Assembly (NCBI GenBank): GCA_963677925.2 | Contig: CAXXYH010000004.1 | Coordinates: 192,001-256,000, forward strand | Origin: Spirochaetia bacterium | Lineage (GTDB): Bacteria; Spirochaetota; Spirochaetia; UBA9216 | Length of the DNA stretch: 64,000 nt | Reading direction: 5' to 3' | Shown here: piece by piece, positions 1-64,000 of the stretch | Layout: each line of letters starts with the position of its first letter | How positions within the stretch are numbered: the stretch's first letter is position 1 | Position numbers and translations under genes: made by a program | The notes under the pieces: model-generated | Seen by the model: only the letters and a program-made list of their open reading frames with translations | Databases searched by the model: none | What the model was told of the DNA's origin: nothing

Positions 1-2248
1 CCCCAAGATATTGTGCATACTGCTCTTTTAATCCTAACCAGCGTTTGTAATCTGAAATTAGTCCTGAATCATTACTTTCCATAATGCGGCTGCGCATCTG
101 CTGTGATGAACGTAAAAGAGCCCCCTTCGTTCGAATTTGAGTATCAAAAAGAAAAGAAGCTGTCGCAGGAACAGTGGAATATGCATCTTCTGTAAATTTT
201 TTAAGATTTAAAAGAAGCAGCGATACTGTTGACTGATACTGAGCCCGCTCCTTTTCACTCATGGACATATACTGCAAATCAAGATTATCCAGAACTATGG
301 AAATAGACTGCCTATATAATGATGCTGCTTCTGAATACCTTTTCATTCTTTCATACAGAACCGCTGTATTATTAAGGATATCAGCATAATCAGGATGCCT
401 GCCGACAGGTTCAAGTTTTCTGCAGGCCGACTGTACAATTTTATAAAGCTGTTCACTCTCTTCATACTCACCCAGGTTCATACTTATTCCGGCAAGGTTA
501 GCAACTGCAGATATAAAAACCGGATGCCGTAACTTAGGTTCCAGCTCAGCTGAAATTTCAAGGCTCTGTTCATACAGAATCCGTGCATCATCATCAAATC
601 CCGTTTCATAATACAGGAAAGCAAGGTTATTAAGCGCCAGAGCATACTGCGAGCTTCTTCCGGCAGGGACCTGCTCTTTCTGAATACCCACCGCCTTCTT
701 TAAAAGAGGTTCCGCCTCAGCATAACGTCCTGTTTCATAGTAGAGAGTAGCCAGATTATTCAGAGACAGTGCATAATCAGAATGCATTTCTGACGGCTCA
801 AAAGTCTTTCTTATCTCCAGCGCTTTTATACAGTTCAGTTCAGCCTCTGCAAATCTTCCGGTTTTCTGATACAAAAGTGCAAGGCCGTTCAGTGTGGAAG
901 CATAGTATGAACTATACCCTTTCGGTTCTAATTCTATTCTTATCTTCAGTGCTTCCATAAACAGTGGTTCAGCCTTTCCATACTGACCCATTTCAAAATA
1001 GAGGGATGCAAGATTGTGCAGCGCCGTAGAATAATCTCGTTTTAAACCGGCTGAATCAGAACCAGCCGTTATTTCCAGAACTTTCCTGTACAAAGGTTCA
1101 GATTCTGCATATCGCCCCATATCTTCATAAACCAGAGCAATATGTATTAGCGATGTTGTGTAACAGACATTTTTTTCACCATAATCTTTCAGCGCTATTT
1201 CCGCCGCGCTTTCGCCCCATCTCAAGGCCGTCAGAAACCGGCCTGAGTCTTTCAAATCTATAAAGCGGTAAATTGCATATTCCCAGTCAAAGCTTTCTGT
1301 ACGGCCGGCCTCTTCGTAAAGCAGGGCATCCTCTATCTTCCGGAAATCGGCCTTCTTAAACAGGTCCACTCCTGATTTAAGCATTTCAGGTTTCCAGGTA
1401 CTTAACTCTACAGCCGATACAAAATTTGTTTCAAATTCTGTATCGGCTGTGCTATCCTGATTATCAAAAAGATCAAGCATTGTAAAAACATAAGAAAGTC
1501 CTGCTTTCTCACCGTATTCTGTCTGAAACTCCGTATACAGCCCCCGAAGTCTTTCAAAAAACCATTGATATTCGGAATTGTTGAATGTCTCAGCCAGGCA
1601 GAGAGTAAACCAGCCCAAGGCCTCAGAGGGTCTTCCTACAGCAAAGGATGACAATGATGCAAATATAAAAGCACCGGGAACAGAGGATCCAAGCTTCAGG
1701 TACTCTTCGGCAAGTTTGAGACAACCCTCATAGTTGCCGTCATAATATTCATACATACAGAGGTCCCAGAAAACATTCGGTTTTTCCGGGTCATCTAAAC
1801 GTTTTAAGCCTTCCAGAAGAACGTCCTTCGCCTCTGCTCTTTTTCCTGTTCTATCAAGAACCGAAGCGTATCTGGTAAAAACCCATGAAGAGGGATTTTG
1901 ATGATAATTGCAGTTGCTGATATAGCCCGGCAGCGCCTGTGCCATAGCCCCGGACTGATAGTATCTTTCAGCCAGCATCCAGGAAATGTTTAAATATGAT
2001 GTTTGAAACTCTGTTAATGTTTCAGGTTTACCGTCAGGAAAGACTTCCTCATCAGAAAAATTAAGGTCATCAAACATTTCCGCGATTTCCTGAAAGGTTT
2101 TCGTGTCAGCATTATCAGAAACAGACAGCAGCTTACAGGCAGTCTCTGCCCATATTATAAATGTCTGCTGAAAATCAGGTGAAAATTCTGCAAAGACAAA
2201 GGAGCAGTTTAAAATAATCAATAAAGCGGATACTAATAACTTTTTCAT
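1..2248 (-). CDS. Exported tetratricopeptide-repeat protein, probable TPR-CHAT (caspase-like) protease; runs off the left edge
   Basis: Absent from the ORF track (no stop in window). Hand translation from ATG 2248 is open to base 1: signal peptide MKKLLVSALLIILNCSFVFA, about seven 42-aa TPR_12-type repeats (LHNLASLYFEMGQYGKAEPLF, LNNLATLYYETGRYAEAEPLL, HPDYADILNNTA), then MSEKERAQY and TKGALLRSSQQMRSRIMESND, linker motifs typical of the region before CHAT domains. The CHAT domain itself is outside the window. Confidence 0.8.
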   Translation of the reverse strand, partial: MKKLLVSALLIILNCSFVFAEFSPDFQQTFIIWAETACKLLSVSDNADTKTFQEIAEMFDDLNFSDEEVFPDGKPETLTEFQTSYLNISWMLAERYYQSGAMAQALPGYISNCNYHQNPSSWVFTRYASVLDRTGKRAEAKDVLLEGLKRLDDPEKPNVFWDLCMYEYYDGNYEGCLKLAEEYLKLGSSVPGAFIFASLSSFAVGRPSEALGWFTLCLAETFNNSEYQWFFERLRGLYTEFQTEYGEKAGLSYVFTMLDLFDNQDSTADTEFETNFVSAVELSTWKPEMLKSGVDLFKKADFRKIEDALLYEEAGRTESFDWEYAIYRFIDLKDSGRFLTALRWGESAAEIALKDYGEKNVCYTTSLIHIALVYEDMGRYAESEPLYRKVLEITAGSDSAGLKRDYSTALHNLASLYFEMGQYGKAEPLFMEALKIRIELEPKGYSSYYASTLNGLALLYQKTGRFAEAELNCIKALEIRKTFEPSEMHSDYALSLNNLATLYYETGRYAEAEPLLKKAVGIQKEQVPAGRSSQYALALNNLAFLYYETGFDDDARILYEQSLEISAELEPKLRHPVFISAVANLAGISMNLGEYEESEQLYKIVQSACRKLEPVGRHPDYADILNNTAVLYERMKRYSEAASLYRQSISIVLDNLDLQYMSMSEKERAQYQSTVSLLLLNLKKFTEDAYSTVPATASFLFDTQIRTKGALLRSSQQMRSRIMESNDSGLISDYKRWLGLKEQYAQYLG

Positions 2249-2359
2249 TTTAATTTCTGTTCCACAGTTGTTCTTCATATGCATATTAGTGGAAAAATCC
2301 TACCATTTATTTGTAAAAATAACCTGTATTTTCAGGAAAATTATTATACAGTAATTGTT

Positions 2360-3436
2360 ATGCCGGTTGATAATATCCGAATACCACAGGAGCTATACCA
2401 CTTCAACAGAATACAATCGCTCTTTGATCCCGAAGTAATCAACCTTATCCTCAGAACCACGGCCTCTAACTATGAGAGGGAGCTTAAAAAGGATACAAAA
2501 GCCCTTTTCTGCAAGGCGGATTCTACTGAATATAGAGACAGGCTTAATGCTCTGATGAAGATCGTGCAGGAATATCATAATGTAGACGGGAAAATTATTC
2601 TCTATATAGATAAATCAAATACAAGCACAGCCAAAACCTACCCTACAACAAAAGAACAGACAGACAATTATGTGGTTATTTCAGAATCGCTTCTTGATAA
2701 ACTTACAGATGATGAACTGCTTTTTATCATGGGTCATGAAATCAGCCATATCAGCTTTCATCATGCGGTAATCAACTGGATCATCGGAACTATCTACCCG
2801 GAAGGCCAGAAAATGCCGCCGATTATAAGGAATGAATGGAATATATGGACCCGTCTGGCCGAAATATCAGCGGATAACGCCGGACTGCAGCTTTGCAGAG
2901 ACAGGGCTTCCGCCCAATCAGCACTAATAAAGACAATTCCGGCAGACAACAGCGAACTGAAAAACAGAATTGCCTGTCTTGGAAACGGCGAAAGATTTGA
3001 ACTTTATTATAAAGAGATAATCAGCAGGATATCTGAGGATTATTCAGAACTATATGCCAACTTCTTTGAAAAAGCTTTTCTGCTGATCAGCGAACTCGAC
3101 GGCCATGTCTGCAGTGATGAAGAGGAGTTTATTCTTAATCGTCTTTCCTTTCATAAATATCTTACAGATAACCCAGTCCGCAACAAAAAAACAGTCAGTC
3201 ACAGACAATTACTGAAAGAAGGCAAAAGGATAGCTGAGCAGTTTCCTGATAAAACTGAAGAATTATTTCTAAACCTTTCCGCATTAACTCTGAAGGACAA
3301 TACACTGACACAGGAAGAATACAGGCTCCTTTACGAGATAGGTACAAAGGCTTTCGGATTCACGCCCGAAACTGTCGATTCACTTTTTCTTTCAATAATC
3401 CGTTCAACTATTTTCCAGCCTCATAAAGAGTTGTAA
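2360..3436 (+). CDS. M48-family zinc metallopeptidase fused to a TerB-like C-terminal domain
   Basis: ELLFIMGHEISH (HExxH) and WTRLAEISAD (third-ligand motif); C-terminal ELDGHVCSDEEEFI and KDNTLTQEEYRLL resemble TerB repeats. Start moved from 2279 to ATG 2360. Confidence 0.75.
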   Translation: MPVDNIRIPQELYHFNRIQSLFDPEVINLILRTTASNYERELKKDTKALFCKADSTEYRDRLNALMKIVQEYHNVDGKIILYIDKSNTSTAKTYPTTKEQTDNYVVISESLLDKLTDDELLFIMGHEISHISFHHAVINWIIGTIYPEGQKMPPIIRNEWNIWTRLAEISADNAGLQLCRDRASAQSALIKTIPADNSELKNRIACLGNGERFELYYKEIISRISEDYSELYANFFEKAFLLISELDGHVCSDEEEFILNRLSFHKYLTDNPVRNKKTVSHRQLLKEGKRIAEQFPDKTEELFLNLSALTLKDNTLTQEEYRLLYEIGTKAFGFTPETVDSLFLSIIRSTIFQPHKEL

Positions 3437-3465
3437 AAGCAAATATATACACATATAATACCCCT

Positions 3466-4242
3466 ATGACTAAAGATGAGTTTGTAGCTGACTATGGTGA
3501 GTATCTGTACCGGGCTGCATATAAATGTTACTGGAAGCTGAAGGGCAAACCTAAAACCGAAGAAGAAATAGAAATTATCCATGATGTATTTACCAATATT
3601 TTAGAGACATTCTCCACTAAGATTGATGAAGGCAACTTTAATTTCAGGGGAGAATGTGATATCAGGACTTTTTTCTTCAGTTCAGTATACAGAAAAATGC
3701 GTGAAACTCTGTATGGAAAAGTTTTCTATCCGGCAGCCCTGAAACCCTTCGGGGAAGCAGGGAGAAGCATCTATTATCACAGATATATACTTTCTTATCC
3801 CAGAACAGAAGCCCTCATGCTGAGCTGTCAGGAGCTGGGAGCTGAATGGGATGACATTGACAGCATGGATAAACAGATAGAGGCAAATCTTAAAACCTCC
3901 ATTGTAAAAAAGAAAGGCCCTGTATCTAATACCGAAGTAGGTGAAAATCAGCTTGAAGAATTCGTTGCACAAACTCTTTTTGCACATTCAAGAACACCGG
4001 AAGCAGAAGTCTTAATGAGTGAATTACGCACAAAAATGAGCTGCATTCTTGAAAACCTGAGCCTTCAGCACAGGCAGATAATAATTCTGGATCAGGACGG
4101 TTTCAACACTGAAGATATTCAGAAAACCTTAAAGCTTAAAGACAGGCAGGCAGTTTATAACACGCTTTTCTCGGCAAAAAAAGCTTTCCGAAAAGAAGCT
4201 GAAAACCAGAAGCTTGAGGAATGGACAGATCACATCTGTTAA
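3466..4242 (+). CDS. ECF-like sigma-70 factor with a central insertion
   Basis: Region-2-like (DVFTNIL...FRGECDIRTFF) and region-4-like (LENLSLQHRQII...GFNTEDIQKTL...AVYNTLFSAKKAFR) segments. Confidence 0.7.
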   Translation: MTKDEFVADYGEYLYRAAYKCYWKLKGKPKTEEEIEIIHDVFTNILETFSTKIDEGNFNFRGECDIRTFFFSSVYRKMRETLYGKVFYPAALKPFGEAGRSIYYHRYILSYPRTEALMLSCQELGAEWDDIDSMDKQIEANLKTSIVKKKGPVSNTEVGENQLEEFVAQTLFAHSRTPEAEVLMSELRTKMSCILENLSLQHRQIIILDQDGFNTEDIQKTLKLKDRQAVYNTLFSAKKAFRKEAENQKLEEWTDHIC

Positions 4243-4252
4243 GGATTGAATT

Positions 4253-4558
4253 ATGAATGATGATTTATTTTTAAATAAACTTAATAAAATATTTTCCAGG
4301 GAAGAGCTTGCGGATTTAATGAAAGAGGACATGGACATTCCTGTTCCCGATAAGGTTCGGGACTTAATTAATCAGGCGAAACGGAATGTGGCAAATCAAA
4401 AAAAGAATTCCGGCAAGATTATAGACATAGTAAACAAGGATGACCCAATTGATTTGAAAGCCTGCGCAATAGAAGGCCAGGATGAAGCTCCGAAGGACGA
4501 GGATCCAATAAAGAAGCTGCTGAATAAAACAAGTAAAGGGTCTGAAAAAGGGGAATAA
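4253..4558 (+). CDS. Small charged hypothetical protein, possible anti-sigma or protease substrate
   Basis: 101 aa, 10 nt after the sigma gene, AAGGA Shine-Dalgarno; function inferred from position only. Confidence 0.6.
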   Translation: MNDDLFLNKLNKIFSREELADLMKEDMDIPVPDKVRDLINQAKRNVANQKKNSGKIIDIVNKDDPIDLKACAIEGQDEAPKDEDPIKKLLNKTSKGSEKGE

Positions 4559-4560
4559 AA

Positions 4561-5034
4561 CTGAAGAAAAATATTTTTATATTGCTATTTTTTATATCGG
4601 GCTTTTCATTACACGCTCAAAGCCTTGAGGAAAGCCTGAACACAATGAGTCGTTTAGTAGCAAAATACGACCTACACGACTCAGCTCAACTATATTTTGA
4701 TGGATTACATTTAGTCTATAATACCCTGGGGTACCAACGAATAGACGGGAAACGCTGGGGCGTTACAGTTGTATGTAAAGCCTATTTGCCGGATTTATAT
4801 ACGGAATATTATGATATTGAAGAATATGGCAGACCTGTAGTGTACTGCACAACTGTGAATGGAAAATCAATAAACGTCACCAAAGAGGAGGAAAAGGAAA
4901 TCGGCAGGGATACTGTAAAAAAGGAATTTGTCTCTGAATTCATTAGATTTCAATTTACGACAATCAAATCAGCAGTAGAATTTCAGGAGACTTTAATTCA
5001 TGTATTAGAAATTCTAAGAGAAGAATTTCAATAA
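4561..5034 (+). CDS. Exported hypothetical protein (probable CTG start)
   Basis: In-frame CTG 4561 gives (M)KKIFFILLFFISGFSLHA-QS, a complete signal peptide; AAGGGGA lies 6 nt upstream. Confidence 0.6.
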   Translation: MKKNIFILLFFISGFSLHAQSLEESLNTMSRLVAKYDLHDSAQLYFDGLHLVYNTLGYQRIDGKRWGVTVVCKAYLPDLYTEYYDIEEYGRPVVYCTTVNGKSINVTKEEEKEIGRDTVKKEFVSEFIRFQFTTIKSAVEFQETLIHVLEILREEFQ

Positions 5035-5675
5035 AACTCTTCCAGCGGCTTATCCCTGAACAGAATATACTGAAGAAGATACATATACGGATCAAGAACC
5101 AGACCGAATTGGATAAAATATTCTGCGGTTTTCATTGTCCAGTTTTCAGTATAGCTGATTTTTAAAACGCCATGCAGATCTGCAGTAGAAAGTTCTTCAC
5201 CATACCAGAATCTCTCTTTACAGTTACTTAAAATTAGACTGAAGACATTATAATCAGGAATGAAAAACTCTCTTGGAAGACTGTTCAAGTTTCTGCCTCT
5301 TTTAATTTGTACTTCATCACCAATCGAGTATGAGATATTCACCGGATATGACACAATACATCCCCAGCTTCCGTTGAACTCAACAGAAGTTATTTCCAGT
5401 TCAGGATCAATTTCGCCTATCTTGACCATTTTAAAAACATTCTCAATATTATCAAAATGTGTGAATCCATATTCAATATAGGAATACTCATGATATAAAT
5501 CGTCAGCCTGATCGGGATATTGTTCGCAGAGATCCCTTAACCTGAGGTATGAAATAAACCAGTTTCTTTCTAAAAATAAGGACCGTTTTAGTTCTATCTC
5601 ATATTCCTCAAGTGCCTGTGCATATAAGTTAATAGACAAAATAATAAAAATTGATAATAACCAGTATTTTTTCAT
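5028..5675 (-). CDS. Exported hypothetical protein
   Basis: 215-aa ORF, signal peptide MKKYWLLSIFIILSINLYA. Confidence 0.7.
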   Translation of the reverse strand: MKKYWLLSIFIILSINLYAQALEEYEIELKRSLFLERNWFISYLRLRDLCEQYPDQADDLYHEYSYIEYGFTHFDNIENVFKMVKIGEIDPELEITSVEFNGSWGCIVSYPVNISYSIGDEVQIKRGRNLNSLPREFFIPDYNVFSLILSNCKERFWYGEELSTADLHGVLKISYTENWTMKTAEYFIQFGLVLDPYMYLLQYILFRDKPLEEFY

Positions 5676-5782
5676 ATTACGCCCCTATTCCATTTGCATG
5701 TCATTATTAGTGGTATTATCGTGTGATTTCTTTGAGATAAGTATACATTTTGTGATATTATCAGAGATAACAAGGTATTTAA

Positions 5783-6607
5783 ATGTTCCGAAAAATTAAA
5801 CTTATTGTACTGCTTTTTTTTATACCCTTTATCACATTTCCGGCAGGTGTGGATTATCCATATGAAATAAATATCGAAGGAAAACTGCAGCACTGGACAT
5901 GGGCTAATACACAGAACAAACTGGCCCTGGTTATTCAAAATGCAGATCAACAGGTACTTCGTATTATAGAGGCAGAAACAATGCATCTGAGTGCAGCTGT
6001 ACAGATTCCTGAGCATTTATCTATACGAAACATGGAATGGGCTGCAGATGATTCAGGAATAATCTTTCTTTCCGACCGCTCTATTGAAAATATTGAAGGC
6101 TTAACTTTCTTCGACTTTAAAACCATATCATTTAAAAATAATTATGATTTCAATTACATAGAATTCAGTTCTACTGAACAACGCTGGTCTCTCTACTACG
6201 ACCCGCAGAGCCGATGCTGGGCAACCCTTTCAACCGGAGAAGGTCATCCGGATATTACAGTAAGCCGTAACGGTACAGAAATCATGAAAACAAATATCTA
6301 CCCCGGGTATATATCGATTATCGGATGGCAATCCGGCAGACTCTTTCTTGAAACCTCACTTCCTTTAAAATTAATAACAGCACGAAATGATATTTATTAT
6401 CTGGAAAACGAACTAAGGGATTCTAACGAAGACATTTCAAATCTGGGAGATTTCATTTACTCATTTGATTTTGGAGCGGGAATTCTAAATAGAGTAGATT
6501 ACGTATTTTTACCTGATTTCAGAAATACATCTAAAATTGAAAGCCAGTTTTACTTTCAGTATGAATTCATTGAATCCGAATATAAGACAATTATTCGGAT
6601 GTGGTAA
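5783..6607 (+). CDS. Exported hypothetical protein, possibly beta-propeller-like
   Basis: 274 aa, N-terminal hydrophobic leader, 'MEWAADDSGIIF'-type blade motif. Confidence 0.65.
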   Translation: MFRKIKLIVLLFFIPFITFPAGVDYPYEINIEGKLQHWTWANTQNKLALVIQNADQQVLRIIEAETMHLSAAVQIPEHLSIRNMEWAADDSGIIFLSDRSIENIEGLTFFDFKTISFKNNYDFNYIEFSSTEQRWSLYYDPQSRCWATLSTGEGHPDITVSRNGTEIMKTNIYPGYISIIGWQSGRLFLETSLPLKLITARNDIYYLENELRDSNEDISNLGDFIYSFDFGAGILNRVDYVFLPDFRNTSKIESQFYFQYEFIESEYKTIIRMW

Positions 6608-6637
6608 ATTCAATTCCAATTTGAATTTACCTGATGT

Positions 6638-7063
6638 TTAATCATTAATAACTTCAAAAAATTTAATTACGACTCCGCCGTTTCCGGGATGCCCTTCTCC
6701 TCTAAATTTATTACAGTGCAGATAAGGGGCCAGGGCTTTGCTGTCGGTATAGAAGGTTGGAATCGTCTTAAAAGGTTTTGGAGCATCAACATTAAAAAAG
6801 GCATTATTCTCGATATAGATTTTACAGGCAGCTCCGGTATTGTCTGTGCCTTCAGCCATATAACGGGCGGACATATGCTTAACACCGTTAACATCGACAA
6901 TCTGAGTATCAACTCCCCCGGGAAGCAGAACTCCGCTGAATATATCGCTCTTAACAGTACCGCTGAAAGGAATCATTATAACCGACCCTGCGGGGCCGTC
7001 AAGCTGACTTTTTTCTTCAGGTTTAATTTCAACAAAAACTTCCATCATAAGCTTATCAGCCAT
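6638..7063 (-). CDS. DUF3237 family protein
   Basis: IPFSGTV...GVLLPGGVDTQ...SARY...IYIEN...PTFYTD pattern. Confidence 0.75.
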   Translation of the reverse strand: MADKLMMEVFVEIKPEEKSQLDGPAGSVIMIPFSGTVKSDIFSGVLLPGGVDTQIVDVNGVKHMSARYMAEGTDNTGAACKIYIENNAFFNVDAPKPFKTIPTFYTDSKALAPYLHCNKFRGEGHPGNGGVVIKFFEVIND

Positions 7064-7126
7064 ATCTATTACTCCATTCTTCAGCTGTAATTTAGAGACA
7101 GAGTTTAACTGTTAATCTTCATTACT

Positions 7127-7993
7127 TCAATAGCGAACAGGGTTAACCCTCACATCCCTGATATTGAAGCGGGCGTAGGAATATTCCGAACCATCCCTAA
7201 GCCATACTGCCTCTCCGTACGATGCTATATTTAAGCCGTTGTTTTCTCTGTACTCAATTAGAGGGGTAGCCCATCGCAGAAGTTCGTATGTACCATCCTC
7301 ATTAAGATAGTATCGATCTTCGGATATAAAATTAACAAGCTGGCCTGACTCATTAAAATAGAGAACAGCAGTTACACTTATCCCTCCATTTGTAAATGTT
7401 CCCTCTGCAGTAAGGTTATCAATCTCATGCCAGCTTATTCTTGAATCTATAAGCGAAGAAGGAACAAAAACACACATATCATTGAACACAGTGACGGTCT
7501 CTCCCTTGTTCATCTCAGGCCCTCTGGCATCCGCTGCCTTAAAAAGGTCGAGAACCTTAACCACCATAGTAGCCTTAGCTGATTCATAATGATGCAGTCC
7601 GAATATTTTGAGCCCCATAAATTTCAGCTTCATAAAAAATAATCTTGCCGGGTTTTCGATAAAGCTGATCTGCTCAACCTGAACAGGGGCCCAGTCCCTA
7701 TCAGGACTCATCTTAAAATCTCCGTCTATCTCCGCTGTAAAAAACTTCACCTTCTCTGTTCCGACTGCTCCTGTATACTCAAGATATCTTCTTACAGGTT
7801 CAGGCAGTGGAGCAAGATCCTCAGATGTAATCAGTTCGGATTCAGAGGCAGGCAAAGATTCTGTAAGACGTTTCTCCTGATTCTTAAAGTTCCTGTAAGT
7901 CGATTTCAAAGTCATTACCACAACCAAACCTGCAAGCAGCAGAATAAGAATAGAGGCAATAATTAGCGTTACTATTATATTTTCCTTTGTCAT
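7127..7993 (-). CDS. Membrane-anchored DUF6544-like protein
   Basis: N-terminal TM helix, LPEPVRRYL motif; ATG 7993 preceded by GGAG. Confidence 0.65.
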   Translation of the reverse strand: MTKENIIVTLIIASILILLLAGLVVVMTLKSTYRNFKNQEKRLTESLPASESELITSEDLAPLPEPVRRYLEYTGAVGTEKVKFFTAEIDGDFKMSPDRDWAPVQVEQISFIENPARLFFMKLKFMGLKIFGLHHYESAKATMVVKVLDLFKAADARGPEMNKGETVTVFNDMCVFVPSSLIDSRISWHEIDNLTAEGTFTNGGISVTAVLYFNESGQLVNFISEDRYYLNEDGTYELLRWATPLIEYRENNGLNIASYGEAVWLRDGSEYSYARFNIRDVRVNPVRY

Positions 7994-8076
7994 AAAATCT
8001 CCGATATTAATAACAAACACATTAAAGCACATAAAATGTTACCGCTTTATTAAAATTTTAAAGTAAGGCCAGTCAT

Positions 8077-9672
8077 ATGAAAAAATTAATAATTCCAATG
8101 TTCTTCGCGTTAAGCTTATCAATTTGGTCCTGCCGCAGCATTCCTGAAAAAGTATATATTCCAGACACAGACATCTCCGGACAACTGTCAGAGAAAGAAT
8201 CTGAAACCTCTGAAAAAATGAACTTCTGGAACAGCCCGAAAAAAGGAGCCAATTATTTACCGTCGAACTATAATTCTGAATATTTCAAGGCTGCTGCAGA
8301 TGCAGGAATTCAATACATTAGGTTGGGACCAAATCTTCTTCCGGCAGATGACAAAGATTTCCTTATTGGTGATCTTGATAACTATCAGGCAATAAATAAG
8401 ACGGATCTTGAAGTCCTTCTTGATATTCTTGATGATGCTGAAAAAAGCGGTATTGCTGTGATCCTCACTATGTTTGAACTTCCCGGTCACAAATACGGAA
8501 ATCCCAACGAAGAGGAAACAGACTGCCGCCTCTGGAATGATCAGGAATACTGGGTGCAGTCATTTGAATTCTGGAAGGATCTGGCCGCTGCAGTTAAAGA
8601 CCATCCGGCGGTTGCAGCCTACAATCCTGTCAATGAGCCGGTTGCCGCATATGCGTTCGGCTTTGACGAACCTGATTCTTCATTCAGGCGATGGCTGAAA
8701 GCTTCTGAAGGAACAACCGCTGATCTGAACCTCTTCAACAAGATGATTGTTAAAGCCATACGCGAAGCAGACTCCAATACTCCGATACTACTCGACGGGT
8801 ATTTATGGGCTGATCCCAAAGGAATGCCGTATACCGTGCCGGTGGATGATCCGTACATCCTGTATTCATTTCACAACCCGGCGCCGTGGAACTTTTCATC
8901 ACTAAGCGGAAATATGGGGCGTTATAGCTATCCTGATGCGATGCCGGCATACTGGAACGGGCCGCAGGAAACCTGGGATATTAACCGGCTGGCAGAACTT
9001 CTCAAACCGGTTGAAAAATTTGCAGAAGAAAACGGTATCCCGTCAAACCGTATTATCGCTGCCGAGTTCTGGTGCAATCGGAGAATCGCCGGATGCGCCG
9101 AGTACCTCAATGATTTAATTCACCTATACAACCGCCATGAATGGCACTGGAGCTTCTGGTCGTACCGCTGCGGCGGAACATTTACGGCTTATGAATATGA
9201 ACTTGGAGATGCACCCGATTCCGGAGAGTTTATTGTAAAGACAAGAAAAGGAGCTCAAAAACCTGAAGATCTATATATTTATACCGACAACAGAAGCTGG
9301 AGGGTACTCAGCGCGGCTCTGAATAATACTGAGCCTGTTTTTTCAGATCTTGTGCCGCAGCCGTCCTCTGCATCTGAACTTGCAGGACTTATTTCAAATC
9401 TCAGAGATGAGGAGTGGATTGTCCGGGACAGGTCGGCTTTACTCCTGGCTGAATCCGGTCCATATGCAGCAGAAGCCGTACCGGAGCTTATCAGGCTGCT
9501 TGATGATGAAGAATGGATAGTAAGGCGATCAGCTGTTTATGCCCTGTCAAAAATCGCAGCTTTCGATGATGAGCAAGTCTGGAATGAAGTAGAAAAACTG
9601 AGAAATGATGAGGAAGACGCAGTGAGGGTACAGGCAGCCCTTGCTCTTGGCCTGCGAAAGGCCGGTTTATGA
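8077..9672 (+). CDS. Lipoprotein: GH5 glycoside hydrolase with C-terminal HEAT repeats
   Basis: Lipobox LSIWSC; GH5 motifs YNPVNEP (acid/base), YSFH and IIAAEFW (nucleophile); repeats LRDEEWIVRDRSA, LDDEEWIVRRSAV and RNDEEDAVRVQAA. Confidence 0.8.
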   Translation: MKKLIIPMFFALSLSIWSCRSIPEKVYIPDTDISGQLSEKESETSEKMNFWNSPKKGANYLPSNYNSEYFKAAADAGIQYIRLGPNLLPADDKDFLIGDLDNYQAINKTDLEVLLDILDDAEKSGIAVILTMFELPGHKYGNPNEEETDCRLWNDQEYWVQSFEFWKDLAAAVKDHPAVAAYNPVNEPVAAYAFGFDEPDSSFRRWLKASEGTTADLNLFNKMIVKAIREADSNTPILLDGYLWADPKGMPYTVPVDDPYILYSFHNPAPWNFSSLSGNMGRYSYPDAMPAYWNGPQETWDINRLAELLKPVEKFAEENGIPSNRIIAAEFWCNRRIAGCAEYLNDLIHLYNRHEWHWSFWSYRCGGTFTAYEYELGDAPDSGEFIVKTRKGAQKPEDLYIYTDNRSWRVLSAALNNTEPVFSDLVPQPSSASELAGLISNLRDEEWIVRDRSALLLAESGPYAAEAVPELIRLLDDEEWIVRRSAVYALSKIAAFDDEQVWNEVEKLRNDEEDAVRVQAALALGLRKAGL

Positions 9673-10995
9673 CAACCGCCCCGAGCCGAAAACATCCCTG
9701 CACCAGAAGCCGCTGTCCTTGACTGTCCGTTTCTGCGTGTCCATATCTACATGCACTACACCGTACTTAAGACTGTAGCCGGAGCTCCACTCAAAATTAT
9801 CAAGAAGCGACCAGACAAAAAAACCTTTAAGCGGAACACCGTCCTGCAGTGCTTTCTGCGCGATGCTGAAATGATCGCGAAGAAAATTCACCCGGCTTTC
9901 ATCATGGACCCGCCCGTCAGCCGGAGCAGGATCATCAAAGGCCGCTCCGTTCTCGGTAATATAAACAGCCTTGGGACTGTAATCGGACTGAATACTCATA
10001 AGTGTATCGTAGAGCCCCTGGGGATATATCTCACGATCAGCACTATGCTCAACTTTCTGCATCGGAACACTTTCTGTTTCCAGCAGCCCGCTCCCCGGAC
10101 TTTGTTTAATCATAAGAGCGTTGTAGTAATTAATACCGATAAAATCCAGGGGTACAGCAATAGCCTTGATATCCTCATCGCTGACAGCCGGCATTGAGTT
10201 TCCATAAAACTCAAGCATATCATTCGGATAGCCCTTTCCGAAAACCGGATCAAAAAACCAGCGGTTAAAGTAGCCGTCAAACCGTGCTGCCGCAGCATTA
10301 TCCTCATCAGAATCAGAGGCCGGATAAACCGGAAGGTAGTTCGGCCCTATCCCGTATTCAAGCTTATCAACATTGCTTCGAATCGGAACCGCAGCAAGGC
10401 CGTGTGACAGCAGAAGGTTGTGCGAGGCGGTCAGTGTATCTTTCAAATCTCCGTATCCGGGGGCAAACTCACCATGAAGCATTCCAAGAAAGCTCACGCA
10501 CCAGGGCTCATTGTGGCTTATCCATTTTTTTACACGGTCTCCCAGTTTTCGGCTGACAGCATCAGCATATTCAGTGAAGCGGAAGGCAGTGTCCCTGTTA
10601 ACCCAGCCCCCTTTATCCTGCAGGCTCTGAGGGAGATCCCAGTGATAGAGTTTTGCAAATGGCTCAATCCCGGACTCAAGAAGTTCGTCCACAAGGCGGC
10701 TGTAAAAATCAATGCCTTCAGGGTTGAAAACTCCGCCCTTCATAACCCTGGGCCATGCAATTGAAAAAAGGTAGGCCTCGGCATTCAGGGTCTTCATCAG
10801 TTTTACATCTTCTTTGTAAAGATGGTAATGATTACAGGCTGCTGCGCCTGATGAGCCGTCTTTTATCTTTCCCGGCATTTCACAGAAGGTATCCCAGATT
10901 GAGGGCTCCCGTCCGCCTTCACTTACAGCCCCTTCTATCTGATATGATGAAGTTCCGAATCCGAAAATAAAATCTTCTGGAAAATCAGTATTCAT
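9667..10995 (-). CDS. bglA: GH1 beta-glucosidase
   Basis: TSSYQIEGA, HWDLP, NEP, YITENG, DNFEW motifs. Confidence 0.9.
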   Translation of the reverse strand: MNTDFPEDFIFGFGTSSYQIEGAVSEGGREPSIWDTFCEMPGKIKDGSSGAAACNHYHLYKEDVKLMKTLNAEAYLFSIAWPRVMKGGVFNPEGIDFYSRLVDELLESGIEPFAKLYHWDLPQSLQDKGGWVNRDTAFRFTEYADAVSRKLGDRVKKWISHNEPWCVSFLGMLHGEFAPGYGDLKDTLTASHNLLLSHGLAAVPIRSNVDKLEYGIGPNYLPVYPASDSDEDNAAAARFDGYFNRWFFDPVFGKGYPNDMLEFYGNSMPAVSDEDIKAIAVPLDFIGINYYNALMIKQSPGSGLLETESVPMQKVEHSADREIYPQGLYDTLMSIQSDYSPKAVYITENGAAFDDPAPADGRVHDESRVNFLRDHFSIAQKALQDGVPLKGFFVWSLLDNFEWSSGYSLKYGVVHVDMDTQKRTVKDSGFWCRDVFGSGRLS

Positions 10996-11012
10996 ATTCG
11001 TTCCTGGATGAA

Positions 11013-11861
11013 TCAGCCCTTAACACTTCCAAGTGTCACACCCTTGATGATGTGCTTTGACAAAAGCAGGTAGACAATCATAAGCGGAACTATCGCAACA
11101 AAGATAAGCATATAAACCTTGCCCAGATCAAACTTCATATAGTCGGCACTCCGCAGCTGGGCGATGAGGATGGGAACGGTCTTTTTTGCTTTTGAGTTTA
11201 TTATCAGCGCAGGCATAAAATAGTTGTTCCATGAGGTGACAAAGGAAAAAATAGCCTGGACCGCCATTGCCGGTTTCATGATGGGCAGAACAATTGTGTT
11301 GAATGTTCTTATCTCGTTTGATCCGTCCACCCTTGCAGCTTCAACAATCTCGAAGGGAAGAGAGGCTTCCATGTACTGAAGCATAAAAAAGAAAACTATA
11401 GGAGAGGCTATGGAAGGAACTATAAGCGGAATAAAACTGTCCATCAGACCCATTTTCATAACCAGCTGAATGAAGCCTGCGGCGGAAACCTGGGGAGGAA
11501 CCATCATCACAAGCATAATAAATCTGAATGCAAACTCGCGCCCCTTAAACCGGTACATGTGAATAGCATAAGCTGTCATTGCCGAGAAATAGGCGGTAAA
11601 CAGTGCTGTTACCGTGGATATAAAAACCGAGTTTCCTAGTGCCTGCACTATCGGAATGTTCTCATCGGTAAAGAGACTATTCCAGTTCAGAAAAAATGCG
11701 TTCCCCGGAAGAATCGAAAAGCCTTTTATTATCTGGCCGTGAAGCCTGGTTGAATTGATAATCAGAATAATAAACGGGAAAAGAGATATCGCAGCCAGAA
11801 GAATCAGAGCGGCATAACATATTCCGCGCTGCAGCTTTATGGTGTTTCGTTCAATTCTCAT
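11013..11861 (-). CDS. Carbohydrate ABC transporter permease (MalG-like)
   Basis: EAARVDG (EAA) motif, multiple TM helices. Confidence 0.9.
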   Translation of the reverse strand: MRIERNTIKLQRGICYAALILLAAISLFPFIILIINSTRLHGQIIKGFSILPGNAFFLNWNSLFTDENIPIVQALGNSVFISTVTALFTAYFSAMTAYAIHMYRFKGREFAFRFIMLVMMVPPQVSAAGFIQLVMKMGLMDSFIPLIVPSIASPIVFFFMLQYMEASLPFEIVEAARVDGSNEIRTFNTIVLPIMKPAMAVQAIFSFVTSWNNYFMPALIINSKAKKTVPILIAQLRSADYMKFDLGKVYMLIFVAIVPLMIVYLLLSKHIIKGVTLGSVKG

Positions 11862-12814
11862 TTCAGCTTTCCTCTCTTTCCGTTTCCGTAATAGCTTTTC
11901 ATGGTGATGTTGTAAACGACAAAACTGAGTACCGCAGTTACGATAAAAATCAGTGTGGATACTGCGCCTCCCAGTCCGAAGTTCCTGCTGAAGAGGTGCT
12001 TATTCAGATACATAATCAGAGTCATTGTAGTACGGTTAGGAAGTCCGTCTCCTTTGGTTAAAACCTGCGGAACGTCGAACATCTGGATACCGCCGATTAG
12101 ACTTGTAATCATCACATAGGCAAGTATGGGTAGAAGCAGAGGCATAATTATCCGGAAAAAAATCTGCAGCGAATTCGCACCGTCCATCCTGGCGGCTTCA
12201 AAGAGGCTTTCATCTATACCCATTATGCCGGCCATCAGAAGTATTGTTGTGTTGCCGTACCACATGAGAAAATTCATAAGAGCAACTAGTCCGCGGGCTG
12301 TCGTTTTAATTGCAAGAAACCTTATCGGTGTTTCAGATATTCCCATGCTCTGAAGAATACTGTTTACCGGTCCTGCATCAGAAAAGAGTGTAAAAAACAG
12401 CATGGAAAATGCCGCTGCCATGATCAGGTTAGGCATGTAGACAACCGTCTTAAAAAACGGCTGGGCCTTAAGTTTCAGCTTGCTGCTGGTAAACCAGACT
12501 GAAAGAACAAGTGAAATTACAATCTGCGGAACAAAACCCATCAGCCACATAACAATTGTATTCCATGCATATTTGGGAACATCGGAATTAAGAAGTATTT
12601 CCGCATAGTTTTTAAGACCTACAAAATTGGGCCCGACCTGAAGAAGTCCGATTCTGTAATTCTCAAAAAGACTGTTATAAAAAGTTGATATCAGCGGTAT
12701 AAGGGTAAATGTAATATAGATCAGAAAAAACGGAGCAAGAAAAATATATCCCCACCGCGAATAGCTGATACTCTTTTTGCCCGGTGCAGCACTGTTACGC
12801 ATAAAGATCCTCAT
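11858..12814 (-). CDS. Carbohydrate ABC transporter permease (MalF-like)
   Basis: FVGLKNY and EAARMDGA motifs, TM helices. Confidence 0.9.
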   Translation of the reverse strand: MRIFMRNSAAPGKKSISYSRWGYIFLAPFFLIYITFTLIPLISTFYNSLFENYRIGLLQVGPNFVGLKNYAEILLNSDVPKYAWNTIVMWLMGFVPQIVISLVLSVWFTSSKLKLKAQPFFKTVVYMPNLIMAAAFSMLFFTLFSDAGPVNSILQSMGISETPIRFLAIKTTARGLVALMNFLMWYGNTTILLMAGIMGIDESLFEAARMDGANSLQIFFRIIMPLLLPILAYVMITSLIGGIQMFDVPQVLTKGDGLPNRTTMTLIMYLNKHLFSRNFGLGGAVSTLIFIVTAVLSFVVYNITMKSYYGNGKRGKLK

Positions 12815-12854
12815 TGTAGTTTATACACAGGCAGGGCTATCCGCTGCCTGATTT

Positions 12855-12894
12855 AAAAAAAGAAACCCGCTCACAGCTCTGCCTGAGCGGGTTT
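12855..12894 (-). terminator. Intra-operon terminator/stabiliser hairpin after the solute-binding protein gene
   Basis: AAACCCGCTCA (12863-12873) / TGAGCGGGTTT (12884-12894), followed by a T-run on the minus strand; a second hairpin CAGGCAG/CTGCCTG lies at 12828-12850. Confidence 0.7.
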
Positions 12895-12902
12895 GATTTT
12901 CT

Positions 12903-14237
12903 TTATCTGGATAAGTTAGGATACAGTTCGGTAACGGCTGTGTAAAAGTTGTTCCAGGCCTGTTCCTCTGAAATTGTTCCATTGAAGTAATCACTGAAAG
13001 CATTCTGAAGCTTTTCTGTCATTCCCTGATCATAAGGGCTCATATTGCTTCTGTCTATACTTTTTGCTGAGTCGAGAAGAACTGATATGTGGTTCTGTCC
13101 AGCAAGAAATTTGTTGTTATATTCGCTCTTAGCAATATCAGCCATAGCTTCTTCATTGTTGGTGAAATCACCGTATTCCATCGCGATTGATTTAAGGGTT
13201 TCTTCATCGCAGGTGAGTGTGTACATTACATCACGGATAAGGTCCAGATTATCGCTTCCTGCAGCGCCGCAGATCCATGTTCCGCCCCAGCTGAATCCCT
13301 GAGGACCCATACAGAGCGCCCAGTCTCCATAACTTCCGTTTCCGGCTTCCTTGGCACCGTTTGGATCTTCAAGAGTAGCAGGAGCAAGACAGAAGTCCTG
13401 GAACCAGCTTGGACCGAAGTAGCCGAAAACCTTACCTGAAAGTGTAGCTCCCTGGAAACTTTCCGCAGACCAGAGGTTTGCCTTGTTGTTATAGCCGTTC
13501 TCTGAGTAGAGTTTAGTCTGGGCAATCCATCTTTCAATGGAAGGATCAATATTTATCTTGTTGCCGTCGACCCATGCACTTCCCATATTATCAGAGAAAA
13601 CACGGAAGGCATCATCATAACCGCTGAGCATAAAGTATCCCTTGGCCTTTGCATCTGCAGCAACCTTGTCGAATTTATCCCAGCTTGAAAGAGCGGCCTG
13701 TACATCTTCAGGTTTATCAGAGCCGATTACAGCCTTGGCAATAGATCTTCTGTAGATAAAACCGCCCGGGCAGGCCTGCCATGAAACACCCTTAAGAACA
13801 CCATTTTTATCTGTCATGATATCTTTAGTGTATTTATACTGTTTTGAAACATCAGCCTGAGTAAGACCGACTTCATTTATGACATCCAGCGTGTATGGAG
13901 TATCAACATACTTCAGGGCGTAGTCAGCTTCGACAAGAAAGATATCTACTTTTTCATCATCAGCGATATTTTCCTGCTGAAGAAGTGCTTCATCAAGCTT
14001 GTTCTGGTAAGCATTTCCTTCATTAGGAGTAATTACCCAGTTTACTGTTACACCTTCGGGGATTAATCCCTTTTCTTCAAAATATGCCTTGAAACGAGTC
14101 TGAAATTCCTCATTCCAGCAGTAGATGTTGAGAACCTTGCCCTGTTCTTTGGCAGTCTCCTTTTCTGCAGTTCCTCCGGCAAAAAGGCCTGTTACTGTAA
14201 GAAGCAGGCATACCGAAACGATTAGCATTCTTTTCAT
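12903..14237 (-). CDS. Sugar ABC transporter substrate-binding protein (cellobiose/cellodextrin-type by context)
   Basis: Leader ...LFAGGTAE, WGGTW motif, adjacent to the permeases. Confidence 0.85.
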   Translation of the reverse strand: MKRMLIVSVCLLLTVTGLFAGGTAEKETAKEQGKVLNIYCWNEEFQTRFKAYFEEKGLIPEGVTVNWVITPNEGNAYQNKLDEALLQQENIADDEKVDIFLVEADYALKYVDTPYTLDVINEVGLTQADVSKQYKYTKDIMTDKNGVLKGVSWQACPGGFIYRRSIAKAVIGSDKPEDVQAALSSWDKFDKVAADAKAKGYFMLSGYDDAFRVFSDNMGSAWVDGNKINIDPSIERWIAQTKLYSENGYNNKANLWSAESFQGATLSGKVFGYFGPSWFQDFCLAPATLEDPNGAKEAGNGSYGDWALCMGPQGFSWGGTWICGAAGSDNLDLIRDVMYTLTCDEETLKSIAMEYGDFTNNEEAMADIAKSEYNNKFLAGQNHISVLLDSAKSIDRSNMSPYDQGMTEKLQNAFSDYFNGTISEEQAWNNFYTAVTELYPNLSR

Positions 14238-14272
14238 ACAAATCCTCCAAATTTATTTTTATATGAAACCTT

Positions 14273-15286
14273 TCACTTCAGGTTTAAATCACATACTGAT
14301 GCTCCGGGAATTAGTTCTCCGGGTACTGAAACAATCTCCGGACTGAAGCTGTCTGAGTTCTCAATATTCCGAATCAGCTGATAAGCCATCTGCTTCCCGA
14401 GCATTTCACCATTCTGCCTGTAGGTGGTCAGCGGCGGATGAAGAAGCCTTGAAAGAAGAATGCCGTCGTAACCGGCAATCGAAATATCCTTACCTATCTC
14501 AAGCTGCATTTCCTGAATAACCTTGATTCCTCCAAGAATAGCAAAGTCGTCCGGATACAAAATACATGTCGGCGGTTCAGCCATGGCAAGAAGCGCCCTT
14601 GTGGCTTCTTCACTCTGGCCCGGTTCGTGATACATCCCTTCCAGAAGATAATCAGAAGGAACAGTGATTCCGTTTTCACCGCAGACCGCCAGAAAAGACT
14701 CAAGGCGCTGACTGGTTACGTCAGTGTCCTCACCGTAGATAAAGGCAATCCTTCTGTGCCCAAGACCCGCCGCATATTCGGTAAGCTTTCTCATCCCGAC
14801 GGTATTGTCACTCACAACAGCAGTATGACCATCTACAACATGGTCAAGGGTTGTAACCGGGATACCGCTTGTAAGCAGCTGGATGATATCCGGCTTTGAA
14901 TAATCCACTACAACCATCGCAATACCGTCGCAGCCGCGGTATCTTGTATGCTTGAAATAATTGTCCTGGCCGCCCAGATTGTTGCTGATAAAGGTTATGT
15001 CATAACCCCTTGATTCCGCCTCAACCTTGAGACTGTCGAATATAGTAGCAAAGTATCCATGCTGGAGCCCGCTCTTTGTCTTATCCTCAAAAATTACGCC
15101 GATATTGTATGTCCTGCTTGTTTTGAGCGCACGTGCGGCAGAATTGGGCTGATACCCAAGCTCTTCGGCCGCAGCCCTAACCATCTTCGAGGTCTGCTCT
15201 CCTATTTCCCTGCTGCCGTTAAGCACCTTGCTTACAGTGGACAGCGAAACATTGCATTTTTCAGCTACATCCTTCAACTTAGCCAT
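14273..15286 (-). CDS. LacI-family transcriptional regulator
   Basis: KLKDVAEKCNVSLSTVSKVLN HTH, YQPNSAARAL hinge, PPLTT. Confidence 0.95.
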   Translation of the reverse strand: MAKLKDVAEKCNVSLSTVSKVLNGSREIGEQTSKMVRAAAEELGYQPNSAARALKTSRTYNIGVIFEDKTKSGLQHGYFATIFDSLKVEAESRGYDITFISNNLGGQDNYFKHTRYRGCDGIAMVVVDYSKPDIIQLLTSGIPVTTLDHVVDGHTAVVSDNTVGMRKLTEYAAGLGHRRIAFIYGEDTDVTSQRLESFLAVCGENGITVPSDYLLEGMYHEPGQSEEATRALLAMAEPPTCILYPDDFAILGGIKVIQEMQLEIGKDISIAGYDGILLSRLLHPPLTTYRQNGEMLGKQMAYQLIRNIENSDSFSPEIVSVPGELIPGASVCDLNLK

Positions 15287-15295
15287 TTATGCTCC

Positions 15296-15331
15296 TTTCT
15301 GATTTACTACAACGTTGTAGTAAATCAGAAA
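15296..15331. promoter_or_regulatory. Perfect 36-bp palindrome, probable LacI-type operator
   Basis: TTTCTGATTTACTACAAC|GTTGTAGTAAATCAGAAA with central CpG, next to the LacI ribosome-binding site. Confidence 0.7.
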
Positions 15332-15358
15332 AATAAAACCAATCCAAGCCCCGCATAC

Positions 15359-17761
15359 TCATAAAAGAACAGCCTCCACTTCAGCGCTTCCACTGATCTC
15401 GCTAAGCAGTTCTTCTGTTATAACATTCCCCGGACATAATCGGCCGTTTATCCTGAACTCGCGGACACTCCCGCAGCAGGATTCAGGATTTAAAATTTTT
15501 ATACTGATATCAATACCGCGGAATTTACGCTTCACCGTGAACCTCTCCCAGGATGCCGGTATACAGGGGTCTATTTTCAGTCCTTCAAATACCGGCCTTA
15601 TTCCGAGTATATATTCAGTTGCAGCCCGGTATGCCCAGGCGGCAGACCCTGTGAGCCAGGAATTCCTGCCGAGGCCGAACCCCGGATGCTCATCGCTTAG
15701 TATATTCTGAGCGTAACAGTAGGGTTCACATTCATAGGTATCAATAATTTTATTTTTGGAAGCCGGATTGATAGCCGAATAGTACTCAAAAGCTCTCTCT
15801 CCGTTTCCAAGCATAGTTTCGGCTATCATCACCCATGGATTTGCGTGAAGAAATATTCCGGCATTCTCCTTTGCTCCCGGCGGATAGGTTGTAACACCGC
15901 CCTTCTCCGGATCGTAACCTTCATACCCAGGACTCATCAGTTTGATTCCCGCTTCAGTCGCAAGCCGCCGGTTTACAGAATCAAGAGCCCTGACAGCCCT
16001 GTCCCTCGGGGCAAAACCGCTTAATACAGCCCAGCTCTGTGCATTAGCAAAGATTGAAGCATACCTGTCTTCAGGTGCACCGAGAGCCTTGCCCCTGTGA
16101 TCAAAATAGCGTACATACCAGTCGCCGACCCAGGCTTCGGCATTAAAGATATCTTTCATTTTTACATAATCTGACTGAAGATTTTCAGCCAAAGCTGTAT
16201 CCAGGCTGCAGTATTCCAGAAGCTGAATCATTTCGCTTAAAGCAAAGCCGTAAAGACATGCTATAAAGGAAGATTCTGCTCCGGCAGGCAGATTCACAGT
16301 ATCATTCCAGTCTGCAAAACCCAGAAGAGGAAGTCCGTGCGCTCCGGTGTTCTCTCCGGTAAATTTCAATGCCCGCAGCAAATGCTCAAGCACCGTGGCG
16401 GATTCATCTGAATCATAAAATCTGATTTCTTTATCAAGGAAGGCGGTATCACCGGTTTCTTTTATAAGCGAACATACAGCATATACAGCCCATAGGTGAT
16501 CATCGCCGTAATACTGCGGACGGTCTGGCATTTCTTCAGTTTCCCCCGGATGAGCCTCGCCCGATAGAGGATTATACTGATGCATAGCCGAACCGTTGCT
16601 TTTCTGGGTTTTAAGGATTTCCAGAAGGTAGTCAGCGGCCTCGGCCGGTTTCTGCGATATAATTCCGCATACATCCTGACAGGCATCCCGGAAACCGATT
16701 CCCCGCGCCCCGTAACCGGTCTGATAAATGGAAAGATATCTCGCCCAGTTCTTGGTGATATAGCACTGCCTGGGATTATGAATATTCACCATGCTGTTCA
16801 TATCATCAGCAGGAGTGTCTGCATTGAAATAAGAAAGATGCTCATCCCAGAAGGATTTAATATTGCTGAAGGCTGAATCAACCTCATCTTCAGAGCTGAA
16901 CCTTTCAACAGCTGACACCGCACCGGCTTCCGAATCCGCCTGCCCGAGCATAGTAAAGAAGCGTTCAGTTTTTCCCGGAGCTATCTCAAGAGGAATCATC
17001 AAGGCAGCTATATTATCACCGCGTTTCGCCTCGGTTTCCGACAGTTCAGCTGCTTCCATGGAGACGGGAGATTTCCACGAGCCGTATTCATTTGAGCCAA
17101 GAAAAATCCTCCGATCCGTTTCGAAGGATGAAGCCGCCCGGCTTGAACTGAAAAAATTAAGCATTGTATCGCGGTTCATATAGGCTGACTGCAGCAGAAC
17201 GGTGCGTCCTGAACTGCTTTTTACCGCACGGCTCTGCATGGTCTGGGGAACCCAGTCCGCGTTTGTAAGCTGCTTGAGCGCATCAAAGTGAGAATATTCT
17301 GCAGCCGGAATGAAATCCAGAGTCAGAGACTTTCCGGACTTATTATGAATTCTTACATCTCTTATTTCAAGTTTTTCACCAACCGGTACAAAGATACAAA
17401 TCTCCGATTCAAACTCACCGAAATCAGTCCTTATAATCAGATACTGTGTTCCGATACGGCATTCATAACTAATAATCCCTTCAGGAGAGGGCAGATAAAA
17501 CGGGCTCAGAAGCCTGTAGCCGGAAGCATCCTTAATCCGGATATATGCAGTAGTTCCGCGCATCTCTCCTGCCGGCAGGAATGAAAGGTAGCGTGTTATC
17601 CGGTTCAGAGCCGGGTCACCGCAGCAGAGCAGAGCTCCTCCTGTATGGTCGACAAAACCGCCGAAGGCAATTGTGCCGATATAGTTTATCCATTTAACAG
17701 GTGTGAGGGGATTGGTAATTACGTATTCCTTTGAATCATCATCAAAGTAGCCGTATTTCAC
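15359..17761 (-). CDS. GH94 glycoside phosphorylase (cellodextrin-phosphorylase/CepB-like)
   Basis: TPVKWINY, GIGFRD, GFADWND (catalytic Asp), KENAGIFLH, SWLTG. Confidence 0.85.
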   Translation of the reverse strand: MKYGYFDDDSKEYVITNPLTPVKWINYIGTIAFGGFVDHTGGALLCCGDPALNRITRYLSFLPAGEMRGTTAYIRIKDASGYRLLSPFYLPSPEGIISYECRIGTQYLIIRTDFGEFESEICIFVPVGEKLEIRDVRIHNKSGKSLTLDFIPAAEYSHFDALKQLTNADWVPQTMQSRAVKSSSGRTVLLQSAYMNRDTMLNFFSSSRAASSFETDRRIFLGSNEYGSWKSPVSMEAAELSETEAKRGDNIAALMIPLEIAPGKTERFFTMLGQADSEAGAVSAVERFSSEDEVDSAFSNIKSFWDEHLSYFNADTPADDMNSMVNIHNPRQCYITKNWARYLSIYQTGYGARGIGFRDACQDVCGIISQKPAEAADYLLEILKTQKSNGSAMHQYNPLSGEAHPGETEEMPDRPQYYGDDHLWAVYAVCSLIKETGDTAFLDKEIRFYDSDESATVLEHLLRALKFTGENTGAHGLPLLGFADWNDTVNLPAGAESSFIACLYGFALSEMIQLLEYCSLDTALAENLQSDYVKMKDIFNAEAWVGDWYVRYFDHRGKALGAPEDRYASIFANAQSWAVLSGFAPRDRAVRALDSVNRRLATEAGIKLMSPGYEGYDPEKGGVTTYPPGAKENAGIFLHANPWVMIAETMLGNGERAFEYYSAINPASKNKIIDTYECEPYCYAQNILSDEHPGFGLGRNSWLTGSAAWAYRAATEYILGIRPVFEGLKIDPCIPASWERFTVKRKFRGIDISIKILNPESCCGSVREFRINGRLCPGNVITEELLSEISGSAEVEAVLL

Positions 17762-20187
17762 AAAAGCACCTCTACTTCGTGTTTAGAATTATCAGAAAAA
17801 TAAGGAACGAATTTACCTTCAGCAGGCTTTCCGTCAACCTTCACAGCTGGGCCTTCACCCGTAGACGCCCGTTTAACTTCAATGTGGTAAAGGCTGCCTC
17901 TGCAGGTTCTTTCCACTGTAAATCCGGTCCAGTCATCAGGGATCACCGGATCGATTACCAGGTGATCAAAATCAGGCCTGATACCCAGTACATACTGTGT
18001 AAAAGCAAAGAAGCTCCAGGATGCCGTTCCGGTAAGCCATGAGTTCTTGGCTTCACCCTGAATAAAACCGTCGCGGCCGGATATCATCTGCGAATATACG
18101 TAGGGCTCAGTCTTATGCCTCTCCATAAGCGCATCATCATAGCCGGGGCAGATTGTCCGGTGATATTCCATAGCCTGAGCTCCGCGGCCCGCCATAGTCT
18201 CGGCAATTATTACCCAGGGATTATTGTGGCAGAAGATTGAACCGTTTTCCTTGTAGCCTTCCGGATAACTCGATATTTCTCCCAGCTCAATATGGTAGCC
18301 GGTGTAGGGCGGCGAAAGGATCTGGATGCCGTAGGGTGAGTACAGATGGTTTTTAACTGAATCAAGCGCCTTAAGCGGCAGCCCCTCATCCTTTCCAATC
18401 TCAGCCATTCCGCACATTCCCTGCGGTTCAATATAAATACTGCCTTCCGGGCATTCACTGCTGCCTACCCTGCTTCCGTTGTGATCATATGCCCTGACAA
18501 ACCACTCGCCGTCCCAGCCCTCGGCTTTTACAGCAGCTTCCATCTCAAGAATGGATTTATCCATTTCCTCTGCTTCCTTATCAAGCCCGAGTTTGCTGCA
18601 GAGGGCTGAAAAAGCACGGCCGGAGAATATAAACAGGCCTGCTATGAAAACAGATTCGGCTTTTCCACCTTCGGCATGTCCGCAGGTCTGAAAAGATTCG
18701 TCAGGATTATCCGAAAAAGCGTTGAGGTTCAGACAGTCGTTCCAGTCGCCCCGGCCGATAAGCGGAAGCCCGTGCGGACCTAGGTTTGAAAGCGTGAACC
18801 TGAATGAGCTTCTTATATGATCGAGCAGACTCCCGGTTTCTCCGTCGCGGTCCGCCCATTTGACCTGTTCATCAAGAATGGAATAATCCCCGGTTTCCCT
18901 TATGTATGTAGCTACCCCCATCGGCAGCCATAGAGGATCATCATTGAAATCTCCGCCGATATCACTGTTGCCGGTCTTGGTCAAAGGCTGATACTGATGG
19001 TAGGAACTTCCGTCTGAAAACTGAAGGGACGCACCGTCCAGTATTCTGGTTCTGACCCTCTGCGGTACAAGATGGTTGCAGGAAAGAGTATCCTGGAACG
19101 TATCCCTGAAACCTATACCGCGGCTTATCCCCGACTCAAAAAGAGAGGCGCTTCGGGCAAGGTTGAATGTAACCATGCACTGGTACTGGTTCCAGGTGTT
19201 TATAATTCGGTCAATCCTGTTGTCCGGGGTTGAAATCTGAAATGCTGAAAGATAATCGGCCCAGTATTCTGCAAGATCTGTCAGACCTGCAGCAATCTTC
19301 TCAGCCGAATCATACTTACTAATCATTTCCAGTGCGGTATCTTTTCGAAGCTTTCCCTCATCATCCCATTTCTGATCCCCTGGATTTTCAGCATAGCCGA
19401 GAACAAAGACAGCAGTTCTGCTTTCTCCAGGAGCAAGAGTCATTTTAAGATGGTGTGAGGCCTGCGGATGCCATCCGTGACAGACTGAATTTCCCGCTTT
19501 ACCTGCTTCTACCGCCTGCGGCATAGCCAGCCCGCGGTTTCGGCCCAGAAATGAGTCCCGATCGGTATCAAAGCCAGTGTAATCATCTGATACACAGCTG
19601 AAAAATGAATAATGGTTTCTTCTTTCCCGGTATTCGGTGCGATGATAAATAACCTGATTTTCAACTTCCACTTCTCCGGTGCTGAAGTTGCGCTGAAAGT
19701 TGGTCATATCATCAAGAGCATTCCAGAGGCAGAACTCCACAAAAGAAAAGACATCTGCAGTCTTTTGAGAACTGCTCTTATTACTCACTTTCAGGCGGAT
19801 TACTTCACCCTTATATCCGCGGGGAATGAAATGCAGCTGTGAAACTTCAAGCCCGTTTTTAGCTCCGGTGATTTCGGTATAGCCCATTCCATGCCTGCAT
19901 GAATAACTGTCAAGTTCTGCACATACCGGCTTGAATGAAGGACTCCAGACATCCTTTCCATCATTTAGATAGAAGTAACGGCCGTTGCTGTCCACCGGAA
20001 CATCATTGTAGCGGTACCTTGTAATACGTCGAAGCTTGGGATCCCGGTAGAAGGCATAACCTCCGGCTGTGTTGCTTATAATGGAAAAGAACTCATCGGT
20101 TCCAAGGTAGTTTATCCATGGATATGGTGTATCAGGTGTATTGATGCGGAATTCCCGTGCTTTTTCATCAAACTGTCCGAAATTCAC
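17758..20187 (-). CDS. cbpA: GH94 cellobiose phosphorylase
   Basis: TPYPWINYLG...RITRYRYN, RGIGFRD, GRGDWNDCLNL, GYKENGSIFCHNNPW, KNSWLTG. Confidence 0.85.
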   Translation of the reverse strand: MNFGQFDEKAREFRINTPDTPYPWINYLGTDEFFSIISNTAGGYAFYRDPKLRRITRYRYNDVPVDSNGRYFYLNDGKDVWSPSFKPVCAELDSYSCRHGMGYTEITGAKNGLEVSQLHFIPRGYKGEVIRLKVSNKSSSQKTADVFSFVEFCLWNALDDMTNFQRNFSTGEVEVENQVIYHRTEYRERRNHYSFFSCVSDDYTGFDTDRDSFLGRNRGLAMPQAVEAGKAGNSVCHGWHPQASHHLKMTLAPGESRTAVFVLGYAENPGDQKWDDEGKLRKDTALEMISKYDSAEKIAAGLTDLAEYWADYLSAFQISTPDNRIDRIINTWNQYQCMVTFNLARSASLFESGISRGIGFRDTFQDTLSCNHLVPQRVRTRILDGASLQFSDGSSYHQYQPLTKTGNSDIGGDFNDDPLWLPMGVATYIRETGDYSILDEQVKWADRDGETGSLLDHIRSSFRFTLSNLGPHGLPLIGRGDWNDCLNLNAFSDNPDESFQTCGHAEGGKAESVFIAGLFIFSGRAFSALCSKLGLDKEAEEMDKSILEMEAAVKAEGWDGEWFVRAYDHNGSRVGSSECPEGSIYIEPQGMCGMAEIGKDEGLPLKALDSVKNHLYSPYGIQILSPPYTGYHIELGEISSYPEGYKENGSIFCHNNPWVIIAETMAGRGAQAMEYHRTICPGYDDALMERHKTEPYVYSQMISGRDGFIQGEAKNSWLTGTASWSFFAFTQYVLGIRPDFDHLVIDPVIPDDWTGFTVERTCRGSLYHIEVKRASTGEGPAVKVDGKPAEGKFVPYFSDNSKHEVEVLL

Positions 20188-21377
20188 TATTCTGCTTCTC
20201 CTCTGGCGTCAACGATAGACTCTATGCTGCTTATAATATTCTGCCTGGTGCTCTGATTCTGATCCGGCGCTATTGTCTGGGGCGGAATTGAAAAGAGGTG
20301 CTCCAGAATAAGTCCCGAAGCCCCATAGGCAACAGAAAACTCTTTTTTGGAAAACTCCGAAATGCTGCACTCCGGCTGTTCACTGTACATCCAGTTATCT
20401 TTTATGGCGGCTTCCATAACAGGAATAATCTCATCCTGAAAATCAGTCTCTGTTCCGCCAAAGAAAAGATGATCCATATTGAAGGTATTAACCAGAAGCG
20501 CAGCATTTTTCGAAAGCTCGCTTATAAACTTCAAAAAAACAGATTTATCGTTCATGATATTGACGGTCTCATCCTTTGTTAGTGAGAACTGGTTAAGACT
20601 TCCCGGAGCAGTGAATATACTTTTGAACTCACCGGCTGTGTGGTCCGACCCGCTGTAGACCTTCCGGTCTATCGCTATTCCAAGACCGACAGCAATACCG
20701 CCCTTTCCTGTATTCAGAATCTCATCCTTTCTGAACTCAATAAGAAGAACAAGGTAATTCCTCAGTTTTTCATCACGGTTAAGGGCCAGCTCTCCCCAGG
20801 CACAGCAGTTGGCATCATTCTCAATAAAAACAGGGATGCTGAAACTGTGCTTTTCAAATTCCTCATAAACATTGAAATCTGAAGTTATATCAAGCGGTAT
20901 TGATCGTCTGATTATTCCGTTTACAGAATCTATAATACCGGAAATACCTATTCCAACTGAAATAATCGGAGCTTCAATCTCTTCCTGAATTGAATTAGTA
21001 ATCTCAATAATCTTGGATGCAAGGTTTTCGCTAGTAAAAACCTCGTTCCTTATTTCAGAACGAACCAGTTCACCTTCAAGATTTGTCACAGCAAGCTTGT
21101 ATGATGAATAAGGCTGAATCTCAACACCCAGAATTACGCCGAAGTTCTTGTTAATTGCAAGATGAACCGGCTTACGTCCGCCGGTAGCCCCGGCCTTGCC
21201 TTCGGCTATAGTCTCAATGATTCCTGATTCGAGCAGTTTTGAAACAATCAGGGTAACAGTGGATTTATCTATTTCAAGGAGTCTTGAAAGTTCAATCCTG
21301 CTTATCCCCTTGTTCTGCCATACCGCACGGAGAATCTTAGGGATATTTAAAGAATTTGTGTCAGTAAAAAATGCCAA
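20187..21377 (-). CDS. ROK-family transcriptional repressor (XylR/NagC-like)
   Basis: ISRIELSR...STVTLIV winged helix, GGRKP, FIENDANC, AGEF. Confidence 0.9.
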   Translation of the reverse strand: MAFFTDTNSLNIPKILRAVWQNKGISRIELSRLLEIDKSTVTLIVSKLLESGIIETIAEGKAGATGGRKPVHLAINKNFGVILGVEIQPYSSYKLAVTNLEGELVRSEIRNEVFTSENLASKIIEITNSIQEEIEAPIISVGIGISGIIDSVNGIIRRSIPLDITSDFNVYEEFEKHSFSIPVFIENDANCCAWGELALNRDEKLRNYLVLLIEFRKDEILNTGKGGIAVGLGIAIDRKVYSGSDHTAGEFKSIFTAPGSLNQFSLTKDETVNIMNDKSVFLKFISELSKNAALLVNTFNMDHLFFGGTETDFQDEIIPVMEAAIKDNWMYSEQPECSISEFSKKEFSVAYGASGLILEHLFSIPPQTIAPDQNQSTRQNIISSIESIVDARGEAE

Positions 21378-21392
21378 AATAACCTCTTTTGA

Positions 21393-21445
21393 TTGGTTGA
21401 ATAAATCAACTAACCTAAGTCTAACATAGATCCACTGACTGTCAA
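21393..21445 (-). promoter_or_regulatory. Sigma-70 promoter and ROK-type operator of the sugar operon
   Basis: TTGACA (21445-21440), 16 bp, TG-n-TAGACT; downstream dyad TTGGTTGA-N5-TCAACTAA (21393-21413). Confidence 0.65.
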
Positions 21446-21489
21446 TAAAAAATTAACACTAAAAACAGTAAATTTGCTGAAAATAAAAT

Positions 21490-21520
21490 TTGACCTTCCC
21501 ATTTTGGCAAGGTTTATAAT
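21490..21520 (+). promoter_or_regulatory. MerR-type promoter of the glycyl radical enzyme gene
   Basis: TTGACC-19 bp-TATAAT with dyad ACCTTCC-N7-GCAAGGT. Confidence 0.85.
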
Positions 21521-21549
21521 TTTTTTGTAACCCAAATGGAGGAAAATAT

Positions 21550-23940
21550 ATGATTACTGCAAGAGTCCAGAGAATGATGGACCGGCTGGAGGTAGAGAAA
21601 TATCCGATACTAGCCGAAAAGGCCAGACTTACAATTGAAGCATGGAACAGTCACGAAGGTCTTCCTTCCGTCCTGCAGCGTGCTTATGCTACCGCACACT
21701 ACCTTGATAACCGCACCATTTATATAGATGACGATGAGCTTATTGCCGGAAATGTATCCAGCAAACCGATGGGAATGGAAGCGGCAACATGGGGTCCCTT
21801 CTGGGAGGATAAGGATCTTGAAACAATGGACAGCGTTTTTGAGATCAGTGATGAGGATCGTAAAACACTTAGGGGCCTTGATTCTTTCTGGGAAGGCAAG
21901 GGCCGTCAGATTTATGAATGGCAGGGACGTTACTATGACGATCACCACTTATGGCCTTTTATAAGATCAGGAATCCTCTGCCCGCCCTGGACAGATAAAA
22001 CCAAGGGACGCGGTTCAGGAGGCGCAGGCTTCGGATGGGGTCTGGGAATCGGACTCTCATTCTTTGTTCCTGACTATGAAAAAATCGTAAAAGAAGGAAT
22101 AAGCAAAACCCTGCATGATGCTGAGGAAGAACTTTTAACTCTCAGATACCATGACCAGGATTCAATCGACAAAGCCGACTACCTTAAGGCGGTAATTATT
22201 GCGCTCAGTTCCATGGTAAGAATGTACCACCGCTACGGAGACGCCTGTCAGAAAAAGGCAGATGAAACTGCTGATGAAACACGAAAGAAGGAACTTCTGC
22301 GAATGGCCGACACCTGTCACTGGATAGCCGATAATCCTTCCCGTAATTTCCGTGATGCCCTTCAGAATTTCTATTTTTACTGGATGATGATTGCCCACGG
22401 AGTTACTCCGGGCGGACGTTTTGACCAGTATATGTACCCATACTATAAAAAAGACATTGAATCCGGCGAAATTACCGAAGATGAGGTAATTGAACTTCTG
22501 GGAATGCTTCGAATAAAGATAATGCAGTTCAACTTTATAAGCGGCGGAGCACTTCAGCGCGATAAATGGGCCGGAATGGCCAGATGGCACAACTTTGTGA
22601 TCGGCGGCGTGGACAAAAACGGAAACGACGCAACAAATGACCTGTCCTACCACGTTCTTCAGGCGGCATTCGACGTAAGAGTTCCGCAGTACACAATTAC
22701 TATCAGGGTAAACAAAAATACCCCCGACGCACTTATGAAAAAGGGAGCTGAACTGGTAAGAACCGGAATAGGAATGCCGGCTTTTATATCCGACGACAGC
22801 TATATTGCCGGACTTGTTGACCAGGGAGTACCTCTTGAAGAGGCTCGCGGCTATGCCCTTGCAGGCTGTCTGGACCTCAATATCCCCGGAAAATCCAGAA
22901 TAAATGCCCTGGGAATGTTCATAGTTCCGAAGGTTCTGGATATCACAATGCACAATGGTTTACTTACCTCTACCGGAGAACAGATCGGTCCGAAAACCGG
23001 CGAAATGAAGGACTTTAAAACTTTTGATGAGTTCTACACAGCCTTCAAAACCCAGCTTTTTCACTTTATGGGTATGTACAATGAGGAACATAATATCCTT
23101 ATCCATGTAACTCATCATACTCAGCCCGATGTAGTGCATTCCGCCTTCACCTACGAGGGTATTACATCAGGAAAAGACATGAATCAGCGGAAGATGTTCT
23201 ATGAGAATGCTTCCATGTTCAACCCTGTGGGAATGATCAACGTTGTCAATTCAATGGCTGCTGTTAAGAAACTTGTCTTTGATGAAAAGAAATTTTCAAT
23301 GGAAGAACTCTATTCTGCTATTGAGGCTGACTGGCTAGGATATGAAAATATTCAGGATCTCTGCCTGAATGCTCCAAAATACGGAAACAATGACTCCTTT
23401 GTAGACGAAATTGCCAAAGATCTCTTCGGGTACTGGATATCATCAACTTCAAAATTCAGATCCGTTTACGGAGAACAGCCCAGACCGACCGGAATATCAA
23501 TTACCGCGCACGCACCGGGCGGTTCATATACCTGCGCAACTCCCGACGGCCGGAAATCGGGCGAAACCCTCTGTGACGGAGTAGTATCTCCGGCCCAGGG
23601 AAGTGATGTCCATGGTCCTACTGCCTCACTGCAGAGCGCAATGCAGATCGATCAGACTCCTTTCAATGCCATGCTGCTGAACATGAAGATTGATCCAAGC
23701 GCGCTTAAAAGTGATTCCGACCTTGCGAAGCTTTCCGCTCTTATCAAAACCTACATGTTCAACGGCGGAAAACATATTCAGTTCAATGTTGTAGATAATA
23801 AAACACTTAGAACTGCACAGATAACACCTGAGAAATACAGGGATCTGATTGTAAGGGTAGCAGGATACAGCACATATTTCACAATTCTGACCCCTGCCGT
23901 TCAGGAAGAAATCATTAAGCGGACAGAGAATAAACTATAG
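21550..23940 (+). CDS. Glycyl radical enzyme (PFL-like family) of unknown specificity
   Basis: 796 aa; GRFDQY, AGCLD (Cys440), PKYGNND, ATPDGR, HIQFNV, RVAGYS (Gly772); GGAGG Shine-Dalgarno. Confidence 0.95.
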   Translation: MITARVQRMMDRLEVEKYPILAEKARLTIEAWNSHEGLPSVLQRAYATAHYLDNRTIYIDDDELIAGNVSSKPMGMEAATWGPFWEDKDLETMDSVFEISDEDRKTLRGLDSFWEGKGRQIYEWQGRYYDDHHLWPFIRSGILCPPWTDKTKGRGSGGAGFGWGLGIGLSFFVPDYEKIVKEGISKTLHDAEEELLTLRYHDQDSIDKADYLKAVIIALSSMVRMYHRYGDACQKKADETADETRKKELLRMADTCHWIADNPSRNFRDALQNFYFYWMMIAHGVTPGGRFDQYMYPYYKKDIESGEITEDEVIELLGMLRIKIMQFNFISGGALQRDKWAGMARWHNFVIGGVDKNGNDATNDLSYHVLQAAFDVRVPQYTITIRVNKNTPDALMKKGAELVRTGIGMPAFISDDSYIAGLVDQGVPLEEARGYALAGCLDLNIPGKSRINALGMFIVPKVLDITMHNGLLTSTGEQIGPKTGEMKDFKTFDEFYTAFKTQLFHFMGMYNEEHNILIHVTHHTQPDVVHSAFTYEGITSGKDMNQRKMFYENASMFNPVGMINVVNSMAAVKKLVFDEKKFSMEELYSAIEADWLGYENIQDLCLNAPKYGNNDSFVDEIAKDLFGYWISSTSKFRSVYGEQPRPTGISITAHAPGGSYTCATPDGRKSGETLCDGVVSPAQGSDVHGPTASLQSAMQIDQTPFNAMLLNMKIDPSALKSDSDLAKLSALIKTYMFNGGKHIQFNVVDNKTLRTAQITPEKYRDLIVRVAGYSTYFTILTPAVQEEIIKRTENKL

Positions 23941-23994
23941 AGATTCGATAATCCTTCTAAATATCGATTATTTAAAAAAGTTACAACCAGCCAC

Positions 23995-24029
23995 GGGGTC
24001 ATCCAATAAGTATTGGGTGACCTCCTTTT
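23995..24029 (+). terminator. Intrinsic terminator after the GRE gene
   Basis: GGGGTCATCCAATA-AG-TATTGGGTGACCTC then CTTTT. Confidence 0.7.
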
Positions 24030-24077
24030 ATAAAAACTTTGAAAAACAGTGATTTTAATCATTCGAAATAATTTTTC

Positions 24078-24108
24078 TTGACCTTCCCAATATGGGAAGG
24101 CTTAAAAT
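24078..24108 (+). promoter_or_regulatory. MerR-type promoter of tctBAC
   Basis: TTGACC-19 bp-TAAAAT with dyad CCTTCCCA-ATA-TGGGAAGG. Confidence 0.85.
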
Positions 24109-24204
24109 TTCGAGAAATTCTCAAATGAATTGGTTGATTATCAGTTAGCGGCACTGACATGCATTACGCAGCTAAAAACTGAGAAAATTAAAAGGAGAAG
24201 GGTT

Positions 24205-24678
24205 TTGACCTCGAAATTTATCCACAAGGACAGAGTCCTAGGACTCATAATGCTGGCTTTAACAGGCTTCTTCGGATTTCACACCATGCGCCTTCCTGAA
24301 TCCGTTGTCCAGGGAGATCCTGGCCCCAAGGTATTCCCCTATATAGGATGTTTCCTCATGGGCGTGATCGGCATTTCCTATCTGTTTAAGAAACATCCGG
24401 ATACTGCAAAAGAAATAGACAGGGAAGAACTGAAACGTCTTGTGCTTCTTTTTTCTCTTTACGTTCTGTTCTTTGTAGTCCTTTGGCTTTTCGGCTACCT
24501 GGTTGCAATTCCTGTAGCAACATTCCTTATTTCAATGCTGTTCTCAAGGGAAGCAAATATTAAGACCAGAAATGTTGTTATCTATACCGTACTGGTAACG
24601 CTAGGAATCTACATCGCATACGTCGTAGCTCTCGGCTCTTCTCTTCCGAAGGGCATATTCTGGAACCTTTTCAGGTAA
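24205..24678 (+). CDS. tctB: Tripartite tricarboxylate transporter small membrane subunit
   Basis: About 4 TM helices, GDPGPKVFP motif; TTG 24205 with AGGAG 7 nt upstream. Confidence 0.85.
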   Translation: MTSKFIHKDRVLGLIMLALTGFFGFHTMRLPESVVQGDPGPKVFPYIGCFLMGVIGISYLFKKHPDTAKEIDREELKRLVLLFSLYVLFFVVLWLFGYLVAIPVATFLISMLFSREANIKTRNVVIYTVLVTLGIYIAYVVALGSSLPKGIFWNLFR

Positions 24679-24696
24679 GACAGGAAGGTAGATAAA

Positions 24697-26187
24697 ATGA
24701 TACTTGAAACATTACAGACAATCGCCACACCCGCTGGCCTGATTTATATTTTCGGAGGAGCCGTTCTTGGAATGCTTCTCGGAGCAATCCCGGGACTCAG
24801 CGGAGGAACAATCACGATCCTGCTGCTGCCGATATCCTACAAGATGAATCCGGCTCTTGCACTGGGTCTGTTTACTTCAATTTACATAGGAAGTACATCC
24901 GGAGGCTGTATCGGTTCAATTCTGCTTGGAATTCCCGGCACGAACTCATCGATTGTAACTACATTTGACGGTTACCCAATGACTAAAAAGGGCGAGCCGG
25001 TACGTGCACTCAGTGCCGCGGTCAGCTCAAACTTCATAGCGATGATCCCCTCTCTTGTAATCGCTATAATCGCAGCACCCCTGCTTGCAAAGCTTGCTGT
25101 AAAACTTGGCCCCTGGGAATACTTTGCACTTTGTCTTTGCGCAATCGCAATGGTTGTCGGGCTTTCAAAAGAGAATGCAACGAAGGGCTTACTTGCTGTA
25201 GGGCTTGCAATTATTGCCGCCTCAGTGGGAATGGCTCCAATCTCATCTACCCAGCGTTTCACATTCGGCAACCTCTACCTTTATGACGGCTTCAGCATTG
25301 TAAACATAATGATGGGTATGTTCGCTGCAAAGATTATACTGCAGGAGTTTGCCAGCGGTAAAAAAGCCAAGGAAGCATCAAACATAAAGGTCAGCGGATT
25401 CAAACTTCCGGTAAAAGATCTTCTTAATAATGTAGGCAACATCATCAGGTCCTTTTTCACCGGCCTGATAATCGGATTCCTCCCGGGACTCGGCGGAAAA
25501 ACCTCAACATTCCTGGCTTATTCAACTGAAAGAAACCTGTCCAAAAATAAAGAAAACTGGGGAAAGGGTGAGGTTGCAGGCGTCATTGCACCGGAAGTTG
25601 CAAATAATGCAGGAATAGGAGGAGAGCTTATTCCGCTTATCGCCCTGGGTATACCGGGAAGCACACCAATGACTCTCTTTCTGGCAGCGCTTACAATTCA
25701 TGGAATAAACCCGGGTCCGCTCCTGATAAGGAATAACCCTGAAATTGTTTACATGATCTACATCGCAGCTATCATAGCTGCAGTGCTCATCCTCATTGTT
25801 GAAATAGTAGGCATGCCCATTTTCCCGAGAATGCTGAAAGCACCATATCACTATCTGTATCCTTTAATTATCATAATTTCACTGCTTGGCGCATATCTCT
25901 CCGGTAACAGCTTATTCGGACTGTTCGTTACTCTTGTTGCCTGCCTGCTCGGACTCGCGATGGATTATTTCAGCATTCCGATAGTTCCATTCATCATGAC
26001 CTATATCCTGAGTACGCTTCTTGAAAGAAATCTAAGGATGGCTTTGAACTATTCCGATACAGGCTTCCTATCATTTTTTACCCGTCCGGTTTCCGCAATT
26101 CTACTTCTAATAGGAGCAGGGTTACTGGTTTGGAACCTGGTAGGTCATTTAATCAAACCTGCGAAACAGAAAGCCGAAGTTCGATAA
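24697..26187 (+). CDS. tctA: Tripartite tricarboxylate transporter large permease
   Basis: GAIPGL, GIPGT, DGYPM, PEVANNA, LGIPG motifs. Confidence 0.95.
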   Translation: MILETLQTIATPAGLIYIFGGAVLGMLLGAIPGLSGGTITILLLPISYKMNPALALGLFTSIYIGSTSGGCIGSILLGIPGTNSSIVTTFDGYPMTKKGEPVRALSAAVSSNFIAMIPSLVIAIIAAPLLAKLAVKLGPWEYFALCLCAIAMVVGLSKENATKGLLAVGLAIIAASVGMAPISSTQRFTFGNLYLYDGFSIVNIMMGMFAAKIILQEFASGKKAKEASNIKVSGFKLPVKDLLNNVGNIIRSFFTGLIIGFLPGLGGKTSTFLAYSTERNLSKNKENWGKGEVAGVIAPEVANNAGIGGELIPLIALGIPGSTPMTLFLAALTIHGINPGPLLIRNNPEIVYMIYIAAIIAAVLILIVEIVGMPIFPRMLKAPYHYLYPLIIIISLLGAYLSGNSLFGLFVTLVACLLGLAMDYFSIPIVPFIMTYILSTLLERNLRMALNYSDTGFLSFFTRPVSAILLLIGAGLLVWNLVGHLIKPAKQKAEVR

Positions 26188-26249
26188 AAATATTATGCAA
26201 TTAATGCTGCAATTTGCAGCATTTGAAAAATATTAAATAGGAGAAAAGA

Positions 26250-27263
26250 ATGAAAAAGAAGAGGAAAATTTTATTGCTGGCAGTTGCTGTTCTGGTTTTA
26301 TTCAGTCTGCATACTCTTTCTGCAAACGGACAGCAGGAAGGTGCTGCGGGCGGAGCTGAGGCCTGGCCGGCAAAAGATGTAACAGTTTACATCCCGAACC
26401 CGCCGGGAGCACCAATCGATTTATCCACAAGAATTATGCTTGAATACCTGACTGAAAAAACTGGTGGAACATTTATTCCTGTAAATGAAAACACCGGTGT
26501 CGGCACCCTGGCATTAAAAAAACTTTCAGGTGCAAAACCGGACGGATATACACTCATGTTTACCGGCTCAGGTGCAAATATCCAGTATCATACAGGACAG
26601 AATGATATTAACCCAATGAATCCTGACCAGGTAACAATTATTTCTTCAACTCCGGGTTTAAAGGTTGATTTTGACTCTGTACTTCTCACAACTCCCGATC
26701 ATCCTTATAAGACCTGGGAAGAATTTGTTGATTACGTAAAAGCACATCCCGGTGATGTAAATTACGGAACAAGTACAGGAAGTACTGTTGAGGTTAAGGC
26801 CCGAATGATCCTGAAACAGTTCGACCTTGAAGACAAGGTTAAACTTGTATATTCCGGTAATTCAGAAATTCCTATCGGGATGCTGGGCGGTTCTATTGAT
26901 GCCGCAGTTCTGTCAGGCTTGAGTGCCATGCAGTACCTGCAGGACGGTTCCTTTATTGCCCTTATGCATACAATAGATGAGTACAACGGCAGCAACCCGC
27001 TTTTTGTAGATCTTCCTACTTATACAGATCTCGGATGCCCTGAACTGTATTCCGCATTTCCGATGTACCTGGTAGGACCCGGAAATATGGATCCTGAACT
27101 TGTTAACAAGATTAATTCAATGCTGACCGATGCAGCTTCAATAGATAAGTATGTAGAACGATGGGATAAAATGCACAGTATTTATATACCAAAATCTCCG
27201 GAAGAAATCCGTGAAATGGTTGCCCGCATGGATAAAAACATCGAAAAAGTTTACAAAAAATAA
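26250..27263 (+). CDS. tctC: Tripartite tricarboxylate transporter substrate-binding protein (Bug/TctC)
   Basis: Signal peptide, WPAKDVTVYIPNPPGAPIDLSTR, AKPDGYTL. Confidence 0.9.
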   Translation: MKKKRKILLLAVAVLVLFSLHTLSANGQQEGAAGGAEAWPAKDVTVYIPNPPGAPIDLSTRIMLEYLTEKTGGTFIPVNENTGVGTLALKKLSGAKPDGYTLMFTGSGANIQYHTGQNDINPMNPDQVTIISSTPGLKVDFDSVLLTTPDHPYKTWEEFVDYVKAHPGDVNYGTSTGSTVEVKARMILKQFDLEDKVKLVYSGNSEIPIGMLGGSIDAAVLSGLSAMQYLQDGSFIALMHTIDEYNGSNPLFVDLPTYTDLGCPELYSAFPMYLVGPGNMDPELVNKINSMLTDAASIDKYVERWDKMHSIYIPKSPEEIREMVARMDKNIEKVYKK

Positions 27264-27272
27264 AACATCTTC

Positions 27273-27299
27273 AGGCGGGAGTAATTTAAACTCCCGCCT
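27273..27299 (+). terminator. Strong hairpin after tctC (no U-tract; terminator or mRNA stabiliser)
   Basis: AGGCGGGAGT / ACTCCCGCCT. Confidence 0.55.
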
Positions 27300-27314
27300 C
27301 GCCTAGAGAAACCT

Positions 27315-28145
27315 ATGAACAAAAACTGGGGCTCCGATAATTTACTGATTGGCCAGATGGCCAGAATGCATAATATCTCACCAAAAATGCTTCGATATTG
27401 GGACAGAATCGATGTGCTTAAACCCGCAGTAACCAATGAAATAAACGGCTACAGGTATTATACAACCAGGCAGTTCCACACACTTAATTTTATAATCTAT
27501 ATGCGATCAATGGGCCTTTCATACAAGGAAATTAAAAATTACCTTAAGAACGATCATCACAACAGCCTGATTGAACTTCTTGATTCACAAATTGATATCA
27601 GCGAAAAGCGAATACAGGAACTTCAAACTACTCAGACAATGCTCAAAGGACTGAAGTCAGAGATTGAGAATGCGCTGGATGTAAAGCAGGATGAAGCCGT
27701 CAGACTTGAACGGAGGAAGGCCAGGCAGATCCTCCGGATGAAGGGCGATATCAAAACCAGGGTTGAGTTTGAGACTCTGGTATACAGTCTACGGAACAAA
27801 ATTGAGAACAAACCTCATATCCTGATGCCGAAGGTAGGATTGTTCCTTGACCGTGAAGAATTTAAAAAAGGGAATTTTGATGTATTCAGCGGAATCTATA
27901 TTCTTAAAGAAAACTACAACACATCCCCAGGATTTATTTCAAGCCTGCCGGCCGGAGATTATGCCTCAATCACATTCTGGGGGAGGACTGAAGAATCTGA
28001 AAACCAGTTTGCCAAACTGGCTGATTTTCTGGACCGGAACAATCTTCAAATGAAGGATGATGTTATACGCTGTGTTGTTGCACCCGGCATGCATGAGGAC
28101 GAGCGTGGTCATCTGGCCCAGATTGCTGTCCGGGTTTCAGACTGA
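27315..28145 (+). CDS. MerR-family regulator with C-terminal GyrI-like effector domain (BmrR-type)
   Basis: IGQMARMHNISPKMLRYWD...NGYRYY HTH, coiled coil, LPAGDYAS. Confidence 0.9.
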   Translation: MNKNWGSDNLLIGQMARMHNISPKMLRYWDRIDVLKPAVTNEINGYRYYTTRQFHTLNFIIYMRSMGLSYKEIKNYLKNDHHNSLIELLDSQIDISEKRIQELQTTQTMLKGLKSEIENALDVKQDEAVRLERRKARQILRMKGDIKTRVEFETLVYSLRNKIENKPHILMPKVGLFLDREEFKKGNFDVFSGIYILKENYNTSPGFISSLPAGDYASITFWGRTEESENQFAKLADFLDRNNLQMKDDVIRCVVAPGMHEDERGHLAQIAVRVSD

Positions 28146-28147
28146 AA

Positions 28148-28873
28148 CTACTCCCAGGGCGTTTTAGTTTTCCTTCTGACAACTATCTCATCTATAACAG
28201 CATTGCCGTTCATTCCCAGCAGAAAGCCTACTGAGGCCGCAATATCTTCAGGCTGTATCATTTCCGATGTATCAATGTCCGGCCTGACAGTTCTTACCAT
28301 ATCAGTATCAACCCCGCCCGGCAGCACAGCATGAACACGGATATTAGTTTTGGATAAATCCCGCGCTGTTGATTTTGTCAGGCCGTAGAGTGCATGCTTT
28401 GATGCAGAATATAAAACCTGATTTTCATAACCCTTCTGTGAAACAATTGAACAGATATTTATTATAAAACCGGGGTCTGCCTTCTTCAGAAAAGGTATTG
28501 CTTCCTGAATCAGAAAAAAGGGGATCTTTGCATTTATGTTCATCACACGATCCCATTCCTCAGAAGAATATCCGCCGACAGGCTTTGCCATTGTAATTCC
28601 AGCATTATTCACAAGAAGATCCAGTCTGCCGAACTGTTCTACAGAAGCTCTTACTATATCAGCACAGTCAGAAACTTCAGAAAGCTCAGCCTGTCTTATG
28701 ACAACATTAACTTTATCTCCGGCAGGAAGTGATTCAAAAACCTTAGCTTTGGTTTCTTCAAGTCTGGCAGCATTTCTTCCTGTCAGAAAGAGGCTGTATC
28801 CATGGGAAGCAGCCTCTACTGCTATAGCCCTTCCTATACCGCCGGATGCCCCTGTAACAAGAGCAGCCTTCAT
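28148..28873 (-). CDS. Short-chain dehydrogenase/reductase
   Basis: TGASGGIG, NNAG, YSASK. Confidence 0.95.
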   Translation of the reverse strand: MKAALVTGASGGIGRAIAVEAASHGYSLFLTGRNAARLEETKAKVFESLPAGDKVNVVIRQAELSEVSDCADIVRASVEQFGRLDLLVNNAGITMAKPVGGYSSEEWDRVMNINAKIPFFLIQEAIPFLKKADPGFIINICSIVSQKGYENQVLYSASKHALYGLTKSTARDLSKTNIRVHAVLPGGVDTDMVRTVRPDIDTSEMIQPEDIAASVGFLLGMNGNAVIDEIVVRRKTKTPWE

Positions 28874-29334
28874 TTCTTTAGAGCTTCCAGGGCTTTCGGA
28901 ACGGTATCTCCGGGTTTTACCTTATACCAGGCTTCTATAATTTTTCCGTAGGGATCAACAAGAAAAGAAGATCTGATAATGCCGAAATACTTTTTACCAT
29001 ACATACTCTTCTCGCCCCAGACATTGAATGCCTCTGCAGCAACATGGTCTTCATCAGCAAGAAGAGGAAAACCAAGTTCGTATTTTTCATCAAATTTTTT
29101 CTGTTTTGCGGGTGCATCCGGACTTATCCCTACAGCCTTACAGCTCAGTTTTGAAAAGTCATCACGGGCCTCACTGACGGCACAGCTCTGTGTTGTACAG
29201 CCGGAAGTCATGGCCTTCGGATAAAAGTAAACAAGTAAATAACTTCCATTAAAATCTTTAAGTTCAACCGTATTTCCGTCCTGATCGGAAAGTGAAAAAT
29301 CGGGACATCTATCCCCGGCTTTAAGTTTATCCAT
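28870..29334 (-). CDS. bcp: Peroxiredoxin Q / bacterioferritin comigratory protein
   Basis: YFYPKAMTSGCTTQSC, WGEKSMYGK. Confidence 0.95.
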   Translation of the reverse strand: MDKLKAGDRCPDFSLSDQDGNTVELKDFNGSYLLVYFYPKAMTSGCTTQSCAVSEARDDFSKLSCKAVGISPDAPAKQKKFDEKYELGFPLLADEDHVAAEAFNVWGEKSMYGKKYFGIIRSSFLVDPYGKIIEAWYKVKPGDTVPKALEALKK

Positions 29335-29335
29335 T

Positions 29336-30514
29336 TTATTCTCCTGATATTCTTTTAAATTCCTGTTTTATATAAACACCTATCTCCGAACCGCTGCAGA
29401 TAAAAACAGCAAACTCCCGTCCTGCATCATTCGTTATATTTTCCTGATACCGGATCTGTGAATGAAGCCACAGAAAATCAGCCAGTTCCGCAGCCTTCTC
29501 GGACCTTAGAATAACAGATAAATCCGCTCCGGTTTCATCTGCAAAATCCCGCGCCATGGCTTCAACGGCATAAGACCTGGGCCAGGCTGTCAGTTCATCT
29601 CGCACCAGAGTAACTTCATCCGGAATCAGCTCTGCATCAACACCGAAAAAGAAATCTGAATCACCCTCCCAGACACCGTATGCTCCTGAAGGTTCAATAT
29701 ATTCAGACTCAACCCCGCTGCGGTTTTCGAACTCCCCGGAACCGTCTCCGGCATTACGGAGAAATCCGAAGTAGATTACCAGCCCGGCTGCTATAACAAA
29801 GGTAATAATAAAATTGACCCGCATCAACTTTCTTATTCCTGATGAGGGCTGGATATTCCTGATATTCTCCCGGAACTCTTCAGGGAATACGGTTTCGGCT
29901 ATACTTTCAGAGGTTCTGATATCTATCCCCCTGGCTTCAAGTTTTTCTGTAAATGCGGCAGGGTCTTTCGGTGTAATTATATAATAGCCGTTTGCAGTAT
30001 TCAGTATAACGGCATCTGATCCCGCATTAACACCGTAGCTGCGGATATCTATCGGACCGCCCCTCCGAATCTCACTCATAATCGGGGCCACGGACATAAA
30101 ACCCGTTACCTCTCCGTATGATTTTGACGCCTTTATCCACTTAAAAAATTCAAGCCCCTTCTCCGCCTCAACCACGGGTCTGTACAGATTCTCCAGAAAA
30201 CCCCTCAGTTCTTTCCTGCTGACTGCGGAAACCCATTTGATATCAGAAATATCAAGTTCCCTCTTTGTCATCCGGGCTTTTAGAATAAGACTGTATTTCC
30301 CGATTCCATATTTCCGGCTTCCGGGCAGGTTCTGAAGACCCGCAGCAAGAAAAAGCAGAAGGCCGAAAGAGGCAGCCGCTATTCCTTCCACGGAGTGTGA
30401 TGTCAAAATTGCAAAGACCCCCATCAGGAGGAAAAACAGAAGGCCCAGAAACATCGGCAGCAGCCTGACTGCCCTGTAGCGGGCAGGAAAGTATTCGAAG
30501 CTATATTCTTCCAT
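29336..30514 (-). CDS. Membrane protein with bacterial PH-like domain
   Basis: Three TM segments, YIITPKDPAAF motif. Confidence 0.65.
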   Translation of the reverse strand: MEEYSFEYFPARYRAVRLLPMFLGLLFFLLMGVFAILTSHSVEGIAAASFGLLLFLAAGLQNLPGSRKYGIGKYSLILKARMTKRELDISDIKWVSAVSRKELRGFLENLYRPVVEAEKGLEFFKWIKASKSYGEVTGFMSVAPIMSEIRRGGPIDIRSYGVNAGSDAVILNTANGYYIITPKDPAAFTEKLEARGIDIRTSESIAETVFPEEFRENIRNIQPSSGIRKLMRVNFIITFVIAAGLVIYFGFLRNAGDGSGEFENRSGVESEYIEPSGAYGVWEGDSDFFFGVDAELIPDEVTLVRDELTAWPRSYAVEAMARDFADETGADLSVILRSEKAAELADFLWLHSQIRYQENITNDAGREFAVFICSGSEIGVYIKQEFKRISGE

Positions 30515-30598
30515 ATTTAAAATGATAGATATCCGTACATCAAAAATAAATAGCAGCAGAACTTCTTTTTACTGTTTTATTATCTTATGGACCGAAAA

Positions 30599-32212
30599 TT
30601 ACAGCTTTTCAAGCTCGGAATTCAGCTGCTTCATCTGCTCGATATTCTGCTTTCCAATCTCTTCCAGTCCGGCGGCTTCGCTTACAATTTTTTTACCGAT
30701 ATCTGTTAGAACGGCAATATGCTCCTTGGTTTCACCGCAGGATTCCGATATATTTTTGACAGACTTGTCACTAAGCACAATATCCTGCTCCATGCTGTCC
30801 AGCGCCTTCAGCACATCTTCATTTGACTGAAGAAGATGTTTTACTGATGTTGTTATGATGGTTGTTCCGGAGGAAAGCTCCTTCATACTTCCGACAATCT
30901 CCCTCAGTGAGTCTCCGACATTCATTACTTCATCAATTATTTTATTAAATACCAGTTTAAGTTCATTTATTGACTGGTTAGATTCTTCAAAATACCTGTT
31001 GTTGTTTTCAAGACTCTTCTTAACTGCATCCGAGTTCTGACCGGTTTCCTCAGACAGTTTTCTTATTTCCTCTGCAACAACAGCGAATCCCCGTCCGGCA
31101 TCTCCGGCATGAGCCGCTTCAATAGCAGCATTCATGGCAAGAAGATTCGTCCTGCTGGATATAGATTCAATGACTTCAATAATTTCGAGTATTTCTTTTG
31201 ATGATTCAGAAAGTTTTTTAATAGAATCAATTGACTCATCCAGTCTTTCACCGCCCTCTACGGAAGAATCCTTAAGCTCTGCGAGAATTTTAAGCCGCTG
31301 CTCTGCAGCACTGCTTATAAATGAAATCTGATCTACAATCTGATTTGCTGAACTGCTTGAATCGGAAACAGCCCTGGTCTGAATATCCATTCGCTCCCGA
31401 ACCTGCTTCTCTGAAGCTGCAATCTTCCGGTTTGACTGCCCGGTTTCTACAGTCGACGAAAAAAGCACTTCCGAGGTTCTTGTCAAATCCTGAATATCAG
31501 AAGTAAGTTCCTCAGTTACTTTGCTTGTGTTTTCAGCAGCAAGAAGAAGCCTTTCTCCGATATTGAATGTAGACTTCATAGAGCCTACTATCCGGTTAAG
31601 CTGTGTATAGCCTTTGGCAGTATTGTCACGCTCTTTTTCTATGAGAGATATTGACTTCAGCTGCATCCTGAAGACCATGGTGGCAAAAAGCGCTGCTACA
31701 AAAAGAAAAGCTATCGCTATTACAAAAGAACCGTAATCAGCTTCAGCACCCTGACTTTTAAGCATAGGCATCATCATAGTAAAAAAGAAGAAAATCTCCC
31801 CTACAATGCCTATTCCCGCTATGGCTATCATCTGCCACAGGTGATAGGACATTAAGGGGGCTACACAGATGATGGAAATGGTATAGGTTGAAAAGACATA
31901 TAAATCATCAAGTTCAGTATGTTCCTGCATCATAAACAGCCCGAAGGCAGCCATTATAAACAGAAAGACGCTGACGGTACTGCTGATTTTGTAAAACCCC
32001 TTGAACATTAATAATATATTTACACCAAGCAGGAGGGTAACGAAGAACTCACCTCCTGCAATCATGAAATCACCCGAAATGACTCTTATCACTGAAAAGA
32101 GAAGGAAAAAGATCCCGAGTATAAAATTTATCCTGTAAAGTGTGACTACCTTCTCCTGAAAATTCTCACTCTCATTTTTATAAATCGATTTTAACCTGAC
32201 TGAAACATTCAT
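30599..32212 (-). CDS. Methyl-accepting chemotaxis protein (multi-TM sensor)
   Basis: [32 protein letters not shown]; ATG 32212 with GGGGAG Shine-Dalgarno. Confidence 0.95.
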
Positions 32213-32347
32213 AAATTTCTCCCCCAGAAAAATTATAGGATATCTGAAAGGGAATATAAACACAAAATTAATTTTTTAAGGCTAAATAATCTTAGAAAAA
32301 CAGATAAAAAGATTGACAATTTCCATCGTTAAAGAGATCCTAAGAAG

Positions 32348-33634
32348 ATGAAAAAATCATTACTCCTGACTAAGATTCTTACACTGGTTTTAGTAATTGC
32401 ACTTAATATTTTCTTACTACAATACATAAGAAAAAATCTAATCCTTACTGTCAGCGATATTAATAATGATTCTCTGGTTCACATCTCAGATCAGCTGAAC
32501 TCCCAGACCGGGTTCATGAATACAATGACCGCCGCCGTATTTGAAACAGCTATAATTCCGGCATTATCGGGCCTTCCATCTAATTCAGAAAGCCGACTGA
32601 ACAGTGAATGTGAACGGATTTTCAACGGCCTGGAAGGACATATTATTTCAGGAATGAAAGTCAGTTACGGAGGCTACAATTTCAGTTCCGGAGAAATTCC
32701 GGCATCAGGCAGCAGGCTGCTTGTTACAGACAGTTTTTCAGCCCGCGGAGCCTCAGACTATATAAATACAGAGTTTTACTATCCGCTTGAAAACCTTCTT
32801 ACAGATATTTCCGGAGTCACCGGCATTACAGTTTTAAAAGATGCTGCCGATTCCGGAATTCCGGAAAAACTGACTGAATACAGCAGTAAGATTATTAATG
32901 TCGCCGAAGGCGGTAATTCGGAAGCGCTGAGTACAAATGACACCGAGGGCCTGGTCATAATTCCTCTTGAAAAATATTCAGGAGTCAGAGGCTCGGTTCT
33001 AATAGCTGAAATCAATAATCCTTCACTGGAGCTTCTTTATCATAACAGTAAAATAATCCTGATACTTCTTACAGTAATATTTGCTACTGTAACCGCATTT
33101 ATCCTGTTTATACATATTAAACAGAAAATTGTGAAAGATCTTATTGCTCACGATCCTCTTACTGGTGCTTTCTCGCGTCTGCAGATATTTAACCTGCTTA
33201 AGGGGGAATATATCCGTTCTAAAAGATACGGTACTCCGGTATCAATAATACTTTTTGATATTGATCATTTTAAACAGATAAACGACAGATACAATAAAGC
33301 AGCAGGGGATTCAATTCTTCAGATTTTCAGTAAAACAATAATGAAAGATCTCAGAACTACTGATTATTTCGGCAGAATTGGTGGGGACCAGTTTATGCTG
33401 CTTCTGCCCGAGACAGACAGGGACGGAGCATACCAGCTTGGAAAGCTTACCCTCGAGCGCATTCACCAGACAAATTTTCCGGAAGTCGGAAAATTAAGCT
33501 GCAGCATGGGAATAGGTGAAATAAGTGAAGCAGACTCCAGCCTTGATGCTTTTATTGACAGGATAGAATCCGGTCTATTCCTGTCAATGCAGACAAGAAG
33601 AGACCAGATTACTGTAGTAGCTTCAATTACTTAA
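32348..33634 (+). CDS. Membrane GGDEF-domain protein (GGDQF variant)
   Basis: HDPLTG, DIDHFKQINDRY, RTTD I-site, GGDQF; two TM helices. Confidence 0.9.
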   Translation: MKKSLLLTKILTLVLVIALNIFLLQYIRKNLILTVSDINNDSLVHISDQLNSQTGFMNTMTAAVFETAIIPALSGLPSNSESRLNSECERIFNGLEGHIISGMKVSYGGYNFSSGEIPASGSRLLVTDSFSARGASDYINTEFYYPLENLLTDISGVTGITVLKDAADSGIPEKLTEYSSKIINVAEGGNSEALSTNDTEGLVIIPLEKYSGVRGSVLIAEINNPSLELLYHNSKIILILLTVIFATVTAFILFIHIKQKIVKDLIAHDPLTGAFSRLQIFNLLKGEYIRSKRYGTPVSIILFDIDHFKQINDRYNKAAGDSILQIFSKTIMKDLRTTDYFGRIGGDQFMLLLPETDRDGAYQLGKLTLERIHQTNFPEVGKLSCSMGIGEISEADSSLDAFIDRIESGLFLSMQTRRDQITVVASIT

Positions 33635-33642
33635 GACTTTAA

Positions 33643-34911
33643 CTAGAAACCTGCTTTCAGGCTTTCCTGATCTATAACTGATTTGTATTCGGATTCCATT
33701 TCCATCATCCCGGCAGGAAATCCGTAGCCTTCCATTCTTTCCATGAAAGGTTCTGACGGAAAACATTCAGGCCCCTTAACCCCGCTGCCGGTCCAGAGCC
33801 CTTTAGCAACAAGCTCCATCATTATCACCGGGTTGAATGCTGTCTGTGCAACTACGGCCTGGCTTCCGTATTTATCCATACAATCCTTGTTGTCTACAAG
33901 CTGGTAAATATAAACACTTCGCTCTTTACCGTCTTTAAGGCCTTTCACCCACAATCCGGCAGAAAGCTGCCCCTTCATTCGGTCACCGATAGTGGCCGGG
34001 TCCGGAGCACAGGCTGCTACCACATCACGGGGAGAAACCTCAACTCCCTTTACCCGTACCTTTTCAGTCTTATCAAGGCCAAGCGCTTCAAGAGTCTTTA
34101 AAACACGCCTCATGTCGCGATCCACTCCAAACTTGAATGTTGCACGCTTAAGCCCCTTATCTGCAAAGGTTCTGGGTAACATCAGAACTTCCTCATGCTC
34201 GACATTAATAACCTCCTGCTCACCGACGGGTTCAGGAAATCTGAAAATTTCAGGCTCTGAAAAAGACTCGGTAACAAACCAGCCCTTATCCTTTTCCCAT
34301 ATCACGGGAGGATTAAGACATTCTTCTATAGTTGTCCATATTGAGAAACCGAATGCTACATCCAAACCTTCAACCTCAAGGTTATCAGCATCCCTTACAT
34401 TCAGTTCATGTATTTCATCAAAGAGATATTTATCAGCATAATTTGCAAAAACATTCACCATTCCCGGCTCAACACCTGAACCGCAGATTGCAAGACAACC
34501 TTTTTTAACCCAGTTTTCATCCTCAGCATACTGAAGATCCCCCAGCTTTAACGCTGTTTTTCCGTAAGGATCATCCTTGTCCCGCTCAGAAAGACTCATA
34601 GCCATATCCATATATGTACAGCCTGACTCATAGGCGGCGTTGAATATCGGCATATTGAAAACAGGATCACAGGCATTCATTATAAAATCAACTTTATGCT
34701 TCTCTGCCAGAGCTTTTATCTTTTCTTCATCAGAGGCATCAATCTGCTCCGCTACAAATCGTTTGTCAATTGACGCAACATCAGCCGCTCTCTGCTCGTT
34801 ATAGTCGCTAATGACCATTAGCTCCATCCATTCAGCCTGCGCATCATTCTTGGAAATGATTGAAGCAATCGCACTTCCTACTCCGCCTGCACCAACAAGT
34901 AATACTCTCAT
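33643..34911 (-). CDS. Saccharopine dehydrogenase-family / carboxynorspermidine synthase-like protein
   Basis: GAGGVG, YMDMA, GVEPG, HEEV. Confidence 0.85.
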   Translation of the reverse strand: MRVLLVGAGGVGSAIASIISKNDAQAEWMELMVISDYNEQRAADVASIDKRFVAEQIDASDEEKIKALAEKHKVDFIMNACDPVFNMPIFNAAYESGCTYMDMAMSLSERDKDDPYGKTALKLGDLQYAEDENWVKKGCLAICGSGVEPGMVNVFANYADKYLFDEIHELNVRDADNLEVEGLDVAFGFSIWTTIEECLNPPVIWEKDKGWFVTESFSEPEIFRFPEPVGEQEVINVEHEEVLMLPRTFADKGLKRATFKFGVDRDMRRVLKTLEALGLDKTEKVRVKGVEVSPRDVVAACAPDPATIGDRMKGQLSAGLWVKGLKDGKERSVYIYQLVDNKDCMDKYGSQAVVAQTAFNPVIMMELVAKGLWTGSGVKGPECFPSEPFMERMEGYGFPAGMMEMESEYKSVIDQESLKAGF

Positions 34912-34931
34912 TATCTACTCCTTTTATTTGT

Positions 34932-34947
34932 TTGTTTGTACAAACAA
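34932..34947. promoter_or_regulatory. Perfect 16-bp palindrome upstream of the dehydrogenase gene
   Basis: TTGTTTGT|ACAAACAA. Confidence 0.5.
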
Positions 34948-34964
34948 TAAATAATTTAAAAAAA

Positions 34965-35561
34965 CTAGCTCAACTGCTTAATGCAGTAGTCTGTGAACAT
35001 TTCCTTCAAAACCGATGCAGCAGCATCAAGTTCCTGCTTATCTCTGGTAACGGTATTATAATAACTGAGACCCTCCATTATTGCGATAAGGGCGCTTGAC
35101 AGTTCATCAAACTTACCGGAATTACTTTCACCGAAAACAGCATGCATCTCAGCAACTACTGCTTCCTTATCCCGTTTATACAGATCAGTAAAAATTTCTT
35201 TCACATGATCGTTTCTAAGACTCAGATTAAAGACATCAAACCAGACACGGTCATCAACAATCTGTCTTGAGTATTCCCAGAACCGCGCATCAAGAATTGC
35301 AGAAAGTCTTTTTTCCGGAGACTCAAAGCGGCTGAAATCGAGCATTAGAAATTCATCATAAGCTTCAACCATGTAATCGGCGAGAGAACAAATAATTTCT
35401 TCTTTGGAATCAAAATAATGCGTTAAAAGACTGGTAGCTACTCCCATGCTCTCCGCTATCTTGGCAAGGGTTGTATTCTCCAGACCTTCGCGTTTTACAA
35501 CTTCATAGGCATGCTCGAGGATTTCAGGCTTTCTCTGTTCGGCTTTGCTTTTTCTACCCAT
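34965..35561 (-). CDS. TetR/BetI-family regulator
   Basis: GLENTTLAKIAESMGVATSLLTHYFDSKEE; start ATG 35561. Confidence 0.9.
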   Translation of the reverse strand: MGRKSKAEQRKPEILEHAYEVVKREGLENTTLAKIAESMGVATSLLTHYFDSKEEIICSLADYMVEAYDEFLMLDFSRFESPEKRLSAILDARFWEYSRQIVDDRVWFDVFNLSLRNDHVKEIFTDLYKRDKEAVVAEMHAVFGESNSGKFDELSSALIAIMEGLSYYNTVTRDKQELDAAASVLKEMFTDYCIKQLS

Positions 35562-35574
35562 AGTTTTTTCAGTA

Positions 35575-35627
35575 ATAAATTGAATGACCGTACAATTTAT
35601 AATAAGCCTGCAGTATAAAGTTGTCAA
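35575..35627 (-). promoter_or_regulatory. Sigma-70 promoter with adjacent dyad (TetR autoregulation)
   Basis: TTGACA-17-TATTAT; ATAAATTG-N10-CAATTTAT at 35575-35600. Confidence 0.6.
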
Positions 35628-35685
35628 GCTACCAGAATATAATTACAATTAAATTATAAAAAAACAACCCTTATGGAGGTAATCA

Positions 35686-35925
35686 ATGGATTTTGAAACA
35701 GAACTGCAGAATAAATTTGTCTGTCCAAAATGCAGGAGCATCGGCGGAGCTGTAAAAAGAGTCAGTATGAGCGGCGCAGGTCTTTCCAGACTGGTCAATC
35801 TTCAGCATAACACCTTCATTGCCGTTTCCTGTATCAGATGCGGATACACGGAATTCTATAATCCGGAAGTCTATGAGGGCAAGAATAATGCAATGAATAT
35901 TCTGGACTTACTGTTCGGAGTATAA
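35686..35925 (+). CDS. Zinc-ribbon protein (DUF2082-like)
   Basis: CPKC ... SCIRCGYTEFY; GGAGG Shine-Dalgarno. Confidence 0.85.
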   Translation: MDFETELQNKFVCPKCRSIGGAVKRVSMSGAGLSRLVNLQHNTFIAVSCIRCGYTEFYNPEVYEGKNNAMNILDLLFGV

Positions 35926-35951
35926 GATAATATTAAAGGAAGAGAACATCT

Positions 35952-36485
35952 ATGGCATATTATAAAAAAGTACAGGGAAAACGATGCTACCTCTCCCCCA
36001 TCGATTGCGAAGATTATAAACTATATACGGCATGGTTAAATGATCCTGAAGTGACCGAAAACCTTACTCTTTCAGATAAGGTAATTACAGAATCCGGAGA
36101 GCGGTCAATTCTTGAAACCCTGTCAAGAGAACACTCCTATACGATAGTGCTCAATGAAGGGGATCAACCAATCGGAGTATGCGGATTTCATGTAGTCGAT
36201 CAGAGAAACAGAACATGTGAAATCGGCATTTTTATCGGAGAAAAAAATCACTGGGGTAAGGGATACGGAACTGAAGCCATACGCCTGCTCATAGGGTATG
36301 GAATTGACTATCTGAATCTTCACAGCTTTTTAATCTCTGTTTATTCATTCAATAAGCGCGGATATAAATGCTACACCGGACTTGGTTTTAAGGAAATCGG
36401 TACGAGACGTAAGTGTATCCGTCAGAAGGGTGAATATCATGATATGATTTATCTCGACATGCTTGCAGAGGAGTTTGAACGCTGA
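35952..36485 (+). CDS. GNAT acetyltransferase (RimJ/RimL-like)
   Basis: EIGIFIG...WGKGYGTEA, N..YTGLGF. Confidence 0.9.
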   Translation: MAYYKKVQGKRCYLSPIDCEDYKLYTAWLNDPEVTENLTLSDKVITESGERSILETLSREHSYTIVLNEGDQPIGVCGFHVVDQRNRTCEIGIFIGEKNHWGKGYGTEAIRLLIGYGIDYLNLHSFLISVYSFNKRGYKCYTGLGFKEIGTRRKCIRQKGEYHDMIYLDMLAEEFER

Positions 36486-36488
36486 AAA

Positions 36489-37418
36489 ATGAAAAATAAC
36501 AGTCCTGAAATTATATGCTGCGGACATGCAGCTTACGACATTAACTTTATGATGCCTTTATATCCGGTAGAAGATCAGAAATACCGGATAGATACACTGG
36601 TTGAGACAGGAGGCGGCCCGGCTGCAAATGCAGCCTGCCTTAATGCAAAATGGGGACTGTCCTCTGCTTTTGCCGGTCTGGTTGGCAAGGATATCTACGG
36701 TGATAAAATTCTTAACGAATTGAAAGAATGGAATGTAGATACCTCCCTGGTTGAACAGAGAGAGCAGAGTAATACACCTCTTTCTGCAATTGTTGTCAAC
36801 ACGAGTTCAGGAACAAGGACGCTTCTAAACCGCAGAGATGAATCGGAACAGTCTGAGGTTTCCGAACAGCTTATAGAAAGACTCTCTAAAATGAACCCCT
36901 CTATCCTGCTGTTTGACGGCCATGCACTTAATTTAAGCCTCAAGCTTGTAGAGATGTTTCCAAGGGCGGTTAAAATTATGGATGCAGGAACCCTGCGTAA
37001 TTCAACTGATACCCTTAGCAGGCTGTCTGATTACGTCATCTGCAGCACCGCCTATGCCTGCGAACTTGCCGGACTGGAAAATCTTAATACACATGTTCTC
37101 CAGAAAAAGGCGGTCGATGTTCTTACCGAACGCTATAACGGTTTAAGTATAGTTACCATGGGTAAAAGGGGTGTATGCTACCGGAAAAACAGTGCCGCCA
37201 TAACCATGCCGTCCTACAGTGTAAAAGCCGTTGATACCACCGGGGCGGGAGATGTTTTTCATGGAGCCTTTGCCTACGGTATAGCGAAGGGGCTGAATCT
37301 GCAGAAAAACCTCAACTTTTCATCAGCAGCCGCGGCTCTTTCAACAACAAAGCCCGGCGGCAGAACCTCTATACCGGAACTGGAGGAGACTCTTCAACTC
37401 TGCGGATTATCATTCTGA
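36489..37418 (+). CDS. PfkB/ribokinase-family sugar kinase
   Basis: GGPAANAA, DTTGAGDVFHGA. Confidence 0.9.
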   Translation: MKNNSPEIICCGHAAYDINFMMPLYPVEDQKYRIDTLVETGGGPAANAACLNAKWGLSSAFAGLVGKDIYGDKILNELKEWNVDTSLVEQREQSNTPLSAIVVNTSSGTRTLLNRRDESEQSEVSEQLIERLSKMNPSILLFDGHALNLSLKLVEMFPRAVKIMDAGTLRNSTDTLSRLSDYVICSTAYACELAGLENLNTHVLQKKAVDVLTERYNGLSIVTMGKRGVCYRKNSAAITMPSYSVKAVDTTGAGDVFHGAFAYGIAKGLNLQKNLNFSSAAAALSTTKPGGRTSIPELEETLQLCGLSF

Positions 37419-39428
37419 AAAGCTGAATCCCCAGCAGAATTCAGAAGCAGAGAAATCCCATCCCGCATAAAGATTAAGGGGTACTGGTTTAAGCCCAATC
37501 AGAGAAACATCCGAATGCACAAAAAGCCCCGCGCCGGCACCCGGCTCATCAGTGTAAGCAAAAACCCCGTAGGCTCCCGCCTTAATATTCTGAAATATAA
37601 TTATCTCAGAAAAAGCCGGCTCAAACATATAGGGGTTAAACAAAAGTCTCATTTCATTGAAGAAAAGCTGCGGATATCCTGCTGCCGGAGCATCCTGTTC
37701 AAAGGGATACGGGGAGTATTGTACAGCAGAAAGTTTGAGAGAATCTCTTTTAAAAAGGGGAACAGTTCCGGAACTAAGTGGATACCGGCCCAGAGCCCGG
37801 TTCTCTAAAAGCAGCAGGGTTTCGGTCCCGGGAACTGCAGCAGTCAGTGAAAGCTCCGCAAGTCCGAACAGGTTTTCAAAATCCCGCCCCTGAAGCCCAG
37901 CGCCAGCATAGATTTTAAAAGGTTTTTCTGAATCTGCATTGGGAAAAAGTGTTGCTTCCAGAGTTCCTGTGTAGAGACTGTCAGACAAAGACCACGAACT
38001 GTCCGTTGCAAATTCCGCCTTAACATTCAAACCGGTTCTAAACTTTTCAGAGGCAAAGGGGATCAGGCGCAGTTGCCCGTAATAATAGCCGGAATCAAAG
38101 AGCTCACCAAATTCGGTAATATTTTCAAAATCCCCTGTTAATGAAATTCCGGTTCCGGCACGAAGGTTTAAAAAATAAAAGGGGTCATAGCTTAACCCGG
38201 AAAAAATCATCGGATGCAGATCCCCGCCTGCCGGAGAAAAAACTTCTGCCCCTGCCCCGGCCTGCATACTGAAAAGGCCTGTCCTGAAGTCGGCTCCAAG
38301 GCCTGCATTATACCCGCTGTCCAGATAAAACTCGTCTGCAATGCCTTCAGGAAACATAGCGGTAAAAACAAGGTTAAGCTCAGATGGAGCAACAGGAATA
38401 CTTTCAAGATATCTGTATTCACGGTTGGCATCGTCCATTCTCATCCTGTATGACTCCCGGTATTCTCCTAAAGTCTCAGATACTCCGCCGTTGCTGAAAT
38501 CACTCAATACAGAGCTCAGCATATCCGTTGATCGGTACCCGGCCTCACTTATTTCATTGATAAGATTGAAGGACATGAAAGAATAATGCTCTACATCGCA
38601 CCTTATCAGAACAGGATCAAACAGTTTCAGCTGAGAGATCCCTGTCCGGCTCTTCCCTACATCCATGGCTATATTCAGAATAGTCAGCGGGTTTTTCAAA
38701 TCAAGTTTAGGATTATCATAGAAGGCTGTAGCCGCAATTATCCGGTCTGAATATTTATAGGCAACATCCAGCGGAACCAGATTGGAAATACCGCCGTCAA
38801 TCAGAGTATAGCCGCCCATTTTGACCGGATTAAAGTAAACCGGCAGCGCATAGGAGGCCTCCATCACAGTCAGAAGCTCTCCTTCTGCAATGCGGATCTG
38901 CTGCTTTGAACCAATATCTTCACAGACAACCATTATTGGAACAGGAAGCTCTGACAGGTCTGGATTTCCCAGATACGATCTTATAAGTCCGCTGAACAGG
39001 CTGACATCCATAAGACCGCCCTCAAGCGGCATTACAATATTAAACAATTCTCCGATATTTGTAGTATTAACAGCCTCCTGTATCATATCAGGCGACATTC
39101 CGGCGGCATACATCAGCCCGACTATAGCACCCATCGAATTGGCAACTATAAAATCGGGAACTATTCCCAGCTCCTCAAGACGTTTAAGAACGCCGATATG
39201 TGCAAAAGCCCTGGCGGAACCTCCGCTTAAAACAAGACCGACAGGTTCACGGGTTCCGCCTGTTTTTTCATTAATCCGCTGAATAAATTTTTCTTCACCA
39301 AGAAAAACAGGCAGATCCGCAGACATAATGCGGTCAGGAACATCCTGTGCGAACAGCCTCAAGAGACTGAAAAACAATGTAAAAACCAATAATATTTTTC
39401 TGTATACAGATTTGCTGTGCTGGTACAT
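37410..39428 (-). CDS. Exported patatin-like phospholipase with probable C-terminal beta-barrel
   Basis: Signal peptide, LSGGSARAFAHIG, ANSMG, DGG; amphipathic C-terminal strands ending FCWGFSFSE. Confidence 0.85.
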   Translation of the reverse strand: MYQHSKSVYRKILLVFTLFFSLLRLFAQDVPDRIMSADLPVFLGEEKFIQRINEKTGGTREPVGLVLSGGSARAFAHIGVLKRLEELGIVPDFIVANSMGAIVGLMYAAGMSPDMIQEAVNTTNIGELFNIVMPLEGGLMDVSLFSGLIRSYLGNPDLSELPVPIMVVCEDIGSKQQIRIAEGELLTVMEASYALPVYFNPVKMGGYTLIDGGISNLVPLDVAYKYSDRIIAATAFYDNPKLDLKNPLTILNIAMDVGKSRTGISQLKLFDPVLIRCDVEHYSFMSFNLINEISEAGYRSTDMLSSVLSDFSNGGVSETLGEYRESYRMRMDDANREYRYLESIPVAPSELNLVFTAMFPEGIADEFYLDSGYNAGLGADFRTGLFSMQAGAGAEVFSPAGGDLHPMIFSGLSYDPFYFLNLRAGTGISLTGDFENITEFGELFDSGYYYGQLRLIPFASEKFRTGLNVKAEFATDSSWSLSDSLYTGTLEATLFPNADSEKPFKIYAGAGLQGRDFENLFGLAELSLTAAVPGTETLLLLENRALGRYPLSSGTVPLFKRDSLKLSAVQYSPYPFEQDAPAAGYPQLFFNEMRLLFNPYMFEPAFSEIIIFQNIKAGAYGVFAYTDEPGAGAGLFVHSDVSLIGLKPVPLNLYAGWDFSASEFCWGFSFSE

Positions 39429-39523
39429 AACTATTTTATTTGCCGCTCTTTTTCAAAACCTTTATATTGATTATATATGCTTATAACACAACAGTAAAAT
39501 AAAAATGTTACTGGAGGATTATC

Positions 39524-40102
39524 ATGGTAAAAGGCAGTGAAAAAAGAACTAATAACAATAACGCAGATCAGATATTTATAGACCGATGGTCACCCAGAGC
39601 AATGTCGGGTGAACCATTATCAGAAGAGGACGCGCGAAAGCTGTTTGAGGCGGCAAGATGGGCACCCTCGTCAATGAATAACCAGCCATGGCGTTTCATA
39701 TATTCCATAAATGGCGATGAAAACTGGGATACTTTTTTCAATCTCCTTAACGCGGGCAACCAGAAATGGGCAGGAAAAGCAGGAATGCTCATGGTTATAG
39801 TATCAAAAAACACTTTTGATACCGGGAAGGAATCAGTAACCCACAGCTACGACACAGGAGCAGCCTGGGTAAGTCTTGCACTTCAGGGCTCCTTAATGGG
39901 ACTGGTAGTGCACGGAATGCAGGGCTTTGATTATGAGGCGGCAAGGGACAAGCTTGGAATACCGGAAGGGTATACAGTTGAAGCTATGGCTGCAGCAGGA
40001 AAACCGGGCGAGATTTCAGAGCTTCCGGAGAATCTTCAGCAGAGGGAAAGCCCCAATGACCGGAAACCGATCGAGGAAACAATCAGAAGAGGGCACTTCT
40101 AA
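39524..40102 (+). CDS. Nitroreductase family protein
   Basis: RWSPRAM, ARWAPSSMNNQPW, terminal RKP. Confidence 0.95.
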   Translation: MVKGSEKRTNNNNADQIFIDRWSPRAMSGEPLSEEDARKLFEAARWAPSSMNNQPWRFIYSINGDENWDTFFNLLNAGNQKWAGKAGMLMVIVSKNTFDTGKESVTHSYDTGAAWVSLALQGSLMGLVVHGMQGFDYEAARDKLGIPEGYTVEAMAAAGKPGEISELPENLQQRESPNDRKPIEETIRRGHF

Positions 40103-40227
40103 AACAACGCTTAATTAATACCGGGGTTAATACAAAACTAACAATTCCCGTATATGATACTTTGAAATATTGATAAAGCATATTAAACTAGTATTATTCA
40201 TGTTCAATGCTTATCAGGAGTGTCAAA

Positions 40228-41289
40228 ATGTCAAAGACAAAGGGAATGAAAATAGGAATACTTACCGCCGGAGGAGACTGTCCCGGACTTAATGCTGCGA
40301 TCAGAGGTGTCGGAAAGACTGCTATCCTGAAATACGGCATGGAAGTCTACGGATTTTCCTCCGGATACCTCGGTCTTGTGAATAACGAGTACAAACAGCT
40401 CTCAGAAAGAGACCTATCAGGCATCCTGACAGTCGGGGGAACAATCCTCGGCACTTCAAGAGAAAAACCATTCAAACATTCAGAATATGATCAGTATGTA
40501 GTGAGTAAGCCCGAGCAGATTAAGGAAAACTATGCAACCTTAGGCCTTGACTGTGTGGTCTGCATCGGCGGAAACGGGACAATGAAAACCGCAGGCAAGC
40601 TGCAGGAAGAGGGGCTGAATGTAATCGGAATCCCGAAAACTATTGATAACGATGTATGGGGTACCGACAGAACGTTCGGTTTCGATTCTGCCGTCACAAT
40701 AGCTACAGACGCCATCGACCGAATACATACAACCGCGAACTCTCATAAGCGTATCATGGTGGTTGAAGTCATGGGACACCATACCGGTTGGCTGACACTC
40801 TTTTCAGGAGTTGCCGGCGGAGGAGATATCATCCTTATTCCGGAAATTCCCTATGAACGAAAAATACTGAAAAAATATATAATGAAAAGAGCTGAATCAG
40901 GAAAACCTTACTCAATCGTAGTTGTTGCAGAAGGTATCAGAGTTCCGCCGAAAAAGAACGGGCAGCCGAGTGTGAAAAGTGCCGGAAGGTATATTTCAGA
41001 AATCATTCAGAAAGATACCGGCATTGAAACCAGGGACACCATACTCGGCTACATACAGCGCGGAGGCTCACCCTCCGCCACTGACCGTGTCCTGGCAACC
41101 GAGCTCGGAGCCTTTGCCGCAAAAATGATTTCAGAGCAGAAGTTCGGGCATATGGCGGCAATTCAGGACAGAACACTCACCTCAATACCTCTGAGCGATG
41201 TGGCGGGAAAACTGAAACTTGTACCGCCTGACTATCCGCTCATTCAGTACGCAAGAAATCTGGACACCTGCTTCGGCGACGGCAAATAA
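40228..41289 (+). CDS. pfkA: 6-phosphofructokinase (group III, Gly104/Lys124 type)
   Basis: GGDCPGLN, GGTILGTSR, GGNG, PKTIDND, EVMG; AGGAG before ATG 40228. Confidence 0.95.
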   Translation: MSKTKGMKIGILTAGGDCPGLNAAIRGVGKTAILKYGMEVYGFSSGYLGLVNNEYKQLSERDLSGILTVGGTILGTSREKPFKHSEYDQYVVSKPEQIKENYATLGLDCVVCIGGNGTMKTAGKLQEEGLNVIGIPKTIDNDVWGTDRTFGFDSAVTIATDAIDRIHTTANSHKRIMVVEVMGHHTGWLTLFSGVAGGGDIILIPEIPYERKILKKYIMKRAESGKPYSIVVVAEGIRVPPKKNGQPSVKSAGRYISEIIQKDTGIETRDTILGYIQRGGSPSATDRVLATELGAFAAKMISEQKFGHMAAIQDRTLTSIPLSDVAGKLKLVPPDYPLIQYARNLDTCFGDGK

Positions 41290-41301
41290 AAAAGGACTCA
41301 C

Positions 41302-43365
41302 ATGGCTGAAGATATTTATAAATTCATCAATAAAGAAGTAAGCTGGCTCTCGTTCAACGAAAGAGTTCTGCAGGAGGCTGAAGATAAAAGAAACCTCCTG
41401 GGAGAACGTTTAAAATTCCTTGGCATTTTTTCATCAAACCAGGATGAGTTTTTCAGAGTCCGTGTTGCAATGCTGAAAAAATTCTGCCTTATGAACAGAA
41501 AAGGCCGTAAATACCTGCCCGAAGATCCTGAAGAGGCAATGAATCAGGTTAGAGAGATTGTTCACAGACAGCGACAGCGTTCAGAGAAAATTTATAAAGA
41601 TATAATGAATGAACTTGAAAAAGAGAAGGTCTTTATAAAGTCTCACAATGAGCTCAATAAAAAGCAGCAGCGGTTTGTCTTTGATTATTTTACCGTCCAT
41701 GTAAGACCGCAGATTTTTCCGATGATTATCGACAGCCGGTACGAAATCCCCTATCTGCAGGACGACTCGCTCTATCTTGCAGTAGAGCTGCGGAACAACA
41801 CAACTCACAGGATTCGCTACAGTATTATTGAAATTCCGACAAAATCGCTTCCCCGATTTATAAAACTGCCCCATTCCGGCGATGAAACCCATATCATCCT
41901 TATTGATGAAATTGTACGCTTCGGCCTGCCCGGAGTTTATTCCAGCCATCAGTTTACAAGTTTTCATTCCTATAACTTCAAGGTAACCAGAGACGCTGAA
42001 CTGGAAATAGATGAGGATGATATCTCGGTAAGTTATCTTAACAAGATTTCAGAAAGCCTTAAAAAACGAGGAGAAGGTGATATCATCAGGCTCGTCTATG
42101 ATGAAAAAATGCCGAAGGCAATGCTTGATTTCTTCAGAAAAAAGAACAAAATGCATCCTCTCGACACACTCTCAGCAGGTGGCCGCTATCACAGGCTGAA
42201 AGATATGCTGAGTCTTCCGGGTGTTGCCGGACTTGAAACAACCAAGCCTAATCCGCCTATAAGGCACGCTGAAATAGACCAGAGCAAAATTTCCTTTGCA
42301 TCAATTAAAAAACACGATGTCCTGCTGTTTTTCCCCTATCACACATTCAGCAGTATGATCGACTTTATAAGGGATGCATCCATCGACGCCTCAGTTGAAA
42401 GCATCAAAGTGACCCTCTACAGGGTCGCAAAATTTTCAAGTATCGCGAATGCCCTGATCAATGCCCGCAGAAACCGTAAGGAAGTAACAGTGCTGCTTGA
42501 GCTTCAGGCCCGCTTTGATGAGGAAAACAACATCTACTGGGCAAACAGACTGAAGGACGAGGGCGTAAAAATCCTCTTCGGTATTTCCGGTCTCAAAGTT
42601 CATTCGAAGCTCTGTCTGGTGACAAGAAAAGAAAGAGGAAAGCTTGTAAAATACTGCAGTATCGGAACCGGCAATCTTAACGAAGAAACTGCTAAAATGT
42701 ATACAGACTGTACCCTGCTGACAGCAAATCCTGAAATAACCATGGAGGTTGAGGTTCTGTTCAACTTTCTGGAACGAAACTTTCACTACAACCTGTCATT
42801 CGAACACCTGCTTGTCTCCCCTGTTAATTTTCGTCAGAAACTCAATGAACTAATTGATTTCGAGATTGAAGAAGCAAAGGCCGGCAGGCCTGCATGGATC
42901 AACATCAAGATCAACAACCTGGCTGATAAGGAGATTGGTACAAAGCTTTACGATGCCAGTATGGCCGGGGTAAAAATCAGGCTGATCTGCAGAAGCCGTT
43001 TTACGATAATTCCAGGGGTTCCTGGACTGAGTGAAAATATTCAGGCAATAAGCATCATCGATAAATATCTTGAGCATGCCCGTTTTTTTATCTTCTGCCA
43101 TAGAGGTGAAGATCTGACCTATCTTGGCTCTGCGGACTGGCAGACCAGAAATATTGACCGACGCGTAGAGGTAACAACACCGGTCAGCAGAGAAAGACAT
43201 AAAAAAAGACTCAGGGATATTTTTGAAATTCAATGGAATGATAACTGTAAGGCCCGGGTTCTTGATCAGGAAATGTCAAACCGGTTTGTTGAAAAAAAAG
43301 AAGGAGAAACGCTTAACCGCTCCCAGGATTCTGTATACCAATATCTTGTTGACGAAAATCATTAA
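41302..43365 (+). CDS. ppk1: Polyphosphate kinase 1
   Basis: SWLSFNERVLQEA, ARFDEENN, LKVHSK, YLEHAR. Confidence 0.97.
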   Translation: MAEDIYKFINKEVSWLSFNERVLQEAEDKRNLLGERLKFLGIFSSNQDEFFRVRVAMLKKFCLMNRKGRKYLPEDPEEAMNQVREIVHRQRQRSEKIYKDIMNELEKEKVFIKSHNELNKKQQRFVFDYFTVHVRPQIFPMIIDSRYEIPYLQDDSLYLAVELRNNTTHRIRYSIIEIPTKSLPRFIKLPHSGDETHIILIDEIVRFGLPGVYSSHQFTSFHSYNFKVTRDAELEIDEDDISVSYLNKISESLKKRGEGDIIRLVYDEKMPKAMLDFFRKKNKMHPLDTLSAGGRYHRLKDMLSLPGVAGLETTKPNPPIRHAEIDQSKISFASIKKHDVLLFFPYHTFSSMIDFIRDASIDASVESIKVTLYRVAKFSSIANALINARRNRKEVTVLLELQARFDEENNIYWANRLKDEGVKILFGISGLKVHSKLCLVTRKERGKLVKYCSIGTGNLNEETAKMYTDCTLLTANPEITMEVEVLFNFLERNFHYNLSFEHLLVSPVNFRQKLNELIDFEIEEAKAGRPAWINIKINNLADKEIGTKLYDASMAGVKIRLICRSRFTIIPGVPGLSENIQAISIIDKYLEHARFFIFCHRGEDLTYLGSADWQTRNIDRRVEVTTPVSRERHKKRLRDIFEIQWNDNCKARVLDQEMSNRFVEKKEGETLNRSQDSVYQYLVDENH

Positions 43366-43437
43366 TCAGACATCAGTAAAATTGATTTAGAAACAGAGGC
43401 TCTGTTCCAAATCAGCAGGGATGATTCGGCCTCGGCC

Positions 43438-43836
43438 TCATCCCCGCTGCGCAAGAAAGTTATCCACAGCTTTTCCCCAGGGCTGAAACTTAAGTTTTCT
43501 TAAAGCTCTGTCCGACTTCAGAAATCGGCGTTTCCGGTATTTCCGCTCAGGCCATCTCTTGCGTATGCTTGTTACCTTGAAGGGATAAAGTTTATACACA
43601 ACAGTATCTTTTCCTTTCTGCACAGGGATTTTTATTGCTTTTCCCTTAATAGAACCTATAAGTCCGGCTTCTTCAAAGGCTTCAAGAGCGGCAACCTCCC
43701 GATCTGTACGATCTGCTTCACTCTGCCCCTTGGGAAGAATCCATCTCCCGGGATGAGATCTGGAGGTAATTATTACAAAACGGTAAGTATTATTTCTTTT
43801 AATATACGGGATAACCCCTATCTGCTTATATTCCAA
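43438..43836 (-). CDS. Nudix hydrolase (diadenosine/diphosphoinositol polyphosphate-like)
   Basis: WILPKG...AALEAFEEAG Nudix box, WPE; TTG start at 43836. Confidence 0.9.
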   Translation of the reverse strand: MEYKQIGVIPYIKRNNTYRFVIITSRSHPGRWILPKGQSEADRTDREVAALEAFEEAGLIGSIKGKAIKIPVQKGKDTVVYKLYPFKVTSIRKRWPERKYRKRRFLKSDRALRKLKFQPWGKAVDNFLAQRG

Positions 43837-43837
43837 C

Positions 43838-44860
43838 TCAGACTGTCTCCACCAGATTTCCACAGCTCAGATCAAGCATCCTCCATCCAAGTGCTTTTAT
43901 CAACTCATTATCATTGGAAACAATTATTATTGTCGGAACCTCAAGCATCAGCAAATCTCTTAATATTTTTATAAAGCCTTCCCGTGCTTCGGCATCAAGA
44001 GAGGATGTCGGCTCATCTATAAGAAAAACACCGGGCTCCTGAGCAATACACCCGGCAAGGGAAATCCTCAGTTTTTCGCCGGCTGAAAGTTCGGCGAAAG
44101 AAACCTTCTGAAGGTGAAAGCAGCCGGTTCGCTTCATTGCAAGCTCAATTCTGTATGCCTGCTCAGCATCCGTTTCAACAGAGTCCGGCAACCTCATTCT
44201 GACAATGTCTTCTGCAGAAACCGGGTTCTGTATTGAGCTGTCAGCAGATTCAAAAAATGCGATACTTCCGGCAGCAGCGTTGACCGTTTCACCCTTTGCA
44301 TCAACCAGAGAAACAGAACCTGACAAAGGTTGCAGTATTCCCGCAATTGCTTTTAGCAGAGTTGTTTTCCCGCTGCCATGTGCTCCCCTGATTATCAGCT
44401 GGTCTCCGGCGTCTAATAATAGAGACAGGTTTCTGAAAACAGGAGTATTTCCATATCCTGCTTCGAGCCTGTTCAGCCTGAGACCAAGCCCCTTTGAAAA
44501 ACCTGCACGTTTCCTGAGGAACATACATGCATCTGCGACAGACATTTCATCGTTAATCAGATCTTCAGTCCTGCATTCAATTTTATCAACGATTCTATCA
44601 TAGCGGCATTCAACTCCGTTCTGCTCAAACACTTTCAGACCGAGCTCACTTATCAGGTGAATATGTACTTTGTTTATTCCCATCCCGGAGGTTAAAGATG
44701 CGGCAGCCCTTCCGGCAATTTTATCTTCAAGCGAGACATCTGCAGGGTTAATACCGCCGGTTCTTAAATATTCTTCAAGTTCAAAAAGCGGATACAGCCA
44801 TTTCCCTTCGCTTTCAAAAATAATTTTATCATCGAGAAATGCTCTGAGAGAGTAAGACAT
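43838..44860 (-). CDS. DUF1893 domain fused to an ABC ATPase domain
   Basis: N-terminal DKIAGRAAA...C; GAHGSGKTT, LSAGE, FLIDEP, IVSND. Confidence 0.8.
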   Translation of the reverse strand: MSYSLRAFLDDKIIFESEGKWLYPLFELEEYLRTGGINPADVSLEDKIAGRAAASLTSGMGINKVHIHLISELGLKVFEQNGVECRYDRIVDKIECRTEDLINDEMSVADACMFLRKRAGFSKGLGLRLNRLEAGYGNTPVFRNLSLLLDAGDQLIIRGAHGSGKTTLLKAIAGILQPLSGSVSLVDAKGETVNAAAGSIAFFESADSSIQNPVSAEDIVRMRLPDSVETDAEQAYRIELAMKRTGCFHLQKVSFAELSAGEKLRISLAGCIAQEPGVFLIDEPTSSLDAEAREGFIKILRDLLMLEVPTIIIVSNDNELIKALGWRMLDLSCGNLVETV

Positions 44861-44865
44861 ATTTC

Positions 44866-45414
44866 TTATATTCCTTTGATATAAAACATGTTAATGATTT
44901 CATCATCTTCAGCCAGTCCAATCATCTTCTCAAGTTCGCAGAAGAAATTTGACTCACGATCAAGACGCTTTCTGAAATCTTCAGTTATTTCAACAGGTTC
45001 TGTTTCAAGCTCATCCTTCCAGCCTGGACAGCCGGATACTGGAGCCAGAGCAGACCATTTTTCTGTATCTGTGCTGCATTCGTATTCCCTGCAGTGGGGA
45101 GCCAGCATGCAGACCAGCGGTTTATGATCCGGATGCAGACTGCAAAGCCCGTAAAGTCTTCCGTCATCATCCAGTCTGTTTTCGATAAATGGGCAGAATT
45201 TCAGCTTTCCGCTTTTGAAGCGTATCCGCGGAAGCGGGGCGTTATTCCGTTCCCTGTCGATTATGACAAAGCCGCGGCTGAAAAGTTCGGTAGTACTGCT
45301 AAATTTTAGAAATTTAGCCATCAGAACCAGATCTTCCGGATTGAGGAAAACCTTCATCAGACCGCTGCAGCATTCCCCGCAGCATTTACAGTCGAATTTA
45401 AGCGGATCGGCCAA
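44866..45414 (-). CDS. YkgJ-family cysteine-cluster protein
   Basis: CKCCGECC ... CPF ... CSLHPDHKPLVC ... CPG. Confidence 0.9.
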   Translation of the reverse strand: MADPLKFDCKCCGECCSGLMKVFLNPEDLVLMAKFLKFSSTTELFSRGFVIIDRERNNAPLPRIRFKSGKLKFCPFIENRLDDDGRLYGLCSLHPDHKPLVCMLAPHCREYECSTDTEKWSALAPVSGCPGWKDELETEPVEITEDFRKRLDRESNFFCELEKMIGLAEDDEIINMFYIKGI

Positions 45415-45416
45415 AC

Positions 45417-46094
45417 TTAGAAAGCTCCGTATTCTTCAAGATTTTCAATTTCCAGCGCAACCGACATTCGGCACTTGTAGCTTCCTGAGTCTATTGTTAT
45501 ATAGGGAACTGAATTTATTCTGACCCTGCCGCTGACAGATCTCGGTTTATTGTAGATCCGCGGCTGAAGATAGTCGCGAAGAGCCTGCTTAACCGAATTA
45601 TTGATGGCATCAATTTTACCATCGTAGCCAAGAACAAATCGGCCCTCACCGCTTGAAGAAATCCTCGGCAGAGTCCCGCTGTCCCAGCTTATATACCAGG
45701 GCAGCTGATATTCATGCAGATCGTAGGACAATTCAACTATGTAAAGATCCCCTTCCTTTCTGCTGGACTTCACTTTCAACGCCTCATCTCCCCATGGAAT
45801 GGAATGAACCGGCGAGAGTTCAAATTCCTCTTTGATGCTTCTTGCGGAATCGTAGGGAACGTACCTGAAGCTGAACCCGTAAATCATTCCGGAGTATATA
45901 TATACCGCTTCATCAAGGATCTGTTTAAGGTACTCTTCATCGGAGGTTTTATCCTCTTTAAACGGGTCTGTATTTTCAAGTACCGTAAAAAAACTGCCCG
46001 TAAACCTTATCCGATCATACTCTGGATCTGCCTCTGCAAATAGAGATCCGGAGAAAATCAGAAGTGTTGAAAGGATAAAAAGGATTCTTTTCAA
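45417..46094 (-). CDS. Exported hypothetical protein
   Basis: Signal peptide, 225 aa, in an operon with the rhomboid gene. Confidence 0.75.
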   Translation of the reverse strand: MKRILFILSTLLIFSGSLFAEADPEYDRIRFTGSFFTVLENTDPFKEDKTSDEEYLKQILDEAVYIYSGMIYGFSFRYVPYDSARSIKEEFELSPVHSIPWGDEALKVKSSRKEGDLYIVELSYDLHEYQLPWYISWDSGTLPRISSSGEGRFVLGYDGKIDAINNSVKQALRDYLQPRIYNKPRSVSGRVRINSVPYITIDSGSYKCRMSVALEIENLEEYGAF

Positions 46095-46100
46095 AATCTC

Positions 46101-46739
46101 CTACCAGCGGCTTCCGCCTCTTCCCCTGAGGGCATCTATAGGATTTGTACCCTCTCTGACTATAAAATAAAGAAAGGCAAAACCAAATCCCGCAAGATGT
46201 GTAAGATGGGCAACGCCGGTCCTGAAACCTGCAAACTGATAAAAAATAGAAATACCTGCAAACAAAAGCACCAGAGTTCTGGCCTTCAGCGGGATAATTC
46301 CGAATACATATATCAGTGAATCAGGATAGTAAACTGCATAGGCAAAGGTAACAGCATATACAGCACCCGATGCTCCAAGCAGAACGACATTCATACCTGT
46401 AAGAAAGTAGACAATAAAGGAAAAAACTCCGGCAAGAGCTCCGGTCAGAAGGTAGAAAAGCAGGAATTCCCGGCTCCCCATCCGCCGTTCAACGGCCTGT
46501 CCAAAGAAAAAGAGGGCCAGCATATTAAATGCAATGTGACTGATTCCTGAGTGGACAAACATGTAGGTAACAAACTGCCATACAAAGCCGTGAAGAACCA
46601 GCGAGGGCACCATGGCCAGATAGTAAAAACTGCTGGATGCAATCATTGTAAGCATAAAAACTGCAAGATTTATCCCGATAATTATAAAAGATACATTTGA
46701 ATATGTGTATCGAAAAGGTTTCCTGAGAATGTTGTTCAT
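46101..46739 (-). CDS. Rhomboid intramembrane serine protease
   Basis: WQFVTYMFVH, HIAFNM, GASGA, AHLTHLAG. Confidence 0.95.
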   Translation of the reverse strand: MNNILRKPFRYTYSNVSFIIIGINLAVFMLTMIASSSFYYLAMVPSLVLHGFVWQFVTYMFVHSGISHIAFNMLALFFFGQAVERRMGSREFLLFYLLTGALAGVFSFIVYFLTGMNVVLLGASGAVYAVTFAYAVYYPDSLIYVFGIIPLKARTLVLLFAGISIFYQFAGFRTGVAHLTHLAGFGFAFLYFIVREGTNPIDALRGRGGSRW

Positions 46740-46834
46740 GTTCTATAAAGTAAAACTTTTACGGGCTGCGGTCAAGAAATCTATTAATATTAAGATCATT
46801 GAATATTCACATGGGAAGTGTTATTATTTAATTG

Positions 46835-48418
46835 GTGAGAAAGCTTTTATTTGTTTTTACAGGCTTTATAATTCTCTTTTCCTGCAGTGATAATCCCGGC
46901 GATTTTTCTTTTGACGGCGACTACACCTCCGTAAAAGAAACGTACACCGATGCCGACGGGATTGCAGAATGGATAGTATATGAGACCGAAAACAATAAGG
47001 ATATCACTGAACTTAGATCAATCGGAACTTCCGCAGCCGGAAGGGACATCTACGCGATAGAGATTTCAGATAATCCGGGAGAAGCAGAGACCGAACCGGC
47101 AATTCTTATCAATGCCGGGATACACGGAAATGAGCAGATTTCATCAGCAGTAGCAATGCAGATGATTGATTATCTGATAACCTCCTACCGTTATTATACA
47201 GATCCTGATTCCTTTGAAGATTACGAAGGCGATCTGCCTACAGAAGAGGAAACACTCCTTGTTGCCAACCTGGTTGAAAACTACAAGCTTCATTTCATTC
47301 CAGCGGTTAATCCGGACGGTCTGGATGCCGGCTCAAGATATAATGACAATTACGTGGATATCAACCGTAATTTCGACTATACCTGGGATGAGTCAGAATG
47401 GAATAACGGCGATGAAGCCTTTGATCAGTCTGAAAGTCAGGCCCTCCGCGACGATTATATCAAATACGGCTATGTCCTCTCGATCAACATGCATACAGCC
47501 GCGTCAGGCACATATGATACAGAAAGCGGTCCAGGAATATACGGAGCATGGGACGCCATATCATCCGATTACGCAGAAGATGACGGACTTGATGAAGACA
47601 GTGACGGAGATGAATCAGACTACAAGGAAACCTACCTTCCGAATTATGAGATTATTCAGGAACTTGGAAACGGTTACGCTTCTGAAGTAACTGAATCATC
47701 AAGCTACCTCTTTGAAGACTTCGGATTTAATATCGGTGCAGACTGGTATGTGATGTACGGTTCAATGGCCGACTGGGCCCTTGGAGAGCGGGGTTCTGTT
47801 TCATTTACAGTGGAACTTCTTGAAGGACAGCGATCCACAGCTGAAGATTACTACCTCGCAGAAGAAGCCTGGAAAGCACATAAAAACGCACTGCTCAATC
47901 TGGTAAAAGCCGGCTCGAGATCTATTAAGGGCCGGATTCTTGACGACTCTACTGACTTTGTAATTGAAAACGCAAGGGTGAGCCTGGAATATACCGGCAG
48001 CGCATCGAGAGCAATGACATTCACACCGGTTCCCTACAGAAACCTTGCCGGATATACCGTAGAAGAAGGCACTTTCGGCCTTCTGACTCCTGCCGGAGTT
48101 TATAACCTGACTGTAACAGCTGACGGATTTGAAGATGCAGAGTTCACTGTCTCGCTGACACCTGATGGAAGTACATTATTTATTTCAGAATCAGGAGGCA
48201 GATTCAGTTCTCTGTATGATATACCCAGCTACTATCTGACCCCTTCAGACCGGACTCCCGAACTTGAAGAAGCAGAAATAATATCAGAAAATACTGAATT
48301 AATTATTCCGGAAGAGTATTCCGGTAATCCTGAAAATGAAGGTTTGATTATTCCGGAGTACTACAACGGTATCACAGCAGCCGGAATTCTGCCTGAAACT
48401 GAACAAACTGTCGAATAA
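46835..48418 (+). CDS. M14 zinc carboxypeptidase lipoprotein with regulatory-like C-terminal domain
   Basis: Lipobox ILFSC, GIHGNE, NPDG, DINRNF, SINMH; start GTG 46835 (or TTG 46832). Confidence 0.9.
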   Translation: MRKLLFVFTGFIILFSCSDNPGDFSFDGDYTSVKETYTDADGIAEWIVYETENNKDITELRSIGTSAAGRDIYAIEISDNPGEAETEPAILINAGIHGNEQISSAVAMQMIDYLITSYRYYTDPDSFEDYEGDLPTEEETLLVANLVENYKLHFIPAVNPDGLDAGSRYNDNYVDINRNFDYTWDESEWNNGDEAFDQSESQALRDDYIKYGYVLSINMHTAASGTYDTESGPGIYGAWDAISSDYAEDDGLDEDSDGDESDYKETYLPNYEIIQELGNGYASEVTESSSYLFEDFGFNIGADWYVMYGSMADWALGERGSVSFTVELLEGQRSTAEDYYLAEEAWKAHKNALLNLVKAGSRSIKGRILDDSTDFVIENARVSLEYTGSASRAMTFTPVPYRNLAGYTVEEGTFGLLTPAGVYNLTVTADGFEDAEFTVSLTPDGSTLFISESGGRFSSLYDIPSYYLTPSDRTPELEEAEIISENTELIIPEEYSGNPENEGLIIPEYYNGITAAGILPETEQTVE

Positions 48419-48485
48419 TCCGCAATAATTCATAGACATTAGACTCAATATACACTAATCTTTTTCTCCGGACAGGAGGCTGACT

Positions 48486-49763
48486 TTGGAAAAATTTGAT
48501 GTAATCATTGTTGGTTCCGGACCTGCCGGACTTGGCGCAGCTTTTCATCTAATCCGAAACAAACCCGATCTTAAAATTCTTATGCTCGAAAGCGGGAAGG
48601 TCTCAAGCGGCGGACTGCGCAATGACTGCAAGATGAATTTCACTTTTCCCATCGGCTTCCCGCTTGAAAACTGGAACCGGGAACAGGCCGACCAATACCT
48701 TGAACTTGTGATTAAAGAACTGCAGCCGCAGATTTTTGAGAAGAAAAACCTTTCAACCTACTTTAAAAGAGCTGAAAAGCTGGGGGTTGAACTTCTCAAC
48801 ATCCGGCAGACCCACCTGGGAACTGACGGCGGGCTGAAACTGATAAAAAAACTGATCTCGGAACTTGAAGAAGCCGGCGTTACAGTCAGACTGCAGGAGG
48901 AAATGCTTTCTGTAGACGCTGCTGCAAAAAGGATTACTACATCAAAATCTGAAACAGGATATGAAAAACTCTTTGTTGCACCCGGAAGAAAGGGTTTCAG
49001 ATTTCTTCAGACAATAATGGACAGTATAGATGTCGACTACATCGATCACATCGTAGACATCGGAATTAGAATAGAAACAAGAATAGAGCACTATCCGATA
49101 GTATCTGATTACTACGATCCCAAGTTCCTCTTTCCTGATAAGGTACGGACATTCTGTACAAACAGCGGCGCCGCCCATGTAGTTATGGAAAAATATCAGA
49201 CCAACAATGGAAAGGAATATTTCAGTGTTAACGGGCATGCCTACTCCGGAGAGCGGGAGCCAAACGGCCTGGTTAACTTTGCCATGCTGAAAACCGTTAA
49301 ATTTACCGAACCCCTGGCAAGCGGACAGGAGTTTGCGGAAATTCTGGGACTCCAGGCCATGCTGATGGGTGGGGGCAAACCTATAATGCAGAGAGTCGGA
49401 GACTTCAGGCTCGGCAAACGTTCAAAAGCCGGCAGCTTCAACGACGATCTTTATGATTTCAAGCCTACCCTCCCCAACTGTACACCCGGAGATATCAGCC
49501 TTTCAATGCCTTCCCGTATCCTGAGGGGCATCTGGAAATCAATGAAATCACTTGATACTATCATCCCCGGAGTTCTTCACCCCGGAACAATCATGTACTA
49601 TCCGGAAATTAAACTTTATGCAAATAAGCCGGTTTTTAAAGACAGTCATTTCAAGGTCTACGACAGCATATACCTTGCAGGCGACGGGGCCGGAACAAGC
49701 AGGGGAATAACCGCTGCGTGGGCAAGCGGTATACGGGCGGCTGACGGAATTCTTGTCGGCTAA
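48486..49763 (+). CDS. FAD-dependent oxidoreductase
   Basis: GSGPAG, VRTFC, VNGHA, GDGAGTSRG; AGGAGG Shine-Dalgarno. Confidence 0.9.
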   Translation: MEKFDVIIVGSGPAGLGAAFHLIRNKPDLKILMLESGKVSSGGLRNDCKMNFTFPIGFPLENWNREQADQYLELVIKELQPQIFEKKNLSTYFKRAEKLGVELLNIRQTHLGTDGGLKLIKKLISELEEAGVTVRLQEEMLSVDAAAKRITTSKSETGYEKLFVAPGRKGFRFLQTIMDSIDVDYIDHIVDIGIRIETRIEHYPIVSDYYDPKFLFPDKVRTFCTNSGAAHVVMEKYQTNNGKEYFSVNGHAYSGEREPNGLVNFAMLKTVKFTEPLASGQEFAEILGLQAMLMGGGKPIMQRVGDFRLGKRSKAGSFNDDLYDFKPTLPNCTPGDISLSMPSRILRGIWKSMKSLDTIIPGVLHPGTIMYYPEIKLYANKPVFKDSHFKVYDSIYLAGDGAGTSRGITAAWASGIRAADGILVG

Positions 49764-49812
49764 TTTCATCAATAAACTTGATTTCAGATTTCAGAAAGCT
49801 TAAGTTTAAGTT

Positions 49813-49933
49813 GTAGGAACCTCCAGCGCGGGGAGAACACCGAGCAAAACAGATATTCAATATTTGCTGCCCTGAATATCGAGCAGACTTCGTCGGTGAC
49901 ACTTCCTCCTGAAACTCTCCCTGCGCGTTTTTT
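49813..49933 (+). ncRNA. Candidate structured small RNA (family not recognised)
   Basis: Putative promoter TTGATT-17-TAAGTT (49778-49806); nested stems 49826-36/49916-26, 49838-43/49893-98 and 49852-59/49873-80; T6 tail. Confidence 0.45.
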
Positions 49934-49978
49934 CTCATTTTTATTAGTCTTTCGCCGGAAAAATATTATATTTACAAC

Positions 49979-52147
49979 ATGGGTCTCAGACATAAGTATA
50001 ACATGATTCTTGAATTCAGCAGCCTGGACTGGAATTTCGAAGCTCCCGGAGATATTAATGATTTTCTGCAGACGACGGGGAACCTGATCAGCAATCATAT
50101 GCAGACGAACCTCTGTCATATATACCTCTGGGACGACAGCCTGAGCCAGCTGATTTTTCATGAAGACACGCCTCAGGATATTATCAGTTTCTGTTCTGAA
50201 ATAAATGATTTTCAAAATACACAATATGCTGATAAGGGCAGAAAAATGATGTGCCACCCAATCCTGCGCGGACCGCAGATTCTGGGTGTCATTTTTCTAA
50301 ACAGAAACAGAAAACCTTTTACAATGGTAGATGAAAGGATAATTAAACTCCTTTCACAGCAGCTTGGAAATATTATTGAAACAGCCAGAAGAATATCTAC
50401 CGAAAAAATTTCCGGCAGCATTGAAACCGGTGAGGGAACCCTTGAATTCAACAGGCAGATACTTATGCAGGGCGTCGGAGCTTCCCCCGGCATGGCACTG
50501 GGCTTAAGTTATACACTTGATAGAAAACGGCGATTCAATGAACTGCAGAGAACCCGTTTCAAAAAGAAATACAGCCTTGATGAACTTGACAATGCAATTT
50601 CGGCAACGAAAGAACAGATAAAAAAGCTGCAGCAGAAGGTTGAAACAAGACTTTCCGATGATGCCGCCCTTATTTTTACATCGCATCTGCTTATTCTGGA
50701 TGATTCAGGATTCAGAAAAGAGATAAGCAGCATGGTCTACACCGGCATCAATCCCCCGGCAGCCCTTTTATCAGTAGCCAATAAATACATCAATGTATTT
50801 TCAGCAAGCGACAACCCGCTTGTACAGGAAAAAGCTGATGATATGGAAGATCTGGTGTTCAGAATCATTGCAAACCTGATTGGAGAGAAAACATCAACTT
50901 TTTCTGCCGACGGAAGGATTATCATCGCAAGATCAATTTATCCTTCAGACATACTTGCACTTGCATCTGAGAACTGCACAGGAATCATGCTTGTTTCAGG
51001 CGGAGTTACAGCCCATATATCCATTCTTGCTCAGTCACTTAAATTACCCCTTGTTATTATTGATTTCAACGACATCCTGAGAACAAGCAAACCTGTTCCC
51101 ATTGCAATTGACGGAACTACCGGTAGAATATGCATTAATCCTGAGCAGGATCTGGTTGAGGAATTTCACGAGGTTCAAAGAACTGAACGTCAGCAGAAAA
51201 AAAACATGTCCCTCAAGCAGGAAACCCTGACAAGAGACGGTGCAAGAATCAAACTGCTCAGCAATATTAACCTTATTTCAGATCTTGAAGAAGCCATGGC
51301 CATTGATGCAGAAGGAATAGGTCTGTACCGTACTGAATACCAGTTTCTGCTTAGAAACAATTTTCCCACCGAAAATGAGCAGTACAGGATATACAAACAG
51401 ATAATAGATCTGTCTGACGGCCGACCGGTAACATTCAGGACTCTGGATGCAGGCGGCGACAAGGTTCTCTCATACTACGGCGGACATAAGGAAGACAACC
51501 CCTTTTTAGGTCTCCGCTCAATACGCTTCAGCCTTCAGAACCCTGTAATATTCAATCAGCAAATCAGGGCAATTCTAAGGGCTGCCGGCAGTAGAAAGAT
51601 TAAAATCATGTTCCCGATGATTTCAACGCTTGAAGAGCTTAGAACAGCAAAGAGTATGGTTATAGAAAACTACCGTCAGCTTTCAGATCAGGGGCTGAAA
51701 ATTGAGATGCCCGAAATCGGCGCGATGATTGAAATCCCGTCTCTTCTTGTCATGATCGACCATGTATGTGAGGAGGTTGATTTTCTGTCGATTGGAACCA
51801 ATGATTTTATTCAGTATATGCTGGCCGTCGATCGCAACAATGAGAAACTGAGCAGCTATTATAATCCTCATAACCCTTCAGTGCTCAGAGGCCTGAAAAT
51901 AATTGCCGATGCCTGTAATAAGTATAATATCGACCTGACAGTCTGCGGGGAGATGGCACACCAGAAAGAATACCTTCCATTTCTCCTCGGTATCGGAATA
52001 AGAAGCCTGAGCGTTTCCACAGGCTTCCTCAAGGAAACACAGGAGACTATTTCAGGAATAAGCACGGCGGAGGCTGTAAAGACGGCAGAGAAGAGCCTTG
52101 AGTGCAGCTCCCTCTATGAGATTGAGCAGATACTTGGAATAGTATAA
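49979..52147 (+). CDS. ptsP: GAF-domain PEP-protein phosphotransferase (enzyme I-Ntr-like)
   Basis: N-terminal GAF-like region, GGVTAH (phospho-His), GLYRTE, RTLDAGGDK, SIGTND, CGEMA. Confidence 0.9.
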   Translation: MGLRHKYNMILEFSSLDWNFEAPGDINDFLQTTGNLISNHMQTNLCHIYLWDDSLSQLIFHEDTPQDIISFCSEINDFQNTQYADKGRKMMCHPILRGPQILGVIFLNRNRKPFTMVDERIIKLLSQQLGNIIETARRISTEKISGSIETGEGTLEFNRQILMQGVGASPGMALGLSYTLDRKRRFNELQRTRFKKKYSLDELDNAISATKEQIKKLQQKVETRLSDDAALIFTSHLLILDDSGFRKEISSMVYTGINPPAALLSVANKYINVFSASDNPLVQEKADDMEDLVFRIIANLIGEKTSTFSADGRIIIARSIYPSDILALASENCTGIMLVSGGVTAHISILAQSLKLPLVIIDFNDILRTSKPVPIAIDGTTGRICINPEQDLVEEFHEVQRTERQQKKNMSLKQETLTRDGARIKLLSNINLISDLEEAMAIDAEGIGLYRTEYQFLLRNNFPTENEQYRIYKQIIDLSDGRPVTFRTLDAGGDKVLSYYGGHKEDNPFLGLRSIRFSLQNPVIFNQQIRAILRAAGSRKIKIMFPMISTLEELRTAKSMVIENYRQLSDQGLKIEMPEIGAMIEIPSLLVMIDHVCEEVDFLSIGTNDFIQYMLAVDRNNEKLSSYYNPHNPSVLRGLKIIADACNKYNIDLTVCGEMAHQKEYLPFLLGIGIRSLSVSTGFLKETQETISGISTAEAVKTAEKSLECSSLYEIEQILGIV

Positions 52148-52156
52148 ACTTTCTGC

Positions 52157-52579
52157 ATGAACATTATTCAGAAAGAGATACAGCTGCGTCCTGTAAGACG
52201 CGGATTTCATCTGGTAACCTCGGAAATAGAGTCGGCTATCCCTGAACTTAGAACAGTAAAAAAAGGCATTGCATTTCTTCATATAAAGCATACATCGGCA
52301 TCGCTTACTCTAAACGAGAATGCAGATCCAGATGTCAGAGCAGATATGGAATCCATATTCAATCATATGGTACCTGAATCACAGTCATACTATGTACACA
52401 CTTTCGAAGGCGCTGACGACATGCCGGCACATGCGAAAAGTTCACTGCTTGGCGCGGGACTTACAATTCATATTACTGACGGAAGGTTCAACCTGGGAAC
52501 ATGGCAGGGAATATATCTCTGCGAACACCGCAATAACGGCGGCGCCCGCAGAATGGTAATAACAGTTATCGGGGAATAA
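52157..52579 (+). CDS. yjbQ: YjbQ/UPF0047 protein
   Basis: HTSASL, ENADPDVR, DDMPAH, LGTWQGIY. Confidence 0.95.
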   Translation: MNIIQKEIQLRPVRRGFHLVTSEIESAIPELRTVKKGIAFLHIKHTSASLTLNENADPDVRADMESIFNHMVPESQSYYVHTFEGADDMPAHAKSSLLGAGLTIHITDGRFNLGTWQGIYLCEHRNNGGARRMVITVIGE

Positions 52580-52590
52580 AACCGACAATG

Positions 52591-55101
52591 CTAAATAAAC
52601 AGGTTTACATTTGAATCTTCGGCGGCATCAAGGTAGGCGGCAACACCTCCAAGTTCAATACCGTCGACCAGTTCATCAGCTTTAATTCCCATAAGGTCCA
52701 TACTCATATTGCAGGCAATAAGCTTTGCGCCGCCGTCTACGGCCTGCTGAATAAGATCCTGAAGAAGTGGAACATTGTGCTTTTTCATAAGTCCCTTGAT
52801 CATGGCAGGCCCCATACCGCCCATATTCATATTAGACAGCTTAAGCCTCTTTGCCCCGCGCGGCATCATGGCGCCGAACATTCTGCTTATAAAATCCTTC
52901 TTAACGGCAACCTTTTCATGCTTCCTTATAACATTCAAACCCCAGAAGGTGAAAAACATCGTAACCTTCCGGCCCATGGCAAGGGCTCCGTTGGCAATAA
53001 TGAAGGAAGCGATAGCCTTATCGAGATCGCCGCTGAAGCAGACCATCGTTTTGTCGTCGGCAGCTTTCTGCACTGAAGTTACCACTCCTGTGCTCATTGC
53101 GGAGACGGAATTTTCAAGATCACCCTTTCTGATTCTGGCAACAAATTCCTTGTCTTTTTTCTCTATATTCAAAAGAGTATTTCCGGTACGCTTGCACCAG
53201 GATGCAATATCAGATTTAAAGCCCGGGTCGGTAACATGGACTTCAAGCACATCACCTTCTGCCATTTCACCCATCCGTTCGTATACCTTCTTAATAGGGC
53301 CGGGACAGGAAAGACCACAGGCATCAACTGTAATTATATTTCCCTTATGCATATCGGCCATCTTTGCAGCAACCTCTTTGAGATTGACTGTTTTAAGACC
53401 CGCATCGGCAACTCCGCATGAATCAGACTTATTCCACATAGCAGGCTGCCAGGTTCCGAAACCGCCGGCCAGGTTTTTTACATTTTCAAAACCGTGCTGT
53501 TTCATCATACGGGCTGCGATATAGCCTCGAAGGCCCTGGGCACAGTAAATGATGTACTGCTTACTCTTATCAAGCTCACCGAGTCTTTCACGCAGCTGCG
53601 GAAGAGGCAAGAGAGTAGAACCCGGAATTGCTCCAAGTTCAAATTCTTCCTTATCGCGGACATCAAGGAGAACAGCAGTCTCATTATCCTTAAGTTCATT
53701 CCACTGAACCATATCTATATATCCGTTAAGAATATTTTCCGCAACAAAGCCTGCCATGTTAACAGGGTCTTTTGCAGATGAATAGGGAGGGGCATAAGCC
53801 AGTTCAAGGTCAGTCAGGACATCAACGGTTCCGCCCATACGGATCACAGTTGCAATAACATCTACACGTTTATCTACACCCTCCCAGCCTACAAGCTGGG
53901 CTCCGATGATTTTCCTTGTCTGTGGATCGAAAATCATCTTCATTGACAGAGGAAGCGCTCCGGGGTAGTAGCTTGCATGTGACTTGGAATGGGTCATTGT
54001 AAAAAGGTAGTCCTTGCCATATTCTTTTCCGGCGGCCTTAAGCTGCTTTTCATTCATACCCGTCGCCGCTACTGTGATATCAAATATCTTTACAATACTT
54101 GTACCCTGGGTGCCGCGGTATGATTCATTTCCGCCTAGAACATTAGCAGCCGCCATCCTTCCCTGCCGGTTAGCGGGCCCCGCGAGGGGCACCATAGTCT
54201 GCTCACCGGTCATATAGTCTTTGATTTCAACAGCGTCTCCGACTGCATATATATCAGGATCAGAGCTCAGCATGTTCTGATCAACAACTATTCCTTTACG
54301 TTTATTGAGGGTAAGGCCTGCAGCTTCTGCAAGTTCAGTCTGCGGCCGAACTCCGATTGCAAGAATTACCATGTCAGTTTCAAGCTTGACTCCGTCTTCC
54401 ATAACAACAGCGACTCGGCGCGGATCATCTGTATCTTCAAAACCCTTAACAGGACTTCCAAGATGCAGATCAACCCCCTCCTCATCAAGATGTCTGTGTA
54501 CAACCTGAGCCATCTCAAAATCAAGCGGCATCATTACCTGGTCTGCTGCTTCAACAAGGGTAACGTGAACGCCCCTTTCAGCAAAGTTTTCTGCAACTTC
54601 AAGACCAATAAAGCCTCCGCCGACAACTACAGCTCTGCAGACCTCTTTCTCTTCCATATATGCCTTGATGCGGTCAAGGTCGGGAATTGTCCACAGTGTA
54701 AAAATCTGTTCTTTGTCTATTCCGGGAATAGGGGGAGTAATGGGCTTTGAGCCTGGAGAGAGAATCATTCTGTCGTATGATTCTTCATACTCTTCAATTA
54801 GATTTCCGGACTTATCTGAGTGTCTTACGCTTACAGTTTTTTTATCGCGGTTAATTGATATAACCTCGCTGAATACTCTTACTTCAATATTGAATCTTTC
54901 TCTGAAACTTTCGGGAGTCTGAAGAAGCAGGTTCTCACGTTCAGAGATTATCCCGCTTATATTATAGGGGAGTCCGCAATTTGCAAACGAAATATACGGC
55001 CCCTTTTCGAACATAATTATTTCGGCGTGCTCATCAAGCCTCCTGAGTCTTGCCGCCGCACTTGCGCCGCCGGCAACTCCACCGATGATGACAACTTTCA
55101 T
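52591..55101 (-). CDS. CoA-disulfide reductase-rhodanese-TusA/SirA-DsrE fusion
   Basis: SFANCGLPY, YAPPYS, YCAQGLRG, CGLSCPGP, FFTFWG, ACNMSM. Confidence 0.92.
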   Translation of the reverse strand: MKVVIIGGVAGGASAAARLRRLDEHAEIIMFEKGPYISFANCGLPYNISGIISERENLLLQTPESFRERFNIEVRVFSEVISINRDKKTVSVRHSDKSGNLIEEYEESYDRMILSPGSKPITPPIPGIDKEQIFTLWTIPDLDRIKAYMEEKEVCRAVVVGGGFIGLEVAENFAERGVHVTLVEAADQVMMPLDFEMAQVVHRHLDEEGVDLHLGSPVKGFEDTDDPRRVAVVMEDGVKLETDMVILAIGVRPQTELAEAAGLTLNKRKGIVVDQNMLSSDPDIYAVGDAVEIKDYMTGEQTMVPLAGPANRQGRMAAANVLGGNESYRGTQGTSIVKIFDITVAATGMNEKQLKAAGKEYGKDYLFTMTHSKSHASYYPGALPLSMKMIFDPQTRKIIGAQLVGWEGVDKRVDVIATVIRMGGTVDVLTDLELAYAPPYSSAKDPVNMAGFVAENILNGYIDMVQWNELKDNETAVLLDVRDKEEFELGAIPGSTLLPLPQLRERLGELDKSKQYIIYCAQGLRGYIAARMMKQHGFENVKNLAGGFGTWQPAMWNKSDSCGVADAGLKTVNLKEVAAKMADMHKGNIITVDACGLSCPGPIKKVYERMGEMAEGDVLEVHVTDPGFKSDIASWCKRTGNTLLNIEKKDKEFVARIRKGDLENSVSAMSTGVVTSVQKAADDKTMVCFSGDLDKAIASFIIANGALAMGRKVTMFFTFWGLNVIRKHEKVAVKKDFISRMFGAMMPRGAKRLKLSNMNMGGMGPAMIKGLMKKHNVPLLQDLIQQAVDGGAKLIACNMSMDLMGIKADELVDGIELGGVAAYLDAAEDSNVNLFI

Positions 55102-55113
55102 ATGAATCCTCCT

Positions 55114-55174
55114 TTATCGATATATGTTGCATCTAATATATGGCGAGATTTATATACTGTCAAGTTATCGATAA
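55114..55174 (-). promoter_or_regulatory. Sigma-70 promoter with flanking palindromes
   Basis: TTGACA (55163-58)-17-TATATT (55140-35); TTATCGATA at 55114 and 55165; ATATAT-N10-ATATAT at 55120-55141. Confidence 0.6.
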
Positions 55175-55186
55175 AAAAAGTGATAT

Positions 55187-56344
55187 TTACTGTTTTTCTT
55201 CGATAAGATCAATTATGGTCATTGCAAGGTATCCGGCCGCACGGATCATCGCATCTTCTGCATCAGGTGTTTTACTTCCTTCAACAACATCCGTTGAGTG
55301 CCATGTAATTCCCGCCTCATGCGTTTTATAGAGCAGTGATAAAGCTGGAATACTGCGGCTTACATCACCAAAATCGGAAGAGGCCTCCCAGAGAGGCATT
55401 CGTTTAAGCTCTTCGCCGCATGTTGCCATATTTTTTTCAAGCAGACTGAATATCTTTTCATCGAAAAGAATCGGATTAACACTTGAATTCACAATAAACT
55501 CAAAGCCGCAGTTTGATGCAAGAGCTGAGCCTTCGGCTGCCTTTCGAATAAGCTTTTCAGTTTCTTCCAGGTCCTCAGGTTCAGAAGAACGTATCATAAC
55601 CTCCGCGCTACTATAATCGGGTATAACATTAAGAAGCTTCCCGCCTTCAGTTATTATACAATGAAGTTTTACTCCGGGCAAAAATTGTTGTCTCATTCGG
55701 CCAATTGAATTGTAGAACCCCACGACAGCGTCGAGAGCATTGCTGCCGTGCCAGGGATCGGCTGCAGCATGTGCTGTCTGTCCTGTAAAATTTACGCTGA
55801 AAGAGCGGTAGCCGAAATCCTTCAAAGCAACCCCGGTTTCTGTCCATGGATGGAATATAAGAGCATTTTCAATATCATTAAATGCACCCTTTTCCAGCAG
55901 TAGAGTTTTACCTGAAATCTTATCTATGACCTCTTCTGCGGGAGTACCGAAAAGACAGAAAGCAGCAGCAAGTTCCGGAAAATCAGGCATCAGCGTATTT
56001 TTTACTGCTATAGCGGCTGCAGCGGCCGCTGAGGCTATAAAATTATGTCCGCATCCGTGACCTATCCCCTCAAGTGCATCATATTCAGCAAGGACAGCAG
56101 TCTTCTTACCGGAAAAATCAGCTGATAAATCAGGATCAGCACGGAATGCTGTTTCTACATTACAGAGTGGAGCCTCGATTCGGAACCCTTTTTCTCTGAG
56201 AAAGCTGCTTATTTTAAATGCGGAACCTTTCTCAAGATAGGCTGTTTCCGGATGAGCAATAAGATAGCGGCTGAGTTCAAGTATCTCAGGCTTAAGCTTT
56301 TGTAGTTCATTGAGAACCTGCTGTTTCAGTTTTGTTAAGTTCAT
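55187..56344 (-). CDS. M20 amidohydrolase (AbgB/PM20D2-like)
   Basis: HPE, AEYDAL, GHGCGHN, GTPAEE, SSDFGDVS. Confidence 0.9.
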   Translation of the reverse strand: MNLTKLKQQVLNELQKLKPEILELSRYLIAHPETAYLEKGSAFKISSFLREKGFRIEAPLCNVETAFRADPDLSADFSGKKTAVLAEYDALEGIGHGCGHNFIASAAAAAAIAVKNTLMPDFPELAAAFCLFGTPAEEVIDKISGKTLLLEKGAFNDIENALIFHPWTETGVALKDFGYRSFSVNFTGQTAHAAADPWHGSNALDAVVGFYNSIGRMRQQFLPGVKLHCIITEGGKLLNVIPDYSSAEVMIRSSEPEDLEETEKLIRKAAEGSALASNCGFEFIVNSSVNPILFDEKIFSLLEKNMATCGEELKRMPLWEASSDFGDVSRSIPALSLLYKTHEAGITWHSTDVVEGSKTPDAEDAMIRAAGYLAMTIIDLIEEKQ

Positions 56345-56350
56345 TTTGCG

Positions 56351-58429
56351 TTACGCCTCTCTCTCAATTTTTACAAAGGTGCTGTGTGTTCTGGCTCCGC
56401 CTGACGGCATTGTTGGTTCAGAAGAAGTAAGCATATTCGGACTGCCTGCAGTATCTGTACACATATCAGCAGAAATGTCCGGCCATGTTCCGGCCTCCAG
56501 ACAGAGGGTTCCGCTTATTATATCATCTGTAAGCCTTGCATTGATACGGATCTTTGCATCATTCCTGCTTAATATCACAGGCTCCCCTTCACTGATATTA
56601 AGTGCTGCAGCATCGGAAGAGTTAATTAAAAGACCGGAGTTCCGGTCTGTCATTGACGGAACATTAGCAAACTGGGAATTTATCTTTAAAAAACTGTGGG
56701 GTGTTATTAATGAGAACATGCCTTCTTCTTTAAAATTTGTATACACAGGGAAGGGTGAACCTCCCGCTTTTTCATATGGAGCACTGCATATTTCGATCTT
56801 TCCGGATGGAGTCTGCAGCGGATTAGCCTCAGGGTCTTTAACAAATTCAGAAAGTCCTACCCTCTCATGTTCATTTCCGTAGAAAATTCCTCTGCTCATA
56901 AATTCCTCAGGATCGCTTATTTCAGAATTTTGCATAAAATGGCGGAGCCATCCGGTTTCATCCCGGCCCCCGGTGAATTCTTCCTTGAATCCAAGCCTTT
57001 CAGATAAAAGAGTAAATATTTCATAATCTGTTTTTACTCCTGAAGGAGGTTCAACAGCCTTTGCTGAATAGAGTAAAAAGTTACCTTCAGGAAACACAAT
57101 ATCTGATCTTTCAGTAAAATCAGCAGCAGGAAGTACCACTGAACTTTCAGCAGCAGTGGGAGTCATAAAAAGATCATGAGTAACAGAAAAATCGAGACTC
57201 TTAAAAGCCCGCCTGCTGAGAAGAGTATCCGCCCCCTGAACCAGATAGTTTCCGCCGCAATTATATGCAGCCCTTATCGGCGGAGACAGTGAACCATCGA
57301 GTATCCGGTCGGCCCAGGTATAAACCGGAATAAGCCTTTTGCGGATCGGCTGAGCAGCAGCGGTGTAGTCTTCCGGAAGCTGACCGAGCTTTCCGCAACG
57401 CGAATGAGGCATAGGGCCCCAGATGTTTGCACCGCTTGAACCGCCTTTGATACCGGTGTTACCGGTCACGGACTGAAGAACCATCGCCATCCTTGCAGCA
57501 TCCTCACCGCCAAGAGTCCTTTGTATTGATAAACCGGGAATAAGCGCAACGGGGTGTGATTGTGAGTAAGCATCAACAATCCTGATTATATCAGAGGCTT
57601 CTGTACCGCAGATATCTGATGCCCACCGGGCGTTTTTTACAGGAGCCCGGTTCAGCCAGTCATTGAACTCCTCAAAACCGCTGCAGTATCTTTCAATAAA
57701 TCCATAATTGAGGGCGCCTCTTTTATCAAGCTCATAGATCACAGCAGCCATCATTGCAGAGTCAGTCCCGGGCTTTATACGAACCCATTCAGCATCAAGG
57801 CTGCGGACTGTTCTGCTTTTTCTGGGATCTACAACTATAATTCTGACGCCACGACTTCTGGCCTCTTTGAGTCTGCTCAAAAGAGCCGGTCCGAATCTGG
57901 TTTCAGCTATATTCGCACCCCAGAGAATGATAAGTTCCGAATAAGCAAGTGTGCCGGCATCGATTGCCGCGTTTGAGGTTCCGTAGACAAAAGGAGTTGC
58001 AAAACTGACAGCTGCTGAACTGTATGAGCCGGTTGTTTCTGTATAGCCGCCGAACAGGTTGAGAAAGCGTTTCGAAAGGGTTGATGTATTATGGAGAGCT
58101 CCCCTGCAGGAACCGCTTCCCCCAAGCCTTACAACGGCCTCCGGACCGAAGGTTTCCTTGATTTCAAGCAGTTTTTCGACAGTAAAATCAAGGGCGGCAT
58201 CCCAGCTGCATTCTTTCAATACCGCATCTGGACCTGTTCTCATCAGAGGCTTAAGAAGCCTTTCGGGATGATAGGTCAGCTTTGCAGCATTATATCCGCG
58301 GGCACAGCCTTTCATCCATTGTGTTTTCAGCGGATTGTCGGTGATTTTTGTAATTCGGCCGCCGATAACTTCCGCAATAAGCGGGCAGCCTCCGCCGCAG
58401 TCTTTATTGCAGCTGACAGGTATTCTCAT
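56351..58429 (-). CDS. Molybdopterin (Mo/W-bisPGD) oxidoreductase, DMSO reductase family, cytoplasmic
   Basis: CNKDCGGGC...C Fe-S motif, SYS putative Ser ligand, FMTPTA, TPSGKIE; start ATG 58429; no Tat signal. Confidence 0.9.
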   Translation of the reverse strand: MRIPVSCNKDCGGGCPLIAEVIGGRITKITDNPLKTQWMKGCARGYNAAKLTYHPERLLKPLMRTGPDAVLKECSWDAALDFTVEKLLEIKETFGPEAVVRLGGSGSCRGALHNTSTLSKRFLNLFGGYTETTGSYSSAAVSFATPFVYGTSNAAIDAGTLAYSELIILWGANIAETRFGPALLSRLKEARSRGVRIIVVDPRKSRTVRSLDAEWVRIKPGTDSAMMAAVIYELDKRGALNYGFIERYCSGFEEFNDWLNRAPVKNARWASDICGTEASDIIRIVDAYSQSHPVALIPGLSIQRTLGGEDAARMAMVLQSVTGNTGIKGGSSGANIWGPMPHSRCGKLGQLPEDYTAAAQPIRKRLIPVYTWADRILDGSLSPPIRAAYNCGGNYLVQGADTLLSRRAFKSLDFSVTHDLFMTPTAAESSVVLPAADFTERSDIVFPEGNFLLYSAKAVEPPSGVKTDYEIFTLLSERLGFKEEFTGGRDETGWLRHFMQNSEISDPEEFMSRGIFYGNEHERVGLSEFVKDPEANPLQTPSGKIEICSAPYEKAGGSPFPVYTNFKEEGMFSLITPHSFLKINSQFANVPSMTDRNSGLLINSSDAAALNISEGEPVILSRNDAKIRINARLTDDIISGTLCLEAGTWPDISADMCTDTAGSPNMLTSSEPTMPSGGARTHSTFVKIEREA

Positions 58430-58445
58430 ACTTAAAAAAATATAA

Positions 58446-58485
58446 AAAAACCGGTGTCTTTTCAACGGAGAAGACACCGGTTTTT
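58446..58485. terminator. Intrinsic terminator, overlapping the next gene's promoter
   Basis: AAAAACCGGTGTCTT / AAGACACCGGTTTTT. Confidence 0.85.
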
Positions 58486-58506
58486 CAGTGGATTATAGTA
58501 TGAAAA

Positions 58507-59961
58507 TCAATCAAATCGGATGGCAGCCTCTATTGTAGCTCCGAAATCTGAATATCCTACTCTTGCACCATTTGCCTTTACAAATGCAGCGGCAGAGAGT
58601 TCAAATATCAGAAGGTCAAAGGAAGCTCCAGCACTCAGGTAACCTGAATTATATCCAGCCATTACACCGATAAAATTAAAGAGTTCAGCATAGGCACCGG
58701 CGTGGATGACTGAAAGATAATCAAAATAATCACCGTTTATCAGGGCGGCGATTCCTGTATACATATTATCAAGTTCAGCATTGATTCCAAGAGCAAACCA
58801 GTCGCCGAGGTTGATATCAAATGCTGCGCCGAAAGTTACATCCATAGGTATTTTATAAACAGTATTTGTAGAGGTGCTTGAATCACTCACAAGGCCGAAG
58901 CTTTCAATTACAGAACCTATTGATGTTTCAGTAAAATGCATCTTTGTGCCAAACAGGTCGGTAACAGTCAGACCAAGCTTCAAGGGGCCGAGTTTCATTA
59001 TTGTTCCGAGGTCGAGACCGACTCCCCAGCCTGAATATGCGGAATAGGCATTCATGACAGAGGCCATATCAACAGCATCACCCATCAAATCAATCACCTG
59101 TGAACCTGAAACGGGTACGTAGACCTTGTACATCGGCCGTAAATCTGCTCCGATATACAGGAAGTCAGGCAGAACCTCAAATGAGTAACCGCCGGTAAAG
59201 GTCGCTGTAGTATCGGCCCAGCCTGTAGCGCCTAGGATTGTAGCACCTTTCATATAAATGTCTGAATTGAGGTTAAGACCGAAACCCCAGCCTTTGCCGA
59301 CTATACCAAGCAAACCGAAGTTTGCGCCGAGCCTGAAGTTTCCTGAAGGAAGGGCTGTAAGATCCTCTCCTGTGACATCTTCAATTACAAGGGTAGCAAG
59401 GTTAACTGTATTGGCAGCAAGTGCAGGATCGTCTAAAAGTGTTTCGGGATTCTCAACTATAGATTCAGGGTCATCAATAATTGCCTCAACCCCTAAATCT
59501 GCAAGGAGTGCATCTACACTGTCATAAGAGTCCAGATCATCTACTTCAAATCCGGCTTCCTGCAGAAGCGTTCCCATACTCTCAACATCCTGTTCTGCAG
59601 CCCAGGCTTCTACATCTGCAGGTTCAATGGCAGCAAGAGTCTCAGTTAACTGGGTCTGAGTATCAGCAATATATGCTTCCGGATTAGAGGCAAAATCGAT
59701 TAAGGACTGATCGAAAAAACCCCAGACGTTGGCGCTTGTAAGAGTAAATGAGCCGTCTTCCATTGCAAATCCGGCCGGATTCTTGAAAAGTGAGTTATAT
59801 CCGGAGGCGTTGGCAGTAAAAGAACCGCCCTGTCCGGAAACCTGCGGATTAACAGGAACTGCGGATGGGATATCTACAACTGTGGTATCGGTCTGAGCAA
59901 AAAGCAGCATTCCGGGAACCAGTACATTTATTAATATGAATAATAACAGTAAGCGTTTCAT
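58507..59961 (-). CDS. Outer-membrane beta-barrel protein (FadL/TraF/PorV-like)
   Basis: Signal peptide, GQGGSFTA...SLFKNPAG N-terminal motif, GVGLDLG, C-terminal IRFD. Confidence 0.7.
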   Translation of the reverse strand: MKRLLLLFILINVLVPGMLLFAQTDTTVVDIPSAVPVNPQVSGQGGSFTANASGYNSLFKNPAGFAMEDGSFTLTSANVWGFFDQSLIDFASNPEAYIADTQTQLTETLAAIEPADVEAWAAEQDVESMGTLLQEAGFEVDDLDSYDSVDALLADLGVEAIIDDPESIVENPETLLDDPALAANTVNLATLVIEDVTGEDLTALPSGNFRLGANFGLLGIVGKGWGFGLNLNSDIYMKGATILGATGWADTTATFTGGYSFEVLPDFLYIGADLRPMYKVYVPVSGSQVIDLMGDAVDMASVMNAYSAYSGWGVGLDLGTIMKLGPLKLGLTVTDLFGTKMHFTETSIGSVIESFGLVSDSSTSTNTVYKIPMDVTFGAAFDINLGDWFALGINAELDNMYTGIAALINGDYFDYLSVIHAGAYAELFNFIGVMAGYNSGYLSAGASFDLLIFELSAAAFVKANGARVGYSDFGATIEAAIRFD

Positions 59962-60084
59962 GGCTTCCTCCCTAAATAGTTTCTCCCAGTACTTCTAATG
60001 ATATCGCATTTTACATGCCAAAAAAAGATTATTCTTACAAAAAAAATCAATTTTTTAAATCACTGTTATATAAGAAATTAAATT

Positions 60085-60126
60085 TCTGCTTTTTCTGGTA
60101 TATATATTAATACCAGAAAAAGCAGA
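60085..60126. repeat. Perfect 17-bp inverted repeat in a divergent intergenic region
   Basis: TCTGCTTTTTCTGGTAT-N8-ATACCAGAAAAAGCAGA. Confidence 0.85.
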
Positions 60127-60210
60127 TAACTGTATGTTTTTTAATACAGGTCTTCTTAAATTTGTATTATATTGCAACTTTACTTTCCAGCTGATAATAT
60201 ATCCCCGTCT

Positions 60211-62127
60211 ATGAATACCAGAATTAATAAAGCATATTTTCTTATACCGATATTTTATTCTTTGATTATTGTATCACTGCTCTATCTTCAGTTTTCAGGC
60301 TCAAGGTCTTTTTCTGCAGAGATTGAAGGGATAAGCATAAAAGGAAGAACTACAGCCGGAAGCCCTGGAAAAGAGAGGGCCTTAAAGAACCTGCATGTCT
60401 ACTGCGGAGGAATTGATTTCTCTTTTGATGAAGAAAACCCGGTTATAATATATACTCAGGACGGACTGAACCACCTTGCGCATCCGGTTGACTACAGGGT
60501 AACCGCAACAGGAATTGATGTCCTTCTTGCCAAGAAAACCTCTGTATCTTTTTATGTTCAGCAGAACAACAAGCAGCAGATAAATATCGAAGTTACTTCT
60601 GAAGACCCCCTGTCTGTGAGGTACATTTCACTTCCCTTTTCAAGCGAAGGCTATACCGTTAGTGCAAGAGACGGCGTACCGGTAATTACCCTTGAAAATG
60701 AGGAAGACTCATCCAGATACTTTATTACCATGCCTGAAAACTGTGAATTCGATGCCGAGAATACAAAACTCAATATGTATCCTTCGGATACGACTTTCGG
60801 CTTACTGGCTGTTGAAAAAGCTCCTGAAAATATACTTGATGCCTTTGCATTCTGGTTTAACGGCAATTCGGAGCTGACAACCGAAGAAGATCTGCAGAAA
60901 GAAATAAAGGATTACCTTGATAAGTCAGTTTCAGCCATGAGAAATTCCAGATACAATTCGACCGGCGGGACCTGGGAATCGAAAACCGGACTTGATGTTT
61001 TTTCTGAGACAGCTTTAATGGCAAGCATGTCAGAGAGTGTAAATACCTCAGGCTACATCAGAACACGGGAAACGCTTGAGAACTCTGCAGCAAGAAACAG
61101 CGATGATCTTACTATTCTGAGTGCACCCCTGTTCGGAAATATTGTAAACGCCGGATGGAGCTATGATAAGAAAATCTCGGATCTTGTGAATCCGCTTGAA
61201 AGAAAATCAGGTATAGCTGATTATTCAATCTTCACCCAGCCTGAACTTATCAATGTAATAATGACCGAAAATTCGGAAAGGCTGCTCGCAAACATCCGGA
61301 AAATGTCTGAAGAACTTGCCGAGAACAGTATTGATGTAGCGACTGCTGTTTCAATCCTCGACTTCTACAACAGGATGAAAGCTGAAGCACCCGATAAAGC
61401 AGAAGACCTTCAGGGCTTTGAGACCCTGCTCAGCGATATTATCCTTCCGTCTGTAGCAATGGCAGGAAAGGGTTTGTTCATTATGACTGATGAATCAAGT
61501 TCAGAAGTTTCAGTTTCACTTACTGCAGGACTGAACATGATTCACAACCAGAGCGCCGAAGAGGCTGAAAACGTTCGCACTCTAGGACGTGAGCTTGTAA
61601 AATCGGTACTGGATCTTTCAGACAGCAGAGGCTTTCTGCCTGAGAGAGTTATTAAAAATGAAGATGATGAGGCTTTAACTGACGGAGTAATAAACCCGGA
61701 AGATGTTTACTCATTATTGAGTACAAACACCTACTATCCGGAGGAAGACTTCTTCCTTACTGAACTCGGCGAGCCGGTCAGCGTTTACAATGCCGCTGAT
61801 AATTTTGAGATTGAAAAGACCGAGACAGGATACAAAATAAGCATGGACTACCCTGCTGGGGCTATTCACTCCTTTGTAATAAGAAACTTCAAACCTTTTT
61901 ATTCGATGAATCTTCTAGGCTATCAATGGAACGCCGACCACCGCTTTATGACCTACTTCAGCGGATGGTGGTACGACAGATCGAACCAGTGCCTGTATGT
62001 AAAAATACGGCACCGATTCACAACAGAAGAGATCCTGATCGAAACAAACCGTCCGGCAGTACAGCCGGCCCCGGCAACTGAGACGTCAACCGAAACAGCA
62101 GCGCCGGCTGCGGAAACCGTACAGTAA
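60211..62127 (+). CDS. Membrane-anchored hypothetical protein
   Basis: Long ORF with an N-terminal TM helix; start ATG 60211 follows TTGCAA-17-TAATAT. Confidence 0.8.
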   Translation: MNTRINKAYFLIPIFYSLIIVSLLYLQFSGSRSFSAEIEGISIKGRTTAGSPGKERALKNLHVYCGGIDFSFDEENPVIIYTQDGLNHLAHPVDYRVTATGIDVLLAKKTSVSFYVQQNNKQQINIEVTSEDPLSVRYISLPFSSEGYTVSARDGVPVITLENEEDSSRYFITMPENCEFDAENTKLNMYPSDTTFGLLAVEKAPENILDAFAFWFNGNSELTTEEDLQKEIKDYLDKSVSAMRNSRYNSTGGTWESKTGLDVFSETALMASMSESVNTSGYIRTRETLENSAARNSDDLTILSAPLFGNIVNAGWSYDKKISDLVNPLERKSGIADYSIFTQPELINVIMTENSERLLANIRKMSEELAENSIDVATAVSILDFYNRMKAEAPDKAEDLQGFETLLSDIILPSVAMAGKGLFIMTDESSSEVSVSLTAGLNMIHNQSAEEAENVRTLGRELVKSVLDLSDSRGFLPERVIKNEDDEALTDGVINPEDVYSLLSTNTYYPEEDFFLTELGEPVSVYNAADNFEIEKTETGYKISMDYPAGAIHSFVIRNFKPFYSMNLLGYQWNADHRFMTYFSGWWYDRSNQCLYVKIRHRFTTEEILIETNRPAVQPAPATETSTETAAPAAETVQ

Positions 62128-62128
62128 A

Positions 62129-62159
62129 TAAAAACCCCTCAGCGAAACCGCCGAGGGGT
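62129..62159 (-). terminator. Intrinsic terminator between convergent genes
   Basis: ACCCCTC...GAGGGGT with a T-run on the minus strand. Confidence 0.7.
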
Positions 62160-62185
62160 GAATAATCGAAAATATTTATTAATAT

Positions 62186-64000
62186 TTACTCTGTAATGTG
62201 GAAAGTGATGCTCATGCTCAGACTGTCAATGAAATTATTAAGATTTAGACCATCATAAGTTAATATAGTTCCATCTAATGTTGCATCACCATCTGCATCA
62301 TTAGTTCCATCCCCAAAAATATCAAAATTTAATGCGCTCATTATGGACTGACCAAAGAAATCCAAGGTAACAAAACCAGTAGGCTGCCATCTAACCATGA
62401 AGTTCATCTGGCCTTCCCAGTCAGTATTAGTATAATCCACTGTTGTTGATCCTGTTGTGGAAGAACTTACAGAAGTACTTGCAGCAGGAGAAACATCTGT
62501 ACCATCCGTTGTAGTACTAGTAATCACACTGGTGGTTGTTGAATCAGCAGTAGTGCTGACTTCTTTGCTCACTGAACTGAACAGGTTATACCCACCGATA
62601 ATTGAAAGTTTGTTATCAAAAAGATTGATCGCAGCAGAAACAGGAATGATAAAATTATGAGTAAATTCGTTGTCTGTAGATTTTCCAGTGTAGGAAGTTG
62701 TGGTAACTTCAGTAACAGTTCCCTGTACATTACCTGCACCAAGGCCTACATCTGTAACCCCGGATGCATTTGTAGCCTGTGCAAGTGTTGATGTTGTATC
62801 TGTAGCAGAGGCTGTTTCTGTAGTAACTTCATTCAGATTGGAAGTACTGCCGAATGTGAAATCAGGAGCATAAAAGGCTCCGGCAGAAACTACCAGTAAA
62901 TTATCCTTGGTCTTAGCTTCAAGGACTCCTCCGACTTCAAAATTCAACAGGAATGCACTGCTTACATTTGGATTTGTAGTGGTATAGCTGTATGAATATG
63001 TTGAGTTTGTGGCCGCGCTGTCTGCTCTTGAATAGCTGATTGTTTTTGTTCCTGAAATAGTATCGGTATTAGAGTAATAACCTGCACCCATTTGAAATCT
63101 TGTTTTTGCACTTAAAATATCTGAAAGTACGAATTTCGGGTCTATTCTACCTTTTATAAGTCCTGTAAAAAATCCGTCATCAATTGCTGTCATATTTTGT
63201 GCTTCATTTCCCACAGCATCCCTTATAGTTGTAACATCAACCCATTCAGCACTGGTAGTAGCAGGAGTTGCCGCAGCGATGTGTTCACCTGCAATAGTTC
63301 CAAAATCCAGATTTGCAACACCAACAAGGTATGTAAGAGTTGAAGTATCATCTGCAGTTCCACCTGCTCCATCGGTATCAACGTATGAATCAACAACAGT
63401 TACATTTTGCGGGATGCCATAAGAAGTGCTGCCGTCACAACCTGCATCGATCTGAACTGAAGCAGTCACTGGCATTGAGTAATCAGCAATGGTGAGCGGA
63501 AGCTCTCCATTTAATGCAAGTGTCCAGTTATTATCAAGCAGCCCGGCTCCAGCAGAACCATCTTCTTTGTAACCATAGATAATATTTTTTGATATCGTCT
63601 GTTCAGCGGCAGTTGGATCAAAATCCAGCGTATCTGTACCCGGGGTGATTGCGTATGAATATGTTCCGCCTATGTATTCAGTATAATCGTTTATATTGAA
63701 GTATGCAGAGACCCCCATAAATCCGAGATCCACTCCAGAACCGATTGAGAAACTATTACCTGCAGCATAATCAGTATATGAATAAGCAGAGGTTGCTGTA
63801 TATCCGCTTACACCGTCAACGTTGGTATCATCATTTACATAGGTTGTTGATTCTGAATATTCTGAGTTGAGCTCTCCTCCGTTGGTTGGATAATTATCAA
63901 GAAGCTCAGTATAAAACTCTTCAAATCCTAATACTATTCCAGCCTGAAAGCCCATAACAGGCATAAGATATCCTAGTGAGAATGCTACATCACCTGATAA
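62186..64000 (-). CDS. Large Thr/Ser-rich outer-membrane/surface protein, 5' end outside the window
   Basis: Frame stays open past 63964 to 64000 (LSGDVAFSLGYLM); alternating beta-strands with long T/S-rich loops, C-terminal SMSITFHITE. Confidence 0.75.
   Translation of the reverse strand, partial: LSGDVAFSLGYLMPVMGFQAGIVLGFEEFYTELLDNYPTNGGELNSEYSESTTYVNDDTNVDGVSGYTATSAYSYTDYAAGNSFSIGSGVDLGFMGVSAYFNINDYTEYIGGTYSYAITPGTDTLDFDPTAAEQTISKNIIYGYKEDGSAGAGLLDNNWTLALNGELPLTIADYSMPVTASVQIDAGCDGSTSYGIPQNVTVVDSYVDTDGAGGTADDTSTLTYLVGVANLDFGTIAGEHIAAATPATTSAEWVDVTTIRDAVGNEAQNMTAIDDGFFTGLIKGRIDPKFVLSDILSAKTRFQMGAGYYSNTDTISGTKTISYSRADSAATNSTYSYSYTTTNPNVSSAFLLNFEVGGVLEAKTKDNLLVVSAGAFYAPDFTFGSTSNLNEVTTETASATDTTSTLAQATNASGVTDVGLGAGNVQGTVTEVTTTSYTGKSTDNEFTHNFIIPVSAAINLFDNKLSIIGGYNLFSSVSKEVSTTADSTTTSVITSTTTDGTDVSPAASTSVSSSTTGSTTVDYTNTDWEGQMNFMVRWQPTGFVTLDFFGQSIMSALNFDIFGDGTNDADGDATLDGTILTYDGLNLNNFIDSLSMSITFHITE

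Follow-up and report, generated by a model that had tools for sequence, protein, structure and literature searches.

A GCxD glycyl radical enzyme and a TctBAC importer as one arm of a probable ligand-inducible regulon in a Spirochaetia bacterium

Which substrate and which radical chemistry belong to a glycyl radical enzyme (GRE) whose Cys loop reads GCLD and whose gene lies beside a tripartite tricarboxylate transporter (TTT) and a MerR-type regulator? This question is raised by a locus in a 64,000-nucleotide stretch of a Spirochaetia bacterium genome (hereafter, the window), for which a sequence-only reading had proposed a ligand-inducible unit that imports an organic acid and processes it by radical chemistry. 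The features of the locus are collected in Table 1.

Table 1 Features of the GRE–tct–merR locus, in window positions
Feature	Position	Strand	Description
GRE promoter	21490–21520	+	-35 TTGACC (21490–21495), 19-nt spacer, -10 TATAAT (21515–21520)
GRE gene	21550–23940	+	796-aa ORF; GCxD clade, B half; Cys440 (GCLD), Gly772 (RVAGYS)
Terminator-like hairpin	23995–24034	+	13 pairs, T-rich tail, 3' of the GRE gene
tctBAC promoter	24078–24108	+	-35 TTGACC (24078–24083), 19-nt spacer, -10 TAAAAT (24103–24108)
tctB	24130–24678	+	Small membrane subunit of TTT; Pfam TctB, E = 1.2e-14
tctA	24697–26187	+	Large membrane subunit; Pfam TctA, E = 6.2e-130
tctC	26250–27263	+	Extracytoplasmic substrate-binding protein; Pfam TctC, E = 2.3e-22
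Inverted repeat	27273–27299	+	Perfect 10 bp, between tctC and merR, no T-run after it
merR	27315–28145	+	276 aa; N-terminal MerR HTH and C-terminal GyrI-like effector domain; BmrR-type

The GRE gene follows a ribosome-binding site (GGAGG at 21538–21542), and its product combines both traits of the superfamily, a PFL-like barrel (PF02901, E = 1.8e-153) and a C-terminal glycyl radical domain (PF01228, E = 1.1e-29). Its motifs lie at residues 153 (GRGSGGAGFGWGLG), 339 (KWAGMARWHN), 439 (GCLD) and 769 (RVAGYS); the ORF, the Pfam matches and these positions bear out the intact enzyme that the sequence-only reading described. An AF2 model (pTM 0.87) superimposes on solved GREs with TM-scores of about 0.87–0.91. 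Its pLDDT falls below 50 at residues 158–169, 328–333, 338–345 and 652–658, and the lowest confidence coincides with the clade-specific basic residues and the glycine-rich loop described below.

None of the NCBIfam equivalog models for HpsG, HpfG, HypD, CutC, the indoleacetate and hydroxyphenylacetate decarboxylases or PFL scored the enzyme above its cut-off. The lowest score was 121 bits and the highest, for HpsG, 513 bits (cut-off 1000), whereas the cut-offs lie between 994 and 1150; the indoleacetate decarboxylase model came near the top (482 bits). The PFL2-3 subfamily model was also missed (522 bits; cut-off 678), and the two adjacent cysteines of PFL/TdcE are absent, the GCLD loop having a single one (TIGR01255, 121 bits against 994). 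Identity to any solved GRE is at most 33%, and so high identity to a characterised GRE, which could have undone the sequence-only reading, did not arise. An ESM Atlas search returned generic GRE clusters only. Eliminases head both the sequence and the fold comparisons over the full length, and for the Cys-loop region the closest solved chain is 7e7l, deposited as a decarboxylase.

In GRE eliminases and isomerases, a Glu two residues past the catalytic Cys hydrogen-bonds the substrate hydroxyl (PMC13450708, sections 5.6 and 5.7), and this CXE motif is retained by every eliminase and isomerase according to the 2026 GRE review (PMC13450708). The window GRE has C-L-D at this place. The Cys loops of the five solved chains that were aligned, including glycerol dehydratase, read GCVE or GCVL and never GCxD, and the terms 'CXD', 'aspartate' and 'dicarboxyl' have no occurrences in the review (PMC13450708), in agreement with the earlier claim that such a loop is not that of a characterised GRE. 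Literature searches, covering the main texts of openly accessible papers, gave no paper joining glycyl radical with PrpD. Among the matches listed, none for GRE with tripartite tricarboxylate concerned GCxD enzymes and none for GREs from 2024 on concerned a polycarboxylate GRE; for glycyl radical with aconitate, none was relevant by title. A characterised member may nevertheless have been published.

As read from the alignment, CxD marks an entire clade and is no oddity of this one enzyme. The GCxD enzymes form a monophyletic group of 69 rows (FastTree support 99) characterised, besides the GCxD loop, by an insertion rich in glycine and a K(W/N)xGxA(R/K)W motif. Among the 73 full-length GREs encoded in the loci retrieved, 68 have GCxD. 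By record titles, the clade covers nine phylum labels, with many rumen and gut MAGs and with rumen and gut fermenters among the hosts. The Cys-loop Cys and the radical Gly, the latter within the RVxG[FWY] motif, are present in all 69 rows, as are Arg337, Trp346 and a Lys or Arg at position 345; Asp442 is kept in 68, with Glu at this position in one, and Lys339 in 65. In total, 14 positions have a residue conserved in 95% or more of the clade and missing from the outgroup rows.

The substitutions extend to residues with known roles in dehydratases, in which a His of the first barrel strand (His164 in glycerol dehydratase) protonates the leaving hydroxyl (PMC13450708, section 5.6.1). In the sequence alignment, this position is Phe171 in the window GRE, Leu (55 of 69 rows) or Phe (11 rows) in most of the clade, and His in three of four outgroup GREs. 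Asp447 of glycerol dehydratase aligns with Ala453, and the glycine-rich insertion, of about 12 residues, falls in the His164 strand. The clade appears to have lost the dehydratase His and gained conserved basic residues. Because the His164 equivalent is Leu or Phe and Asp447 is aligned with Ala453, classic diol-dehydratase chemistry is unlikely.

The two promoters of the locus match each other, as had been claimed from the sequence, in their TTGACC element, 19-nt spacing and -10 element, and in a palindrome inside the spacer. It reads CCTTCCCA-TTT-TGGCAAGG (21494–21512) before the GRE gene and, as a perfect palindrome, CCTTCCCA-ATA-TGGGAAGG (24082–24100) before tctB, giving a general operator form CCTTCCCA-N3-TGGGAAGG with a second half of TGG(G/C)AAGG over the two sites. 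At one mismatch or fewer, the palindrome has two matches in the window and none in 100 shuffles. A generic sigma-70 scan gave counts equal to those of shuffles; it covers spacers of 16–18 nt only and so misses 19-nt promoters. Both promoters thus have what characterises BmrR-type control, an over-long spacer (19–20 nt) with a palindromic putative operator. The closest solved relative of the encoded regulator is BmrR itself (residues 11–255, E about 1e-10); its MerR_1 match (53.6 bits) is above the Pfam cut-off and its GyrI-like match (22.9 bits) is just under the cut-off of 26. This BmrR-type protein is presumed to be the ligand sensor for the palindrome. Given these MerR-type promoters, the unit is very probably ligand-induced.

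The intrinsic-terminator-like hairpin after the GRE gene is predicted to split the GRE and tct transcription units. All three Tct proteins score above their Pfam cut-offs and their genes are contiguous, which places the importer in the TTT family and, with the BmrR alignment, agrees with the tctB-tctA-tctC and merR order reported earlier for the region 3' of the GRE gene. The start of tctB is more likely the TTG at 24205, behind AAGGAG, and the inverted repeat before merR may act as a partial terminator or as a site of processing. TctC has an N-terminal signal-like segment without a lipobox cysteine and remotely matches Bug-family and terephthalate binders. Its solved relatives (with glutamate, terephthalate, adipate and other ligands) are too distant, at E = 1e-18 at best, to name its ligand. 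A convergent SDR gene (28148–28873) was rejected as a member of the unit; it has a relative in one external locus only.

Across the 5.04-Mb genome, the palindrome (at one mismatch or fewer) has only four sites, all inside TTGACC–19 nt–-10 promoters and upstream of genes. One of the two sites outside the locus, on another contig and directly after a paralog of the MerR gene (the two MerR proteins are 34% identical), precedes an operon with a second GCxD GRE, a MatC carrier and the only activase of the clade in this genome. The window itself has no activase; genome-wide there are two PFLE_PFLC activases for seven GREs, and one of them adjoins this GCxD paralog, behind the same palindrome as the window GRE. 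With the clade's activase encoded on a different contig under a shared operator, the window unit is incomplete and is one part of a larger regulon. The proposal of ligand-inducible acid import and radical processing is supported, with the correction that the unit is not self-contained. Five GCxD paralogs are present in the genome, each with its own transporter alongside; two of four TctA genes, three of four MatC-like genes and both MerR genes of the BmrR type have a GCxD GRE gene within 5.2 kb.

The fourth palindrome site precedes genes for a PucR regulator and an Opp-type ABC transporter. Upstream of this site, a separate GntR-headed unit contains two type II dehydroquinase genes, so a link to quinate or shikimate metabolism is a lead only.

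In a genome of the same genus, the whole 6.8-kb block is present at 86% nucleotide identity, with palindrome sites before the GRE gene, tctB and the activase operon; in a genome of another genus, the same three sites are split over two contigs. Judged by these sites, the regulon is kept in two related genomes. The exact GRE–tct–merR triad occurs in none of the 47 external loci; it was found in the same-genus genome only, with the split regulon in the one other genus. The strict triad is thus not widespread, and what recurs is a GCxD GRE beside some carboxylate carrier: Tct, MatC or TRAP carriers are present at 22 of the 47 loci. PrpD-family genes occur at 15 of the 47, and PGA_cap-like genes, with a weak match to an MslH epimerase model, are also frequent neighbours. 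One locus (L037) has four GCxD paralogs in tandem. Because Opp-type ABC systems adjoin some clade members, substrates other than simple carboxylates are conceivable.

Taken together, we consider it probable that the locus is one arm of a regulon, inducible by a ligand, through which an imported organic polyanion is broken down anaerobically; a di- or tricarboxylate is the most likely candidate. From the families involved, TctC would capture the acid extracellularly for import by TctAB. The acid or a derivative would then bind the GyrI-like domain of the MerR protein sitting on the palindrome in the 19-nt spacers, and the regulator, in the MerR/BmrR mode, would realign the -35 and -10 elements. 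Four promoters would be switched on: those of the GRE gene, of tctBAC (probably with merR), of the activase–GRE–MatC operon, and of the PucR and Opp-type ABC genes. The single activase would install the radical on Gly772, from which it would pass to Cys440, and the resulting thiyl radical would take a hydrogen atom from the substrate. Asp442 would take over the acid/base role of the usual Glu, and Arg337, Lys339, Arg345 and Arg450, placed by alignment, may hold the carboxylates together with the glycine-rich loop. For the reaction itself, our first guess is elimination or rearrangement of the 1,2-type, with C–O or C–N cleavage next to a carboxylate, and radical decarboxylation is a close second.

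More tentatively, the GCxD enzymes may constitute a new functional GRE class for aliphatic polycarboxylates or related polyanions, with a reaction distinct from the known C–O, C–N and C–S eliminations, arylacetate decarboxylations and fumarate additions. They would have diversified into paralog sets with one shared activase, here under two MerR sensors on one operator type. Radical decarboxylation or C–C cleavage of plant- or host-derived tricarboxylates would be examples of such a reaction.

We regard as unlikely a radical decarboxylase of the Kolbe type with a di- or tricarboxylate, aliphatic or substituted, as its substrate, for instance one of the malonate or succinate type. By this route, the thiyl radical and Asp442 would oxidise a bound carboxylate, and loss of CO2 would yield a carbon radical for Cys440-SH to quench. 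Clade members adjoin carriers for carboxylates, MatC-family proteins among them, which fits such a substrate; the basic residues gained, the hydrophobic residue in place of the dehydratase His, the 7e7l match and an indoleacetate decarboxylase score close to that of the top eliminase model point the same way. The GRE decarboxylases known so far work through radicals that are benzylic or otherwise stabilised. Every such enzyme covered in the review uses an arylacetate as substrate (PMC13450708, abstract and section 7), which argues against this route, as do the eliminases at the head of the full-length matches and the PrpD-like and PGA_cap-like neighbours, which suggest a stereochemical funnelling more typical of hydroxyproline-type eliminases.

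We find it improbable that the enzyme is an ordinary 1,2-eliminase, that is, a diol or hydroxy-acid dehydratase in which Glu to Asp is a conservative change and the chemistry is not new. Asp and Glu do interchange within the clade, in which the GRE of locus L036 reads GCLE and its closest relatives GCLD, and among solved structures glycerol and propanediol dehydratases come closest. However, the His164 and Asp447 substitutions, the insertion in the same active-site strand, the 14 clade-specific positions and scores far under all equivalog cut-offs speak against it, and aldehyde-dehydrogenase and microcompartment genes are absent from the 27 most recurrent neighbour clusters. The least probable account, a C–C bond-forming or -cleaving GRE that would add or release fumarate or another unsaturated dicarboxylate by an X-succinate-synthase-like logic, could appeal to the adjoining dicarboxylate carriers, to basic residues able to hold two carboxylates and to tandem paralog arrays that recall the substrate-diversified X-succinate synthases, but those synthases rank low among the solved relatives (26–28% identity), the GRE flanks of 172 and 189 bp are filled by promoter and terminator with no space for a small-subunit gene (other loci were covered for ORFs of at least 80 aa), and the hosts include rumen and gut fermenters, not hydrocarbon degraders.

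For the inducible polyanion regulon that we favour, the substrate question is experimentally tractable, because the regulon supplies a likely activase, two targets for ligand screening (the binding protein TctC and a sensor domain) and four promoters as candidate reporters for the inducer. The clade is a large, unstudied GRE branch with five copies in one genome and a remodelled active site, and the identity of its substrate would probably give functions to many GRE genes now labelled 'formate C-acetyltransferase' or 'hypothetical protein'. Whole GRE clades await experimental validation, and new GRE chemistries have repeatedly brought to light anaerobic pathways of gut and sediment microbes that had been unknown (PMC13450708).

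Among known systems, the closest relatives are glycerol and 1,2-propanediol dehydratases (1r8w and 5i2g; E = 2.9e-134, TM 0.89, 31–33% identity), which share with the window GRE the ten-stranded barrel, RVAGYS, a G-C-x-acid loop and a PFLE_PFLC-type activase, a candidate one in the case of the window GRE. The window GRE differs from them in its Asp at Cys+2, in lacking the His164 and Asp447 equivalents, and in its insertion and extra Arg and Lys residues; its neighbours are anion carriers and not microcompartment or aldehyde-dehydrogenase genes. HypD, HpyG, HpzG and HplG (6vxc, 8id1, 8iof and 7vua), close in score, act on carboxylate-bearing substrates through stereoisomer-specific paralogs (PMC13450708, sections 5.6 and 5.7), but the HypD family keeps CXE (PMC13450708), the window GRE scores 487 bits on the HypD model against 1100, and the neighbours differ. 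In Bilophila wadsworthia, the TTT importer SauXYZ feeds a sulfoacetate/isethionate pathway that ends in the GRE IslA (PMC10413351), a like pairing of a tripartite tricarboxylate-type importer with a GRE for an anionic substrate. The C–S lyases hold their anion by two Arg and one Gln (PMC13450708, section 5.6.3); IslA keeps CXE, the window GRE is about 29% identical to it, and the locus shows no sign of sulfonates. CutC is likewise distinct (468 bits against 1050), and the microcompartment genes of the choline cluster were not seen here. The regulatory logic has its nearest counterpart in that cluster: the MerR-like Dde_3291 of Desulfovibrio alaskensis is a substrate-dependent activator of a GRE cluster and acts through a palindrome, CnTTCCCCnnnnGGGGAAnG, between -35 and -10 (PMC4045070). 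The window MerR protein matches the Dde_3291-type NCBIfam model over its HTH only (residues 9–117; 57 bits against a cut-off of 450), so its effector domain differs from that of the choline regulator, whereas the Dde_3291 palindrome resembles the operator in the window.

The sequence-only reading had described a glycyl radical enzyme (GRE) gene followed by tctBAC and a merR gene with matching promoters, and this arrangement was confirmed. The region comprises five genes on the + strand, and the motifs fall exactly where they had been placed: Cys440 in GCLD, Gly772 in RVAGYS, GRGSGGAGFGWGLG at 153 and KWAGMARWHN at 339. BmrR is the closest solved relative of the MerR regulator, with an alignment that spans almost the full length. 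The N-terminus of TctC resembles a signal segment and lacks a lipobox cysteine. The flanking genes, all on the opposite strand, look unrelated to these five: two GH94 phosphorylases and a ROK-family regulator on the 5' side of the GRE gene, and an SDR and an AhpC-type protein on the 3' side of merR. The 5' genes form a cellobiose/cellodextrin-type cluster that is divergent from the GRE promoter and appears unrelated to it.

Locations of the genes, operator sites and loci discussed (GCxD, Asp two residues after the catalytic Cys; Tct, MatC and TRAP, carboxylate carriers; activase, the radical-SAM partner of a GRE)
Feature	Location	Strand	Content or neighbours
Genes 5' of GRE	window 14273-21377	-	LacI-family regulator, two GH94 phosphorylases (800, 809 aa), ROK-family regulator with HTH
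GRE	window 21550-23940	+	796 aa; PFL-like and Gly_radical domains
TctB	window 24130-24678	+	
TctA	window 24697-26187	+	
TctC	window 26250-27263	+	
MerR regulator	window 27315-28145	+	276 aa; MerR helix-turn-helix, weak GyrI-like domain
Operator site 1			upstream of window GRE
Operator site 2			upstream of tctB
Operator site 3	C3:709245		directly 3' of MerR paralog, upstream of activase-GRE-MatC
Operator site 4	C4:934222 (L087, about 5219-5249)		upstream of 536-aa PucR-type regulator and OppBCDF-like genes
GCxD GRE locus	G000:C3:710		MerR, activase at C3:709289-710227, GRE, MatC
GCxD GRE locus	G000:C3:1385		two HGD-D genes, MatC, SBP5, GRE, MatC
GCxD GRE locus	G000:C4:1339		TRAP ... GRE ... Opp-type ABC
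GCxD GRE locus	G000:C4:1359		PucR; TctBAC, PrpD-like, PGA_cap-like, GRE
GCxD GRE locus (window)	G000:C4:213		GRE, TctBAC, MerR
PGA_cap-family gene	G000:C4:1357965-1359125 (L091 7965-9125)		between PrpD-like gene and GCxD GRE
Operon closed by second PrpD-family gene	G000:C4:1310754-1318394 (L089 754-8394)		Opp-type ABC, S15 hydrolase, esterase
Tandem GCxD GREs	L037 2975-12668		four genes, one contig; goat-omasum Bacillota MAG
GCLE member of clade	L036 7968-10397		
Close relative of C3:710 GRE	L065 7989-10388		Spirochaetia-titled MAG chromosome

The matching promoters are real. Upstream of both the GRE gene and tctB, TTGACC is followed by a 19-nt spacer and TATAAT or TAAAAT; a generic promoter scan misses both because it allows only spacers of 16-18 nt. 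Both spacers hold CCTTCCCA-N3-TGG(G/C)AAGG, a MerR-type palindrome that, at up to one mismatch, has two matches in the window (the GRE and tctB promoters) and none in 100 shuffles. Given the strong terminator-like hairpin between the GRE gene and the tct promoter, the genes form two transcription units with a single operator type. Across the 5.04-Mb host genome (G000), the palindrome at the same stringency occurs at four sites, all in the TTGACC-19 nt--10 geometry, against a chance expectation of about 0.03-0.07 matches estimated from base composition. Genes for two type II dehydroquinases, a xylose-isomerase-like TIM-barrel protein and a GntR/FCD regulator are located immediately 5' of site 4, a possible hint of hydroxy-carboxylate (quinate/shikimate-like) metabolism. 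Overall identity between the two MerR paralogs is 34% and their likeness is mostly in the DNA-binding half, which would fit a common operator and separate ligands.

Operator sites also recur in other genomes. A genome of the same genus (G001) carries the entire 6.8-kb block at 86% nucleotide identity, with exact-geometry sites upstream of its GRE gene, tctB and activase operon. In a genome from another genus of the same family (G010), sites precede activase-GRE_A and an 84%-identical ortholog on one contig (the same record as locus L016), and a further site lies upstream of tctBAC on another contig, adjoined by a divergent MerR fragment. A similar site in a Desulfobacula MAG immediately precedes PrpD-like and GCxD GRE genes. 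The GRE of L065 and the C3:710 paralog are almost identical (branch lengths 0.02 and 0.008), and the L065 operator matches site 3 exactly; the source is probably a very close relative of the host, and we left it out as an independent case because of this near-identity.

The proposal that a GRE with a CxD loop stands outside the characterised enzymes was upheld. The window GRE stays well short of all NCBIfam equivalog cut-offs; its highest scores are 513 for HpsG (cut-off 1000), 487 for HypD (1100), 482 for indoleacetate decarboxylase (1100) and 468 for CutC (1050). With 522 it also fails to reach the 678 required by the PFL2-3 subfamily model. In the PDB, glycerol dehydratase is its top match by sequence (E 2.9e-134), and its AlphaFold2 model (mean pLDDT 83.5, pTM 0.87) aligns with solved GREs at TM 0.82-0.91 and identities of at most 33%. 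The Cys loop reads GCVE or GCVL in the five solved chains aligned, and a 2026 review of the superfamily (PMC13450708, sections 5.6 and 5.7) has CXE kept by all six C-O eliminases, CutC, C-S lyases and three isomerases; 'CXD', 'aspartate' and 'dicarboxyl' are absent from its text. The GRE family is known, but within the reach of our searches neither the GCxD clade nor its active-site signature or regulon has been described.

Relatives of the window GRE at 57-86% identity occur in a large protein collection under generic names only, and all 34 that we aligned share GCLD, the glycine-rich segment and KWAGxARW without exception. From 59 loci of species-representative genomes and seven host loci we obtained 82 GRE ORFs, left out nine shorter than 700 aa and kept 73, 68 of which read GC(L/V/M/I)D. 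A FastTree tree, midpoint-rooted and with long outgroup branches, groups the GCxD sequences into a single clade of 69 rows (SH-like support 99), a count that takes in one internal GCLE sequence; the remaining four GREs, of which three read CxE and one CxY, lie outside it. Two halves can be distinguished, B (KWAGMARW, including the window GRE) and A (KNAGMAKW), and because the peptide patterns used to search for loci were KWAGMARW and RVAGYS[TA]Y[FY], the sample is skewed to the B half. Going by record titles, members come from Bacillota, Spirochaetota, Thermodesulfobacteriota, Myxococcota, Chloroflexota, Acidobacteriota, Planctomycetota, Pseudomonadota and Actinomycetota, with rumen or gut MAGs frequent. 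The contigs closest to the window carry Spirochaetales or Spirochaetia titles and most orthologs are in Bacillota, suggesting that the module moved between phyla. The GCLE sequence comes from L036, whose nearest relatives (L038, L040) read GCLD, a natural Asp/Glu exchange within the clade.

Asp442 (68/69), Arg337 and Trp346 (69/69 each) are among 14 positions whose residue is at least 95% conserved in the clade and is found in none of the four outgroup rows. Lys339 (65/69), Lys/Arg345 (69/69) and Arg450 (60/69) are further conserved, and Arg154 (36 Arg versus 25 Ser) is a B-half-specific residue. Glycerol dehydratase uses His164 as proton donor to the leaving hydroxyl (PMC13450708), whereas 66 of 69 clade members have Leu or Phe at the aligned position; His is found in three of the four outgroups. 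Compared with the same enzyme, the His164 strand carries about 12 inserted residues that make up the glycine-rich motif, and Asp447 of the enzyme aligns with Ala453. We read this alignment as describing an active site that probably differs from every solved one and is shaped for anionic groups. In the AlphaFold2 model, which is good overall (pTM 0.87), the lowest confidence (pLDDT below 50) falls exactly on the most conserved clade-specific motifs, 158-169, 283-285, 328-333, 338-345 and 652-658.

The strict GRE-tct-merR triad is not recurrent: Tct occurs together with MerR in none of 47 external loci with a full-length GCxD GRE, counted over flanks of up to 8 kb on contigs of which many are incomplete. 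Among these loci, 22 have Tct (5), MatC (13) or TRAP (5) genes, and 6 have an Opp-type ABC transporter. Activase genes are present in 22, PucR in 16, MerR of the window type in 5, PrpD-like genes in 15, PGA_cap-like and HGD-D genes in 8 each, and at least two GCxD GREs in 13. Multi-GRE loci often pair one A-half with one B-half member, and L037 has four in tandem. Partners vary even within the window GRE orthogroup (11 rows, support 100): Tct in the host, with Tct genes nearby in L073; MatC with a PrpD-like gene (L021, L022) or without one (L023); and Opp-type ABC with a PrpD-like gene (L017, L018). The common thread is a GCxD GRE with anionic-solute uptake and a dedicated regulator.

Five of the host's seven GREs read GCxD; they are 43-74% identical among themselves and each has transporter genes beside it. 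Two of four TctA genes and three of four MatC-like genes, as well as both window-type MerR genes, are no more than 5.2 kb from a GCxD GRE; intervals of this size around the five GREs together make up well under 2% of the genome. There are only two activase genes, one adjoining a GCxD GRE and the other a GCIE GRE. The PGA_cap-like protein weakly matches the model of MslH, a lasso-peptide C-terminal Trp epimerase (97 bits, cut-off 700), which suggests an epimerase-like role and not capsule synthesis. The S15 hydrolase of the L089 operon is X-Pro dipeptidyl-peptidase-like, and this operon may act on ester or amide conjugates to free an acid.

The hedged interpretation of the sequence-only reading, a ligand-inducible unit that imports an organic acid and processes it by radical chemistry, is supported with the unit widened to a regulon and the triad generalised. 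Gene content, promoter geometry, operator distribution and clade signature were observed directly. From family knowledge, the TTT system would import the substrate, the BmrR-type protein would remodel the promoter in a ligand-dependent manner, and the activase would install a glycyl radical that passes to Cys440, which takes a hydrogen from the substrate. Our analysis adds that one activase may serve several GRE paralogs and be co-induced with the window GRE, that conserved basic residues may bind carboxylates, and that Asp442 may stand in for the usual Glu, as supported by the exchange in L036. The reaction may be an elimination or rearrangement: the closest relatives of the window GRE are eliminases, and PrpD-like and PGA_cap-like neighbours might supply a stereospecific enzyme by acting as epimerases or dehydratases. 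It may also be a decarboxylation, as MatC-type carriers are frequent, decarboxylase models score nearly as high and a hydrophobic residue replaces the catalytic His; these points also weigh against a classic dehydration. There is a fair chance that the GCxD clade carries new chemistry. For its regulation, the cut GRE cluster offers a precedent: its activator Dde_3291 is MerR-like and choline-dependent, with the palindrome CnTTCCCCnnnnGGGGAAnG (PMC4045070).
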